Source of the DNA: Dimorphilus gyrociliatus
Taxonomy: Eukaryota; Animalia; Annelida
Length of the DNA stretch: 64,000 bases
Direction of reading: 5' to 3'
NCBI GenBank assembly: GCA_904063045.1
Contig: CAJFCJ010000004.1
Location: 1,233,713 to 1,297,712, forward strand
Below, piece after piece: positions 1 through 64,000 of the stretch. How positions within the stretch are numbered: the stretch's first letter is position 1; every line of letters starts with the position of its first letter. Position numbers and translations under genes: made by a program. The notes below the pieces were generated by a model. It did no database searches, was not told the origin of the DNA, and saw nothing but the letters and a program-made list of their open reading frames with translations.

Positions 1-1031
1 TTATATATTAACTTTTAATTGATTTTTATTAAGGTTACAAAATTTCGCATAATTTTTCAATATCATTTCTTTTTTTATCATTTTTATGTAAATGACTACT
101 ATTTTGTTTTTTTTTTTTCCATTTATTATTTTTTATACCAAACACCATCTCAAAACTTCATCATGATAGGCGTACGTGTAGGAATTTTGACATTATTTGT
201 CTACGTTTACATATAGGTTTTGTATACCTCATGATTGACTAATAATTCAAGTAATTAGGCTATTTTCTTATTAAAATTTATTCAATTTTTTAATAGAAAT
301 GCCCTTAGAATGTTATCTTACCTATTCCATGGCTTGAATTGATCGTCTTCTTTGTCGCTATTCTTTAAAAAACGATTTATGCTTTAATTATTATATTAAT
401 TACTAATTCAAATAATACATATTATTAAAAATATGCATCTAGCCTGGTAAACAAAATAAGTATATACTTTTATAAGGATGACGGTAGTCCTTTTTGCAAA
501 AGATAATGAAACATACATATATACATTGGCCATTATAAATAAATAGATGTTGTTCGAATTAGTATACAATATAAGCAGAGCATGTTGGGTAATATAAGAT
601 TAAAGAATTATCAATGGCTAAGAAATCTATTAACATTCACATAACGTTTTAGGAATTATAACGTAAACGTATGAGCATACATAACTCTTTGGTACCGATA
701 TTAATATGGTGATTTTAGAATACTTAATGGCTTCAATCGCTTCTGTTAAAGAAACAGTCGATATATTGTGACTTCGATAGAAAATTTTCATAGTCTAAGG
801 ATAATTAAAAAGCTGAATGTTTACTGAAACTTTCAAGACAATTCAGAAAATGTATGTATACATTTATAGTGATTCTATCGTTGTTAGACAGATCTAAATA
901 TAAATCTAAGATGTAAAAAAAATAAAAATACAAAAAGAGGTACAATTTAGAAATTCTAGAAAGTGACATTTAAAAAACAGCCTTGTCTTGAATTCAACAG
1001 TTTAATAAACAACTCCCACCGATGTGCTAGA

Positions 1032-1043
1032 ATATATATAAAC

Positions 1044-1080
<37 letters not shown>
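1032..1080. repeat. (TA)n microsatellite
   Basis: Direct reading. Similar tracts at about 20708-20762, 22755-22796, 40395-40422 and 56911-56950. Confidence 0.9.
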
Positions 1081-1837
1081 CAGTATAGTGCTATTCGTAA
1101 AAATCGTTAAGAAATCCTAATTATTCTGCATAAATTTGCTCCACGATTTCATCATAAATACAACGGGAACTCTACTGGTATAGTTTGGCTGTTTTCTTTG
1201 GATTTATTTTCATTTAATTCATTGTTACATGAACAACTAAAAGGTTTTTGAATGTTTATTTTACTGTATTATTTCAGTCTTGTATTGAAATGAAGTGTAT
1301 TATTTATTTAATGAGAGATTTTCCGTTTTATCTCCAAGTATCTAAAAGACTATGTTTTTAATATATATTGATAAAAAGACAGAGGATGCGAAAATTACAT
1401 ATATTTCATTTTTTTTCTATTAGATTACCCTTCACGTCAAAGGTAAATTTCACTTTTTGTACTTAAAAGTATAGTATTTAAGTGTATATTCTTTTACTTA
1501 TATAACAACGTGTGTCGGGACTTTTTTCATATGTGATGTAATTATCGAACAAGCAATATGTAGGTATTATTAGTATTACTTGACTTGTTATATATTTGAC
1601 GTGCTATATATAATAAAAAAATATGTATATATTTAGTTTATACTGTCAGTGATACCGTAAAGAAATAGTTAGAAAGAACTAAATATATATGTGTGCTCTA
1701 TAGATATAAAGAATTTGACGAGTACGTAACTGTATATACTCTTTTATTGTTGCTGGATAATGCTTATAAAAATATATTTTGTCATTTCGAAAACAGAGTC
1801 AATTTACAAAAGATAACTTACACGATATAATAAAAAG

Positions 1838-3928
1838 ATGGGGGATTCTTGGTTAGCTAATTCTACGAATTCTTCCAACTCTAATAATGATACTCAACAT
1901 ATGTCGTTTGCTGTAAAATGCACTGCAGATATTATTGGAAGTTTAGCAATTTTTGCTAATTTATCTTTTTTATTGGCTTTAAATTATTTAAAAGACAAAA
2001 CATCAGCTTTTTATAGATTTTTAAGAAATCTAAGTTTTACTGATCTCATGTCGTCATTAACTTTTGTTATAATTCAAAATTGGAAAGGAGTAAAGTCTGA
2101 GTACTTTATTCTTAGGTATCTTTTGAATTATACTTTTAGATCTATTCCTTGGATGTTTCTCACTTGCTATTTCTTAACTCTATTTTGTCTAACTTTAAAT
2201 CAATATATGGCTGTATGTAAACCGTTGAAATACAACCAAAACTTAGGAGGCAATTGTGTCGAAATTGGAATGATTATTGTTTGGCTCTTTTCATCTCTAC
2301 AAATTGTAATACCGCTAATCTTCATCTCGATAATCTATTTTGAGAAATCCAAGGAAATAAACAAAGATACCTTATTTCATATAAACAAAATCGAAGTACA
2401 AATATGGTTGGGTATTTTTGCTGTTTTTGCTGTTTTAATAATAGCGCTAAATGCTAGCATATTCTCAAAGATCAAGCAGCTTAAAGCATCATTAAAGTGG
2501 AATATTTTTTTAATTTAAAAATATGTAAAAAAAAAGATGGAAACTCAATGGATATACTTTGTAGGACTTATTTAATAATTTTAACAGTTTTTAATATTTT
2601 AATTGTTAAATTCTTGATTTATCATTCTTATAATGATCTTTTCTTTATTATTATCCTCTCAGAGCTTTTTATGACTAGTAATACAATACTAATTAAAATT
2701 AATTTCTCATGAACTGAAATGAAGAGATCTGCCTCCCACACAATTAGAACAAAAGGAGTACACGTTTTATAAATCATGAAAAAGTGAGGAATTATAACCT
2801 TAACTAATTCATATTTAATATATTCGTTAAAATATTTAATATAAAACAATAGTTAATATAAAAATTAATTCAGAGTAATGGACTTTATGTAGTATATAAA
2901 ATTCAAGTACTATCTTATATCTTAAATTAACTAATATTAATTAATATTAATTAATTTTTTGCATATTTGTAATTAATATTCATGGTATTCACTGCAGGTT
3001 GTTAATTACTTTACGTATAGCCTCGAGGTGTTTTTCATTGCATTAAATAGAAACGGCTGACAATAAAGCATATTAATTTTTATTAAAGTTCATCGCCAAT
3101 TTTTAATGATCTATTTCTAAAATATCAACTTGAATATTAAACGTTTATTGCATTTTTTTAAAGCTAAAGTTCGTAAGCAAGAAAGAAAGACAGACATAGG
3201 CATAAATAAAATTAATTAAATTTTTGTCTATCTAAACTTTAAGTTAATTTTAGATATGCTTGAATGCTATTCAAAAAATAACTAGTAAGCTATTATATTA
3301 TATACTAATATTAAAATCATTTAGTTGACAATAGAGGTTATACTGTATATCTTTTCAAAGAAACTAAAAGGAAACTAAAATAGACTAACTGGAAGAAATA
3401 ATGTTTAACAAGAGATTCTTTTATCTTTTATATTTAATGATGCTTTATGTAAGAAGGTTTACGACTAGACCTGAAGAGAGCCATAACATAAGGACTAAAG
3501 AGGAAGCGTCAATAACAGTGGTTCTTCTATTATTAACTTCTCTACTTTGTCGACTACCCTTTCCAATTACAGCTATAGCTGGATTGAATTTTTATGAACG
3601 TCCTACACTTTATATGATTATGAATAGCACCACTACTCTGTTGTTGTACATAAATTTTACTATAGATCCTGTAATCTACGTGCTAAGAATGAGGGAAATA
3701 AGAATGGTTATCTGTAGTTTAGTTGCAAAATGTTTTAAGTGTCAATTTTCGGGCATTGAAAATGAGAACAAAATGACAAGAGGAAAGAAAAGAAGTGGAT
3801 ATTTTTCTGTTACACAAAGTATTTCAACATGGAAAAATAAAGGAACAAGGGATCCAGAGACTCTTTATCAGGAAAATAGAAACGATGATAATGGATTAAG
3901 AACCGAAAACACAGAAACTCACTTATGA
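1838..3928 (+). CDS. Orphan class A (rhodopsin-like) GPCR, 2 coding exons (1838-2496, 3454-3928), about 377 aa
   Basis: Exon 1 has N-glycosylation sequons (NST, NSS, NDT) and TM1-5, including LNQYMAVCKPLKY at the DRY position. Exon 2 has TM6 (LLCRLPFP) and TM7 (NFTIDPVIYVLR). The phase-2 donor AA|GT at 2497 matches a phase-2 tandem acceptor (TAAG|AAG|, exon start 3454 or 3457). The donor (GTGGAA) is weak. Confidence 0.85.
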
Positions 3929-6073
3929 GTATAAAAGACATATTTTCTCTGCGTTCACAATTCAATTCAATATTATTTTAAAGAATGTTTCAAGAGCACA
4001 TTCATTCGGCGACATAGGATTTAGGTATTGTATAAATATATACATCAAAATTTATACACTACATATTTTATGTATTTTATTAATATTATAATGAGGTATT
4101 CTCTTGTTCTTCTAGTTTTTACTATTTAACTCTAAATATTCTAATAATTAATTATTCTATATACTCCATATAGACATACTATGTAAATATAACAAACACA
4201 AAAACATATCATCCAGTTGATACACCATTTTACGAATTGAAGGAATATTTTGTTTTCCAGTTAACTTATGTTACCTGTTTTTATTAACTTACAAAGCATG
4301 AATCTACTTAAAAAATCTTTAAATTTATATGAATTTTTTCGACGAACAAGTCTAAGGTTTTTTTAATAATTATGAATAAATAGTTTCTTTGTCTTTTTAA
4401 AAAAAAAGATTTTTGTTGTTTATATATTTGTTTTTTTTTTCCATGTTTCTGTTAAATTTTTCATTTATAAGAAACGGTTACAAATACTCATAAAAATATC
4501 AAACTGATATATTGCATATAAGTTAAGATTGCATAATCCATATTTATTAATAAAGATTACTTGTTATCTTGACAAGTGATTATTCGTTGACCGTGACTGT
4601 CATCTTAATTACGTAATAAATTGTTAAATATCCTAGTTTGTCAAGGAAATATTTTAATAAATCAAAAATTTTAATAATAACAGCTTATGATATTGATATA
4701 CAACATTAATTTAGGTATAGAAATCATTAATATACATAAAAAGAACTAATCATTCTCTATAAGAAATGGAATGAAAAAAACCAATGATAAATGAAAATTT
4801 GGCTGCTTTTGACTATCTTTTTAAGATGCCCTTAGAAAATAGTTTCTTTGTTCTGCTTAAACGAATACTTAGGGCTTTTCTCCATTTCATAATTAGCATA
4901 TTCAATTAGAGAATTACATTTTGTTTTTCCGAATATCGCAACTATAATTATAAATTAACTTAAGAACTTGGTCTATTTATAGTACATCATATTTATTCAA
5001 TATTTATAGTGAATGTTTCTATTTTCACTTTAAAATAACAACAGTATGTAATACATTCTTCATTAGAGATCTAAACACAAGAGATTTTTAACTGATTTGG
5101 GTTTTAGTCATGATCGCACGTGACTTTCTTCTCTTTATTCATCTTATTAAAAATTTAATGTTCGAATCATCTCGTCTATACTTATACCTTATTATCTCGA
5201 ACTGAAAGAGTTATATCTAAAATAGAACAACAAAAAGGCTTCTATTTTTCTCATTATATCCATTTTTCTACACTATATTAATAATCTTTTAATTTACATT
5301 GGATTCTATCTAGTTGTTTATATCGACTATAAGAATTGATATTTCAATGGAAGAATTAGAAAACTTTAGAGCTATTCTCTGTTTTCACAAAACTTTTAGC
5401 CATTTAAATTGGATGGAAGAAAATACATGAAGGAAATATTATTTATTAGGCTAATTAGCAAAGATATCTTTTTTTGCTTTGACAATTCCTAAGACGATAC
5501 TAATTGTACGCTGGAGTATAACAAATTGACTTTTATTTACGTTTTTCTAATATACTGTAGATAACATATTTAACCAATAAGAGAAATTAATGAGAAATAT
5601 TAAACCTTGGTCTCTTTTTAGAAGAAAAGTATAAATCTTCCATAAATTTTAATTAAGTGATGTCTAAATAATTTGCGCAAATTTAGAAGGTCAACTTATC
5701 TATTATTTTCCTTTGTTTCGCTATAATTAGTTTCTTTGATATTAAAACTTGTAGAAACTCTCTTATTATTTTATATTTAAAAACAATGATTTTTTAATTA
5801 TAAATCAAATAAATACAATTTTCTCTATTAGCTTCTTCTTTTAGATATTACAATAACTTGAAAAATAATCACTCAATAGTATATTTCTTTGTTCTTTGCT
5901 ATAGCAACTTCCAAGTTAACAAAGACCTCTATAAACAATTAGATTATTGTATGCTACTATTAACTGAATAGGTTATTTTATTGGTTTTTCAGCTATATGA
6001 AAGAGGCTTAGGCAATAAAAGGGCACTATATTCAATTTAAAACTACAAAAATCTTGTTTTTCTTTTGGTATTC

Positions 6074-7942
6074 ATGGAAAAATTGAGAAGACGGCACTTT
6101 CCGGATAGTGAGGTGGAGAGTGGATTTCCAGAGGATGTTCAAGATTTTATTAACCAGGCCTATATCCATAATGAAACTTCGTATCCGCAAGAAAGTCATC
6201 CATACGTTCGAAAAAGTGATTACGAAAGGGAAAGTAGGAGTGACGATAACATATCTATTGATTATACGTACGAAACCTCGCCTTATACCAGCTGTATTCA
6301 TTATACATCATACGATGATATTGACGATGATATTGTTGTTGACGAGCAATTTTCGGAAAGACATTCATTTTTAAGTGCACCAATTGATCATACAAGAGAA
6401 TTATCACCCGAAATAAGAAACAAATACAGGCAATATGAAGAGTTAAAAATTGAACTACCACCTAAAGTTTTAGCTAGACATAAACCAAATACTAAAGAAG
6501 GATGGGAAATTCCTCAGAGGAGATTAGAACGACTACGAGCGGAAAAATATGAAACGAACTTTAGAAAAAGTTTAAGAAGGGCAATTTATGGAGCCATAAC
6601 TACTAGATTAACTTTACGCACGTCTCAAATATTAAAGAACAAAGAAAATAGGAAGCAAGCACGAAACGGTATTAAAATTATTAACGCAATAACGGAAATA
6701 CCACTAAATGATTTAATGCAAAAAAGCTACACAGTATTTACAATAGTAGTAATTCTTATTAATTTTTGTGTAACTATATATGATCTAGTCAAAGATCCGA
6801 ACCCTTTAAGGTATAAAGCAGCGAATATTTTTTTCGCTTCATTGGACATCATAGTATTTGTTACTTTTCAAGTAATTTCAAGATTTTTCTCATCAAATAA
6901 AAACTGGCAAAAATATTCGCAATATGTCGAGAATATTTTAACTGAAATCCTCCTTTATATTTTGACAATATTTCTACTGTTTGGATTCATAACTGAGAAA
7001 ATGTATGAATTCTCCAGTGAAGATAAATTTAACAATTTTCAAATTGTTCTTAACATATTAGACTTTCTTAATTTACTCATCACCTACTTTCTTAGAATGT
7101 TTATTATTTACAAATTTCTAACTGGACTTATGGACGCTTTTAAAGATGATAGATGGAAATTTGCTAACTATATACTATTAAGATTTTACTTAAATGTTAT
7201 TTTTAATACATTACTCTTAATTTTTCTCTTTGCTTTCTTAGGAGGTCAAGTTGATCTTGACAATCCTTCAGAAGATGATTTGCAATACTATGGCTCATTA
7301 AAATCTGGTTTGATAATAACTACTGTAGTCTTTCTTCCTCTAGGCTCAATTATAGTATTCACTGCTGTTAATAGTTACTGGGTGTTAACTGTTTTAATTC
7401 ACTTGAATCAGCAAACAGCAGAAGATGCGTCATTTAGAGAAAACTTGGATAAAAAACTCAAAGATTATGGGGATGTCGTTAATGATGCTTTAAAGTTTAG
7501 CATGGAAAATGCCACTAAAACTCGAGAGAAATCAGAGGAGTTTGCCAAAGTTGGTATATTTCATAAAATTTTCTATTCTTTCAATGATGTAAGAATTATG
7601 GGCCTAGTTCTAATATGGGAAGTATTTGCATTATTACCTGTTATCGTCTACGCAATTGACAAAAGCGATGAGAGAACAAAGATCTTTTTTTATATATACA
7701 TATTTTTAATACTACTTGCTAATTATCATTTAATGATGGTTGCTTTGATAACTGATATTTTAATACTGGGTACAATATTATCGTTTATAATTTATCCCAT
7801 TGGAACGCTTATTTGTTTTAAGTTAAGATTTCGTAGTTATGGAATGACTGTTGACTCAAACGATGAACAATCAACACTAATTCATGAATTGAGAAATAAC
7901 GAAGATCTCGTTGCTATAAGAATGAGGAAAAGAATTGATTAA
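6074..7942 (+). CDS. Intronless multi-pass membrane protein of unrecognised family, about 622 aa, 8-9 predicted TM helices
   Basis: 1.87 kb open frame in very AT-rich DNA, first ATG at 6074. Acidic Ser/Tyr-rich N-terminus, a basic segment, then repeated hydrophobic stretches (e.g. YTVFTIVVILINFCVTIY, ILTEILLYILTIFLLFGF, IMGLVLIWEVFALLPVIVYAI). Confidence 0.85.
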   Translation: MEKLRRRHFPDSEVESGFPEDVQDFINQAYIHNETSYPQESHPYVRKSDYERESRSDDNISIDYTYETSPYTSCIHYTSYDDIDDDIVVDEQFSERHSFLSAPIDHTRELSPEIRNKYRQYEELKIELPPKVLARHKPNTKEGWEIPQRRLERLRAEKYETNFRKSLRRAIYGAITTRLTLRTSQILKNKENRKQARNGIKIINAITEIPLNDLMQKSYTVFTIVVILINFCVTIYDLVKDPNPLRYKAANIFFASLDIIVFVTFQVISRFFSSNKNWQKYSQYVENILTEILLYILTIFLLFGFITEKMYEFSSEDKFNNFQIVLNILDFLNLLITYFLRMFIIYKFLTGLMDAFKDDRWKFANYILLRFYLNVIFNTLLLIFLFAFLGGQVDLDNPSEDDLQYYGSLKSGLIITTVVFLPLGSIIVFTAVNSYWVLTVLIHLNQQTAEDASFRENLDKKLKDYGDVVNDALKFSMENATKTREKSEEFAKVGIFHKIFYSFNDVRIMGLVLIWEVFALLPVIVYAIDKSDERTKIFFYIYIFLILLANYHLMMVALITDILILGTILSFIIYPIGTLICFKLRFRSYGMTVDSNDEQSTLIHELRNNEDLVAIRMRKRID

Positions 7943-8635
7943 TGTCATTTTATATCTATTTATACTGAATTGTAGTTATATAAAGTAAAACACATTGATA
8001 TACTAATATATATACATATAAATTATAACATATGAATATTTTGATTGAAATCTGCCTGGAAGCTTTGTTTAGAGTAGACAAGAAAACCATTGAAATACAA
8101 TATTGTTTACACAGATTTTATTGAGCTGTTCAATGTCTCACAATATAAAATACGTTATTTATAAACAATATTCTTTATTTTCGTAAAGAGTATATTTTAG
8201 ATATCCTCTAAACCACTTTAATAATATGTTTGGTAATGATTACATAATCTATACGACATATTTATTCTTTTACCTGGATCTTTCCCATCAATAATATTAC
8301 TTAAAAAAATAATTCTATATATATATACAGTATATACATATATATATATATACACATATATGATTTATGCAGCTATGTCTTTCTAACACGTAATAGAGAA
8401 GGTTGCAATTAATATCCTTTTTCCTTGTAAAGTCTATATCCTTTAGAAATTCTAAATGATCTCTATCTTGCAGTTAATATTAAATGAAAAATAATACTCT
8501 TCTAAATGTGAGTGTCTTTTAATATATTTTGAAAAATTATATACTTAGAAATAAAATTTGAGAATACTGCATAAATATAAATCAATTAGCGGAATGTGTC
8601 ATTAGTTTAAATTCTCATTTCTTAGTGATAATATC

Positions 8636-11600
8636 TTAAAGTAAAACACAAACTGTGCTTTTACTGCCTGAAGGAGTTTTATTGTTGGCTTGGTTCCTTA
8701 GAGCTTCTGCCATATGATTGGCTGATTCTAAGACAGCTCTTGCTGCATTATCTACTTGACCACTTTGAGCCGCCGTTACTGCTTCAGCTGCCATTTTGGC
8801 GGCTTTTACCTAATTTGAAAAATTGAAGAAATGCTATATATATTTATCGAACTTATAATAAATTAAAAGTCTTCACTTTCTTTTTTTGATTATTCCTTAT
8901 CAAAAAGAGCAAACCTCTTTGATTTTAGTTCTCACCTGGCTTGCTGTAATGACAGTTGCCCCGAAAGAATCCCCTTCGTGCACACTTTGAAGATAATCTG
9001 CCACTGCGTTAGCCATAGCACTGGCCACTAATGTGTTAGCAACTTGATCGTTTGAGATACTTGTAGAAGTTTCGCTTTTTTCTTCAACTTTGACCTCTTT
9101 CTTTGAATTTTCTTCAAGTAGACAATTAGTTTTACCAACGGCTAGTTCTTTAGCATACTTTTTAGCTGATGATGGTAATTCTTCTGTGTTAGAGTTGTCG
9201 TCCTGTAGTTTCCACTTGACATCTTTTGATACCTAGTCATATATTAATAAACGGTCATACATAGTTATTTCACTTAGAGACTTAGTAACACTTTAAAGAG
9301 TAACATACTTTTCCCTGACCAACTGTACCATTAACTAATTTTTCTTCACTCTCTTCTAACTCTTTTGTTGGCTTAGATGAAACCGACGTCTTAGGCGATA
9401 AAGTTATAGGTGTTTTTTCTCTAAATGCTTGCCAGGTTGGTAAAATAAATCCGCGTTTTGAGCAAACAGAGTTTACATAGTTCAACCAATCTGAATTTTC
9501 CCCTACAGGAAAGGGAAGAAGTATTACAGCTTCGATGTGAATATCATTTCTCCCGTCAGTTTCCACGCAAACGGAATCTCCTATCCATCTAGCAACAAGG
9601 CACTCGGCAACATCAATCGGATGGGAAGCTCCAATACCATGGGTTAATCTTGACCCAGCGGGAATGATTTTCCTTTTCACAGCTTCGCCAACGCACCATG
9701 AATGAATAAAGTGTTCTAGAGCCATGATAAATGGAGTAATTTGTATCCAAACATACTCCATGGCTGATGTAACACCGACCCCATCAGCGTTAACTCTGCA
9801 GGCGATTTCAAGAACTGAATTTTCCATTTCAAAACATATCCAAGCATCTTCTATATGTAACAATGTACCATCTTTCCAATGGTATATGTATGATGGCGTT
9901 ATGACCTCTGAAATTAGAGAAACAGCAGCCGACTTTAAATGATGAATAAAGATATTTGCAACTTGATATCTTAAGGAAATTTGAACATCCTCTTTAAAAG
10001 GCTTGTTAGTCCAATTTAGATTCTGAATGAAAAAATATAAAACACAATATGTAACCTTTTTCCCCTATAAGGTAAATTAAATATTTTATACTACAATCCT
10101 AAAGGAACTTACCGGTTTTAAATCCGCTTCAGACTTTGATATAAATACGTTATATATGTCATAAGGATTTAAATTTGGATAATTAGGAAGAATTAGTGAA
10201 TCTTTATCCGATATAGTTTTGGAAGACTTCATTATAATACCCATTTCCAGGAGAAGATTTATCATTTTTTGTATTTGACTCTCTTCTATTGTAAGATTTT
10301 GCCATAATATCGGAAATAAACTAGATCGTATTGTTCCCTTTGTTGCACTTTCTTCTAGAATTGTTGCAATTACTCTTGGTTCTGGCTTTGCAGAATTCTC
10401 AGGCCAAAATCTCTTTGCATGAATTTCAAATTGCTTACGATTGTCTTCCAAATGTAATTTACAAATGCAATTTGCAAACTCTACAATATCCAGGCAAACT
10501 TTTCTAATATCTCTTAACTGTTCAGTTAATCTCTCAAGGACATTGGGAAGTTTAGGACTAAACCATATTTTCCCCTGTTTGTTAATTAACAGATCATTAG
10601 TAATGTATATTAAAATGTGAAACTGCTTCAAATCCATTTACATTGTTTAACTATATTAAACATTTGTTAGATTTAAAGTCCCAGTTTATAAAACAAACAA
10701 AGAAAGGTTAAAGATACTATATTATCTCTTTTTAGATATATTTTACACGGTAGAGGTATAAAGACCTAATTATACATGCATTTTTAAAAATTCATAGAGA
10801 ATAATCTTTGAAGAGTAATACATGAAAGAATAATCAAAAGAAATCGTAAAATACCCTACAGATGGAGCTGTGACAAAATTAGGTACGGAACTTTTATGTT
10901 TTCTCTTTCAACTCCTTTCTTCTTTTATTTTTACTTAATTAGTTAAGATATTTCAATAAGATAGAAAGAAAAAAATCAAAGGAGTAGCTACTCACAGAAT
11001 TTTGTAAGGTTGTAGCAATGTCATCCAACTCTTTTTCATTAATTCCAAAACATTTTGCAGAATTGCTGTTAAAAATATAATTTTAATTTTTTTTTAAAAA
11101 TTAATTAGCTTTGTTCAAAATTTATCTAACCAGAATTCCACCCAATCAATTATTAATTCATTATCATTATCTCTCCTCTGCAGCAACCTCTCTAAAAGTC
11201 CATAATGCTTTATATCAAAAACGCTGTCAGATTTATATGAATTCTTGCAAAAATCCGTCAAATAATCCCGCAGCTTATCTATATCTTCACAATTTTGAAT
11301 CACAAAGACAGGTTTATGAATTCTCGGTCTATAGACCAATTTCGCCTGTAACTTGGATATCTCGTTACGAATCAAAGAGTTATCTTCACTGTCAACTTTC
11401 CTAAGGAAATTGTTAATTAAAAAAGTAATGTGTATACAGAGGAAAGAAGGAAGTAACAGCTTAAAGTTTACCTCAAATTTTCGATTTCTTTCTGTATCAA
11501 GTTGTCTCTTTTATCAAGAGTGTGCACTGTATAATGTAGTATGTCATTACAAACCATTTGTATATCGTTCGTGTTTTCAATGTTTGTCAATACTGTAATT

Positions 11601-14600
11601 ATATCACACGAAGGTACCTAATCAATAAATCAATTATGGGTAGGCCTTTATAATCTGTTTAGTTAGGAATTCTAGACAATACCTTTGAAGCGATTCGACC
11701 GATTGTTCTACTTATAAAGTGTTCAGTAGCTCGATCAGGGGTCAATACTAAAATGTATATTCCTTTTATAAAAAAATAGGAGAGGTAATGGAAACAGCTT
11801 TCTCTCTCTGTAACATCCCAAACTTCTATTGTATGTTCATTCTTGGCTGGAAAAAATAGATAGGAAAATTGATGATAAGTTGCAGTACTAGTTAATACTA
11901 TGATAAAAACAATCGTAACATTTAAATAAAAGCTAGTAGTTGCTTCATTTGAAGTAAAGAAATTTATGCGTTCTGGTTTAATGCTATTTTATGGTTAACT
12001 TCACTCAAAACACTCCTATTTACATCAAAGTTGAAAGAATCTTCAGTGACACAGAAAATATATTTATTACAAACGCTTTGACAATAATCCAAAGTTAGAT
12101 AAAACTCATAGATAATTAAAAATATCTATATCTATTTATATATAGATCATTGTGATATAAATAGTATATGCACACATGTTGATAGTATTTATCAAAGTAT
12201 ATTAAGTAACTTGAATCCGAGGAAAATCTATCGAATTCTGGAATAGCTGTGTAAAGACATCTAACAAATACCATTTAGCTGACTTTTGTTGCTATATATC
12301 CTAAGTAAACTTGATTCGATTCAGTCTACACTTCAATGAATATAATCAGGTATTGTTGTAATTGTATAATCAGCATTTTATACCTACTGTTGGAACTTAA
12401 AGCTAATTTTAAAAGATGGAATGATATATCATCCTAAAGAAATAATTGTTTCTTTTTAATATAAAATACAAGACTATAGCATGAAATGCAATATATAAAC
12501 TATTAGATTCTTTTTAATATTGAAACTAATTCATTTATACTGTTAATAAAGAATATTTAATAAGTTTTACAGATTTAAATGATGGAAAGCTAACCTGATT
12601 GTAATAGAGGCTGCCAACAATAGGAAACAAGACCGTCATTAAATTTCTTTCCATTATTGTTATTAGTAATTTTTAATAGTTTATGAATTAAATTAGTTTT
12701 CCCACTTTTTATGCAACCAATAAACGTCAATCTTGAGCAATTTAAAACTAATTTTTGGTAATATTCATTAAGTTTATATGGAAGTTGTTTCGGTAATGTT
12801 AAATAGTGTTGAGGTGGTTTTTTAATATTTTCGCATTGTCTAAAATCCAGATAGCTAAGTCTTTTAAAGGCTAAAAATGTCGGAGGTATCATTGTGATTT
12901 CTAAACAACCACAAAAATAGGCAGTCTTTAATCGTTTACAATGCAAAGCTATAGACCTTAGGCCAATATCACTAATTCTGCACTTAGAAACATTTATCAT
13001 CTCCAAATAGGTACAACCCTTTGCTAAGGCGACTATTCCAACATCAGTAACATTTTGGCAATTTTTTATATCAAGATGGCTTAACCTGGAGCTACAATTT
13101 GATGCTATAGTAGACAATGCATGATCTCCAATTTCAGTTGCTTGAAGAACTATATACCTAGAAAAAGACGGCAAAATGTAACAAAGGCAAAAAAAAGCTT
13201 CTCTCATTGGAGAACAAAGCAGAAATCAAGTGAATTACCTTATGAATTTACAAAACTGCAATAGGGTTGTTACATTAGAATCCGTTATTGAACTGTTTTC
13301 ACTTATATCTATTGATGTTAATGAGCCGCTGTAACATTCTGCTAAATATCTAATAGCATCATCATTAAATGTTCCTCCTCTTACCAAACCAAGATATCTT
13401 ATTTCTGAACCCACATTTTTAACCAAAATATTTATAACATCTTCTCCAGGTTCTAGGTATTTCCATTTAATCCACAGGGATGTCAATTTTTTACAATCTC
13501 TACCTAAAACTTTTAAGCAATACGTTGTTACTGGACAGTCACTTAATTTTAATTCGGTAAGATTAACACAATGTATAGATATAATTTCTAGTAAGGTGTC
13601 AGTAAAATTACAATCTACAGCCGTAAAGCTCATAAGAGTTTCACCGTAAGATGACATGAGATTTGATAATTCTTCATTAGTTACATCTTTGGTAATAATT
13701 AATGATGAAATATGTGCATTTTCCGATATGATAGACTGTAAAAATGGAAAATGTATAAATATATGCATATATATATATATATATATAAATATAGTGTATA
13801 CTAAAGATATAAAAGATATTGTTTATGGCAATAGCTCACAGATATTTAAGAAGAGAAACACCATATATTATTTCTAATGAATTATTTGTAAGTGTTAAAA
13901 AACATGACCTCCACCGTTTTATAAAAAATCATTTTCAATGGAAAAACGAATATTTTAATTCACCTACTAGATATTATACAACTATTCCATTATCCTAAAA
14001 TCAGGTGAAAAATTCCACAATATCATATAGCTTTGTAATATTTTTTTAAAAGAAAAACAAGCGTTTGTTTTCCTTTTGTTTTCCTTTTATAAAATAAAGA
14101 TTCTATCCTGAGTTATTCTACGTTTCTTATGCACTTAAACACAATATAATAATTAACGAGAAGAATAGTAGCTTCTTTTGTAGAAGAAAATGAAGGTTAT
14201 TTTATTATCATACTTCAATTATAATGCTTTACAAAACTCTACGAAAAAAGATAAGATTTCTTGAAAAGATCTTATGTTTCCTATAATATTTACTTTTCCA
14301 GCTTATTGTACATATGTATTCTTCTATTAAAAGGGGTATTGTACATAAGATTATAATATAAAGATTTTTCTAAGGCATTAATTGTTCCCTAAGTTAAGTA
14401 ATGTTTTCTTAATGTGTTGATTTCCAGGTGCTTTTGCTATGGAACCTAATATTTAATATCTTATTATCTAGTACACTAGATCAGGGAGACCATTCAATAT
14501 CCTTGAAATGGTTTTTGTTTATCTTCTTACCAACTGCAAATCGGTTCATTTCACTTCAGACATTCGGTCTAAGAATGAGGTCATTTTTGACTTTGTCTTA

Positions 14601-14827
14601 TGAAGCGAGGCTAAGGAAACTATAATATTAATCTAAACGTACACTCTTTTATATCGAACTTTGCACATACAAATATGTACAAGGACACATCTTTAAAAAT
14701 ATAAAATAATTAAAAAGTGATTAGTTACCTGCACATCAGTTTCTTTTGTAATTTTCACGGTTACAGACTCTGAAAATGGATAAGGAGTAGCATTGATAAC
14801 ACGTGGAAGAAGTTCATCCAATGACAT
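8636..14827 (-). CDS. Kinase-less ROCO protein: cysteine-containing (FBXL/AMN1-type) LRRs + MFHAS1-like Roc-COR + C-terminal CaaX (CVLL); 11 exons, about 1151 aa
   Basis: Exons 14827-14729, 13735-13239, 13157-12595, 11846-11683, 11617-11472, 11400-11131, 11065-10996, 10574-10113, 10022-9309, 9232-8936, 8809-8636. All introns are GT-AG and phase-consistent; total 3456 nt. LRRs such as LSHLDIKNCQNVTDVGIVALAKGC; P-loop GCIKSGKT; EVWDV at G3; COR-like WVEFC..., LWQ...LLLEMGII, HWKDG. Ends ...STVCVLL*. The exon 8 acceptor and exon 1 are the least certain. Confidence 0.85.
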
Positions 14828-14991
14828 TTTATTGTCTTTATTCTTAGTTAAGTAACCAAAAACTAACAAAAAATATAATTAACAGTAAATAGCTTTGTTT
14901 CGAATGAAAAATTTTCCCAAAAAAAGCACAGGTGCGTTTAGGAACGGATCTGAAAAAAAGATTATTTGCATTGGCACACACTCCTCGGCAG

Positions 14992-15005
14992 GTTACCATA
15001 GAAAC
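14992..15005. promoter_or_regulatory. RFX X-box-like element GTTACCATAGAAAC
   Basis: Matches the X-box consensus GTNRCC-AT-RGNAAC and lies 165-178 bp upstream of the predicted ATG (14827) of the LRR-Roc-CaaX gene. Confidence 0.6.
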
Positions 15006-15198
15006 AGTATGACGCGAGACTAGTGCCATACGTCCGTAATTAATGATTAGACGGATAGGTGTGCAATGTCCTCCTTAAAATCCTTTTCCTCTTTTCAATT
15101 CAAATGATTTTAAGAGAACAAAAATTACTAGGAATAAGTTTCCAATGAATAATAATCTGGATATTTTTCTAATTCTACTCTTTGACAAGTTTAAAATA

Positions 15199-15309
15199 TG
15201 ACGTCATGGAGTATATGCACTAAAGATACTTTTGTTATTGCTTTATTATTAGATACATTTTATTTATCAACTCTTCTAGGACTTTTCCTTATAAATATTT
15301 GTGACGTCA
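15199..15309. promoter_or_regulatory. Two perfect CRE palindromes TGACGTCA (15199-15206, 15302-15309)
   Basis: Exact 8-mers about 100 bp apart, 370-480 bp upstream of the ATG at 14827. Confidence 0.45.
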
Positions 15310-16295
15310 TAGCTATTCTGAGGATTTAATTACTGCTAATTTACAATAATAGTAAATAGATAGAGTTTATCTGACTCTATTTTCTCATAGAGAACAATCA
15401 TAACAATATTTTCTATACGGAAACGAAATTTATAGAAAGTTAAAGAAATATATTAAATTAGCAAGTTTTATATGAATTTAAACGAGGAATATATATTATA
15501 GCAAGAGTATACTTGAAAAGAAGCGGTGGTATTGATTAAAGAATTTTGGAGAAGAAACTTGACTTAGCTTAATAACTTGTATGATATTTGTACAGAGAGA
15601 AAGGTATTAATTTCTCTTAAATTTTGAAAGTGAATCTTACTTTTAACCTGAAAAAATTTCTTATTTACAAGCATAAATGTTTAAAAATCGTTCTTGATAC
15701 CTTTTCCATCAAAAAAACATAGTAATTAACTAATTTAACCTTCCTTACATAATCTTTGTATTTCAAATTGAATGATATATGCAATTGAATATTATAAATA
15801 GTGTTAGTTAGACAAGAAAAACATTCTATAATTATTATAAGGGATTACAAGGAGCACTAAATTAGTCTAATAATGGAAAGTTTCCATGTTGGAAGGAAAA
15901 ATCAGGTGAAAGCTACAACCTTGTTTAAATCTATTGAAAGTGACAAACTTGATAAGTAACCCTTAGCGGTTTTCGTTTTCTTGAGCAAGCATACGAAAGC
16001 CTATAAGATATTAGTACATATAAATTTATATATATACAGTATATATATATATATATATTTCATATTTCTCTTTATAATCGCATCATACTTTATCTACACT
16101 TATAGATTATCCCCTATATAGATTATTACTTTGTATTTCTCTTCCTGTATTAAATCTTAGAGCATAGAAAGAATGAAAGGGGAAGTTTTAGACAAAGAAG
16201 GGAAAAAGCATTATACGTCTCTTTTTATTTCCTCTAAAAAATTCCTTATTATAGAATACGCGAAAGGGTAATACTGGTATATTTACTGCAAAGTT

Positions 16296-18082
16296 TCAAG
16301 ATTCATAATACATATTCTTCATTTCTTCTTCAATAGCACTTTCTACATCTTCAGCAGGATTAGTCATCCATACCGGAAGTTTATAAACACGCATTCCATC
16401 AGTTGAAGTCAGAGCAAACAATCCTCCATTCCCAACAGCGCATGCGTAGGCGGAAGGGATGCCTTTTAATACTTGCTTTATAAAAACGCCCTTATTATCG
16501 AACATAGAAATTCTTTCATTGCCGGAATCAACTACGTAAATATTTCCAAAAATATCAACACACACGCCCCTTGGTTCCTTGATTTGGCCATCTTTATCTC
16601 CGGAACAAGCATACTTTTGAACTACTTTCCCACTTTTTTCGTCTACGACTTTTATGCAATCGTTAAATGAATCAGCTATATAGAGTAAGCCAGTTTGAGA
16701 AGAACATATGTATAAAGGATGATCGAACTCTTCCAGTTTATCTCCTCGTTTACCGCAAGAGAAAATGATCTAAAAATAAGATGAAAAAGTATTCTTTAGA
16801 AACTCTTAGTAATTTTATGTCCGCTGAAAGAGAAAGATGCTATTTAAATAAAAAGAAATTAATTGTCAATTAAAACTAATGAGTTTTTTAGAAAGAAAGA
16901 AGGATATTCATAAAGGGCAAAATCATGCACTGAAAGTCCCCAATGTGACATTCATAATAAAAGAGGTTATGTAAGAATTTTCCTCCGAGCATAATGTAGC
17001 TGTACTTTATTTCACAGACCTCCGATAACAAATAATGCCATTGTCTTAGACTGATCAATGCTAATGCAACCAAGCGGATATTTTAATAACGCATCGTTGT
17101 TACATACAATCAGAATATCTTGCCTAGTAACGAAAAATATAGAGATGGTGAATACATAAAAAAAATTTATAGAGGAATTAATAAGTAAATAAATTAACTA
17201 ATTAATTAATTAAAATCATTTATCCTCATTAGTTTGAGCTAATTCGCTGCTGTTGAAATCTTCTTCAATTAGTTTAAAGTCAAACATTAAGGAAATATTT
17301 TAACTCATCTAAACTCTTAATTACATTAATTTAACTTTAAGTTAATGAATTTCTTAAAACAAACCTGCCCGTTGATGTGGTGTACAGCCATATGATGGAG
17401 TTCTGAATCCGTTATTGCTAAACGATCATGAGATACTTGACAGATACCGTACGGTCTCATTAAAACATCCGAACCCCAAGAGGTTAAACAGCTTCCATTT
17501 TCAAGGGAAAATATCTTAATCATTTGCGAATCATCTGTGAGCGCAATATTATCTTCATTTTCGGAGCAACTTATGCAAATTGGTTTAAATTCTTCGTCGC
17601 CTATACTACTTGCTTCAATCCTGCTTTTCTTTTGTTCAAGTGCGGAGTTCATATCCATTAAAATAGTTTGATTTCTATCATGCTCAGCAACCTATTTAAG
17701 CGAACGTATTCGAATCGGGTATACTGTATGCCAGACACTAAAAAAAAGGAAATCTTACCGTTAAAATTCCATTATTTAACCAAGAGACATCAGATCTAAA
17801 AACATTATCTTGCACAGTCCATAATAGCTTACATTCATATTTTTCGTTGTTCGCCTTCTGTTCTTCTTCCTCAATCGATCTAGAATATCTCAGTTTGGCT
17901 GATAATCTCTTTTTTGATTTCACTTCACAAATATCTAAATTATCTACAAAATTGATATCAAGGTTGGATTTATTCGGTGAATTTAATATACGATTTATTA
18001 AATTCTCTTCATTTTTCTTAAGTTTATCTTGTAATTTTAAGGTATGTTTTTGTATTTTCTCTATTATGCTGGATTCCGCCAT
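16296..18082 (-). CDS. NHL-repeat (beta-propeller) protein with N-terminal coiled coil, TRIM-NHL-like C-terminal half; 3 coding exons, about 374 aa
   Basis: Exons 18082-17759, 17691-17365, 16769-16296, all phase 0. NHL repeats RPYGICQVSHDRLAITDSELHHMAVHHINGQ, FDHPLYICSSQTGLLYIADSFNDCIKVVD, KEPRGVCVDIFGNIYVVDSGNERISMFD. The start ATG is in an AAAATGG context, but the frame stays open upstream to an acceptor at 18199, so the N-terminus may be longer. Confidence 0.85.
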
Positions 18083-18675
18083 TTTATTTTTTCCTTTAAG
18101 CACTTCTATTAAAACTTCAGAGAATTTAAGAATCTCGTAATGTTTGTATACTTGTCCTAAAGTTCGTGTCAAAACTACGACATGAAGTATTTTCGTGCTC
18201 TAAGTCAATTAAAATGGAAAAGATAGATATTTAAATGTCTACTACCTAAATAAACATTCTTGTCGTTATTTATACTGTCGAATTATATGTAAAAGAAAAA
18301 TACTCGTTTGACGCAGATAAGTATAGATAATTCAGATAAGGAATATTATATAATATGGGTAATTAGCTTGTAAAATATAACATAAAGTCAAGGTTTCTTT
18401 TTTAATACGTTAATATAAAAACCTGATCTCTAATAAGAATTTACTACCAAGAAAAAATAGATATTTTATCATTTTTAATGAATACTTTACAAAATAAAAC
18501 ATTAAAAATCAGCAGGTCATATTCAAATGAAATGTTTAATAAATTTAAAGGTTATTGATAGCTTAAATTTATATAACGTATAGAGGATTGATGTTCAAAA
18601 TCAATTAAAGCCTTTGCAAAATCTGTTCTTTTTGGTAAAAAAAAATGAAAGGAGAAAAAGAGAACGTTTCCTCAC

Positions 18676-20445
18676 CTGAAAGGAAATTATCTCTGTACTG
18701 ATCATAACCCCTAATAAGTTCAGAATTTGAGCTTCGGTCTGCTGTAAATTATTTAATAAGATAATAATAAATTATGTTTATTCTGTATAAGTTTGTTAAT
18801 AATTTAATTATCGTAAATCGGCAGTTATTGTTATTATTTATGTTAGTAATCTATAATTATCGTCCATTAGGGATACGTTATAGTTTATAATTAGATAGCT
18901 GATGTTTAAAGACGGATAATCGTAATATATTGAAGATATTTATATCATAGAGAATCCAATAGTAAATCGACCGCTGCCTTATGTACGAATCTAGAAACAT
19001 AACTACTATCTCTATAATGAGAGGAGAGAAAAATAAATGCTGAAGGTGGAGCCACGACTCGAATGAAATTAATTGTTAATTTCTAGTATTTAACATATAT
19101 AAAGTATTCAGATATCGATAAGATTTGATGGGTTTCGTAAAAAAGAAAACAAAGGACTAGAGAACTATTCAATATTGTTTTGAATAAAAAAATGTCTTTA
19201 TTAAATCAGGAAACAAGAGAATAAATACAAGAATTGAATATAGTTTATATATATGTAATATTCATTTTTTTTACTTTTTGAATCATTCAACATTAAATTC
19301 AATAATTGAAAAGTTACGTAATAAAATTGAATTTATTATTTTTGATATAACTATTAATATTCTAAATTTGTATAACCCTATAGCGTGCTGTTAATAGAAT
19401 GTTTTTTTTTGTTTTTCCAAGTAAAATGCACAATAGAAACACAATTTTTATCCATCTAACTTTCTCACAAGTTACTCATTCATTGTTTGCATAGGGTAAA
19501 GCACAATATACACCAGACTTAATTTGGATTTTTTTCTTTTAGCTCTTTTTTGTTTTGCATTGGAAATTTTAAATAGAGGTATTTAAGGAGTATAGTAGAG
19601 ACAGAGACCTAATGAATTATAAATGTAAAAAAAAAAGAACAAAAAAAACAAACAAACAAACAAACAAAAGGAAAAACGATGAAAAGATTGAGTGAATATG
19701 AAAGATAATATCAATAAGCAAAGTAGGGAATGGGGTTAGAAAAGAAAAGAAAAAATACAAGGGTATTATTCGAAATGGTAAACAGATCATGGAATAAGGA
19801 GAGAAAATGCAAAAAATGTTTGCAGTGGCAGTGCGGAGTTTGTCTGAGATCAATTTCTTAAAAGCTTTGCAGTATTTCGCGTGTTTGGTGCTACGCCAAA
19901 CTATTACATTACGCTGACACAAGATGGCACTACTCCGTGCTCAGCACCAACGACAATACATGACAATACAAGAAGTACATTGTAGACATTAAGCAAATGT
20001 ACATTTTATATACACAATAGGAATACTAAACAGAAGCTAAGATAGATATATGACAATTTTGCTCTGATCTTTAGGCGTTATTCAAAGTTGTAAGCGATAA
20101 TTTTACACGTAAGCTGGGTTTATATTGGATGCATGCAAAATTCAAAAGGCGTTGAGTAGGAAATTAAAAAAAAAATTAATTTCGAAAAAAAGCTGCCTCG
20201 TGACTTGAAAGAAAAATTGCTGTGGAAAGTAGGTCATATTACAGACTGCCTTTTAAGTAAATGGCACACATTGATTTCGATCAATTTTTCTCATGCAATT
20301 TACTTCTATAAGACTTCTTTTTTAAAAAATATATCCGTTCATATTGAAAAAGAAACTTATTATAAACAACTTTTTTAAAATTAATCACAAAATAAACGAT
20401 TAAATTATATATTTTAATTTAGATGATTCTGCCCCTTGACTCACC
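18676..20445 (-). other. Probable upstream (5' UTR or coding) exons of the NHL gene: 18741-18676 and an exon ending at 20445
   Basis: Acceptor TTTACAG| and donor CAG|GTGAGG delimit a 66-nt exon; strong donor AGG|GTGAGT at 20444. No transcript evidence. Confidence 0.4.
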
Positions 20446-22753
20446 CTGACAAGTTCTTGAATATTTTATAAAGAAACGCTGTTAATTAACAGCAGAACGA
20501 ACTAAGCGATTATTTATCAACTTGGCGTTGGTTTGAATGATTGATGATCGATGGTGAGCGAGGAAAAAAATTTGTTTTTTTTTTCTTTTTTTTTTGATTA
20601 ATTAATACTGACGTTCGGAAAGATTTTGTGACATTTAACTTTTATATGTACTGTGCATATTATATATACTGAATATATCATATATATTCTGCATATAGTG
20701 TATTTTCAATATATATATATATATTAGTATATATATATATATATATAGATATATATATATAGAGTTTTTAAATAGTATATATAAATGAGAAGATATATCC
20801 CAATTGCGAATATAATTTTCCATTCGTTTGCTAAGTTACTACTTTCCATCTAAATTCCGTTCAATGACTTCTTATCATCTTGCAAACTATGTTTATCTAT
20901 TGAAAAGATGAAAAAAAGGGATGACTGAGATATGTCTTCTATTTGAGATCTCCACAAAATGAGTATTGATTATAATAAAAAATGAGCAATAGCATTGATA
21001 TAATAAAGATCCTTAACACTGTTTGACTGACTATAAAGTTATAGTTATGCATTCAATTTCTCGTTAGGTGGCACCACTAAAAGTCAATGCAGTTATGACT
21101 ATAAGCATCATTTAAATGGGCTCTTAATAATAGTTGATTCATTGAGAAACCGAATTAGTTCCCCAATGTTTCTTTTAGAAAATGACTTCGGGAGTATCAT
21201 TAAAAACTCTCATAGCTCTTGGGTAGAAAAGGAAAGCCTTGCAAATGCATAGATAAATAATTTAGTTAGGATTTTGAATCCCAATGACTAAAGAGTAATA
21301 TCTTTGATAAATGTCAAGGAATTCCTATCTGTCACTCATAGACTGGAAGGTTACCTTTTTTTAAATACCACTTTTTCCCATTTTCCTAATCCAATACTTT
21401 TCGGATTTCCCAAAAGTTTTTCTTTATTTATTAATTATCCTTTTGCCGAATTGTATCCTAATAGCATTGCTATAGTTCCTTAATGTTAATTCGTAAAGGT
21501 CTTGCAAGAGATTATGTACCAATATTTATTGGCCATTGAAGCATCTGCCTTACATCATGGAGAAAAATCAATATGTTTGTAATAATAATTTAAATATGGA
21601 TTTTTTCTGCGGCATAGTCGGCGGAAATCCAAAAATTGCTTTCCAACTAAAATAAATGTAGATTTAAAATGCTACTTTAATCGACAAAAAACGTGGTCCT
21701 TTCTTTGAGTTTTATATATTCTCATTTACTATACGAACAATAGTAAATAATTAATCAATCAATTCATTAATCAAATAATTAATTCATTTAAAATCTTTCG
21801 ACTAGTATATTAAAAAATAGTTGATTATGTACAAAATGTACATCATATTTTGTGAATATTTGTTACAAAAGTTAACTTTAATCAACATATTGTTAATGAT
21901 AATAATTAGAAAGTTTTATAAAACATCAGAATTTTTTCCTAAAGAAAATAGAAAAATTAAAAACAAAAATAAAAGATGAGTGAAACTAAAAGGAAATAAG
22001 TGAGAAATATAAAATAACGCCCAGAGAAGGAAAGAGTATGAAATTTAATCATCTTTTTACCTGCCTTAAGAGTTAAAGTCGACTGATAAAAGGAATTCTT
22101 TCAACTTAAAAAGTTACTTAAAAAAATCATTTTAGTACCTTGTATCTACTTTACCAAAGCAACTGCATTGATTTTTGGGCAGCCATAATAGTTTTTTTTA
22201 ATACTCTATTATAATATTTTTATCATCTATAAAAATTTTAAATTTACCATATTATTTCTCATCTAAATCAATAAATTACTTGATTGATTTTAATTAAAAT
22301 AAAAAAAAACCTAATTTACTTTCAAATAGAAATACTTCGAAAAGAAAAAAAGTCAATTTGTGGAATAAAAATTTCCTCAATGGAATATGAAAGTAATAGC
22401 TTTCTTCAGGATTTATTACTGCATTATTCTTTAGCTTTTTATAGCTATTTCTTTTGCATAATATGAATTTACTGATAAATATATATATGCTGCATACACA
22501 TAGATATACAAGTATAGACAGCATATAGACATACGTATTTATACGTTTACGATTTCACTTCTTAGTTCCTAAACTACTTCCACAATTAATTCTTTAAAAT
22601 AATTAAAGAAATATTTAAAAAAAATGTGGAAATAAATATTTAAAATTCCTTTTGAAAATTATTAATTAATTATTAAGAGATCAGAGCAAAAACATCAAAT
22701 TCTTACCATGTGTTTTTTTTTCGAAGAGAAAATGAAAAAGAAATATATACATA

Positions 22754-22804
<51 letters not shown>

Positions 22805-23914
22805 CTGAAGGTAAAAATTTTGGCCGCACCTTACTCGCCCTAAATGTGCATAATCTAATTATATATACATGAGATCGCAGTTTAGTCCCGAATGCAGCAA
22901 AATAACAAAAGCTCAATATTTTCTAACATTCTCACCAAGTCTGTTAATCTTCTATTTTTTCTTTCTATTTCTGTCAGTCTCTCTTTCTTCCTTTTTTTCT
23001 CTTTCTTCCTCTTTTTCTCTTTCTCCCTCTCTTTCTCTCTCTCACTCTTTCTGTCTTAACAGTCAGTCTTTGTTTTAGTTTCAATTTCTATCTTCTTCCT
23101 TCTTCATCTTTCTTGTGACGTTTTAATTCACTGCCATTTTTTCTGCCTAATCTTGTATTTTTCCTCTTTTTATCAACTGATATGGAGACGAAACGGCAGA
23201 TGAAGTATTACCAGAAAGAGTTTAAGAAGAGATTGAGAGAGTTTATACTTTTCCCAAGAAACGTCTTCTTAATGAGCCGCCTTACTCCGTTTTCAAAATT
23301 TGCCTGGAGAAGACCTCATTATTAAATTCAGTTCAATAGATAATTTCCTTCTGATACAGATATTTTTTTGTAGTTATTAATTTTTCTCTATTCGCAAATA
23401 TTTTCGTTAATTAGATAGCTGACTTATTGATAGAGAAAATCAGTTGTGACTCCATTTGATTGTGGTTTATATATTTTGCTGTACATTGTACAGATGCCTA
23501 AAAGCATCAGAAAAAAGTCTATAATCTAAATACCATATTTCACCGTTATATTTCAATTGTTTGCTACCAAATATCAGACTTGAGTGTTCTATTACATTTC
23601 CAAGCTTATTGAAATTATCCGTATTGCTGGCGGAAACAGGAGAGTAACGGAGAAGCATTTTCTTCTAAAGAAAATGAAGATGGATTTTTTGATGTCCAAA
23701 ATGTACTTTAAGAACAAGAGATATGATGTGTGATCAGAAGAACAAAAATAATAACCAGTTTCAATAAGGAATAAAACACAAGTCTAACAATCGAACTTAT
23801 TCCGTTCCTTAACAGAACAATAAAACTATGAATGTACACGAGATCGCAGTAAAAGTCTGGAATGCAGTAACAGAAAAATTTGAAACTCTTTGTTTTTTTT
23901 TGTTTTTTTTTGTA

Positions 23915-26900
23915 TCACCGAGTCTGTATGCGACGTAACTCTTCGTGATGTTCATCACAAAGCCATCGAACTTCTTTTCCAATATGCAATGGTTTCAATT
24001 GACCGAATCCTCCAGAGCTTATATCTATTCTTAAAAACCTAGCGATTTCAAAGCGATTGCCGGCAGGATTTTGATGAAATATTGAATCAGCTGATACGGA
24101 ATTTCCAACTTTAAAATAAAGATCTGGAAAACCGTCATTTGCATTCGCTAATACTTTTGTTAGCATTGTCACTACTCTGTCCTTGTTCTTTGTTAACCAA
24201 GCTAATGGATCTTGAATATGTAAATCAACTGAACCTAAGTATTCATACATTTTAATAAGATCAGCAATTACTGGGGCTAGTAATCGACCATTGTGACCAT
24301 GCTCGTGCACACCATTAACGATTTGAACCATTGATAAAGCCATATTGAGTAGAACTGGCAATTGATTACCTACTCGCCTTACAAAATTCTGAGATTGACA
24401 TAGACGAAAACCTGGCTCGTCTGTTAGATGCCAGTAACCTGTGTATTCGCATAGGAAATGCACTTCAAACCCTTCAAGGAACTTGATTCGGGAATGTAAG
24501 TACCATTCTTTGTTCGAAGCATTCATAGATGGAGGTAAGACAAGGACCAGCCGAGGATGTTCGTAATCAGGAAGAGCGCTTAATGAACTCGTAGTTGGAG
24601 CATGTGGAGGAGGTGTATAGTGACCAGTTAAAGCCCTCGTCCAACTACCGAGGTTATGCCACCTTGAACAAATTGATTTTCTTCGATCAGAAACCAAGCG
24701 GAGTGGAATTCTATCTGCCCTGGCTTGCCTATTCAGGACACATTTTGGACACAGGAGATAAATCTCTCGTTCCTCTATAAAACTTCTCGCATCTTGTGTT
24801 TCTCCAGTGCTTACACTAATACAACTAACAGAACAAGAAATACTACAGTCGTTAACGGAACCCTGATATATCCAATCATCGAAGGTATCCTCAACATCGT
24901 TCAAATGCAGTTGGAGAAAGCCAAGAACGGCTTTAACAACACAACAAGGTTTGGGACCTCTAGCTGTAACTTTCATTGTTTGAAGTCTTGGATCAACTTC
25001 CACATGTACCTTATGTAAAATATCGTCCTCTAGTGAGACATTTCCTGCACATTGACAATCGTCACAGCCACCAACATCGAGAGCTGTAAAGAAAACTATA
25101 TGGTGGCTGAGGAAGACTGGAGGAGGATCGAGGACCAGATCTAATAATCTCCTGCCTTCCCTACAAATTTTTAAAACAAGATCCGATAACATGCAAGGTT
25201 TAATCGCTCGGATTTCCATTTCGTAAGTAACCTGTCTCTCATCCCAATCCGGTAGATCCGGCCATACGTCAGAGTTTGGTTGACCGAATTCTAAGAGTGA
25301 CGGTATCAAGTAACGCTTTTCGCCATCAATGTCTCCTACTATAGCGCACATATCTAATTTTTCCAAAGCTCCTAAAAGCCAATGTGCGCTAGATACCCCT
25401 TCAATTCCTGCTTTATTCAATTGTCTATCTAATTCTCGATCTCTCAAGCATTCCAGCATTTCATCCAGCAGCAGAACCGAAGCATCAAGATCTGTTAGAA
25501 CCCCATGCAGGACTCGTATAAACCACAATGGATTAATGACCACCAACTTTGATAATATGGAGTCAGCAGTGAAATGAACTAGTTTTCCGCGTTCGTGAAA
25601 GTATTGTAACATAGGCTTAATGTGATTACCACCTATTTCAAAACTTCTTGCGATATTTATAACTTCATCATAGGTTATACAAGGTAGTGTGGGAGCTTTT
25701 TCAATTATAAAACCAATGTGACGAATAAACGCCAACCAATTGGGTGGTATTGATCTCTCTGGACGTTGGGTTGCTCTTACAATAGCGGCTTTCAGTTGCT
25801 CAATAGACACGTTTGATTTTTTAGCATCTTTTGGAAAGTTCTTCTTCGAATCAATCTCGTAATAACCAACTACATGCGGAAATCTTACTCTTCCCAAAGC
25901 AGGGGGTGTCTGAATCACGTGACCATTTGGTAAACTTTCTTCAAGTAGTGTCAGATCGACGAATCCGGCTCCAGGACAATTCCTTCCGGTACCTATTTAA
26001 AAATAAATTATAATTTTCATTTTATGAAACAAATAATCAATAAAATCGATCGAAATAAGATCGAAAACTCATAAAATATATAATTCTAGTGTATAGACAA
26101 TTGTTTCAACTAAGCAGAAAATTTTATAATACTATATTTATGAATTAATAATTAAAATTTTATTAGACACTGTAAAGAAATAACAATTTCTTGGGAGTAG
26201 AATTTACTAGAATTAGGCACTAACCTATTAGCAAAATGAGGTAGCTACGCTAATGAATTAATAATTATCTTTAACAATTAGCTAATTTTAACTTGGTAAA
26301 GAGATTTCTGGTTCTGACTGTCAAGATTAAAACTCTTTATCCTTATGCTCAGTTTAGCTAGTATGTATTAATAAGTATATATATATGTATAAGATAAACA
26401 ATAATCGAAATATCACATAGAATAAATCGGCATCTAAGCTCTCATAATAATATCGTCGGATAAAAGTAATTTGTCAACTAAAAGTAAAATAGGCCTAGTT
26501 TTCTGATATCTAGTACGACACATTAATATTCATAAATTTTTCTTCGTATACACAATCCCTCTCCTTATCTAGAATATATTGAACTGGTAATCATTCTTGC
26601 ATCTATTTAAGCAACGTTCTAATAATTTTTTATGGCATCCATTAAAAACCTTCACTACTATTTGGAAGTGATATATTATTAATAACATTTCACCTTGGTG
26701 ATAAGGAATATAATTACAATATTCATATTATGTATTAAATATTATTTGTTGTGTGTGCATATAAACAAAGACAAATTGTGCACTACAGAATTTCTTGAGA
26801 AGCACTAGAACGAAAAAAATCTCAAGAACTGCAAAATACAGCCATTAAAAACAACAAATTGGCGGTTTGTTATTATTCCACAAAGTAATTACAGAGGATA

Positions 26901-29900
26901 AGAAACAATTTATTAAGTTGTTTGATTAACTTTTTTCCATGATAGGCTGTTTATGGCAGAAAGATGTGAGTGTTTTTGTATGTTTGTAATTATAGAAAAT
27001 ATCGAGGAGGATTTGCTGTTACCTTGTCGATAAACAAATTTCTCTTCATTGTATCTATAAAGTGTGTAGTAATATCATTCTATTATTTCTGTTTGCTAAG
27101 GCTACGCTACGGATATTTTATTTAAAAAACAAAATAAGGAAAGAAGGGAAATGACTTTCTTTCCCTCCTTTTTTATTCACTAACAAAAAATGATGGCAAA
27201 ATTTTCTATTATATATGATATATAAATAAATAGATATAAATATACTGTATAGCATATATTAGCTGTAAACAGAGAGACGCCTTTTTTTTAAACAATTATT
27301 TACCATACAAACTGTCGTTTAATCGCAATAGAATTCCATTTTATTTTATAATATAGACTTTTCTTTATCGATTTAAAAGTAATACTGTCAATTTTTCAAA
27401 GTTTATTAACAATAATAGCGCCATCTAACGTTAATTTTTAATTTATGCTAATCGTTCATTAAGATGATAACTCAGTATGAGACGGGAAAAAAGAAGCCTT
27501 GATCTTATCAAATAAATTTAATAGATAAGCATTTAAGCTGGTTTTGTCAAAAAAAAAGCTAGAGAAAGAGAATGAGAAGGGAAGGGGTGATGGAAAAAAG
27601 TAACACTAGATGTCGTATTTGGGCTAGAATGAGAAACTGAGCAGAAAAGATGTCAACGCTTATGATTTATAATTTGCTATATATATATATCTAAGAGAAG
27701 GGAGAAAAAACTGGCTAAAAAAGGTGTGGTCGAGCTACTGCAAAAAAACTTTCAGTAGATCAAAAAAAAGAAAGAAATGTAATCTATCGATTAACTTCAA
27801 TTACTGTGTAAAATAACAAATAATTCTACACCTGGTACTAATGTTTGAAGTTAAATATTTGGAAAAATTGAGTAAATAGGAAAACATAATTTTGGCGAGA
27901 CACTTGAAATGACTGTATAGATTTTTTCTTTTGTATAAATACAAGTGCAATTCGATCCGCAGGTGATATTATAAAGGAAAAAATATTACTATAATTCTTC
28001 CTTCTCTACTTTTTAAAGGGTTTCAGTTAAGAACAGGGAAAAACAATCTAAACAACTGAAACAAGAAAGAAAATTAGTCTAACTGTGTAGAATTAATTTC
28101 AAAATACAGAATTTATATACAGCATATTGTTTTTCAATGCAGGTAAGCTTATATTAAATGCTAACACTACCTATAGACTATTATTGGAGCTGTATTTTAT
28201 TAAGTTCTATTTAACATTGTTTTCTAGTTAGTGTTGTAATTTTCTCATATTTAATTAACAATATTATATTATATTTTTATCCGTCTATAAAACGATTGTC
28301 CTGTGGAGGAGGGAAACTATCATTCAATCATATTATAAATCAGTTTATAACGCCTTGTAACGCCAGGGGAAATAACAGTCTGTTAATAGCATTAAAATAT
28401 ATTATGCAAACGTCCTAAACATTTCGACAAAAATTCATCTATTATTGTTCCTTTCATCTCCCTTTCTAGTTTTTCTATATAGAGTAAATCTTAAACAATA
28501 AAAAGATGACTAGACTAAACTAACAAAAAATCTCTATTTGGATATAATACCGAGAAAGGCACGGTTTCATAATTTATAAATTTCAAGCGGAAAATTCATC
28601 AAAACATGAAAGTTTCTTTTGATTCAATTGGTCTTTCTTTTCATACTGACAATTCTCAAAAGAGCTTTGAAAAAACTATATATAATTTTTGTAAACTATT
28701 AGAATTATAATATTTTTCATTAGTGTTGGTCTAATAGCGAAAGACAATCTAGGGGTAGAGAGGGAGGGGCCGTAGGGGTAAAAATAGCAACGTTACTTTT
28801 CAGTTGTTAATACTATTCTTTCATATATATATATATGTATACATATATATCATTTATAGTTTTATCGAATACAACACTTTAAGGGTAAACAACAACATAT
28901 AGATCGTGGAAAAAGAAGCTGAAAGTACTATTTAAGTGATAAAATGGTTAAAAATAACAATATAACCTTTGCTAATTTTTAAGTGTTCCCTAATACAACT
29001 AGATAATCAACTTAAATAGATTCATACATAGGTTAAAACTATAAACAGAGTATTCTCACTTTCATAAATCATTTATCTGGCACAAATATTAATGTTAAAT
29101 AAAATTGTTGTGGTGATAAAGTAATTTAATTTTTGCAGTTGCCAAATATCGTTTTCAATAGTTTCACCTATAGTCTGGAATATATAAACTATGTAAATAT
29201 GCCTAAAAAATTCCTTTTTTATCATGTATATTGTATAACATATATAAAATGATACGCCCTATATTTCTAGAATACAATTTATGTGAAACATAAGAAGTCT
29301 TCACTAACCTTTATTCGAAACCCGTCGGATAGCTAATCCCTTTGGAGCGCACAATACGCAATTTTGCAATTTTCTCTTCAGACTAAAATGCCTTACATGG
29401 TGTCCTCTTCCATGATCCAATAAATTATCCATAATATGCCAAATATCGGCGTAAGACATAGCCTTAACTAATTCGGCATGAGTACCAACAATGAGAACTG
29501 GAATATCCGGATTAATTTCATAAAGTGCTTGTAACCACATCTGCAATCTATGAACATGCCTAGCAAACAAATGTTGAGATCCATTTTGCAATTCTAAAGT
29601 AGTTAAATCGACAGTCAATAAATAAAGATCAACAGTCAACGATTTCGAATAATTATCAATAATATCGTTAGCAAGTACGAAAGCGCTAACATAGCACGAA
29701 TCGTCGGCAGCATGTAGTTCAAAGTGTTGAATATCGAATGTTGAATCATGATTCTTAGCATCGTGCTTACAAATTCCCTTATCCGATTTTATCGCTTCGA
29801 TAAGCGTGCTCTTTCCGGAATGTGATTCACCAACGATTGCAACGCTTATATCCCGAGCAGTTCGATTTGGAGATGGAGAAGCAAGGAAATTTTCGACTTC

Positions 29901-31286
29901 TAAATGAGATAATAATAACTCCTTATCATGTCTGACGAATGATGGTAATAACATAAGATTCTCATAGCGGAAACAAGTTAAGCGTTTTATTAGGTCAATG
30001 AAAACTGACGGTATCGTTTCGATTTTGTTATGGCTTATATCCAATACCTGGTAAAGAAAAATTTGCAAAAATAGACTATACATCTTCTATGTAAAAACTA
30101 GATGAATAGCTATACACCTAATAGGATAATTTAGCTATATAATCATACAGCTATTATATATAAATATATAGTATATATATACTATATATATATTTTTTTA
30201 TATTAATATAGGGTTAGTTAAAGATTTAAACCTGTACCTATTGTAGTTCAGGTCAAAATCTTCATTATTTCTCTAAATTGTTAATCTACGCACCTGTAAG
30301 TGTCGTAAAGATGCTAATTGATTTGGCAATTTGCTTATCCGATTAGCTCTGCACCTTAGTACCTTTAGCTTTGTCAATGAACTTATAAAATTAATATTCC
30401 GCACCCCATTATTGCTGAACGATAGCGACCTTAAATTATCCAGTTGCGTTATGGTATCCGGCAAATGGGACAGTTTAGGCGTTTGAAAATCGCAAGAGAA
30501 CGACCTAAGTGCCTTGAGACGACAAATTTCCGGCGGTATTGCTGCCAGCCTATTCCTATCCAATTTCAAATGCTCTAGACTCTCGATTTGCAATATTCCA
30601 TCCGGTACATATGTTAAATAGTTGTTACTTAGAACCAGAGCCGTTAACGGTAGGCTACAAAGTTCCTGGCATCCAACATCAGCAGAATGGAGTTTACATT
30701 GTATTAAATAGAGAGACGTTAATCTTGTTGCATCTACCCTTTGCACGAGTTGCTCGATCGATGGTAAACAAGCGTCTCGAATAACTATCATATCCCTAAC
30801 ACAATCCCGTCCGGGAGCCAGGCTATTCTCCATATATTCCATAGTATTCTGTTTGACGAATAGCATGTACTGATCTCCAAAAGATTTTCGCTTATAAAGC
30901 GTTGAATCGACATCACAGGTTCTTGAAAGTAAATCATCAACAACACAGGTCGAAGGTAGAGCTTTACTGCTCTGCAAAGCATCTGTCCTGTCTAGATCGA
31001 ACGATGGAGATTCAATAATCATTTTAACAGCTTCTAGATGACCTAATTTCAAAGCAAGATGTAAAGGAGAATCTTTCTCGGCAGTTCTATCTTTTACATT
31101 TACATCGCAACCGAATTCGATGAGTTCGTTGAGAACATCAAACTTTTCATCCAATAGAGCATGATGTAAGATTGTCCGCCCATCCTCGTCCTGCTGATCA
31201 ACATCATTTTCGTGGACGAGAAGTTCTTTCAATTTCGAAATTTGCCCTTGCTTAATGAATTCGATTAGCGGTTCGATAGAGGACAT
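23915..31286 (-). CDS. Kinase-less ROCO protein: ankyrin repeats + LRRs + Roc-COR + extra C-terminal module; 3 coding exons, about 1269 aa
   Basis: Exons 31286-30294, 30047-29309, 25992-23915 (phases 0 and 1 consistent; 3810 nt). ANK motifs (GRTILHHA, DSPLHLA); LRRs (LTALVLSNNYLTYVP, LEHLKLDRNRLAAIP); P-loop GESHSGKST; G4-like VLIVGTHAE; COR motifs (YFHERGKLVHF, VVINPLWF, YLIPSLL, LLCPKC). An in-frame TGA lies upstream of the ATG at 31286. Confidence 0.9.
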
Positions 31287-32127
31287 TATTCCTTCTCTAC
31301 GTTGGTTATATCATTTTTGCGAGAACTGGTTGTCTGTTTGACGAAATAGAAATTAGATTCATTTAAAAAAAAAACAATAAAGTTTTTTTTGTCAGTTTGA
31401 TCTTAATAATGAAAAGCACAGAAAAAAAACGCCCATTGAGTTACTAATCAAATGTACCAATTTAGATAACCTTATTTTATTTTACAGAGCGTTACCAAGC
31501 GTTCTATTTTATATCCCTTTTTTTCTGTCTCTTTTTCTTTTCTTTTTCACTCACTCAACACCCTTTTACTTTTAGAGTTTTTATGAGGAAACTCTTTCTT
31601 CTTTGCGTACAAATATACACTCCATATAATGTATGTACAAAAAAATACATAGAAAACACTATATTTTTTCTAGGTTGAGTCTATTATTTTTTTCTATCGT
31701 AAAAATAGAGCAAGGAGATGATAGGTCTATCGTCACAATGCATCTAACATTCGATTGACTTTGCTCCTTTATAAAACTGGTAGGCCTAAATCATCGGCTT
31801 ACATTTACAAAAGTAAAATCTAATTCCTGTCTTCCAGAATTTGTCATCGAAAATTCTAAACGCGTTAAAATTTTGTCACGAATGCCTATAAATAAATGAT
31901 CCACTTAGACGTAAGTTATATAATGCAGTTGTATATAAATGGTATAGTGATATTCCAAAAACGTTATAGTTTTAAAAATGAAATATTATTACAATTAATT
32001 TCCATCAACGGAAAGATGAAGCTCAAAGAGGAGAATTCTTTCCTCTCTTCTTCTTTTTATTTTCCTTTTATTTCTATTAAAAAAAACGGTCTACAAAACA
32101 TTTGAAAGTGCAGATGATTATGACGAG

Positions 32128-32250
32128 ATAAAGAAAGAAAGAAAGAGAGAGAGATGGAGAGAGAGAGACAGAGACAGAGAGAGGGACAGAGAGAGAGGGA
32201 GAGAGGGAGAGAGACAGAGAGACAGAGAGACAGAGACAGAGACGCAGAAA
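32128..32250. repeat. GA/GAGACA polypurine simple repeat
   Basis: Direct reading. Related polypurine/polypyrimidine tracts at about 22960-23110, 43375-43500, 49850-49935, 51200-51241, 53420-53600 and 58305-58360. Confidence 0.9.
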
Positions 32251-34050
32251 GACGGAAAGAAGAAAATCAGAAAAGCGGATAGGCTTGAAACAATTTATTT
32301 AAGGTTTTACTGGAACCTAACTATGAGCTTGTATTTAATGAAAATAAACTATTTTTAAATATTCTAGAAAAAGGAAACAATGAAAAGTACTTTTGTTTCT
32401 AAAATATTTAAAAGATTACAAATATGATCATATTCCTCTTTGCTGTCATGGGATATACTGTATAAAAAATGAATAAATATTTCAGAAGAATAGACTCAAT
32501 ATCCAGAATATTTTTTATCTAGCAAAAAAAAATTCTATATTCTTCTTTACCCCATATATTTTTCTGTATAATACAAAAGTTTGTACAATAGAATAGGGAT
32601 TTTACTCATTTATAATGCATAACGTGATGCAAGTTAAGAATTGAATATCATTTCCTCCTGATTCTTTTGTTACTATTTATCATTAAGTTGGAGAAAATGT
32701 GTAAAAACTGGCAGTGAAAAAAAATGGAAAGACAGATAGAAAGAAAAAAGAGAGACATACGTACAGGCAGACACAGACAATACTTATAAATTTTTAGGCT
32801 TCGTAATACTTAATCTTTACTTATTTGAAGAATTGTCTTCAAAGAAAACGTGAAATAAAGATATCATGCAACATCTTCATTACGTTAATTATAAAATTTA
32901 ATATAAATAGAAAAGAAACGACGTATGTCACTTTTTACCATTATCATTTGTTGTTGATAATGCAACTGTATTCTAATAATAATAATAATAATTGAGGGAA
33001 AATGTTCTCCCTTATTCGTTAAAGACAATTTTATATCTTTTATCTAGTATTGTTATTGTTTTCTATTTAAAAAAAAAGTAATTAACAAACTAAATAAATT
33101 ATTAAATACTTTTATAAATGAAATTGTGAATAAAATACTACTTTCTATCCATTTGAGGAGAATATGAAATATTTATTCCAATGGATATTTATTTAGAGTG
33201 TCTTTTGAAGTATGGTCCAATAGCTTTCGTACAGGATAACAAATTTCGAATCGATTTAAAAAGGCCATTTTTGTTAAAAATCAGTTCTAAAACATACACC
33301 ACACTCTATACGATTGAATCGGTATTCTTGACAATTAACGTATTCGTATATATTTATATGGTTCTATATGTTACGTATATACGTATAACTGCCAGTATTC
33401 ACTAATTAGTTTCTAGTGAATTAAGGAAATGAAATAAGAAACAATTGTCTCTTTTTATGAATACAACGCTTTTATCTAAGTATTTTTTTGTATCGTTTTG
33501 TATGTGTATGCGTACATAGATTTAACGCAAGGGGATAGTGTTACAATTCTATGGACACAGAGGATCCAAATACTGTCTTCAAACATGAAAAGAGAGAAAA
33601 TTTTTTTATGCAATCTTTATTCACTGAATATAAATTCTTTTTTGAGAAAATAGTAGAAATATATAACAATAATTTGAAAAATATTCTCTTTCTTGTTAAG
33701 TATAGACAACACCATACTAGGATATGTGAATTATAGCACGCAATAGGCCTATTATTTGCCATAATTTTTCGATTTGCGCCTTTAATCTTGAGAAAGGACA
33801 AATTACTTGGTAATCTTTAACTATACTTAGTTTTTATGCTCGATTTTACATTTATTCCTAGTACATTTTATCACCTTTGTTGTTAAGAATTCACGTACAT
33901 ACGTGTGACGTTCTGTAGGAAAATTACTTTAACCTATTCTGTTTGTTAAAGGTTAATTAATTTTTTTCTTTTCCTTAATTATTTATACTAAGATAGAGAG
34001 TATTTGAAATTGGAAGAATAATAGAACTATTTAAAAATAAAAAGAATCAC

Positions 34051-35388
34051 CTGTGTCAAAGTTTACTTTCAACAATGGGAGTAAAATACTTTGAAAAACC
34101 TACAGAGAGATCAGAGAAAAATACCAATTATCAAGTAGTGGACCTACGTTTGTTTTCATTTGTTGGTATAATGACAAAGAGTTGTATGAAAGTAGAAAGT
34201 AGTGCAAAAAGAGAGGAATAGAGATTAAATATTATGAAGAAAAAAAAATGTAAGAGGAGGGGGGAGGGAGGAGTGGGGGGAAGGCAAGAGGGAAATAACG
34301 GCAAGTGGGGACGGTCTAAAATTAAGGTACAGCTTTAATTCTATTCTATATATCTTTGTTCATATATAAATTGTAATTCGAGTAAGAAATATCGTACTAT
34401 AACAAAAATTTTATATATAAAAGACTAATCATTTAACAATCATGTATAATTAATAAATTCCTATTTGTCAGTTATAAACCGATTATTGAAATAAGTAAAT
34501 ATTATGTTCAATTGTTGAAAATATGTTTTAAACAATTAAGCTTTAACAGATTTTTTCCTGTTTTATAGATTTTATAGATTAGATTAGTATAAATCAACAA
34601 AATCAAAAATTACAATTTTTACTGATTCGACTACAGATTATAGAATATTTTTACAAACTATTAGTCATATTTACAAGTTTACTCACTTTTCCTTTCTACT
34701 TCTATCACTCTTTAACAAATATATATCTAGCTCTAATAAATTCTTTTATATATTTATATTTCTTTAATAAAAGAAGAAGGCCATTCTAAAATAATTATAA
34801 CAAAAACTGAGCTTTTTGAAATCAAGTAGTAACTTTAAGCCTAGTGATTCATTAATAAAAATAAACTAGAAAAATTTAGAACAATACACTTTATCACTCT
34901 ACACCTGAATTCTTACCAGGCGTAAATTTTTGTTAATTAATAACCAAGAGCATCATTTATAGTGTCTTACAGTAGGCTGAAAAATAGTTTTTTAAATATC
35001 CCCCTCCCCCCACAACAACACAATTCTGTCACCTATTTATCTAAAGCAAATATTGCTGCTATTACGTTATAAAAGACGCATGAAATTCGTTTCATATTCA
35101 AATCTTCTTTACATAAATAAACAAACAAAGTAAGCCTTTGAAAAAGCACCAATCCTTATTCAAAATGCGGTAAAAACTATACAATAGGAATTTTGGTGCG
35201 AATAAGGTAAAATTAGATGATATATAAGATTAATTCGCCCATTTTGAATAACATAAAAAAAGATTAATAGTATAGAAAATATCTTTGAGAAAAAAAAATC
35301 GACTTATTTATATGAGAGAGAGCCTTTAACAAAAAAAATAGAAGAAAACGTTTTGGAATCAGTGTGATTCTTTAAAAATATTCTCACC
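34051..35388 (-). other. Probable non-coding 5' UTR exons of the ANK-LRR-Roc-COR gene (exon ending 35388; 34976-34917; 34099-34051), splicing to an acceptor at 31333
   Basis: Canonical minus-strand signals: AAG|GTGAGA at 35387; TTTTCAG| ... CTG|GTAAGA; CTCTGTAG| ... CAG|GTGATT; TCAAACAG| 47 nt before the ATG. A GC-richer island at about 35460-35640 could be the first exon or promoter. Confidence 0.45.
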
Positions 35389-37268
35389 TTTTTTACAGGA
35401 AATTATTAGACAAAAAAATTTTCGTCTTTATCATTCACAATTTATCATAAATTTTCAACGATTATAAAATCCGTCCGTATTGCAGTCGGCTAAATAATTT
35501 GCAGACGTCTATAAAGCGGCAAAGAGCTCTGCAAAACATGGCTGACCGATCCGAACGGCTTGCATAATCAATAAAGCCAAATGACGCCAGTGGCTCCATC
35601 ATACGGTTATATTGAAGGCTGCATTATTGCTGTTTTGCTGTTGCATTTTCCATTTTGGTATTAAAAAATTGACTATTTTTCAGGAAACATAATTGATTGT
35701 TCTGGAATTAAGAATAGATTTTTTTTATAAGGGATGACCTACAACAAGGACTTAGTACAATATGTACTATATCAATCCATTTCGATATTAAAAGGTCATT
35801 AATCTCTACCATTGGTACTAGTTAAGTCAACTTTTACGCTTAAATTCCACACACATGATAACAAATTGCTTTCTTATATTAATATTGACTTTTTCTTTAA
35901 ATTTTCAATAACTTTCTATTCAATTAAAACAGTACTATACAATAGTACTATATAAAAAATACAGCCTATATAGATGTATATATATACCCAGTCTATATGA
36001 GTGTGTGTATTTTTTTTATTTATATATTTTAATAGGCCTACTCCTTGTCTTTCTTATAATATCATTGGGGAAAAGTAATTTTTGCCTCTGATTTTTATGT
36101 CTATGTATTATTCACACGGTTATCGTTACTAAATAAATTAGCGTTGCTTAGTTAACTAAATCCTTAGTTACGTAGACATGCAAAGCTAAATCCGGCATTA
36201 AAAGTTGGTTCAATAAGTCTTTGACAAGCTTTAACAGTTTTTACAATATTCACCAATTATTTACGTATAACAATCAAGCAATTAAATTCAATTGATGAAC
36301 AACGAATAATTAACCAAACAACGTTACTAAAAGTCTCTATAAGAGTAAATATTAAAACTATTATATAACCGTAGATTTTAACCTAGGCCTCTAACCGATT
36401 TAAGAAAAAAAAAGCTACTATTGGCATAGAAACGTTACGTTCTAGCGTTACAGCATATCCATTAAATACTGAAAATATTTAATAATATACTGTGGCATGT
36501 TATATATTGTTATATACCTGTCTAAAATGATATTTGATGCCTAAAACATAACTCTACCTAGTGTGACAATCTATTAGATAAATTTCCAAAAGCACTTTTT
36601 TCCCCTTCTTTTTCTAAGCCAGGAAAATGTAACGATCAATTAGGGATAATTGGAGGAAAAGTATAAGGATTACTAATAATTTATTCTTTTATGTAAAAAG
36701 AATATTTCTAATAATGTTGGTTAGGGTTTTGTTATTGAAGTTATGGATTAAAAGCGAGCTTAGTAAATACTTAAAATTGTTTGGAATATCATTATGCCAA
36801 TAATACTAATACTGTTAACCTTTATATATTTTAATGTTCACCTGTATTATTTGCATGTGATTTATAGTTTGCAATAGACGAAAAGTTACCTCCTTCTATT
36901 AATTAATGTTTACCAACAATATAGGTGTTGTTAAGCTAAATATCTTTCATGTTAAAAGTATTAAATTACAGCATAATACTAATTAAGCTGCGTATCGTAC
37001 GAGAATTTGCGTTCAAATCAATACCACACCCTTAAATAGTCCCTTTTTCATTACTAGAAAGAAAATAAAATAAAAGAGCCGTGTGTTTCTTTCAATTAAT
37101 CTCTTGATTATTAGCAGAAACATATAAGTTTAAGTTAATTAATTACTTTATAAGCTAATTTTCTTGTCTCTTTTAATTTTGCATCGTAAAAGTTTAAGAA
37201 AAACATTTCAAATTCAAATGAGCAAATGCTAGTACAACATTATAATATTAAAATTAAAACTGTTTATA

Positions 37269-40200
37269 CTAATAGGCAGCACAGGTTTGACAACATTTTT
37301 CTCGCATAAAATACGAACTACACTTCATAGCATCCCTATAGAAATTACAAATACTTGGTGATAAACGATCGCCAAAAAGGCAGTTTACATCATTAGATGC
37401 CATTCGACGACATGTTTCGCAGCAGTGGCGTCGATTTGCAGTAGAATAACAGTCACGTCTGTTCAGGCGACTGCAAAAATTTGGTATGCGATCACCATAC
37501 CAGCAATCGCGTATGGTAGAGCGGAACTTTAAACATGATTTGCAGCAGGTGATTTCCACCTTTTTAAAATAGCACGATCGCTTTTCAATGATGTTACAAT
37601 ATTGTTTTTTGTCACCATATTTACAATTAGCAGGGCCTGTGTTGAATTTTTGGCAAGTTTTACAGCAATCTGTTTCCAGTTGGTAGCAATCGCTAGGAAT
37701 TAGGGCGTTGCAGGAGGAATTTTTATCTCCATAAGCGCATTGCTGATTCGAGGCGTCCCAATAGGCTCGGCAAGTAGCACAGCAGACTACTTCAAAATCG
37801 TAGCATATTCCTGGACCTTCAGCGATTATCTTTTCGTCGCATCTCTTTCCCTAGAAACAAACCGAAGTAGAAGAACAATAATAGAGGAACTATTAACCTA
37901 TTGCCATTTTCTTCGTCATTAACCTATAATCAGTCTTCCGCTTCTTAGTAGGGGTTAACTGACATATAAACGGTCATTGAGTCAATTATTTAAATAATAA
38001 CAGTTATTAATATAAGTAGCCCAAGTTCCTTTTTCCCTTCCAGCCGTCTCTTTCGCACTAACTTTACTTCTCTCTAACTAAGAGTGGATATGGTTAGGAA
38101 CTTGGTTGAGAAAATTCGAATAATCAATTAAGATAAAAGAAACAAAAGTAATTACAAATTGAGTCTAAAAAAGAAAAACAATGCTCTTAATTCATCTCTT
38201 TTTGTCAAAAGACTTAAATTTTAGTATGAATATTTCATTATTAAAATACTGTATATCTAGGTAAATATAATTAAAAAAAGGCGTTTCTCAAATATTTCCA
38301 ACATTTTAGGATATAATCTTATATAAGGAGCTTAAACGTGTAAGAAGCTCAATTAACCTGAAAGAGAGTTATATGATGGCGTATTATAAAATCCTTAGGA
38401 ACTCTTTCTCCTTTTCTATTTGTCACAATCATAAACCTTTTACTATATTTTTATACGAATACTGACAGTTCTATTATTTTACAGTTAGCTTTCAATATTA
38501 ACTGTAACTGATAGATTAATTATTACAATACAAAATTTATCTTTATTAAGTTATACCTTCAGATTATTTGATAATTTAGTTGCTTGGACTTGAGAGGAAT
38601 TTGTAAAATCTATGCATCCGGTTCCGGGCTCTGGTTCCGTTTCATTAGGCGATCGGAATTTACAAGTTTTGCAACAAACTTCAGGACTATAATCGCAATC
38701 GGAAGTTTTGCATAACGTTGATATATCACCGTATTCACAGCCTAGAACTTGAAATTTTCTTTGACAGGACTCACAACAAAAAGGGGCATTGTAATAACAT
38801 TCGGTTTCATGCATGTACTTGCACTCCCTGCCCTTTTCGCAGGGCGCCAATTCGCCCTTATTCATTAGCGCCATTCTATGCAGTAAATTCGTCGAATTCG
38901 TCCTGGGAATTTGGATTGTATAGTATGTAGAATCGATATTTAATACTCCTGTCTGTTTATGTTTGAATAAAGATACAAAAAAAGAAGAGATAAAACATCT
39001 AATCTAATCTATCATAATTAAAACATATGTTAATCTACTGTTTTCCCTAAAAGAAATATGTAAAAACAGAGAATTATTACATAGTAGAGGAATAAACCAC
39101 TTGTACGGTTTACCGCTGTAATAACCAAGATTTCTCGGCTCTGTTCCGATCTTGAGATATAGATGGCGCTAGCCTGTCAAAATGTTAAGTAAAAGGGTAA
39201 AAAAGAAACAAATCAAAGGAGACAGAATATACATATAAAAACAAGCGAGCGCTAATTGATTGTTTAAGTTTTTCTTTTGTATAATGTATAATACAACTGA
39301 AAACTTTAGATAGAATTACTTTTGTTTGTAAAATTCCAATTAGGTATACATCTTAACTTTTTTTTTACATTAATCTTTGCACTAAAAATAGCTGCAACAG
39401 CATCTTAATGTTGATTTAGTAAAATAATGGATTCTTTGATACACGTCCAATCTATAATGACGTATAATACAAATACAATCTCTTGTACATGTGTATATAA
39501 ATATATATCCTGCTGGATTGTTTATAATGAATATCATTGAATGGTCCATACTCAACTAAATAATAACTAATTTTTGTAATTAGAAGGGAAAAATTTACTC
39601 AACAAAGTAATTGTATAGAGAGTTAAATAATAGCCTATGTTAGTCCATGTATATGTAATTTACATATATACAGTATATATATATATACATATACTAATAT
39701 ATAAAGTATATACCATAGCGCAGTGGTTTTTACCTTTTACTTAACTAAATTAAGAGTACAGCTTCTGTCTCTATTATTTAGAAATGTGTTAAATATATCT
39801 TTTCCTTTCCTTCTTCTTAATCGTCTACTCTTTTTTTAACTGTTTAAACATTCTTCGAAAGTATATCAACTATCCCCTCTTACATTAGGAGGTTAAGGTC
39901 TTAGAGAAGATAAAAACCCTCTCCAACTAAAAACTGACCTTAATGACTAATTGAAAGGTATAAAACAATTAAAATCAAGTATTTGCGGTCCATATTCTAG
40001 ATTAGTAGGGAAGAAAAAAAACATGTAAGGAGTAACTACAAGGTCGACTAAATTCATCAAACTAAGCTATTTTAGGTGCATATTTCTATGGATTTTTATA
40101 GAGCTCGTGCTGTTTGATAAATAGAATTCTTTTTCTTGACGGATTCTTTTAGGCGTTTCCAATAAAAATAGTTATAACTTTTTTTATCTTAATGATTCTG

Positions 40201-40386
40201 TTTAAAGAAAATCAAGTAATCATATTTACCAGTTTATTCTAGCAAAAAATTAAACTTATAAATTCTGATTAATTTTACAGTGCAAATAGTTGTATCAAGC
40301 GTAAAATAAATTCTATCGAAATGAGAAAACAAAAAGAAAATTAGCTTATTCTATATAGGCAATAAGAAATACCATATACTGTATAT

Positions 40387-40423
<37 letters not shown>

Positions 40424-40732
40424 TATATATTTGGGGAATATCGTTAATCCTTCATTTTAAGCTTATTAATAGTCGACTAAAGTTTATATACTTACAAGAT
40501 CATTGCTAAAAATATCCCGTTGGACATTAGATGTTCTTCTTAATGATTTTCTATCTAAGAAACTATAGTAATCGTTTGAAAAATTGAACACAGTAACTGT
40601 CATCCATTGCGGTAAATTTGGCCATGTAACATTAATATTTGGTATAAATTTGACATTATCGTCTAATCTAACACTTAAAAATAATTGTATAAAAACAAAG
40701 AAACATGTATCTAACAGTTTATGAAAATTCAT
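37269..40732 (-). CDS. Secreted Cys-rich protein: signal peptide, metalloprotease-prodomain-like region, about 7 six-Cys PLAC-like repeats; about 424 aa
   Basis: Exons 40732-40496, 39173-39114, 38952-38557, 37850-37269 (phase 0). N-terminus MNFHKLLDTCFFVFIQLFLSVRL is signal-peptide-like. Repeats follow C-x-[YF]-G-D-xn-C-xn-C-xn-CC-x-[ST]-C (e.g. CEYGDISTLCKTSDCDYSPEVCCKTC, CWYGDRIPNFCSRLNRRDCYSTANRRHCCETC). The exon 2/3 boundaries have alternative solutions. Confidence 0.8.
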
Positions 40733-42926
40733 TTTCAGCTTTCTATCATATTTACAAATCAACTCTCTCTAAACTTGTAAATTGTTGAAAGTAATAAAAA
40801 TAACTTTGGCCAATCTCAATCACTCCGGTTCGTCGATATTGCTTTTTTGTATTGCCTATTACGAGGCCTAACAAATAGTAATAAGTTTACATATTTTCTC
40901 TTATTTAATAACTTTTCCTCTTTTTATTCGAAAATTAAATATATATATATATATATATTATATCTATATATGTATATATATAGATAGATAGATAGATATA
41001 TTGTACTAGATATATTGTCACAATACACACTTATATAAAATATTCAATTTTGTAATATAAAGTTTCAAGTATCTTTCTGAAAGAAGTAAGAAAACTCATA
41101 AATAAAGCTTTCTATTATAAATCTTTATATCTTTATTTAACAATGGCAGAGTTATGACGGAAGTATTCTTAAAAGAGAAATAACTAAAATGAATGACTCA
41201 AATAGGAATATTTTCACACGTTTTTAGATAATGAGATATATTGTTAGAGAGGACTTCTGTGTCGTCTTTTATTCCTAGTTTATACAATATATATATATAC
41301 AGCACATATATATTTGCTAATTCAGACAGATATTCTATCTTATTGAGAATTCTCCCATTATCCTATTTAAGCCAGAGGATCTTAAGAGTTATCAATTAAT
41401 TATTTGTTACGTTTCTTTATTAGAGCAGAAAGTTCTTAAATTGACTCCTCTGCAATTTTTTTAAGTCTGCTCGTTTGATGAAAATGTAGTAAAAAGAGTT
41501 AAAAGCTTACTAATGATAGTTAATCAACCAACTTTTAAATATAAAGTATTGCCTTAAGATGTTAAGAAATTATACCTTTTTCATTTTAAGTTAGGAACCT
41601 AGTCTAAGTACTTAATAGTTATGTTAGCGAAATTTATCATGTATAACGTTCATACCAGACAAGAACTATAGGTACCTAAAAATATCATATATGAAGAAAA
41701 TCTCTTCGTTGCTTTGTAATCCAAGTCAATGATGTCCTTAAGCTAAGTTATATAAGCAAACACCATTAAAAGAGTTGTTTTAAGTAAATTTCGACTTTCG
41801 ATAACTTTCTTTAAGGGGGAACATAAGAAAATGGAATAATATAACATCCTTTTCAGCTTTTCCTCTTCTATCAAATTTATTGTACCTGCCTTCTAAAAAA
41901 TTCTTTTCTCTTTTGAAATCTGATCAACAATAAAAGAAAATATTTTAAAAGGAATTTTTATGTTAGCGAATGGAAAACTGGAAAAGAAAATATAATATTA
42001 AGATATAACAGTATCTAACATACTGACCATAAATCGTTCTAATAAATAAAGAAGATTATTTAGGAGCTCGGACTATAAGGTCTAAATTTTCTATGGACTG
42101 AGGGCTCCTTCAATTATATATATAGTGTACACATATATTCAACTTGATTACAAAATATTCCCTTATACTCTTTGAACAAGTGTAACTTATTCTGTATTTT
42201 TATCTTTTCAATTTTTCCAAAAAGGAAAGAAAAAAGGTTAAAAAAGAGATTCATTGTATATGATTCGTTATTTGGTAAAAAAGAAAAGAAAAGAGAGAGA
42301 ATAAATAAAGAAATAGCTAATTCTTCTTCATCTAACTGACATCAAATAATACAATGTATAAATTTAAAAAAGGATATAATACATATATCGTCGCACTGTA
42401 TACATTGTCTTAAACATTATACGAACATTATTGTATATGAAGATAGGATTCAGTTCAAAAATGTGCAAAAAAAATGCATATATATACATATTTAATATAT
42501 ATAATGTATATATAAATGATATGTCTTTCAGTTTAAAATATGAATAGAACAAAATCGTTAAAATGTATACATAAAAAAATTAATAAATATCATAGATTTG
42601 AATAATTTTTGTATCAAATTTTTATTTTTGAAATACGTTCTTGTATGTTTCTTTTTTCATAAATTTTATAAATTGCTTGTCTTCTTCTTATGATAAAATG
42701 ATTCTTGGAAATTTTCTATTTTAACCAAGTCATAATATTTGTTTCCTCCTTAGGAAAATGGGAGCATGAATAAAACTAATAAAATTTTAACCATAATATT
42801 TGTTTTATCAAGGAGGTTTTTCTGCGTTAATACTTTCGGAATGAGACAACATATTTACACACTGTTATACGTATGTTATGCAGTTATAAAGATTAATAAA
42901 AACATAAAAGCATCAATCAGCATCAA

Positions 42927-45223
42927 TCAACTTCTAGACACAGTTAATGGTCGCTTCTTGCGCCATCTACAAGTCAATATTCGCCAATACGTCCTCCTAA
43001 AGTTAGCGTTACATAAAGCGTAGCAAAGTGGATTTATTGTACTATTTATATAGCATAGCCAGTACCCTAGAAAAAATAATGAAAGTATAAAAATGTTTAT
43101 TAAGAAATTAGATTTTTAGAAATGGGTGTCTTTAGTCTACGAGATAAAGAGATAAATCGAAAATAAGAAAATGAAAAGTTAGAGAAAGTTGGAAAAAAGA
43201 AAGGAAGAAAGAGAGCGAGAGAGAGAGATAGAGAAAGAGAGGAGAGATTAGAGCGTGTGTATGTGTGCATGTGTACAGGAAGAAGTGAGGAAGAGAAGAG
43301 ATGAAATAAATAATGGAGAGAGGGGTTCAACATATTTTCTCAATAAATTTTTATAGGAAATAGATTAATATTGTCTCTTTCTTTCTTTCTTTCTTTCTCA
43401 CTCACCCACTCTCACTCTCTCTCTCTCTCTCTTTTCACTTTTCTTCCTATCTTTCTCTCTTTCTCTCTCTCTCTCTTTCTCTCTCTATATAGATATATAT
43501 TTCTCTCACTCACTCTCTCTTTCTCGTGAAAAACAATTAGTGTATAAATTAGCTTATCTGAATTCAATTTTTCGAGAATCAATTAAAAGTTAGGTACTTT
43601 CCTTCTTCTGTTAAAAAATACGGTTGAAAATTTGGCTTTTTGTTTTGTTCAATGAGTTTAAAAATAAAAAAAGAACTACAAAAAAGTGAATTTGTGTTTT
43701 CTAGGAAAAGAAAAGCTTTAAAATTATGCTTCTGTATAGAGCAAATTTAAAAAAAAGAAGGAGGACATTAGCCTAGAGTCTACTTTAAAAGTCCTCATAG
43801 TGTCGATATTCAAATGAATGTTAATTATTTTGAAAGAAGATATTTACCTATACCATAGACTGTCTCGTGGACAAATCCTGGCTGAAAAGCTTCAACAAAA
43901 ACAAACAAGTTGTAAGGCGTCCAAGTAATTATAAAGGCTAGCAGAATAGCACTCAATGTCTTGGCAGCCTTCGTGTCTTGCTTCCTTTCGTGACCTCTCC
44001 TACGTTCTTTGTGATTCGGTAATTTCCGAGTTCTTTTCAAAAGTTCTTCTTCCGTGTCGTCCTCGTTGTACATCTTTATGGAAGCTTTAGAACTTCCTTC
44101 TTCTGGAAGTTTGATTAAAATTGTATATGTATCAGCAATATCATCAGGTGGTTTTGAAATGAGAGGTATCATTCTCTCATTCTTTCCATTTTGCTTAGGT
44201 GATGTATTACTCCATTCGTCTTCATGATCAGTTTCATCTGCTTCATCAATTTTGCAACATCTCCTCCAACAATACCTATTTCTCCTATTTGAAATCTCTT
44301 CATCGGAATCCGTAGAATGAGCTTGTAACTTCTCTAACCCCCTTTGTCTCTTTTCAGTTTCTAAGTAGATTTTGAAGTAAAGCACACACATAATAAAAAC
44401 AGGAAGGTAGAAGGCTGCTATAGCTGTTGCTATTGTCACATACTGATTACTCTTTAAGAATTGGATATAACAATCGTCCTCAGGAACAGTTCGACGGCCC
44501 TCTAAGTGTGGCCAACCATAAATCCAAGGTGTCCAAAGTATTATTGAGACGACCCAGGCGCAGAAAATCATAATTGCTGCTCTTTTTGGTGTTCTTTTTG
44601 CTCTATAGGTTAGCGGTCTAGTTATACTCAGATACCTGAATAGGAGGGTATGCAAAAACTTTACGTAATAATTAGCGATATTTATACGTACGACGGGGAT
44701 TTAAGGCCCCGATTTATAATTGATCCTTATTTATGAAATAGGACTTTAAAACGACTTGATTATATATTCTGTGGCGTTAACGTTTTTGATTGCTTAAAAG
44801 GAAATAAATAATAAAGCGAAAAGTCCCTTTGAAAGTGATAAAATTTTACGTGACTAGCTAACGAACTAACTCAAATTACCTGTCGAAGCTAATCAGTAGA
44901 AGATTAGCAACGCTCGCATTGCTCATAGTATAATCCAAAGACAGCCATAAATCGCAGGCAATTCCACCCAACGGCCAGGACCTTCTTATTAATTGCACAG
45001 TATACAAGGGCATTGAGAATAGGCCTATAGCTAGATCAGCGACGCTTAAGCTGAGTAAGAAATAATTGCTAACGGTTTGTAATTGCTTGTCCATCTTGAA
45101 GCTGATCATAACCATTAAATTTCCGCCCGCCGTAAGAGTGGCGATAATCGTAACGATAATGGAGACAATAACGATTTCGGATAGGGAAGCCTGGTCCCCG
45201 GAAGTGGAATTAGTCGAATTCAT
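42927..45223 (-). CDS. mAChR-A: Muscarinic acetylcholine receptor, A-type (M1/M3/M5-like); 3 coding exons, about 423 aa
   Basis: Exons 45223-44880, 44635-43848, 43066-42927 (1272 nt). Motifs [82 protein letters not shown]. The orthosteric Asp/Tyr/Asn residues are intact. The last exon is not in the ORF track. Confidence 0.95.
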
Positions 45224-48200
45224 TTTTTTGGCCTGCAATATAGAAAAAGAAGCTAGAATATTGGCGAAAAACCTCTCCTTCTAATTGATTGACCAAACGA
45301 CGCAGATGCGCGTAGTTTACACACTACAGATAGGCCTAGACAGTATTGGTAGTCATTTTTCACGAGTCCTCACCAATTCCTTTTTTTTATGAATATGACA
45401 GATTTAGAGTATAATCTATCGCTTACCAACCGATTATAGCCTTTTTTTTTTACTTTGTTAATTATGTACAATCATTCCTTTTATTCCATTAGCATAAAGT
45501 ATTGAAAAGACTTTTTCCTTCTTCATAATTTATTTATGCTAGTTTACATTACAAAGTTCAGAAATATTAATATTTATTATAATAATAGGCAATTTTACAG
45601 TTGTTTCAAAATATAATAAAACCCTTATAACTCTTATTTAAGCCCTTTTTATCAACCAATAACGCATCTCTATGTATAATACCTTTTTATAAAAATAGAT
45701 TATTTCTTTGTATCCGAAAGCCAAAATAGGGTATGAGTAGTTTAATGTAAACTAATATAAGTAAATCCATCTCCTCTGGTTAATAAGAACAAAGAGAATA
45801 GTAAAATATCCTGATTTTGGGTCATTTACAGTTAAATTATCTTGCTGATTTAGTATGATTCTGTTGGTCAGTGGCGTGACAGGTTGAATAAAATGATGAG
45901 TGATCAAAAGACATGCGAGTATATATATATATACAGTATATATATTTATATTAGAATATTTATATATGTTCTAATGAAAAATTACTCTATTTTTAACTAA
46001 ACACAAGTATAATATAAATCAAAATACAGTATACAGTATATTATAAAAACTGCAAAATTTTCTACAGCAATTATTAAGTAATATATTGAATTTTTATCTA
46101 TTTTATCTTGAATAAAAGCTACCTACTATTCTTCTGAGTTTGTAAATATTAGTGCAATATTAATAGATCCATTTTCCATTTATAATCCACGTTTGCCTCC
46201 GAAAAAAAACTATACAAAAAATCATGGTTATAGAGTATGTATCGTCTTTTACAAGTCCGCTGACTAGATGAATCTAACCGTCCGTAGGAAAGTAAGATTC
46301 GGCTATTCATCAAAGTTTCTCACATAAAATCAACACGAATTTCCATCGTTTATCATCCAAGCCAATTTCGGTTATTATCCCAAGCGTTTTTTCACGCCTA
46401 CACGGCGATTTTATCACCACAGTATAAACAATGCTGTTTATTATATAAGAGTTTGAGTTACTCTTTAGCAAAGTTACTTTGGAAGCATATCGTTGTTTGC
46501 ATGTTTGAAATATTGACCTAAATTGTACTTTTATGACTATAAGCTACAGAAAATAGGCCTTTTACAGACTAGTTTGATGGAGTCTTATACAATTTGTTTT
46601 GTTTATCAAATAAGAGATCGATTTACCCTAGTTGAATAACTTCGGATGCATCACTAATGCATTTAAAGGCTTACATTGCTAGTAGACGCATTTGTAATTG
46701 AAAAGACTCCCTTCTTGAAAGTCTCTTAGAATGGAGAAATATCAGTTTCTTTTTTAATTTTTTTTCTTCTTTCCTTGTATATTGTCAACAAGAATGCCCC
46801 GAAAAGGATAGGAGAAATACAATATATATATAAAATTTATATATATATATATATATAAATCGCATATATAAAATGAATCTTTTTGTATACTGTATAGAGT
46901 ATAGCATATTGCATATTGGTAGTTCATCATTGAGCTGAGGGTATCTCTCTTTCCTCTCTCTTTTTATTATCTAGAACGTACTTAAAAATGTACTAGAACA
47001 CTAATAAGCATTAAAAATGATCATTACTACCTGATAAAGAAATAAAAATAAAAAATGGCTAAAAATAGCCGAATATTTTACCCTTTTCTAAGAAAGTTCT
47101 AATACTCTAGGTCATGACTTGACGAAAAATGACATGCAACCTTCTTTCATAATCATGAAAGCAAAAGGGAGTAATAGACCGTGCATACCCAATTGCTGTT
47201 TTTTGAATGAAACCAAAATGTTTTCAGGCTATTTATCAGCGGAAAGAATTACAATGACCTCTCGCAACTAAGCCACTTACTAGTCGTCAATAATTCAGTT
47301 TGGGTTGTATAGGATTTAAAATAAAATTATTTTTTTTAATCGCATTTTCTATCTATTTCTTAAACTATAAAGCTAAATCTTTACAATCAAACGCGTACAT
47401 TTTTAAATAGATTGTACAGATTAACGATATTACAGTTTATTAAATTATTACATAAATTATAAAATTAACGAGTCTATGATGTATTTAGTGTTATCGTTAA
47501 TAAAACCTTTTAAATATATAGATATATTCTTTTTAAAAGACTGATTCTAGAGACAAATATTTTCTACTTAGAAAAATTAATAACGTTGTGTTAATTAAAT
47601 AATTTTTATGCTATTAATAGAATATTTAAGAACGGATATTATAACGGGAAAAAGTTTAATTAAAAGTTATTTCTTCAACTTTTAGCTTAATAAATAGAAA
47701 TTTTAAGTTGTTTTTGTCAAAGAAAAAGAAATTTAATTTAATTTCTTCTTCTTCCTTCTCCTCCTACTCCTCCCCCTCCTTTTCTTTTGCTACCCTGACT
47801 TTTGTTGTTTTTTCTTACTACTGCTTCCTTTAGTCATTGAATTAGAAATATAAAAAAGGATAAAACATCTGCCTGTAAAAACAGCAGGACGCCATCTTTA
47901 AGGGACTAATTGTAAGATCAGCTAAGCACTAGGGAGTCGTCAGTAATTCCTCCCCACGGCTTTTCTAATTCTAAACTGTCTACCCGGAGAAATCATGAAG
48001 AAATCTCGTTCTTATACAACTGTTTGTTTGAAGATACTAAAACAGTACGTCAAGTGTCAAAATCAATGCAGTTGAATGTTACGTAATATTATAAATAAGT
48101 TATAAATAACAAATCAAAAACATTATTAAAGCGAGATAAGAATAATAATAAAGAAAAACTGAGAAAAACAGAATGTAATCTCATTTGTTGAATGAAATCA

Positions 48201-48594
48201 AAAACTTGGAAGCAAAGTTCTCTAATATTATTATCTTTAACAGTATTATATTACTATACATTACATTGTTGTATTTATAAAAGAAATATTTAGGGGCGTC
48301 TTAGATATTATTAATGGGAAATGTTTATCTATTCGAAAGCAAACGCCTTTGAATGAAATGAAGCGAGGAAAGTCTTTTTGTACATACTCGGTTAAACTTA
48401 CTGAATCAAAATCCAACTGCTTCCGCACTATTTATCAGCGCAACCAATTACGATCACCTAAGCACCTAAGCCACTTAAGAGGCGTCACTAATTCATCCCT
48501 CAGGCCTATCCAGTATAACGAAACCACGCCGGCGCTTCTCTACAATGTTTGAGAGACTAGAATTTTCCCTCCAGCCTAACCATTTTCACCTTAC

Positions 48595-48690
48595 GTGCAC
48601 AAAATCAGGCCATTTAGGGATATCGTCGACGAAGAGTTGTCGACTCTGGTAATGGATGGTGATGAGTTTTTGTTGGCCTGCATCTGCCAG
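48595..48690 (-). other. Candidate 96-nt upstream exon of the muscarinic receptor transcript
   Basis: TTTTAG| acceptor and CAC|GTAAGG donor bracket a GC-richer stretch. The receptor ATG is preceded by an acceptor (TTGCAG| at 45232), so an upstream exon must exist somewhere. Confidence 0.35.
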
Positions 48691-49855
48691 CTAAAATTTT
48701 TATGCTAATTATGATCATGAACCGACAGTGATTGATTGCCTATCGATTTATGAGCGTTAGATTTAACAAATAAAAAAATTCGACAAAAAGAGGAAACATA
48801 TAGGCCTAGGAATTGTCTCTCTTTTTTTCAACATCCCTTCCCTCCTATCTTTTTTTTACGTCTTTCGAATTCCTATTTCAAGCAATAGTTATCTTGATCT
48901 AATTTTTATCAATAAAATTAAAATTTAGCCCTGATAAAAAAAATATGACAAAAGCTGAAGAAAATAATGATTGTACAAAATATCTAGACTTTTAAAGGAG
49001 TAAATAATTTAGAAGAACGGAACGAAAGAGGAAAACTAAAATCCTGATGGAAATACTTAAACAAACAACTAAAAGAGACAAAAAAGAGTAAAATAAATGA
49101 AATTAAATAAATTGTAAAAGATATTTTTCACCTATTAGAAACAAATTTTTAATCGATAAGAATCAGAAATGAAAGGAATAGAGACAAATTCCATACGTTA
49201 AACATAAAACAAAACTAGAATCTTCTTTTATGAAAAGAGAAACGAGTGGAGGACAAAAATTATTCAGAGAAGATCTGTGTAATTCCATATATGTAATTGA
49301 ATATATTCCAACGGAATAGCATTTACAGATGCTAAAAAGACCGCATCCAATCTTATCTAACTTCTTTTTTAATAGTATTTATCATTTTTCGATTTTTAAC
49401 ATTTAGTCATTTTTTAGGCCAGATATACCATATATAAAGCGTATAATATCTATATTTAGAAGTTTAAAATCCATGCAAATATATATATTTTTATATATCT
49501 TTGATAAATGTACAGAATATGCTATATAAATATACCTCACACGTATTTGGTTATTTATATATACAATATATTGTAATTACTATTTTCTCACAAATTCTTT
49601 TCCTATGCTGTGTATAAGAAAACGGTTTCTTAGTTGTAAAAACCACTTATTCATCACTTATAGACTATAGAGTAGACGATAGGCAGGCCGATTTCCAATA
49701 ATTTACTTTTTTTTTTTTTACAAAACGAAGAATTAACGTCATTCGACATCAAATATTTTGGTTCCAAGGCAGAAATGCAAACTTTGGAACGTGAAATATT
49801 TGACGACAAAGCAACGCATTTTTTTTTATTAATATTATTAGCTAGAATCTTTCTT

Positions 49856-49894
<39 letters not shown>

Positions 49895-51209
49895 CTCTAG
49901 CTTACTTTCTCTCTCTATCTCTCTTTCTCTCTATATATTTTGCATATTTTTTTTAGCATGTTATTAATACTTAATTCTTTGCTTTAGTTATTCTAATTCT
50001 ATAGTTTATTTTTGCTATCCATCTCTTCATATCACCCATTTCCCCTTCACACTTCTCTCCTTTCAACTACACTATCCTCTAACTGCCTCCTTCCACCCCT
50101 TCCCGCAAATTTTTTTATTTTATTTTTTTCTCTTTAAATATTTAGGATATTTCCAAGAATTGGTTTGGTATTTTCCCATTTTTTATTACTATCTCTCTAC
50201 TTCAGCTATTCACTTTATCTTCTTCCAAAAAGTTTTCTTTCTTTTGACACCTCCTCTCCTTTTCTTTCTCTTTTCATACTATTCAAAGACTGTTTTATCT
50301 TTAACTACATACATTATATATCTATCAAAAAGGGGGGGTATTTATTTATTTATTAGGTAGCGGATCGTTTATCTTTGGTAATTTATCACCGCCACCCGCT
50401 TTCATCCTATCAAGTTTATTGATAAACTATCATGAAAATTTTTTCCAATATTATCCTAAAAACCCTATTGAATGTCTATTTTTAAAATAAATATTTCCAT
50501 AATTTACTCTTATTTTATAACTTATTATTTTTATAATCAAAATAATTTAGAAATATGTAATTTAATATTTTACATGTGCCGTATTCCCTTAAATTTTTGT
50601 TTTCTTATGCGAATACAAACATTTGACTAAAAACGTTTATCAAACATTTTCTCAGTATAGGTGAAAGGTAATTGAGGTCGTATGCAAATCATCTACAAAT
50701 TTAGAAAAGAGTATCGAATCTTTATATAATATATATATATTTAAGTTCTGATTAATTCAGTTAAGGAATATGATAATGCGTGAGGATAACGTTTTAAAAT
50801 TCATCCTGGGGCATCTATATAAACTCCAATATATCAGTTTGGAAGGATTAATCTAATATAAAAAACTATTTACTTATAGCTCTCATCTTAGGAATCTCTA
50901 CTGGAAAAAGAATATTCCAAACGCAACATGCAGCACATACATATAATAAACCTTTTAACAATTATACCACATTTTAAAGTTATAGGAGTTATGACATTGC
51001 TACTCATTATTTTTCTTATTATTTTTATATTATGGTAGAATTACTGACGAACACGTTAGTTAGCAAGGAAATATCATGATATTTCGACGCCTATCAACGA
51101 AAATTCTCTGTATGAGAGAATTTATAGGATATTATTTTTATGGTACAGTTTTACATGTTCGTAAAATGTTACATTAATATTTATATCCTTTTTTGTCTCT
51201 TTCTCTCTT

Positions 51210-51245
<36 letters not shown>

Positions 51246-52296
51246 ATGCTTTCTTTCTCTCCTTTTTTTCTGCCTTCCTTTATCTTATATAAACTGAATA
51301 AACTGTAGATATTGCATATTTCTTTCTCTTAGTCTCACTTTTCTAATACTCTTTGTCTATGTCGCTCAGTTTTTCCTCAGATAACTTTTAAGAGATGCCT
51401 CGTATATTTCTTGGCCTGGGAAGTTCAGGCGGAAATTGGTGAGAGATATTGTTAAACTTTGGTTTACTTTCTTTTTTACAACTGAACGATTTGAGTAAGT
51501 TTAAGTGAGATAAAAGTGTAAATTAAAACTACTTGTTGAGCATTCAATGAGACCACAATAAACTCTCTAAATTAAATGAATATGAATATTCATTGGGTAA
51601 TAAATATGCAAATGATTGTATGGCATTGAAATTATTCGGCATAATTCAAATTCATTTGAACTTAATATACGATTAAAGTAAAAAGAAATCACCTAACCTA
51701 ATCTTCTTCCATTTGCTAATTAGCTTTGATTCGACCAACAAAAGCTAGACGGCTCTCATTTCCTGCAGTTCGGCCAACTGGAACGTTTTCTTTGTCAATC
51801 GCCTGCAAACAAATTTCGTTGTAGAGTTAGATCGATTGTGTCGATTCGTTCTTGCGTGCAATTGCGCAATTTATTAGAAAATATGTATTTTTTGCGATTA
51901 AATTCTAAAATACTTCGGACATTCATGAACTATCTTCCCTATTGGACTTTAAATTGATAAATGTTTAACTCTAATAAATTACATAATACAGACAATAATT
52001 TATACTTTTCATCAATATTGCTAAATGGGAAATACATCAATGGGAAAAGGAGAAGAGAAGAAATTGCAATAGTTAAAAACATTCATTCTATTTCCTAATA
52101 ACTTTCTCTTTTTTAAAGAATCTTAGTTGTAGATTATTTTAGACATTAGACCTAAATCTCAAACAGAACATGTCTTTCCTATTTAGAATACAATTTAAAT
52201 AAGACCTGAAAAGTAAAGATATCGATAAAGCTATTATTAACTTTTGGATTTAATACAATTGAACTAAATTGAGGCAAGAAAATCAGTACCAGAAAG

Positions 52297-52327
<31 letters not shown>

Positions 52328-54568
52328 TGAAAGATTTTTCTGATTGATTTACTAACGTATTCAACAAACAGTATGATTTATTCACAATTTTTACAGTTGT
52401 TCAAAGTAAAGATATCTACAAATGATTAATTAATTATTCTTAATTACAACTATATAGAGGCAATTAATATCTTCAGATTATTGTAATTAACTTTATAACT
52501 ATAAAAGAAAATAATAATTTGGTGTTAACCTAAAATACATCTATTTTCAATTTCAATTTATCATTTTGGGCTACAGAGCTAAAAGAAAATCTTTTATCTA
52601 TCTGTCTGTTCGATTCAATTTCCATGTCTTTCATACTCTCTCCTATCCTCTCTTTCTTTATCTCAGTAGCTTTCTCATTTTTACTTGTTTTATATCTTCA
52701 CATAGTGAAAATAAAACATGCTAAGGGTTTGATATATAACTTAAATTGTCAATTGATTTATATAGAAAATATAGTCTTTTTCTTTAAAAAGAGAATAGAA
52801 TCTCTATTGTTGTAATATAAAAAAGAAGGGGAAAGACTAACAGACAGTGTACAAAATGAAAAAGAAACGTGCTATTAGTAGTCCATTTGGTCCCCGAAAA
52901 ATCTCAAACAGTACTTTTTTTCGTGCCTCGCCGACGAATCTGGGCGGAAATGATAATTCCTGCGTTTACTTGCTGCATATATGATAAACGTAATCGAATT
53001 GTTTACCGCCAGAGCAAACTTTATGTGCAGTTTCTTTTTTTTTTGCAGCTGTTGGTTCTTAGCTTGAATATAAAAACAGATGTTACTGTTGACCTTATAG
53101 GCGAAATTTTTGTGTCTAGTGCTATAAATTGCCAGAAATTGGAGTGACTTGTAAGATTTCACTCTTTCGCCTAATTGAGCTGTACTTTTTTTTCTTAATA
53201 GATCGATTAACGTTTGTTTGCAGCCTTGATTATTTGATGGAAATTTTAGAAGGGTTGTGGAGTTTTTTATGTCTCTTTAAACTTTTCCTCAACTTTCGTT
53301 ACCATATCTAATTCTTTTTCCGAAAAAAGTCAAAATTAGTAATTTAGACTTTATTAAAAATAATTAATTTATTTATTTTTTCACCCAATCATATTATCAA
53401 TCACACTTTAAACTGTCCTCTTTCTCTATCTTCTAATTCTCACTCTCTCTGTCTCTGTCTCCCTCTCTATCTCTCTCTTTTTATTTTCTTTCCTTCTTTC
53501 TTTCTCTCTCTCCTCTCGCTCCCTCACTTACTCACTCACTCACTCACTCACTCAGTCTATCTCTATCCCTCCCCTCTTCTCTTTTTCTTCTTCTATTCAC
53601 TTTCAGATTATGTTTACTTTGATATTATTAGCGATAGAGAAATTTAGAACGTTCTTTTCTTCATCTTCCTCTAGTACCTTACGGCAATTTCAACTTTAAC
53701 ATCTCCTTTACGTGATACAACCACGAACAGGATAATACGCTAATATTTATGTAAGAAATAGATTATTATTTTTTTTCCATAAAAATTGATGAAATGATAA
53801 GAAAATGCAAATTTTTGATGATATTTCCATCATATTTATATAGTATATGCCGTATACAGATTTATATTCAATGTTTCGTCGTCTCATCCTAATAATATAT
53901 ACATTCGTCCAATATAGTTGATAACCAAATAACCAGTTTTTAATTTGCTAAATGTTCTATAACTTTTTTATTGTCTTTTATACTTTTACTTTGTAATATG
54001 ACTTTGACAAAATGAATTATGAAATATCTTATTTTTTTCGTATCAATATTAAAATTATATTGATTGTATGAACATATCCAACCAACGTACAAACCATTTG
54101 TTCCCTCTTACAACATCAATAACAAGGAAGGAAATGAGATTAAAACGTTTTCTATTGTAGCTGTAAAAGATTCCTAATATAATGTAATGAATCTGATAGA
54201 ATAAATAGAAAATTACATTTTCTAAATATTATCTTCAACTACTTGAGCAGGGAAATCAATGCCTTATAAAAATTATTATAAATAATATTGGAGTTTTTTT
54301 TCTATTTTTCTTACAAATAACAATTTTTTTTTATAAATCAAATTATTCTATTCCTTTTTTTTTCTTTTTTCATAATAAACTTTGTTGTATTTATTTTTTT
54401 TTTATATTTTTCCTTTTGTTACCAATTTCTTTTTTTTCTTTCTCATTTTAAATAAAAGTTAAATAACTTTGAAGTTTTTTTTAGTGAAAATCTGTTTGTT
54501 TTGTTTTTTATCTTTATTTCTATATATTTGTCTTCTTTTCTCAATTTTTCTTTTACTCTTTCTTTCTT

Positions 54569-54599
<31 letters not shown>

Positions 54600-56907
54600 T
54601 TCCATCCCCTCCCCTTCCCTCCTCCGTAACTATTTCTCTACATATCTAGCTCCTACCAACTCATAAATCTTCTAGATAGATACGAAAAGAGACAAAAGGG
54701 CAAACTACAAAGTACGAAACGATAAAAGGCATTGTTAAGTGAAAACATGAAAGCTTATAAAGTGTACTTTTTTTTCTTTTTACATACTTATCTGTTTTTC
54801 TAGCTCATATTCATCATTTATCAAGAAGATATATATTCTTAATACTTTTTAGAGTAATTATAAAACAATTAACCTTAAACTGTAAACATAATACGGATAT
54901 CATAATATAAACAATTTTGCTTCTTTACTATATTAATCTCTAATCTGAACGAATTAATTCCAAGGCGTTAACTAATGTTATTTATACAGGAATAATATTT
55001 TAGAATAAAGTTTAAATGAAAATAAATATAAAAAGGTAAACAAGACACTAAATTTTTTAATAAATAGATGAGCTTTACATCTGTAAAAGCTCAACTAAAC
55101 ATTTTACTTTACAAACATATTACTTGATAAGGTTTCAACAGCTGCCTGTAGAAAAGATCAAAGATAGGCCTAAAAAGGGCTCATTGAGGTTAAGGAATGA
55201 TATTGGCCAAAGGAAAAATTTTTTCTGTTTTTTTCCAATCGGAGGTCGATATTCGGAGAAATTTGAATCTGCGTGCGAATTAGGTCAGAAGAGAAAGAGT
55301 AGACGATAATCCGTAAAAGAAAAATCCAATAAAATTATTATTTCCTCGTTCGACCTCAGTTTTGCTTCTCGATCAAAAGAAATGTTATAGGAGGAAACGA
55401 TTTTGGCAGAAAGGAAGAAACCACAAGAATAAATATTATTCGATAATTAATAAAACTATAAAGTGCCTAAATAGCATTTTGAACGCTTGTTTTACCTTTT
55501 AAGCAATGATGAATAGGAAGTTAATAAACTAAAAAAATTATTAAAAAGAAATTTCTCTTACTTTTCCATTCGAATTCAATTTATACGCATTCCTTCAAAG
55601 CAAACCGATCTTAAGTGAGAGATTCGAACAGTTGAGGCGACCTCTAGGGTCATCTTTATCGGAAAGTCACGTGATGACTCTAGCCGTTTTAGAAAAGGGT
55701 TACGATTGATACACACGCTTGAAATATGATTGGTTGACAGCTGAAAGTTGTATAGCATGTTTTCAATCATTTTCTTAATAATATGCACAGTTGCACAAGA
55801 ATTTATCGATTTAGGCCTAGTTGAAGACGCAGTGGAATGTTAGTTTAGAGAAGATTGTGATCTGGCGTTTATTCTAGGTTATAGATGGTATTTTGAGGGC
55901 TTTAAAGAATCTTACAAACGCTTACTTGCATTTTTCAAAAAGATTAAGTCATCAACTAACAAAAATTTTGTTACTTTTATCATTTTTATGCACTGAATTT
56001 TATCATAGCGGCAACTAAATAAACATAAAATACCATATATATATAGTATACGCAATCCAATATCTTTTCACAGCACACGTCTCTATGTTTTTTTAATTAT
56101 TGCAAAAATCCTTATGAATATGTATAAGATTAAAATAATAGTAATAATACACTAAGAAAAATAATTTGATTTAACATTATCTTACTATTTAGCTAATAAA
56201 TCTAAAGCTAGAAGACAGATAAATACTTTCCCTGTTTAAAAGTTATTTCTTAAAATTCCTTTTCATATTTTCTCTTCCTATCTTCCTTTCATCTTAATAG
56301 ACATACCTTATTGGAAAAAATTACGCAGATAGAGACCGTAAAATAAAAAATATTTATGAACAGGAAACTTATTGAATAATTTAATATATAATGAATTATT
56401 CAACATATTTGAAAATACTTTGTATATTTAAGGAAAATAATTATTATATTTCTTAAAATAGATTACATTCATAAACTTTTACTTTATAATAATTTTTAAT
56501 ATAGAAAAGTAACTTTATCTTTCTTTGTTTTTATATCTCTTTCAACTTTGATATATAATTAGTCAAATAACTATGTTAAAACATAGGGAAACAAAATAAA
56601 AAGATGATTACTTGTTAATCTGAGTATCTAACTGCTAAAATAAAAAAGCGTACTAATGGAGAGTAAAATAAAATGTTTATAAAAGTATAATTTCCTTTAC
56701 TTTTTAAGAAAAAGAAAGGGAAAACACAAGATTCCCTTCACGGATGGATAGGCATTATTTAGAAGACTAATAGCTTCTGGAAAATACGTAAGAGGACAAC
56801 CAAAGGTTTTTTAGGTTTGTGTGCGTTATCCGATATAAATAATAAGGTTATATAAATGGATACATTTAAAAAAATTGATTGTACTAACATTATCTTTTCA
56901 CTAGGTG

Positions 56908-56953
<46 letters not shown>

Positions 56954-57948
56954 TTGTATAGTGATATTTATATCACTAAACTCAATTTATAATAATTATT
57001 TAAGTATAAATCTTTGAACATGCACAATTTAACAATCATCCTGTTTGAATAAACAGTTTCTGATCATAAAAGGGATAGAATGTTCTGCAATTTTTTTTAA
57101 TTAAAATAGATTTTTTTACACTTAGTGCGGCAGGAAATGCCTTCATAAATCCAAGTAAACTTCACCAACTTTCTTAGGTTAATGATAATTTTACTTTTCT
57201 TACATTTTTAAAATGTTACGCTGACAGACAAAAGAGCTTTAGTATATTTTTTTTAATTTCTTTTATTGAAGTTAACAGTAATTTTAACAAAATTTAAATT
57301 ATGTGCATTTTTTAGGGTTCTGTTTCTTCGAAGGCAGGAATTTAATTATTCTCCAGAGTTCGAGAGATCTTACTAAATTCTTAGCTTTTGTAATCACTGC
57401 CTGAAACAGTTCTAAATGAAGATTAAGGCGAGAATTAGTTGTTCTCTTACAAACTTTACACTTATTCGTCTATTTATGATAAATTTTATTCTGTTTTTTA
57501 ATAAAAAAAGAAAAAACAGAAAAAGAAAATGGTTGCTTACAAAACAACAGATTTGCTTCGTCATTTGTAATCGTAAGTTATTCTAGCCTAAGCAATCGTG
57601 AATTACATAGGCCTAGAAAGATGAGCCCTGAGGCCAATACCCAGGGGCTTTTATGCATTCATAGCTATGCTTTTAATCATTGTAAATTTCAAACAATATT
57701 CCGTTTCTGTTATATTGTTCTCTAAAAGATAGCCAAGTTCCATAGAAATATGGAAGTGGAAAAACTAAAATTGTTCCTCATCCTTTGGTAAGACGATGAC
57801 TCATAACGTATTCGAACTTATTTACTGACAGATTGCTCGATTACAAACTAAATACTAGAAAAACTACAGTTATAAAAGTAATATTAATTGTTTATTAAAT
57901 ATTTATAATACAAAACGAAAGAAGGAAACCAGAAAAGAAGAAAAAGAC

Positions 57949-57990
57949 GAAGAAGAAGAAGAAGAAGAAGAAGAAGTAGTAGTATTAGTA
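57949..57990. repeat. (GAA)n followed by (GTA)n trinucleotide repeat
   Basis: Direct reading. Confidence 0.85.
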
Positions 57991-58307
57991 GTGATGGCAG
58001 AAGAAGCTGGCACGAATTATAGGCCCATACAAACAGGAATCGTAAGGAGGCGAGGAATAGTAAATAGTCATTGTACACAAGTGAAGAGGCTACTAACGAT
58101 TTTTACTTCTCGGTATTTAGTCACTTGACTGTTGTGTTTGTTTGAAAAAGTTTCTAATATAATCGAGAAATTCTTGCTTAAAATTAGTTTCTTTATTCTT
58201 AAATAAATAATAAAATAATCAAATTATAAAAATTACCAATTATTAATATTTTTCCCTTTTTAAAATAGATTTGTTTCTCTAATAGACTCTATAATTAAAT
58301 ATAAAGA

Positions 58308-58338
<31 letters not shown>

Positions 58339-60952
58339 TAGATAGATAGATAGATAGAGTGAGAAAAAACATAAAATAATATTAAAAACCGGGTTTTTAA
58401 TACGTTTATAAAGTTTATCTCAAAAAGAAAATATTCATAAAAACTTATTGAAATAAGTAGTAACTTTTCTTCTTATTAACTTTTTTTTCTTTTTTTATTA
58501 CAAGAGTTTTTATTCATTTTCTTTTGGATGAGAAGCAAAAAAAACTGTATACAATAATAATAAACTCTTAAATATATTGTAGAATATAAATATGTATTTG
58601 AAATATTTATGATTCTTTCTTCTTTTTTCGAAACGTATTTTCCTTGTATTGGATTTCCCTTGAAATTATGTATTTAGGAATGAAACACAATATTTGGATG
58701 TTATTATTTCTCTTATATCTCTCACTCATTTTATAATAATTTATTATTTAAACAAAATAACTGGTAAAGTCGAAAATCGGATTAAGAAAAGATGATTATA
58801 TAATTTTAATAAATATTATATTGTTGATATGAATAAATATAATAGATGTATGTATTCTTTTATAAATGGGGAATAATTTTTTAAGAATATGCACCCAGTT
58901 CTTTTTCGTCCTCCTCTTTTAAGTACGGAATTGTTGGCAAAAGAGAAAATATGAAAAAAAAATCATTTTCCTATTAATTAAGAAAGCGATTCTTCCTAAA
59001 TAAATCAATAAGCTTTCAAAAAGAAGTTTAATTAAAACAGTCTTTTATAAATTGATTTATATAGAAACTTTTTTCATAGACCATTTCTTCCTATAGCAGC
59101 TTAAAAGACCTAAGACAATCTACTTTTAAAAAATTATACAAGTTTTTCAGATAGTACACACTGTATAATATAGACATATATACTCAGCATTTTACCCTTT
59201 TGCCAAGTAACTTTTAAGCTGTTCAGATAAGAGAAACAAGTTTAACATTTAAGAAATTATGATAAAATTAATGGCCAAGATTTTTGCGAACTAGAAAATA
59301 TTTTATATATTTTTTTTTATATTTCTATTTATTATTAATTCTATTTTTAAAAGGATGATTCAGTGTTTAATAATAATCTATAATATAACAAATTGAGGCT
59401 GTTTATACAGAATAAAAATGAAAAAAGTGATCTTTAAAACTATTAAAATATATAAATGAAAGAAAGTGTAGTTTAAAGTATTAGCAGCCGGTTAAGAGTT
59501 TGAATGCATCTGTCGATTATTACTAGTTTTGTACTGAATTCATAATTTGTTGTGTTTACGAGTTAGTTCACGAAAACCGTTTGATAGAATCCAATCAACT
59601 AGGCGGTAACAAAATTACGGAATTGCAACCAATTTCATCTTTCGAAAAGACTTTCAACAAACCCTGTAAACCGCGTATAGAATTTCGAATCTAAAAAGTT
59701 CCTTGTTTCTATACACACCAATTAAACTGTCATTCATCAATATATCCTCTTTTTTATTAATACCCTCCAGTTACCTTGATTTTTTTTCTCCGTCATTTTT
59801 ATTGAATAAATCGCCTAAGGTAATTTATAAATATTCCATATATATAGTGAAAAAAAAATAAGAAATAAATCGCTGCGTATGCCTAGACTATCGACGAAGC
59901 AATAAAATCCATCAACTACACCGTGTCAATTTCAAACCGTGCACTCAGCTTATTGGAGCATTGAAAAAAAATTTAAGGATTATCTTACTCATTTTGAAAA
60001 TGTCGATAAGAAAAACAGCTGTACGAAATCACCGCCAGCCGTCCTCTTAAACTATTAACAAAACTGAGGAAAAGGGCTAAAGAGAACTAGAAAAAGACAA
60101 TTTTGCTAAAATTCTTTCTTCTTTGATACTTTCCATCCAGTATAATGGTACGCATTGTATCAACACTGTATACCACTTACATATCTAAATATACGTCAGT
60201 TTCGTACATAAACGTACGAACGCGTATATTGCACTTTCTCATTCGGTCATTAAAAACTCAACAAATATCCGATTTTATTTATCAAATATACAATTTTATT
60301 AAAGAAACCAGCCGATTTAGCGTTCTAAGAAATTTTCTTGGAGAAATTCGCTTAGGAATGTTGAGTTATATACAAAGATGTTTGCTCGTAGTTCTGTCAA
60401 TCTATTTTAATTTTATATGTGTCATATAGCATCGCCATCTGCGGCTTCTATTTTTGATTAAATATTATTTAGTTTTGCGCCACCTTTCGGTCATTAACAG
60501 GTCTTTAACACTTAATTAATGAAAAAAAAGGTAAAAAAACATTATTTTGGAAGAATTTTAAACGTAAAGTTTCAATAAGAAAAAAACTATTTCTATTTAA
60601 TATTCTCCTCATCATTCTAAACACTTTTTAGTATGTAACAGAGTTGTAAGCCACTCGAGCTTCGCTTAAACTTGCTAAGAGTTCTAAAGCTCAGGAAAAT
60701 TTGGTTAAATTAAAATATTTATTTTTAAAACGTTTCTCACAAAATTCCTATGGATCTTAAAGTTAATCTTTAAATGTCAAACTTTATGCTTTTATTCAAG
60801 TATTCAGTCTTTTTTCTCAGAAACAAAATACATTGACACAAATGCGATTATCTGTGAAGTAGTGATAAAGAAACTTGCAAAGAAAACCTCTGTAGAAGTA
60901 CTTAAGTTCATTAGAGGTGTTCAATATATATAAATATATATATTTAGCTTTG

Positions 60953-63671
60953 TTAGTCTTGAGTTTCTTTGCTCGACTTGCTTGAAATAGGTGTGGCTGT
61001 TGAACTTCTGCTCAGCTGGAAAGCCCATTTCTTGATAATCTTCTCAGCTGCAGCTAGTGTTTCATCTTTCTGTATTATTTTTACAGTACCATTAATAGTT
61101 TTTTGAATTATTGACTCAATAGAATGTATGCGAAACCTTAATAAAACAGAATCTTATCATATTCTCAACCAGTACTTTATGATCTTGGCTATAGAATGCG
61201 CTTGGTGGTATTCCGGATAGTTTCTTATAAGACAATAGAATAAGTAATAAGAAAAGTGCGAACGTTCATTGGATAATTTATCTTATTAAAAATACCTTAT
61301 TTGCTATCATCCATTTAACAAACTGATAATCTTTCGGTTCGTTTGAATCTCCCAAGTTAATTTCGGGGCTAGCATTCATTAAACCAGAATAATCGGCAAT
61401 CATAAAATACCCTCCGTCAGGTATAATGGGCTTCATCCCAACTTCTTGTAAACATTTCGCTAAGAAATCTCGCTTCGGCTGCAATTCCCTGGCTAATTTT
61501 AATAAATAACAATCTTTACAGCCGCTTCCTAACTTTGGAATTTCTCTTTCAACCGCCATAGCAATAGCCTCCTACAGATTTAATGACGAAGAATTATTAA
61601 ATTTTATAATGAATTATTTGCATAAAAATAAGAACTTGTAGAGGAGTAGGGCAAGTATATGAACAATTTTGATGTAACACCGAGCAAGCCTTAACTAAAT
61701 GCGGTGGTCCGATAGTCCAACCCAATTTCCAGCCAGTTACCGAGAAAGCTTTTCCAGCGCTACTAAATGTCAAAGTTTGGTCGTACATACCAGGAAGATT
61801 TGCTGTTTTGAATATGAGAAAATGGAAATAAAATATCTTAAAAATAAATCGAAGTCTTCTGTTTTTCATTCGGAACTAAATCGATCTTTCTTTTATTTCA
61901 TTGAGAAAAGTAAGAAAGTAAAAGTCATTTAAAACATTAAGCAGCGGGATTAACTCTATAATATACAAAATCTTTATATTTTTCGTATTTCTTAAGAAAT
62001 ATCGATATTTATACCTTCCAATCTTATATAATAAAATTTATTGAATTCTCGCCCTCTCATTTCTCATCTACAGTCTTCTTAATATAAATTATCTTACGCT
62101 ATACAGAGACCTGCACCGGTGTAGCAGCTGCGCAAACAGAATTCTGATGAACAGTCCTAAGCGCGTGTATAAAATAATCAGGCCCTATAACCCATCCTAC
62201 TCTCCACCCGGTTATCATCCATGTTTTCCCAGCACTTCCCATTGTTAAAGTTCTTTTCCACATATCAGGTAGAGAGGCTGATAAATGATTTCGTTTAAAA
62301 CGTTTACCAACTATCTCAGAGAATATCTTTTAGTCAATAGATATTTCTCAATTTTTGTTTTTAATACAAATTCATATTTGTTGCTTTTTTTATTTACAAA
62401 AAATATAGCTTACCTATCTTTATGTGTTTTTTATCATCGTATATAAGCCATTCATAAACTTCATCGCTAAAAACGATAGTGTTATATTTTTTGCATAAAT
62501 CAGCTATCATTTCACATTCTTCCATGGAATAAACCTACAATGTTTATCAAAAGAAAAACTAATTAAAAGATAATAAAGTTTTTTTAAACTAGTTATATTA
62601 TATCTGTATAAATTCCCGATAGAAAGAACGTACTTTGCCCAAAGGATTGTTTGGATTATTAAAGAATATGGCTTTAGTTTTATGCGAGAATTTCGAAGAC
62701 AATTCCTCGTAGTCTAGACAGAACTCCGAACTTTGAAAAGATGCCCTCTCAGCATCTTCTGGTTTTTCAATCTGTATTTTTTGTTGTTAGATAAAGGTTC
62801 TCTATTGAAATTAGAGTCTTTAGTAAATATTATAGTACAAACCCTTCTTAGAGGGACAAAAACTGGTACACCGCCAGCAACTCGAACCATAGGCTCGTAG
62901 CAATCAAAAAAAGGTTCAATAATAATTACTTCATCTCCAGGATTAATAAGTCCTTGAACAGCACAGAATAAACCTCCATAGGCACCAACTGATATGAGAA
63001 TTTCATTCATGGGGTCAATAGGGTGATTCATAAGTGGAGAGTACAAATCGGCTAAAGCTTTGACCAATCTTGGATGTCCGTATCCTTTGAAAGTATTACA
63101 GGCTAGTATAATTCCTTACATTGAAATTTTTGTCAAATTATAATCACCTCTAGTATATTGGTTTAAAAAAGGATTATCACTCATTACAGCTTCTGCAAGA
63201 GCTTTTTTAACATATTCAGGCGCATGAAAATCTGGGAATCCCTAGATTTTATAAAAGAAAAATAATCAATATACTGTATTTTATTGAGTAGAAAAATATT
63301 CTCTTTATTTGCTTACTTGTCCTAAATTCAAAGCTTTTTCCTTAACAACTAAATTTCCGAATTCAACCCTATATTAATTTTAAATTTCATAACATATTAA
63401 CAATTTTGAACAGATTTAACAAATATAAACAATAAAAAAAGTTTATATTAAAGTCTTTTTAACAAAAACTAGCTAAAGAGACGCTTATATTAACTATTTA
63501 CTTGTCCTAAATTCAAAGCTTTGTACTGGGTACACAACTTTCCAAATTCAGCCCTTTAATAATTTTATTGAATATATTGGTTTTTGTTTTGCTTCGTAAA
63601 ATTGAAATTCTTACTCACCAAACATTTTGATCTGTCCCTTGTAATCTATCAGCCAATCCGTGGTGTGCCAT
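60953..63671 (-). CDS. KYAT: Kynurenine-oxoglutarate transaminase / glutamine transaminase (KAT I/III, CCBL family, PLP fold type I); 10 exons per mRNA, about 448 aa, with two mutually exclusive exon pairs
   Basis: Exons 63671-63619; 63553-63502 or 63368-63317; 63241-63148; 63084-62843; 62771-62634; 62534-62414; 62277-62111 or 61802-61636; 61571-61296; 61223-61137; 61069-60953. Total 1347 nt with one exon of each pair. Motifs LNLGQGFPD, NQYTRGYGHPRL, IIIEPFFDCY, NNPNNPLGK, SDEVYEW, SAGK, GGYF, IRFCFIK. Confidence 0.95.
61636..61802 (-). CDS. KYAT: KYAT alternative exon 7b (167 nt): ANLPGMYDQTLTFSSAGKAFSVTGWKLGWTIGPPHLVKACSVLHQNCSYTCPTPLQ
   Basis: CAAAACAG| acceptor, CAA|GTTCTT donor, same length and phases as 7a, homologous sequence with the PLP lysine. 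Confidence 0.9.
62111..62277 (-). CDS. KYAT: KYAT alternative exon 7a (167 nt): ASLPDMWKRTLTMGSAGKTWMITGWRVGWVIGPDYFIHALRTVHQNSVCAAATPVQ
   Basis: TTTATCAG| acceptor, CAG|GTCTCT donor, phase 1 to phase 0, open frame containing the PLP lysine (SAGK). Not in the ORF track. Confidence 0.85.
63317..63368 (-). CDS. KYAT: KYAT alternative exon 2b (52 nt): (W)VEFGNLVVKEKALNLGQ
   Basis: AATATAG| acceptor, CAA|GTAAGC donor, same length and phases as 2a; shares the identical 3' sequence AAAGCTTTGAATTTAGGACAA. Confidence 0.85.
63502..63553 (-). CDS. KYAT: KYAT alternative exon 2a (52 nt): (W)AEFGKLCTQYKALNLGQ
   Basis: ATTAAAG| acceptor, CAA|GTAAAT donor, phase 2 to phase 0. Confidence 0.85.
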
Positions 63672-64000
63672 TTTCTTTTCCTTTAAATAAAAAAGTAAAG
63701 GAAATAAAACTTTAATCAGTTTGATATTATCTTTTATAAGTTAATCTAGAGACGATTTACTACAACGTTAAGTGCATATTAAGTACCAATTGCAAAATAC
63801 GAAGTAAAAAAGGAAAATAGAGGCGTTCTAGTTTAGAAGAGCAAGGTAAGACAACTTATTGTAATACAAAGTAATTCAGTTTTTAAAGGGCGCAAGGGCA
63901 ATTTCATTTGGGAACAAAATCAAGTAAGCTTTATTGTCTTGCATCAATAGTAAATCTGATCTAATAATTGACCATCCAAAAAGGTTTTGTTACTTTTCAC

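Follow-up and report, generated by a model that had tools for sequence, protein, structure and literature searches.

ROCO proteins have been studied mainly through LRRK2, the Parkinson's protein, which reaches membranes via prenylated Rab partners, recruitment being the activating step (PMC6337361; PMC6891090). The vertebrate group-1 protein MFHAS1/MASL1 has the order LRR-Roc-COR, with neither a kinase nor another catalytic output domain (PMC6337361). Outside the ROCO proteins, Cys-containing (CC) LRRs are found in FBXL2 and FBXL20, together with a C-terminal CaaX box ending in Leu (CVIL in FBXL2) that in FBXL2 directly follows the last LRR, and the Ras/Rho small GTPases carry a Ras-like G domain and a CaaX box after Lys/Ser-rich residues.

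The window analysed here, 64,000 nucleotides of DNA from the small marine worm Dimorphilus gyrociliatus, contains a gene whose product resembles each of these systems in part. It has the group-1 layout, with LRRs in exons 2-3 and no kinase, its likeness to MFHAS1 consisting of the domain order and one automatic name. In contrast to MFHAS1, its LRRs are of the Cys-containing FBXL class, which is absent from solved ROCO structures, and its family adds a conserved tail ending in a CaaX box; MFHAS1 is not known to have a CaaX box. The Roc-COR-A-COR-B fold is common to LRRK1, LRRK2 and the Roco protein of Chlorobium tepidum (CtRoco), but compared with these the worm protein lacks kinase, WD40, ankyrin and armadillo domains, and its Roc domain has lost G2-G5. 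Moreover, the lipid is borne by Rab in the case of LRRK2, whereas the worm family has a lipid signal of its own. Unlike FBXL2, the worm protein has no F-box, and about 800 residues (Roc-COR and tail) separate its LRRs from the CaaX box. Unlike that of Ras/Rho proteins, its G domain is degenerate, forms one part of a multidomain protein of 1151 residues and is some 800 residues away from the predicted lipid site.

Gene structure and conservation in a close relative

The gene lies on the minus strand, spans 14827-8636 and, as read from the Dimorphilus gyrociliatus DNA, has 11 exons (Table 1). All ten introns are GT-AG, and the exons join in frame over 3456 nt (1151 codons plus TAA), the reading frame ending in ...KSTVCVLL* with CVLL and the stop at 8636-8650 (-). 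The coordinates proposed in the earlier note were thus correct, and the last two exons (99 and 57 aa) are indeed missing from the ORF track, for which the cut-off was 60 aa. Exon 1 is tentative, as the sole exon without comparative backing. The comparison sequence was a genomic contig (L003) of a close relative, about 78% identical at the nucleotide level; it has no in-frame ATG beside exon 2, which means that in the relative the gene must start in a further exon upstream.

Over exons 2-11, the two species share 80-95% protein identity, with an overall dN/dS of 0.065 at a dS of about 1.2. The exons at 9232-8936 and 8809-8636, for which confirmation had been sought, are borne out by comparison: both are kept in frame in the relative with conserved GT/AG sites, at dN/dS 0.068 (exon 10) and 0.028 (exon 11) for dS 0.8-1.2, and both can be aligned with the last part of the family profile (exon 10, E 1e-8; exon 11, 1e-11) and with the tails of distant orthologues. 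The relative's protein ends in CAVL, and its nucleotide similarity to the worm ends exactly at the stop codon, base 8636. It might still be argued that the main Dimorphilus transcript ends otherwise, in another 3' exon or, after read-through at the exon 9 donor, in ...KVCYSLKCY*, the CaaX form being minor or absent. Indeed, the read-through frame closes after just 8 codons (stop 9282-9284). However, we regard this as very unlikely, since the read-through peptide differs in the relative (...KVGFI*), whereas strong purifying selection acts on exons 10 and 11, both of which keep their splice sites although the flanking introns vary in length, and have counterparts in distant orthologues.

Along the family profile, the peptides encoded by the exons match in colinear order, and unrelated genes or ORFs bound the gene on either side. 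A search of the genome returned no paralogue of the tail exon or of exons 8 and 9. This is one intact gene, present in a single copy and subject to strong purifying selection.

Table 1. Exons and motifs of the Dimorphilus gyrociliatus ROCO gene (positions in the window; relative, contig L003).
Feature	Position	Strand	Evidence
Exon 1 (tentative)	14729..14827	-	ATG + 33 codons, donor CAG/GTAACT; read from sequence
Exon 2, N-terminal Cys-containing LRRs	13239..13735	-	FBXL17 E 3.4e-9, FBXL2 E 4e-4; 87% aa identity in relative, dN/dS 0.046
Exon 3, more CC-type LRRs, a terminal pair of 'IP'-type LRRs, linker, Roc start	12595..13157	-	FBXL2 6.7e-25; LRR_6, LRR_4; C-terminal part aligns to family profile positions 23-65
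Roc G1 / P-loop GCIKSGKT, intact	12695..12718	-	Translation; aligned to family GxxxxGKT
Roc switch I region FNDGL, family Thr replaced by Asn	12629..12643	-	Translation, family alignment; same residues in relative
Exon 4, Roc switch II region	11683..11846	-	Colinear with family profile positions 86-118; 89% identity in relative
Degenerate G3, DVTE instead of DxxG	11806..11817	-	Translation, family alignment; identical in relative
Exon 5, Roc G4 region	11472..11617	-	Colinear with family profile positions 138-188
Degenerate G4, with TNIE at the family's TKxD	11576..11587	-	Translation, family alignment; identical in relative
Exon 6, Roc end (G5 lost) and COR-A start	11131..11400	-	Family profile positions 205-286; in-frame 3-codon indel vs relative
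Exon 7, short COR-A exon	10996..11065	-	91% identity in relative; GT-AG borders
Exon 8, COR-A with the family's best-conserved block (FWP...PLLWQ)	10113..10574	-	Family profile E 1.3e-38; phmmer vs homologues 1e-18 to 1e-28
Exon 9, COR-B (first ~206 residues), then disordered linker	9309..10022	-	16 protein matches; model pLDDT 81; Foldseek to COR domains
Exon 10, tail: basic VKWKL motif, acidic/Ser linker, first Ala-rich helix	8936..9232	-	Family profile E 1e-8; 86% identity in relative, dN/dS 0.068
Exon 11, Ala-rich helices, Lys/Ser stretch, CaaX, stop	8636..8809	-	Family profile E 1.4e-11, reaching the profile's very end; 95% identity in relative, dN/dS 0.028
CaaX box CVLL (Cys1148)	8639..8650	-	Translation; Cys at -4 invariant in family alignment; relative ends CAVL

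LRRs and Roc-COR core

About 11 LRRs, mostly of the Cys-containing FBXL2 type, lie N-terminal of Roc. The LRR exons matched FBXL2 (6o60_C, E 6.7e-25), FBXL17 (E 2e-18) and FBXL5 (7e-8) in several repeat registers, and exceeded the Pfam cut-offs for LRR_6 (30.1 bits vs 23.4) and LRR_4 (32 bits vs 27). The LRRs are thus of the Cys-containing F-box-family type claimed in the earlier note, more precisely of the FBXL2/FBXL17 class. Their matches in the PDB were to F-box, plant F-box and NLR proteins only; PDB 6O60 was the best solved match.

With FBXL2 as the best solved relative of its LRRs, and FBXL2 itself being a geranylgeranylated CaaX protein that ends in CVIL (PMC9141697; PMC9988375), the worm protein could be viewed as an FBXL2/20-like SCF substrate receptor that acquired a Roc-COR insert and performs ubiquitin ligation at membranes as FBXL2 does. 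This is extremely unlikely. Indeed, no F-box was found in any exon, in residues 1-335 of the nemertean (Tubulanus) orthologue P0012, in the Ptychodera upstream ORF or in the ORFs upstream of exon 1; moreover, the worm tail bears no relation to the FBXL2 C-terminus, and the FBXL2 match spans many repeat registers and therefore reflects repeat class, not orthology.

The fusion of LRRs to Roc is present in Tubulanus P0012. In Ptychodera, CC-LRRs are encoded in an open frame that precedes the annotated Met (tblastn 7.5e-43), so that at least one public gene model is corrected, the Ptychodera protein being N-terminally truncated and missing its LRRs. Taken together, these two sequences suggest that the LRR-Roc fusion is ancestral to the family. 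The annotated gastropod and sea-star models have no LRRs, and a search of the 10 kb upstream of the Asterias homologue turned up no LRR exon.

Regarding the Roc-COR core, the homologues clear the Pfam Roc cut-off (47-54 bits vs 27) and stay below that of COR-B (up to 23.9 bits vs 27). Searched against the PDB, the family profile found the LRRK2 Roc domain first (3e-18) and also matched the Roc domains of CtRoco and LRRK1. A Roc-COR model of P0012 (residues 325-985; pLDDT 83, pTM 0.85) matched LRRK1, LRRK2 and CtRoco in Foldseek, with E 1e-19 to 1e-15 over 600-670 columns. In the worm itself, the exon 9 model (pLDDT 81) matched the COR domains of LRRK2, LRRK1 and CtRoco (Foldseek 8e-6 to 1e-4), and its 18 best matches were all ROCO proteins; the model points to a COR-B fold for this exon. 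The worm's own exon pieces and a six-frame genome scan at the locus remained below the Pfam thresholds for Roc and COR-B. The worm Roc domain is split over exons 3-6 and divergent, giving weak but colinear family-profile matches (E about 1e-3 each), and its assignment follows from these together with the homology of the flanking domains. The ROCO identity put forward earlier is thus supported by Pfam Roc, the LRRK2 Roc match and the Roc-COR model among the homologues, and by COR-B in exon 9. No kinase match was obtained in any of the 11 exons; LRR, Roc, COR and tail account for all of them, and the genes on both sides are unrelated, in agreement with the proposed absence of a kinase. The worm gene is best read as encoding a kinase-less ROCO protein with the order LRR-Roc-COR-A-COR-B-tail.

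Within the worm Roc domain, G1 alone is intact; G2-G5 are degenerate, with G5 lost, and the relative carries the same changes. The earlier reading had missed this degeneration. Orthologues from molluscs, the nemertean, hemichordates and sea stars mostly keep canonical G motifs and may still be GTP-cycling. Given that the switch I Thr, the Gly of DxxG, the Lys and Asp of TKxD and G5 are all replaced, the worm protein is unlikely to be a GTP-cycling switch and probably serves as a scaffold or pseudo-GTPase with a lipid tether.

The conserved tail and its CaaX box

Exon 9 retrieved 16 homologous proteins, from gastropods, Tubulanus, Saccoglossus, Ptychodera, Glandiceps and three sea stars. Apart from one sea-star protein automatically named 'MFHAS1-like', these are uncharacterised or unnamed, and no published study or name for any family member was found in the literature. 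Conserved across the family is a tail, about 150-250 residues long and closed by a CaaX box, which matched no Pfam family; its worm version is made up of the basic KWKL motif, helices rich in Ala, a Lys/Ser stretch and CVLL. In the family alignment (A1), the Cys at -4 never varies, and the tail also contains invariant Ala and Gly residues. All complete C-termini of the homologues read C-x-[I/L/V]-x, in Mollusca, Nemertea, Hemichordata and Echinodermata as well as in the worm's close relative. An orthologue missing the terminal Cys, which would have spoken against the CaaX box, was looked for and none was found: all complete C-termini carry the Cys at -4, with I, L or V as a2. Similarly, the worm CVLL stands at the true C-terminus, with Cys at -4, an aliphatic residue at a2 and an X that FTase or GGTase-I accepts.

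The terminal C-x-x-x might alternatively have been conserved for S-acylation only, metal binding or partner contact, the protein being soluble. The a1 position is often polar in the homologues (S, T, Q, N, R), and the worm tail has just two Lys close to its Cys and lacks another Cys. Nevertheless, we consider this unlikely, since in all complete sequences, from four phyla and the close relative, the Cys occupies precisely position -4, a2 is always I, L or V, and the X residues (L, M, A, F) are without exception ones that FTase or GGTase-I accepts; such a register-locked Cys pattern is what prenyltransferase recognition requires (PMC9141697). For the predicted prenylation, X differs among lineages and the type of lipid is therefore not conserved; in a review of prenyltransferases, Leu at X is paired with GGTase-I and Met with FTase (PMC9141697).

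As judged from its sequences, the family is a conserved, unstudied ROCO subfamily shared by Spiralia and Ambulacraria, with an invariant predicted lipid-anchor signal. The architecture had been called novel in the earlier note. It is unstudied, but it is not unique to the worm gene. The subfamily combines its own predicted lipid-anchor signal with LRRs of an unusual class and the conserved tail.

Predicted membrane tethering

We consider it likely that the gene product is a 1151-residue kinase-less ROCO protein, with CC-LRRs, Roc, COR and a CVLL tail, which is lipidated by GGTase-I, tethered to membranes and probably a pseudo-GTPase; lipidation, membrane residence and GTPase loss are what we infer. 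The family as a whole would be a conserved LRR-Roc-COR scaffold, for which geranylgeranylation is probably the modification to be predicted, and for the worm protein membrane tethering is the most likely consequence that we infer. Geranylgeranyltransferase I would lipidate Cys1148, the choice of enzyme following from Leu at X, and cleavage of -aaX and methylation would come next. The prenyl group would keep the C-terminal end of the ROCO protein on the membrane, leaving the LRR solenoid free for partner binding, while the Roc-COR core might serve as a conformational module.

In FBXL2, the CC-LRR solenoid docks PTAR1, the alpha subunit of geranylgeranyltransferase III (PDB 6O60; PMC9141697). 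By analogy, since FBXL2-type LRRs are paired here with a Leu-ended CaaX box, the ROCO family could be a second class of GGTase-III clients, its own LRR domain recruiting the enzyme that lipidates the distant tail; we regard this as improbable.

The family might be used as a natural test of a constitutively membrane-tethered Roc-COR. The GTPase motifs have decayed in this worm and in Patella, while COR, tail and CaaX are under tight selection, a contrast that can reveal which Roc-COR functions need nucleotide cycling.

Gene model and terminal exons

At the sequence level, the gene under study is a ROCO of a conserved, unnamed subfamily, which is set apart by its LRR class, a tail of its own and an invariant lipid signal. 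The window was located on contig C4 of the assembly of its own genome (77.9 Mb, 349 contigs) and is AT-rich, with a G+C content of about 29%; at 24001-26000, G+C reaches up to 0.41 versus a background of about 0.29. Translation of 8400-15100 on the minus strand, followed by location of the splice sites, gave 11 exons in frame and showed that the coordinates proposed in the earlier note were right. These exons sum to 3456 nt (1151 codons and a TAA stop), and all 10 introns, of 65-993 nt, are GT-AG. Single exons of this gene, or homologues from databases, served as the units of analysis. Sequencing run X1, of low-coverage DNA, gave three contigs, all within introns of the gene. No kinase is encoded by the ROCO gene (14827-8636), in agreement with its earlier description as kinase-less, and its neighbours are a convergent ORF and an unrelated gene. 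The convergent ORF is probably a multi-pass membrane protein, given its many long hydrophobic stretches. Neither this ORF nor any of the three ORFs of the upstream neighbour had a Pfam match at E 0.001; one of these three is NHL/beta-propeller-like by eye.

Table. Features of the ROCO gene and its neighbours in the window, with the matching positions of the family profile
Feature	Position	Strand	Family profile	Basis or remark
Exon 1	14827-14729	minus		splice sites; tentative, outside the relative's contig
Exon 2	13735-13239	minus		splice sites
Exon 3	13157-12595	minus	23-65 (exon end)	splice sites
Exon 4	11846-11683	minus	86-118	splice sites
Exon 5	11617-11472	minus	138-188	splice sites
Exon 6	11400-11131	minus	205-286	splice sites
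Exon 7	11065-10996	minus		splice sites
Exon 8	10574-10113	minus	337-464	splice sites
Exon 9	10022-9309	minus	477-698	splice sites
Exon 10	9232-8936	minus	711-803	splice sites
Exon 11	8809-8636	minus	807-865	splice sites
CVLL, final codons of gene	8639-8650	minus		translation
Neighbouring ORF, 625 aa, single exon	6065-7942	plus		convergent with ROCO gene, on its downstream side
Upstream neighbour gene, three ORFs	16296-18172	minus		unrelated to ROCO gene

The gene was compared with a 5.9-kb genomic contig of a close relative (Logan, SRR23372229), which was reached via an 87%-identical fragment. The alignment begins 8 nt before exon 2 and stops exactly at base 8636, where the stop codon ends; exons 2-11 are all in frame, with 80-95% amino-acid identity, and the relative's protein ends CAVL. 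Between the two genes, dN/dS (Nei-Gojobori) was 0.065 overall at a dS of about 1.2, 0.068 in exon 10 and 0.028 in exon 11. The introns flanking exon 10 measure 76 versus 152 nt and 126 versus 85 nt (window versus relative) and keep their GT and AG sites, and the relative does not share the alternative read-through end that follows exon 9. The last two exons put forward in the earlier note are confirmed by their open frame, low dN/dS, kept splice sites and match to the family profile, and this comparison is a good substitute for RNA evidence on them. Since an in-frame ATG adjoining exon 2 is absent in the relative, an upstream start exon is required there too. A pseudogene reading is ruled out by the overall dN/dS.

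Repeat class, ROCO identity and the degenerate Roc

The LRRs were confirmed as the Cys-containing type of the F-box family. Against PDB, exon 3 matched FBXL2 (6o60_C, E 6.7e-25) and also FBXL17 and FBXL5, and exon 2 matched FBXL17 (E 3.4e-9). Because the FBXL2 alignment falls in five repeat registers, it reflects the repeat class (Cys-containing, of about 26 residues) and not orthology. No solved ROCO LRR was among the PDB matches of the LRR exons. About eleven repeats can be counted by eye; the final two, which adjoin the Roc, are of the ordinary 'IP' type. An F-box was looked for in exons 1-2, at the N-termini of orthologues and in the ORFs that separate the gene from its upstream neighbour, and none was found.

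The HMM scan proposed in the earlier note bore out its expectation in part. LRR_6 and LRR_4 were above cut-off in the window's exon pieces, and five of the eight scanned homologues passed Pfam Roc (47-54 bits, cut-off 27), with COR-B sub-threshold in three; Roc and COR were absent from the exon pieces. Six-frame genome scans with Pfam Roc and COR-B matched many other loci and not that of the window, and exons 8 and 9 gave no match when searched against PDB sequences. The ROCO assignment was nevertheless supported by the homologues and by predicted structures. In PDB, the family profile matches best to the Roc domains of LRRK2 (3e-18), C. tepidum Roco and Methanosarcina Roco, which rank above Rab, Rho and LRRK1 G domains. 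The Roc-COR region of the homologue from the nemertean Tubulanus was modelled with AlphaFold (661 residues, pLDDT 83, pTM 0.85); the model matches LRRK1, LRRK2 and CtRoco over 600-670 columns (E 1e-19 to 1e-15), as well as an isolated COR crystal structure. For the model of window exon 9 (pLDDT 81), the best 18 matches are ROCO COR domains (8e-6 to 1e-3), and the peptides of exons 3-6 and 8-11 are colinear on the family profile. A homodimer prediction with the COR-B part of exon 9 scored 0.00, which speaks neither for nor against dimerisation.

The low scores of the worm Roc pieces are due to degeneracy of the domain, a point overlooked in the earlier note. G1 is intact (GCIKSGKT); in switch I, Asn replaces Thr (FNDGL), DxxG reads DVTE, the TKxD of the family reads TNIE, and G5 is lost. 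The close relative shares these changes, so the degenerate Roc is a stable state under selection and not the decay of a dying gene. In the Patella caerulea protein, the Gly/Lys pattern of the P-loop and DxxG were lost independently, and the first half of Roc is missing from the Elysia crispata model; COR, tail and CaaX persist in both. Judging from these two sequences, Roc decay is independent within the family. Conservation across the family is highest in COR-A, COR-B and the tail.

Homologues, C-terminus and ancestry

An exhaustive protein search with exon 9 (238 aa) found 16 proteins. One of them is the 87%-identical fragment, and the others belong to gastropods (Haliotis, Patella, Batillaria, Babylonia, Elysia, Biomphalaria), the nemertean, the hemichordates Saccoglossus and Glandiceps and the sea star Acanthaster. 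Five more (Littorina, Bulinus, Patiria, Asterias, Ptychodera) came from a profile search with the family alignment, and a word-index search with residues 560-1180 of the nemertean protein returned only itself and Haliotis. All of these homologues carry the label 'uncharacterized', 'hypothetical' or, in one case, 'MFHAS1-like'. An ESM Atlas search with a homologue's tail gave no usable match. In the public Bulinus truncatus model (P0024), the COR region is fused to MCM domains (PF00493, PF17207), without the CaaX end; this is probably a chimeric annotation.

Lack of the terminal Cys in orthologues had been set beforehand as the refuting outcome for the CaaX reading, and the residue is kept in every complete homologue end. 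All of these ends read C-x-[I/L/V]-x (CVIL, CTIL, CVLL, CRLL, CVIA, CQLL, CSLL, CTLL, CSVF, CAVF, CNIM, CTIM, CIIM), the exceptions, P0004 and P0024, being truncated or chimeric models. In the alignment of eight proteins, the Cys at four residues from the end and the Ser three residues before it are invariant, as is a series of Ala and Gly positions within the helices that precede them. On the family profile, exon 10 (E 1e-8) and exon 11 (E 1.4e-11) align to the final 155 positions, with exon 11 reaching the very end.

The nemertean and worm proteins share a CC-LRR N-terminus. In Ptychodera flava (GCA_041260155.1, CM083788.1; L006:9404-10342), the annotated start of P0023 is an internal Met; the frame stays open for about 200 codons further upstream, and this stretch, which shares an exon with the P-loop, codes for Cys-containing LRRs homologous to the nemertean N-terminus (tblastn 7.5e-43). 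The public model is therefore N-terminally truncated. As one annelid, one nemertean and one hemichordate all have LRR-Roc-COR-tail-CaaX, the family probably inherited this architecture from its ancestor. The models from gastropods and sea stars begin at Roc, through either loss of the LRRs or a more distant exon; no LRR exons lie within 10 kb upstream of the Asterias gene.

Exons 8, 9 and 11 found only their own locus in the window genome, so the gene is single-copy, and exon 11 revealed no paralogue of its tail. In the same assembly, Pfam Roc and COR-B both exceed their cut-offs at no fewer than eight loci, of which five form a cluster of 130 kb or less on contig C13 (about 944900-1074300) and others are on C5, C57, C61 and C63. 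These appear to be canonical ROCO genes that expanded in this lineage, separate from the window gene.

Predicted lipid anchor

The Cys of a CaaX is prenylated, GGTase-I being the enzyme for X = Leu and FTase that for X = Met (PMC9141697), consistent with the earlier statement that CaaL ends are geranylgeranyltransferase I substrates. Cys1148 of the worm protein would thus be geranylgeranylated, and those of sea stars and the nemertean, in which X = Met, farnesylated. In an unlikely reading, the LRRs might recruit GGTase-III as FBXL2 does: their best solved match, 6O60, is FBXL2 bound to GGTase-III, the alpha subunit of which docks on the CC-LRR solenoid (PMC9141697). However, X is Met in some lineages, annotated models of other lineages lack LRRs, and LRRs and CaaX are about 800 residues apart.

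With a geranylgeranylated Cys1148, the worm protein would reside on a membrane via its prenyl group, the LRRs binding partners and Roc-COR acting as a conformational or oligomerising core. Recruitment to membranes by prenylated Rabs is a central step in LRRK2 activation (PMC6337361; PMC6891090). Whereas LRRK2 reaches the membrane via these Rabs, the present family has a predicted anchor of its own, and a ROCO carrying its own anchor would be a natural contrast to LRRK2. Full-text literature searches (ROCO with CaaX, Roc-COR with prenylation) found no published description of a prenylated ROCO. Because just two Lys and no second Cys lie near the CaaX, the worm protein may default to endomembranes.

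What the first reader, a model, noticed from the sequence alone, without database searches (positions are those of the whole stretch)
61636..62277. Duplicated, mutually exclusive catalytic-site exons in a kynurenine aminotransferase
Seen: two tandem homologous exons of exactly 167 nt (62277-62111 and 61802-61636), both phase 1 to 0, both with open frames, AG/GT ends and the PLP-lysine motif (GSAGKTWMITGWRVGW vs SSAGKAFSVTGWKLGW). Including both or neither breaks the frame, so they must be mutually exclusive if both are used. Established (human KAT I numbering, from memory): this segment carries the Schiff-base Lys247, the phosphate-binding Lys255 and the pocket residues Phe278/His279 donated to the partner subunit. 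The two exons differ at these positions: Arg vs Lys at 255, and QNSVCA vs QNCSYT at 278/279. Exon 7a resembles vertebrate KAT I (LRTVHQNSV) and 7b resembles KAT III/insect KAT (HQNCxYTCxTPLQ). Inference: one locus switches active-site chemistry by splicing instead of gene duplication. I do not know of this being described.
Basis: partly seen in the sequence, partly recalled or inferred. Interest (0 to 1): 0.92.

Follow-up and report, generated by a model that had tools for sequence, protein, structure and literature searches.

The report
Alternative catalytic exons in annelid aminotransferase
A kynurenine aminotransferase gene of the tiny marine worm Dimorphilus gyrociliatus carries two diverged copies of the exon that holds its catalytic lysine, and public RNA data show each copy spliced into messenger RNA without the other, so one gene can make two enzymes with different active-site linings.

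Summary
On the minus strand, 62277-62111 (7a) and 61802-61636 (7b) are homologous 167-nt exons. They share phase and AG/GT ends, and both keep the PLP-lysine motif. The gene is Dimorphilus gyrociliatus KAT (DgyrCDS2916/2917). Both deposited models use only 7b.

Public RNA contigs show 7b joined to exons 8-10 at high depth (run X7). One contig in run X6 is exactly exon 6 - 7a - exon 8, skipping 7b. So mutually exclusive use is supported, with 7a the minor, unannotated form.

Synonymous sites between the copies are saturated, yet 7a keeps 23 of 28 family-invariant residues and exon-like GC, so it has stayed under selection.

Four other annelids and a nearby paralogous gene have this exon once. 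The duplication is therefore lineage-specific, and it exists alongside gene duplication, not instead of it. The KAT I versus KAT III resemblance is a weak score lean that a tree cannot resolve. Any change in catalysis is untested.

A second 52-nt exon pair (2a/2b) lies in the same gene. The scan had flagged that pair and 30-odd similar cases elsewhere in this genome. This is a new member of a known kind, tandem-duplicated mutually exclusive exons.

The parts
62111..62277 (-). Exon 7a, 167 nt. Minor, unannotated alternative exon encoding residues equivalent to human KAT I 230-285, with Lys247, Arg at 255 and Cys-Ala at 278/279.
   Evidence: Open frame, AG/GT ends. The X6 contig joins exon 6 to 7a to exon 8. 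The X7 contig joins exon 6 to 7a. 23 of 28 family-conserved residues kept.
61636..61802 (-). Exon 7b, 167 nt. Major alternative exon, used in both deposited gene models, with Lys247, Lys255 and Tyr-Thr at 278/279.
   Evidence: X7 contig at depth about 1023 joins 7b to exons 8, 9 and 10. P0154 and P0269 contain it. 25 of 28 conserved residues kept.
61803..62110 (-). Intron between 7a and 7b, 308 nt, long for this species. Retained in a low-depth RNA contig. An in-frame stop follows 7a after three codons if it is retained.
   Evidence: X7 record 5 is colinear over 61775-62279. The ORF ends ...PVQVSV*. Median intron is 66 bp (PMC7854359).
62278..62413 (-). Intron between exon 6 and 7a, 136 nt.
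   Evidence: Joint 62414 to 62277 in X6 and the loose end in X7.
62414..62534 (-). Constitutive exon 6. Ends in phase 1 and donates the G of the first codon of 7a or 7b.
   Evidence: Gene model.
61296..61571 (-). Constitutive exon 8, the acceptor for both 7a and 7b.
   Evidence: Joints 61636 to 61571 (X7) and 62111 to 61571 (X6).
63502..63553 (-). Exon 2a, 52 nt. First of a second tandem pair, encoding the helix after Trp18. No transcript evidence found.
   Evidence: 81% identical to the Owenia exon 2.
63317..63368 (-). Exon 2b, 52 nt. Used in the deposited models and in run X14.
   Evidence: The X14 loose end matches 2b with 1 mismatch and 2a with 3.
60953..63671 (-). Whole coding region from ATG to stop of the KAT gene (DgyrCDS2916/2917). 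It has 10 exon positions and 12 exons counting both pairs, and gives 448 aa in every one-of-each combination.
   Evidence: Introns 61224-61295 and 61070-61136 are spliced in X7.

Best explanation
Exons 7a and 7b are an old tandem duplication of the PLP-lysine exon of a Dimorphilus gyrociliatus kynurenine aminotransferase / glutamine transaminase K-type gene. They are spliced in a mutually exclusive way. 7b is the default and retains the ancestral pocket residues (Phe249, Ser250, Lys255, Tyr278-Thr279). 7a is a minor, so far unannotated alternative with Trp249, Met250, Arg255 and Cys278-Ala279. Either exon alone gives a full 448-aa enzyme with the Schiff-base lysine intact. Including both or neither shifts the frame into an early stop. 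Exclusivity at the protein level is therefore enforced by reading frame, and probably by nonsense-mediated decay; this step is inferred. Which exon is chosen is most likely set by competition between weak splice sites and by trans-acting factors; this step is also inferred. Residues 278/279 are donated across the dimer interface to the partner's substrate pocket, and residues 249-255 flank the cofactor. The two isoforms are therefore expected to differ in substrate preference or cofactor handling; this is inferred and untested.
For: Shown: same length, phase and splice signals. Frame arithmetic. 7b to exon 8 to 9 to 10 is spliced at high depth in X7, and exon 6 to 7a is spliced in X7. A 226-nt X6 contig of depth 14 equals 29 nt of exon 6, all of 7a and 29-30 nt of exon 8, with GT..AG at both joints. 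That is the shape of an alternative-path bubble in a k=31 assembly, which implies another path between the same flanks in that run. Five RNA runs hold 58-75% of the 7a words but only 9-12% of the words of the surrounding 1.5 kb. Constraint on 7a: pS 0.72 (saturated) against pN 0.36, GC 0.46 against 0.22-0.25 in the introns, and P(open by chance) 0.003. 23/28 family-conserved residues are kept, against 25 for 7b and 26 for a separate paralogous gene. Mean identity to 39 other KATs is 0.565, against 0.604 and 0.584. The one strain difference listed in 7a is synonymous. Arg at the 255 position occurs in related aminotransferases (TGWRVGW in P0001, TGWRIGW in P0002). Pocket roles of 278/279 come from PMC4926479.
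Against: The 7a-to-exon-8 joint rests on one assembled contig from one run. Its flanks are 29 nt, below the 31-letter rule the read tool gives for bridging, and the contig comes from a slightly divergent strain (95-99% class). In X7 the only 7a-containing contig retains the 308-nt intron and would encode a truncated protein. Its depth is about 38 against about 1023 for the 7b contig. Neither deposited model contains 7a. No protein fragment with 7a exists in the 5.8-billion-protein collection. 7a changes five otherwise conserved residues, including the invariant Lys255 and Tyr278, which could also be read as relaxed constraint. The exon 6 to 7b joint was not seen directly in the contigs laid; it is taken from the deposited models. 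No enzymology exists.
Confidence: 0.75

Rival explanations
1. 7a is a residual or regulatory exon and not a protein-coding alternative. Its acceptor is used at a low level, but the products are mostly intron-retaining or frame-shifted RNAs that are degraded. On this view the exon 6 - 7a - exon 8 contig is rare splicing noise.
For: In X7 the 7a contig retains the downstream intron and is about 27-fold shallower than the 7b contig. The 7a donor (CAG|gtctct) is weak. 7a is absent from both deposited models and from the protein collection. It has five departures at conserved positions.
Against: Synonymous sites are saturated while the frame, exon-like GC and 23/28 conserved residues survive. A non-coding exon would not keep Ser244, Lys247, TGW, GW, GP and HQN. 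The X6 contig is the exact in-frame product at depth 14. The 7b donor (CAA|gttctt) is just as weak.
Confidence: 0.13
2. The exon pair is ancient (bilaterian or older). On this view 7a-type and 7b-type exons are the ancestors of vertebrate KAT I and KAT III, which split the two splice forms between two genes.
For: 7a scores best against human KAT I (72.4 bits, against 65.5 for KAT III). 7b scores best against KAT III and mosquito KAT (76.6 and 73.0 bits, against 65.8 for KAT I). 7a shares LRTVHQNSV, Val256 and GPD with tetrapod KAT I. The AU test does not reject 7a + KAT I (p 0.47).
Against: Owenia, Capitella, Paralvinella, Helobdella and the D. gyrociliatus paralogue each have one copy of this exon, and all are 7b/KAT III-like. 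About 100 annotated isoforms from molluscs, arthropods and a tardigrade show no exon-7 swap. 7a lacks the KAT I pocket motif (Tyr/Phe-His, no T-P) and keeps T-P-x-Q. The shared residues also recur in unrelated lineages. The AU test equally allows 7a+7b (p 0.44).
Confidence: 0.04
3. Assembly artefact: the second copy is a mis-assembled allele or a collapsed or expanded repeat.
For: None found.
Against: The copies differ at 44% of bases and sit in unique intron sequence. Independent RNA runs from several studies contain each copy, and one X7 contig spans 7a, the intron and the start of 7b colinearly with the window.
Confidence: 0.01

Closest known systems
Mutually exclusive exons from tandem exon duplication in enzymes and channels, for example mammalian ATE1 exons 7a/7b (PMC7797038) and the catalogued human and Drosophila cases (PMC5740500, PMC9741552, PMC9013439)
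   Same: Adjacent homologous exons of identical length and phase. Exactly one is included, and the isoforms are identical apart from one homologous segment. The duplication is old and both copies are under selection.
   Different: No competing RNA structure could be shown here. The swapped segment carries the PLP Schiff-base lysine of a fold-type I aminotransferase. I found no described KAT or aminotransferase example. The duplication is confined to one annelid lineage.
Vertebrate KAT I (KYAT1/CCBL1) and KAT III (KYAT3/CCBL2) paralogues. Solved structures: 1W7L and 3FVS (human KAT I), 2ZJG and 3E2Y (mouse KAT III), 1YIZ (Aedes KAT)
   Same: Same family and the same exon-encoded segment. The paralogues also differ at the pocket residue 278 (Phe in human KAT I, Tyr312 in mouse KAT III), which shifts the pocket's polarity (PMC4926479).
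   Different: There the diversity comes from separate genes. Here it comes from one gene by splicing, in addition to a separate paralogue. 7a has Cys-Ala at 278/279 and Arg at 255, which none of 39 compared animal KATs has.
D. gyrociliatus paralogue DgyrCDS2920 (P0272)
   Same: Same species, same contig, same exon boundaries. It is also altered at position 278 (Asn).
   Different: A separate gene, 59% identical overall, with single copies of exon 7 and exon 2.

Membership tests
Tandem-duplicated mutually exclusive exons (MXE) | Neighbouring exons that are homologous and have the same length and phase | tested here: met
   167 nt each, phase 1 to 0, 26/56 aa identical.
Tandem-duplicated mutually exclusive exons (MXE) | Each exon is spliced to both common flanking exons in mature RNA | tested here: met
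   6 to 7a in X6 and X7. 7a to 8 in X6 (one contig, 29-nt flanks). 7b to 8 in X7. 6 to 7b was not seen in the contigs laid; it is taken from deposited models P0154 and P0269.
Tandem-duplicated mutually exclusive exons (MXE) | Transcripts with both or neither exon are absent or non-productive | tested here: inconclusive
   Frame arithmetic makes both (299 aa) and neither (240 aa) truncating. No 7a-to-7b joint was seen, but only assembled contigs of a few runs could be examined. An intron-retaining RNA containing 7a and the start of 7b exists in X7.
Tandem-duplicated mutually exclusive exons (MXE) | Both copies under purifying selection | tested here: met
   pS 0.72 against pN 0.36, exon-like GC, and 23 and 25 of 28 conserved residues kept. 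A lineage-specific dN/dS for 7a alone was not possible because no close relative is available.
MXE controlled by competing RNA secondary structures (docking/selector type) | Intronic complementary elements that pair better than chance | tested here: not met
   Best intron-intron duplexes give z -0.9, -1.6 and +1.1 against dinucleotide shuffles. The inverted repeats are AT-rich and weak. No relatives are available to test conservation.
Kynurenine aminotransferase / glutamine transaminase K (fold-type I aminotransferase, Pfam PF00155) | Sequence membership, and the PLP-lysine in the S-A-G-K motif at the position of human KAT I Lys247 | tested here: met
   P0154 carries PF00155. Both exons hit KAT I, KAT III and Aedes KAT structures at E 1e-17 to 5e-21, with Lys aligned to 247.
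Kynurenine aminotransferase / glutamine transaminase K (fold-type I aminotransferase, Pfam PF00155) | Transamination of kynurenine or glutamine by each isoform | not testable with these tools
   Needs expression and assay.
Vertebrate KAT I orthology of exon 7a | 7a groups with the KAT I clade to the exclusion of 7b and invertebrate KATs | tested here: inconclusive
   The ML tree leaves 7a unplaced on a long branch (0.51). KAT I is a 100/99 clade without it. The AU test rejects neither 7a+KAT I (p 0.47) nor 7a+7b (p 0.44).

The most novel reading that the evidence does not exclude
The gene is a two-site combinatorial switch. The exon 2 pair encodes the helix after pocket residue Trp18. The exon 7 pair encodes the cofactor lysine segment and the residues donated to the partner's pocket. 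If the two pairs are chosen in a coordinated, tissue- or sex-specific way, up to four subunits result. Because 278/279 act across the dimer interface, mixed dimers would have two unlike active sites. This could be one instance of a genome-wide tendency of this compacted, gene-poor genome to hold enzyme diversity in duplicated exons.
Probability: 0.15. Interest if true: 0.7.

Novelty: new member of a known kind. Interest (0 to 1): 0.42.

Why it matters
It adds a clear case in which alternative splicing swaps the catalytic-lysine segment and part of the substrate pocket of a PLP enzyme. I could not find this described for kynurenine aminotransferases or other aminotransferases. It gives a natural pair of active-site variants on an identical scaffold, including an Arg for the otherwise invariant Lys255 and a Cys for Tyr/Phe278. 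Such a pair is convenient for asking what these residues do for substrate choice in the KAT / glutamine transaminase K / cysteine-conjugate beta-lyase family. It also corrects the public annotation of this gene, which lacks 7a and 2a and truncates the C-terminus. Together with the scan's other notes, it points to a possibly systematic use of duplicated exons in a miniature annelid genome known for gene loss.

Tried and rejected
1. Search of 1.84 billion representatives with 7a: no near-copy, best 61-67% identity. The 'two-stretch' hits were fused tandem genes, a multi-exon duplication or intron read-throughs, not the same exon pair.
2. Word-index search with 7a alone: no candidate.
3. Search with the organism's own protein: no dinophilid relatives closer than about 62%, so the duplication cannot be dated and no 7a-specific dN/dS can be computed.
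4. Exact look-up of P0154 in the contig index: not on record.
5. Same-species isoform pairs and about 100 cluster members: no exon-7 swap elsewhere.
6. Segment phylogeny: unresolved, so no origin claim is made.
7. RNA-structure selector model: no better than shuffles, so it is not adopted.
8. Two metagenome scans, one for the junction-spanning pattern and one for a 7a core: empty.
9. Runs X1, X2 and X4 hold 7a words, but no contig was laid because of a filter.
Full report
**What is in the sequence**

On the minus strand, 62277-62111 (7a) and 61802-61636 (7b) are each 167 nt. Each is preceded by AG and followed by GT. Each is open only in the frame that borrows one G from the upstream exon, which ends at 62414.

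The two 56-residue translations share 26 residues, and the DNA shares 93 of 167 bases. Each alone matches solved kynurenine aminotransferase structures at E 1e-17 to 5e-21. With the composition of the neighbouring introns, 55 codons would stay open by chance with probability about 0.003.

**The gene and the organism**

I reconstructed the whole gene from ATG 63671 to the stop at 60953. It has ten exon positions. Two of them are occupied by tandem pairs: 7a/7b, and a 52-nt pair 2a (63553-63502) / 2b (63368-63317). Every one-of-each combination gives 448 residues.

- Including both 7a and 7b gives a 299-residue truncated frame.
- Including neither gives 240 residues.
- Both or neither of the exon 2 pair stops after 36 residues.

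A profile search seeded with the window's exon translations found P0154, 'DgyrCDS2916 [Dimorphilus gyrociliatus]'. It is 100% identical to my 2b+7b isoform over 381 residues. Its cluster mate P0269 (DgyrCDS2917) adds an N-terminal presequence from an alternative 5' exon. Both deposited models use 2b and 7b, and both end in a retained intron after exon 8. 7a and 2a are therefore not in the public annotation.

**Transcript evidence**

Only assembled contigs of public runs were available, not raw reads.

- **Run X7, 7b form.** A 621-nt contig of depth about 1023 joins 7b to exons 8, 9 and 10.
- **Run X7, 7a form.** A second contig of depth about 38 carries the last bases of exon 6 spliced onto 7a. 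It then runs colinearly through the 308-nt intron into 7b. That RNA would stop three codons after 7a.
- **Word shares.** A run search with 7a alone showed that five RNA runs hold 58-75% of the sampled 7a words. The same runs hold only 9-12% of the words of the surrounding 1.5 kb, which fits a mature RNA containing 7a.
- **Run X6.** A 226-nt contig of depth 14 consists of 29 nt of exon 6, all of 7a, and 29-30 nt of exon 8. Its joints are 62414>62277 and 62111>61571, and the skipped stretches have GT..AG ends.

The X6 contig is the in-frame exon 6 - 7a - exon 8 product with 7b skipped. Its shape, an insert flanked by about k-1 letters on each side, is what a k=31 assembler emits for one arm of an alternative-path bubble. 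This suggests a second path between the same flanks in that run; that point is my inference.

Caveats:

- It is one contig from one run.
- Its flanks are two letters short of the tool's own 31-letter rule.
- It comes from a slightly divergent strain (95-99% class).
- The exon 6 to 7b joint was not among the contigs laid, and I take it from the deposited models.
- No 7a-to-7b joint was seen.

**Is 7a a living exon?**

Between 7a and 7b, synonymous sites are saturated (pS 0.72; only 21/56 third positions are identical). Non-synonymous divergence is 0.36, and 40/56 second positions are identical. Both exons have GC 0.43-0.46, against 0.22-0.25 in the flanking introns.

I aligned the segment with 39 other animal KATs, from sponge to vertebrates, and looked at the 28 columns that are at least 90% conserved.

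| Segment | Conserved columns kept | Departures | Mean identity to the 39 |
|---|---|---|---|
| 7a | 23/28 | F249W, S250M, K255R, L265F, Y278C | 0.565 |
| 7b | 25/28 | W236Y, R238Q, G243S | 0.604 |
| Paralogous gene | 26/28 | W236F, Y278N | 0.584 |

The departures of 7a and 7b do not overlap. The one strain difference listed inside 7a (62195) is a synonymous GGA>GGG change. A dead copy old enough to saturate silent sites would not look like this. Arg at the 255 position is found in related aminotransferases (P0001, P0002), so K255R need not disable the enzyme.

**Age and origin**

The homologous exon has exactly the same 56-codon boundaries and occurs once in Owenia, Capitella, Paralvinella and Helobdella. 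It also occurs once in a second D. gyrociliatus KAT gene (DgyrCDS2920, P0272, 59% identical), which lies on the same 2.5-Mb contig but outside the window. Exon 2 is also single in all of these.

About 100 annotated isoforms in ten clusters of molluscs, mites, a tardigrade, bees, wasps and locusts show no exon-7 substitution. The exon is therefore ancient, and the duplication belongs to the Dimorphilus lineage.

7a scores 72.4 bits to human KAT I against 65.5 to KAT III. 7b scores 76.6 to KAT III and 73.0 to Aedes KAT, against 65.8 to KAT I. A 56-column ML tree leaves 7a unplaced on the longest branch (0.51, against a median of 0.10). AU tests reject neither 7a+7b (p 0.44), nor the three D. gyrociliatus segments together (p 0.45), nor 7a+KAT I (p 0.47). 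7a lacks the KAT I pocket motif and keeps the T-P-x-Q of KAT III and invertebrate enzymes. I read the KAT I likeness as homoplasy.

**How it probably works**

*Shown:* two alternative, frame-compatible exons, with 7b dominant and 7a minor.

*Inferred:*

- Exclusivity at the protein level follows from the 167-nt length, with decay of the frame-shifted both and neither forms.
- Exon choice is by splice-site competition. Both donors are weak (CAG|gtctct and CAA|gttctt). The introns involved (136 and 308 nt, and effectively 539 or 611 nt) are long for a species with a 66-bp median intron, in which longer introns are retained more often (PMC7854359). That fits the retained-intron RNA in X7.
- A competing-RNA-structure selector is not supported. 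The best intron-intron duplexes are no better than shuffles (z -0.9, -1.6, +1.1).

*Functional consequence (inferred):* Lys247 forms the internal aldimine. Phe278 and His279 of human KAT I are donated by the partner subunit to the substrate pocket, and Phe278 corresponds to the mobile Tyr312 of mouse KAT III (PMC4926479). 7b has Tyr-Thr there, like KAT III and invertebrate KATs. 7a has the much smaller Cys-Ala, and the paralogue has Asn. So the worm has three different residues at this pocket position. 7a also changes the residues just after the lysine (Trp-Met for Phe-Ser) and has Arg for Lys at 255. A difference in substrate range or cofactor environment is likely, but it is untested.

**Comparison with what is known, and novelty**

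This is a tandem-duplicated mutually exclusive exon pair, a well-known kind (PMC5740500, PMC9741552, PMC9013439; ATE1 7a/7b in PMC7797038). Full-text searches that combined mutually exclusive exons with kynurenine aminotransferase, KYAT/CCBL names or aminotransferase found no description of such a pair. That holds within the limits of that library. I file it as a new member of a known kind.

It does not replace gene duplication, because the species also has a paralogue.

The scan had already noted the exon 2 pair and the combined locus in this genome (s1-080859, s1-081643). It also noted 33 tandem-exon candidates genome-wide. Those notes are unchecked except that I confirmed the exon 2 sequences and found 2b, but not 2a, in transcripts.

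**Verdict**

Mutually exclusive use is supported by transcript contigs and by sequence constraint (confidence about 0.75). The KAT I / KAT III framing and 'instead of gene duplication' are not supported. The catalytic switch remains a hypothesis. Interest is moderate.

Noticed in passing
window 63502-63553 and 63317-63368 (minus strand): A second tandem pair of 52-nt exons (2a/2b) encodes the helix right after pocket residue Trp18. Both or neither breaks the frame. 2b is used in the deposited models and in run X14. No transcript evidence for 2a was found, although 2a is the copy more like the Owenia exon 2 (81% against 65%).
   Followed up: partly
window 61224-61295 and the deposited models P0154/P0269: Both public gene models read into the intron after exon 8 and stop (...VFLIR*). 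The RNA contig in X7 splices 61296>61223 and 61137>61069, giving a 448-aa protein with a normal KAT C-terminus. The annotation is therefore truncated.
   Followed up: yes
window 63672-63680 and beyond 64000: An acceptor at 63680 receives an alternative upstream exon that lies outside the window. That exon adds a 26-residue basic presequence in P0269. Run X14 shows the homologous exon from a divergent lineage joined at the same place. This may be a mitochondrial-targeting isoform, as in other KATs.
   Followed up: partly
L002:10001-11831 (GCA_904063045.1, CAJFCJ010000004.1): A paralogous KAT gene, DgyrCDS2920 (59% identical), lies on the same contig. It has single copies of exon 7 and exon 2 and has Asn at pocket position 278. 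Its exon-7 segment groups weakly with 7b (84/86).
   Followed up: partly
L001:7940-8488 (Owenia fusiformis KAT locus): The intron between exons 6 and 7 holds about five tandem partial copies of the 3' end of exon 6 (residues about 210-235, 44-52% identity), spaced about 120 nt apart.
   Followed up: no
window 61925-61943 and 62291-62309: A 19-nt direct repeat (15/19 identical) lies upstream of 7b and of 7a. It is probably a remnant of the duplicated intron sequence.
   Followed up: no
window 23915-25918 and 30273-31286 (minus strand); 1838-2518 (plus strand); 43825-44655 (minus strand): Long open frames elsewhere in the window include a ROCO-type protein (ankyrin, LRR and COR-A domains) and rhodopsin-family GPCRs.
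   Followed up: no
runs X3, X8-X12 (coral metatranscriptomes): Near-identical fragments of this worm's KAT mRNA turn up in coral metatranscriptome runs. This suggests that Dimorphilus, or a close relative, lives in those coral samples or aquaria.
   Followed up: no
P0001 (Macrostomum lignano): A 672-aa model fuses two adjacent KAT genes. One copy has TGWRVGW, the same Arg-for-Lys255 change as 7a.
   Followed up: no

What the first reader, a model, noticed from the sequence alone, without database searches (positions are those of the whole stretch)
60953..63671. Possible combinatorial or coordinated isoform system: up to four subunits, and mixed dimers, from one aminotransferase locus
Inference from the two exon pairs: independent choice gives 2a7a, 2a7b, 2b7a and 2b7b subunits, while coupled choice would give two paralog-like enzymes sharing one scaffold. 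Established: these enzymes are homodimers whose active sites take residues from both subunits, so heterodimers would add further hybrid active sites. Both variable exons cover substrate-contacting segments, and the scaffold exons are single-copy.
Basis: inference. Interest (0 to 1): 0.75.

Follow-up and report, generated by a model that had tools for sequence, protein, structure and literature searches.

The report
Twin swappable exons in worm aminotransferase
One kynurenine aminotransferase gene of the tiny marine worm Dimorphilus gyrociliatus has two intact alternative copies of each of two active-site exons, so it can probably make two to four enzyme versions, but no RNA data could be reached to show which versions are made.

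Summary
Window 60953-63671 (minus strand) is a 10-exon KAT I/III-type aminotransferase gene of Dimorphilus gyrociliatus (public model DgyrCDS2916). It has two tandem exon pairs: 2a/2b (52 nt each) and 7a/7b (167 nt each). Each pair has the same length and phase, AG/GT borders, and a length that is not a multiple of 3. Using both copies or neither copy runs into a stop within about 20 codons.

Exon 7 carries the PLP lysine and the pocket residues that each subunit lends to its partner (hKAT1 278/279). These are Tyr-Thr in 7b (KAT3-like) and Cys-Ala in 7a. Exon 2 is the sliding helix of the N-terminal arm.

7a is old (dS saturated, dN/dS 0.22) yet keeps 23 of 28 family-conserved residues, which neutral decay cannot explain. 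The public model uses 2b+7b; 2a and 7a are unannotated. Owenia, Capitella and the neighbouring paralog DgyrCDS2920 have single copies.

The combinatorial, coupled-choice and heterodimer ideas remain untested. First-stage readers of this scan had already noted both exon pairs on this same stretch. I file this as a new member of a known kind (mutually exclusive exons), with an interesting enzymological angle.

The parts
63619..63671 (-). Exon 1 (ATG, 17 codons + 2 nt), donor TTTG|GTGAGT
   Evidence: identical to residues 1-18 of DgyrCDS2916
63502..63553 (-). Exon 2a, 52 nt, unannotated (AEFGKLCTQYKALNLGQ). Equivalent to hKAT1 residues 19-35, the sliding helix of the N-terminal arm
   Evidence: 13/16 aa identical to the single Owenia exon. 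Not in the public model
63317..63368 (-). Exon 2b, 52 nt (VEFGNLVVKEKALNLGQ), the copy used in the public model
63148..63241 (-). Exon 3 (constitutive)
62843..63084 (-). Exon 4 (constitutive)
   Evidence: (PF00155)
62634..62771 (-). Exon 5 (constitutive)
62414..62534 (-). Exon 6 (constitutive), ends in phase 1
62111..62277 (-). Exon 7a, 167 nt, unannotated. Has the SAGK PLP lysine, Arg at the hKAT1 Lys255 position, and Cys-Ala at hKAT1 278/279. Weak donor GTCTCT
61636..61802 (-). Exon 7b, 167 nt, used in the public model. Has the SAGK lysine and Tyr-Thr at 278/279 (KAT3-like). Weak donor GTTCTT, conserved in a relative
61296..61571 (-). Exon 8 (constitutive)
61137..61223 (-). Exon 9, missing from the public model, which reads on into intron 8
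60953..61069 (-). Exon 10 with stop codon, missing from the public model

Best explanation
This is a KAT I/III-type (CCBL/KYAT) PLP aminotransferase gene of Dimorphilus gyrociliatus with two clusters of mutually exclusive exons, each made by tandem exon duplication.

Shown:
- Each pre-mRNA can keep the reading frame only by using exactly one exon 2 and exactly one exon 7.
- Double inclusion or double skipping shifts the frame into early stops.

Inferred:
- Out-of-frame products are removed by nonsense-mediated decay.
- The choice at each cluster is set by weak splice sites and trans-acting factors, not by a strong docking/selector RNA structure.
- Swapping exon 7 replaces the PLP-lysine strand and the pocket residues each subunit lends to its partner: Tyr-Thr, KAT3-like, in 7b and small Cys-Ala in 7a. 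Swapping exon 2 replaces the sliding helix that closes the active site. The isoforms should therefore differ in substrate preference.

My guess on phasing:
- The two choices are made largely independently, so three or four subunit types exist (about 45%).
- The choices are strictly coupled, giving two isoforms (about 30%).
- One isoform dominates everywhere (about 25%).
For: Identity of the gene:
- DgyrCDS2916 (P0172) matches the window exons exactly.
- The best solved relatives are mouse KAT3 (1.6e-136), Aedes KAT and human KAT1. PF00155 hits fall on the exons.

Mutually-exclusive-exon signature:
- Exon lengths are equal, 52/52 and 167/167 nt, and neither is a multiple of 3. Phases match and borders are AG/GT.
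- All four wrong combinations reach a stop within about 20 codons.

Selection on 7a:
- 7a vs 7b gives dN 0.50, dS 2.28 and dN/dS 0.22. 15 of 25 identical-residue codons differ synonymously.
- 7a keeps 23/28 columns that are at least 90% conserved in 178 KATs, against 9/27 variable columns.
- In a neutral-decay simulation, P(no stop and at least 23/28 kept) was 0.009 or less, even if only a quarter of the divergence were neutral.

Other support:
- 7b is under strong constraint in a relative (dN/dS 0.07, dS 0.65). Its odd donor and downstream intron are conserved: 72% identity against 31-56% for the other introns.
- 2a is 81% identical to the single Owenia exon, so it is not a decayed copy.
- Functional mapping comes from PMC6400995 and PMC4926479.
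- The introns around the alternative exons (133, 136 and 308 nt) are two to five times the genome's 66-bp median (PMC7854359), in a compacted genome.
Against: - No RNA evidence of any kind exists for 2a or 7a. The only public model is 2b+7b.
- No other D. gyrociliatus-like full-length protein exists among 5.8 billion clusters.
- 7a sits on a long branch and carries residues never seen in 178 family members at hKAT1 positions 249 and 250. This could mean relaxed constraint.
- 2a/2b has dN/dS 0.71 over only 17 codons, which does not separate selection from neutrality.
- Orthologs of 2a, 2b and 7a in the related species could not be retrieved.
- Owenia and Capitella have no duplicates, so there is no deep conservation to lean on.
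- Neither cluster folds better than shuffled sequence (z +0.36 and -0.11), so the mechanism of exon choice is unknown.
Confidence: 0.62

Rival explanations
1. Only the annotated 2b+7b mRNA is made. On this view 2a and 7a are silent relics of tandem exon duplications that have not yet been deleted.
For: - The public model uses 2b and 7b only, and no other isoform is in the databases.
- 7a is on a long branch with family-unique residues.
- The duplications are absent from Owenia, Capitella and the paralog.
Against: - 7a and 7b are saturated at synonymous sites. Yet 7a is open, has exactly 167 nt, keeps AG/GT borders, keeps the PLP lysine, and keeps 23/28 family-conserved residues. Simulated neutral decay gives P of 0.009 or less.
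- 2a resembles the ancestral annelid exon more than 2b does.
- A compacting genome with 66-bp median introns would be expected to lose about 600 nt of dead sequence (PMC7854359).
Confidence: 0.15
2. The choices are strictly coupled. Only two mRNAs exist, 2b+7b and 2a+7a, which behave like two paralogous enzymes sharing one scaffold.
For: - The one known model pairs 2b with 7b.
- Both segments line the same substrate pocket (PMC4926479, PMC6400995), so matched pairs could be co-adapted.
- An earlier unchecked note of this scan (s1-080266) reports matched-pair use of two exon clusters in another gene of this genome.
Against: - The two duplications seem to differ in age (dS 0.37 against 2.28).
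- By family comparison 2a and 7b are the ancestral-like copies, while 2b and 7a are the derived ones. The known 2b+7b mRNA therefore already mixes types.
- The pocket takes exon 2 from one subunit and the residue 278/279 loop from the other. Linking the two exons on one mRNA would therefore not fix pocket composition unless dimers also sort.
- No long-range RNA structure signal was found.
Confidence: 0.3
3. The apparent exon pairs are an assembly artefact, caused by collapsed or duplicated haplotypes.
For: None beyond the tandem arrangement.
Against: - The copies are only 56% (exon 7) and 76% (exon 2) identical in DNA, far below allelic divergence.
- The window matches the public assembly's protein exactly.
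- 7b with its flanks is present in independent contigs of a related species.
Confidence: 0.01

Closest known systems
Vertebrate KAT I (KYAT1) and KAT III (KYAT3) paralogs
   Same: - The fold and catalytic residues are the same.
- The Tyr-versus-smaller residue difference at the pocket position given by the other subunit (hKAT1 Phe278, mKAT3 Tyr312) is what separates KAT1 from KAT3 in pocket polarity (PMC4926479).
- 7b scores best against KAT3 and 7a against KAT1.
   Different: - Here the difference is encoded by alternative exons of one gene, not by two genes.
- The KAT1-likeness of 7a is not significant (AU test p 0.39).
- 7a has Cys-Ala, not Phe-His.
Mutually exclusive exon pairs in enzyme genes, such as mammalian ATE1 exons 7a/7b (PMC7797038) and PKM exons 9/10 (own knowledge)
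   Same: Tandem homologous exons of equal length swap a functional segment of one enzyme.
   Different: - ATE1 uses conserved competing RNA structures, and none is detectable here.
- This gene has two clusters, and the swapped parts build one active site shared between two subunits.
Genes with several mutually exclusive exon clusters: Drosophila Dscam1 and Mhc (own knowledge); C. elegans has 29 clusters in 27 genes (PMC4165533)
   Same: There is more than one cluster per gene. Frame or nonsense-mediated-decay surveillance acts as a safeguard where the exon length is not a multiple of 3.
   Different: Those cases are proven by RNA. Here the use of one copy of each pair (2a and 7a) and the phasing are unknown.
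Neighbouring paralog DgyrCDS2920 in the same genome
   Same: It belongs to the same KAT subfamily and is 59% identical. Its exon 7 groups with 7b (96/87 support).
   Different: It has a single exon 2 and a single exon 7. The lineage has therefore diversified KAT both by gene duplication and by exon duplication.

Membership tests
Mutually exclusive exon cluster made by tandem exon duplication | Adjacent exons that are homologous to each other and to the same segment of the protein family | tested here: met
   7a/7b give E 3e-20. 2a/2b form a 70-nt direct repeat at 80% identity. Both members of each pair align to the same family columns.
Mutually exclusive exon cluster made by tandem exon duplication | Same length, same phase, and intact AG/GT borders on every copy | tested here: met
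   Lengths are 52/52 and 167/167 nt. Phases and splice dinucleotides were read directly.
Mutually exclusive exon cluster made by tandem exon duplication | A mechanism that forbids including both copies or neither | tested here: met
   52 and 167 are not multiples of 3. All four wrong combinations hit stops within about 20 codons. Steric hindrance is excluded, because the introns between copies are 133 and 308 nt. No RNA-structure signal was found.
Mutually exclusive exon cluster made by tandem exon duplication | Transcripts that contain exactly one copy, with each copy seen in some transcripts | not testable with these tools
Only the 2b+7b model exists.
Mutually exclusive exon cluster made by tandem exon duplication | Purifying selection on every copy | tested here: inconclusive
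   - Met for 7a and 7b.
- Met for 7b between species.
- Exon 2 is too short to test (dN/dS 0.71 over 17 codons).
- Orthologs of 2a, 2b and 7a in the relative were not retrievable.
KAT I/III (CCBL/KYAT) subfamily of fold-type I PLP aminotransferases | Aminotran_1_2 domain and closest similarity to characterised KAT I/III enzymes | tested here: met
   PF00155 hits fall on the exons. P0172 against PDB gives mouse KAT3 1.6e-136, Aedes KAT 1.7e-130 and human KAT1 1.4e-117.
KAT I/III (CCBL/KYAT) subfamily of fold-type I PLP aminotransferases | Schiff-base lysine in the SAGK motif, in both exon 7 versions | tested here: met
   Both 7a and 7b align to hKAT1 Ser244 and Lys247.
KAT I/III (CCBL/KYAT) subfamily of fold-type I PLP aminotransferases | Homodimer with active sites shared between the subunits | not testable with these tools
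   This is known for solved KATs (PMC6400995, PMC4926479). It is assumed here by homology.
Coordinated (coupled) distant alternative exons | Non-random association of the two choices on single mRNA molecules | not testable with these tools
   No reads or long cDNAs were available. The single model pairs 2b with 7b.

The most novel reading that the evidence does not exclude
Both clusters are chosen independently and the subunits dimerise freely. Each active site takes exon 2 and the lysine side of exon 7 from one subunit and the residue 278/279 loop of exon 7 from the other. One compact gene would then yield four subunits, ten dimers and up to eight different active-site compositions. That would be a combinatorial enzyme whose substrate range is tuned by splicing.
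Probability: 0.15. Interest if true: 0.75.

Novelty: new member of a known kind. Interest (0 to 1): 0.5.

Why it matters
If both alternative exons are used, this would be a clear case of alternative splicing doing the job that gene duplication does in vertebrates (KAT1 versus KAT3). It changes the very pocket residue that separates those isozymes. It would do so in an enzyme whose active site is built from two subunits, so splicing could also create hybrid sites. A full-text search of about 8.4 million papers and preprints found none that mentions mutually exclusive exons, exon duplication and aminotransferases together. The finding also corrects the public gene model, which lacks 2a, 7a and the last two exons. 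It adds to a pattern noted elsewhere in this scan: this miniature genome keeps many swappable exon pairs.

Tried and rejected
- Transcript-derived isoforms: a search with the public protein found nothing above 62% identity other than the protein itself.
- Short fragments: I tried to reach them with an alignment headed by a short exon. This failed because the length filter follows the profile length.
- Exact look-up of four window ORFs: none is in the collection. P0172 is not on record for contig look-up, and neither is the Tubulanus protein.
- Related species: its contigs (L001, L002) begin about 145 nt upstream of 7b and do not reach 7a.
- Origin of 7a: a 55-column tree leaves it unresolved. 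AU tests reject neither 7a+7b nor 7a+KAT1, so I dropped the idea that 7a is an ancient KAT1-type exon.
- Docking/selector RNA structures: the inverted repeats found are AT-rich and no better than chance. Folding gave z-scores of +0.36 and -0.11.
- Isoforms of other species (Mercenaria, Betta, Oculina): they differ at the N-terminus or by exon skipping, not by exon swapping.
- Six tandem exon-6-like copies in Owenia: they carry in-frame stops, so they are a minisatellite and not an exon cluster.
No isoform structures were predicted.

Full report
**What is there**

The stretch 60953-63671 holds one gene on the minus strand. Translating the three minus-strand frames and reading the splice borders gives ten exon positions. 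The coordinates are listed under parts, and the coding length is 1347 nt with one copy from each pair. Two positions are occupied twice. Exon 2 exists as 2a (63553-63502) and 2b (63368-63317), each 52 nt. Exon 7 exists as 7a (62277-62111) and 7b (61802-61636), each 167 nt. All four follow an AG, precede a GT, are open, and enter and leave in the same phase as their twin.

7a and 7b align without gaps at 25/55 residues, E 3e-20. 2a and 2b share 11/17 residues and lie in a 70-nt direct repeat of 80% identity.

**Organism and gene**

Earlier notes of this scan named the genome as the annelid Dimorphilus gyrociliatus. I checked this. A profile search returned DgyrCDS2916 (P0172, 386 aa, assembly GCA_904063045.1), whose sequence matches the window's exons exactly.

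That public model consists of exons 1, 2b, 3-6, 7b and 8, and then reads into intron 8. It lacks exons 9 and 10, which are conserved in a related species and across the family. Exons 2a and 7a are not annotated. According to the genome paper, models were built with EvidenceModeler, with transcript assemblies weighted tenfold (PMC7854359). The 2b+7b combination therefore probably reflects a real mRNA, but this is not proof.

P0172 is closest to mouse KAT3 (1.6e-136), Aedes KAT and human KAT1 among solved structures. The exons hit Pfam PF00155.

**Why the pairs must be mutually exclusive**

52 and 167 are not multiples of three. I read single exons in the frames they would have after a wrong choice:
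- 2b read after 2a stops at its second codon.
- Exon 3 read directly after exon 1 stops after 18 codons.
- 7b read after 7a stops after 10 codons.
- Exon 8 read directly after exon 6 stops after 6 codons.

Only one-of-each keeps the frame. The introns between the copies (133 and 308 nt) are long enough to be spliced, so steric exclusion does not apply. Neither cluster folds better than shuffled sequence (z +0.36 and -0.11), and the inverted repeats present are AT-rich and unremarkable. I therefore infer that frame surveillance is the safeguard. I also infer that weak splice sites plus protein factors make the choice. Both exon 7 copies have poor donors, GTCTCT and GTTCTT.

**Are the unannotated copies alive?**

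For 7a the answer is very probably yes.
- 7a and 7b differ at 73 of 165 coding positions, with dS 2.28 (saturated), dN 0.50 and dN/dS 0.22. 15 of the 25 codons that encode the same residue differ synonymously.
- Against 178 distinct KAT sequences, 7a keeps 23 of the 28 columns that are at least 90% conserved, but matches only 9 of 27 variable columns. 7b keeps 25/28 and matches 12/27.
- In a simulation that mutates 7b with intron base composition, no draw was both open and kept at least 23/28 when all or half of the divergence was neutral. Only 0.9% of draws did so when a quarter was neutral.
- 7a keeps Ser244 and Lys247 (hKAT1 numbering), and has Arg at the hKAT1 Lys255 position.

A coding exon kept by selection next to a twin that is known to be used can only be used by alternative splicing.

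For 2a the case is softer. The exon is short and dN/dS to 2b is 0.71. However, 2a is 13/16 identical to the single exon of Owenia, against 11/17 for 2b. 2a is therefore the ancestral-looking copy and not a decayed one. The last 25 nt of 2a and 2b, plus GTAA, are identical. This points to a younger duplication, to gene conversion, or to nucleotide-level constraint.

**Comparative data**

A close relative is represented by Logan contigs from SRR23372231 and SRR23372232 (L001, L002; about 77% DNA identity). It has an intact 7b with dN/dS 0.07 and dS 0.65. Its intron after 7b is 72% identical, against 31% and 56% for the next two introns. The odd donor GTTCTTATTTTT is unchanged, as is often seen next to regulated exons. 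The contigs stop about 145 nt upstream of 7b, so the relative's 7a, 2a and 2b could not be seen.

Owenia fusiformis and Capitella teleta have one exon 2 and one exon 7. D. gyrociliatus has a second KAT gene, DgyrCDS2920, on the same contig. It is 59% identical and also has single copies.

In a tree of the exon 7 segment, 7b joins its ortholog (99/88) and then the paralog (96/87). 7a is a long unresolved branch. AU tests reject neither 7a+7b nor 7a+vertebrate KAT1. The slightly better PDB score of 7a to KAT1 and of 7b to KAT3 is therefore not evidence of an ancient split. The duplications arose somewhere on the dinophilid line.

**What the swaps change**

KATs are homodimers with the two active sites at the subunit interface. 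The N-terminal arm, hKAT1 residues 14-34, slides over the site and places Trp18 on the ligand (PMC6400995). The pocket is formed by Tyr101, Phe125 and Trp18 of one subunit and by Tyr63, Phe278 and His279 of the other. Phe278 of KAT1 corresponds to Tyr312 of KAT3, which makes the KAT3 pocket more polar (PMC4926479).

By the alignments, exon 2 is residues 19-35, the sliding helix that begins right after the Trp. Exon 7 is residues 231-285. At positions 278/279, 7b has Tyr-Thr (KAT3-like) and 7a has Cys-Ala, which are small residues. 7a also has Trp-Met where the family has Phe-Ser, just after the lysine. These residues were never seen in the 178 sequences. Different substrate preference between the exon 7 isoforms is thus a reasonable inference, but it is not shown.

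**The combinatorial claim**

The arithmetic is sound: four subunits and ten possible dimers. One site combines exon 2 and the lysine part of exon 7 from one chain with the residue 278/279 loop of the other chain. Up to eight site compositions are therefore conceivable. Even strictly coupled splicing would give hybrid sites if heterodimers form.

Nothing here tests phasing or dimer mixing. Two indirect hints speak mildly against strict coupling:
- The pairs appear to differ in age (dS 0.37 against 2.28).
- The one known mRNA joins a derived exon 2 (2b) with the ancestral-like exon 7 (7b).

An unchecked note of this scan reports matched-pair use in another two-cluster gene of this genome (s1-080266). 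That speaks the other way.

**Limits**

- One was lost to a wrong assumption about the length filter.
The only full-length sequence used is the database's own P0172.

**Verdict**

- The exon pairs are real.
- 7a is almost certainly a functional alternative exon, and 2a probably is.
- The gene most likely makes at least two enzyme forms with different active sites, and possibly four.
- The combinatorial and heterodimer readings are legitimate hypotheses without data.
- The kind of system, mutually exclusive exons from tandem duplication, is well known (PMC6071210, PMC4165533, PMC7797038).
- An aminotransferase that swaps its catalytic-lysine exon was not found in the searched literature.

Noticed in passing
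window 60953-61295 (exons 9 and 10; intron 8 at 61224-61295): The public model DgyrCDS2916 ends by reading into intron 8 (tail VFLIR, then a stop). It omits the last two exons. These exons are conserved in the related species (79% DNA identity each) and across the family. The model is truncated by about 62 residues.
   Followed up: partly
L003:10001-11831 (CAJFCJ010000004.1:1310912-1312742): A second KAT gene, DgyrCDS2920 (416 aa, 59% identical), lies a few genes away on the same contig. It has a single exon 2 and a single exon 7. The related species also has it (fragment P0002).
   Followed up: partly
L004:7759-8488 (Owenia fusiformis KAT locus): There are six tandem copies, about 120 nt apart, of the 3' end of the exon that precedes exon 7, together with the start of its intron. 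Five of the six carry in-frame stops. This is a minisatellite born from an exon-intron border, not an exon cluster.
   Followed up: yes
window 61572-61635 (intron after 7b) and L001: This 64-nt intron is 72% identical to the related species, and its first 12 nt (GTTCTTATTTTT) are unchanged. Introns 8 and 9 are only 31% and 56% identical. It may be a splicing-control element.
   Followed up: partly
window 63498-63526 and 63313-63341: The last 25 nt of exons 2a and 2b, plus the first 4 intron bases, are identical, while the 5' halves have diverged. This suggests partial gene conversion or a nucleotide-level constraint at the donor side.
   Followed up: no
L001:138-341 (minus strand): The collection's gene call on the strand opposite to exon 7b reads through several standard stop codons when translated with table 11. 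The call is probably spurious or was made with another genetic code.
   Followed up: no
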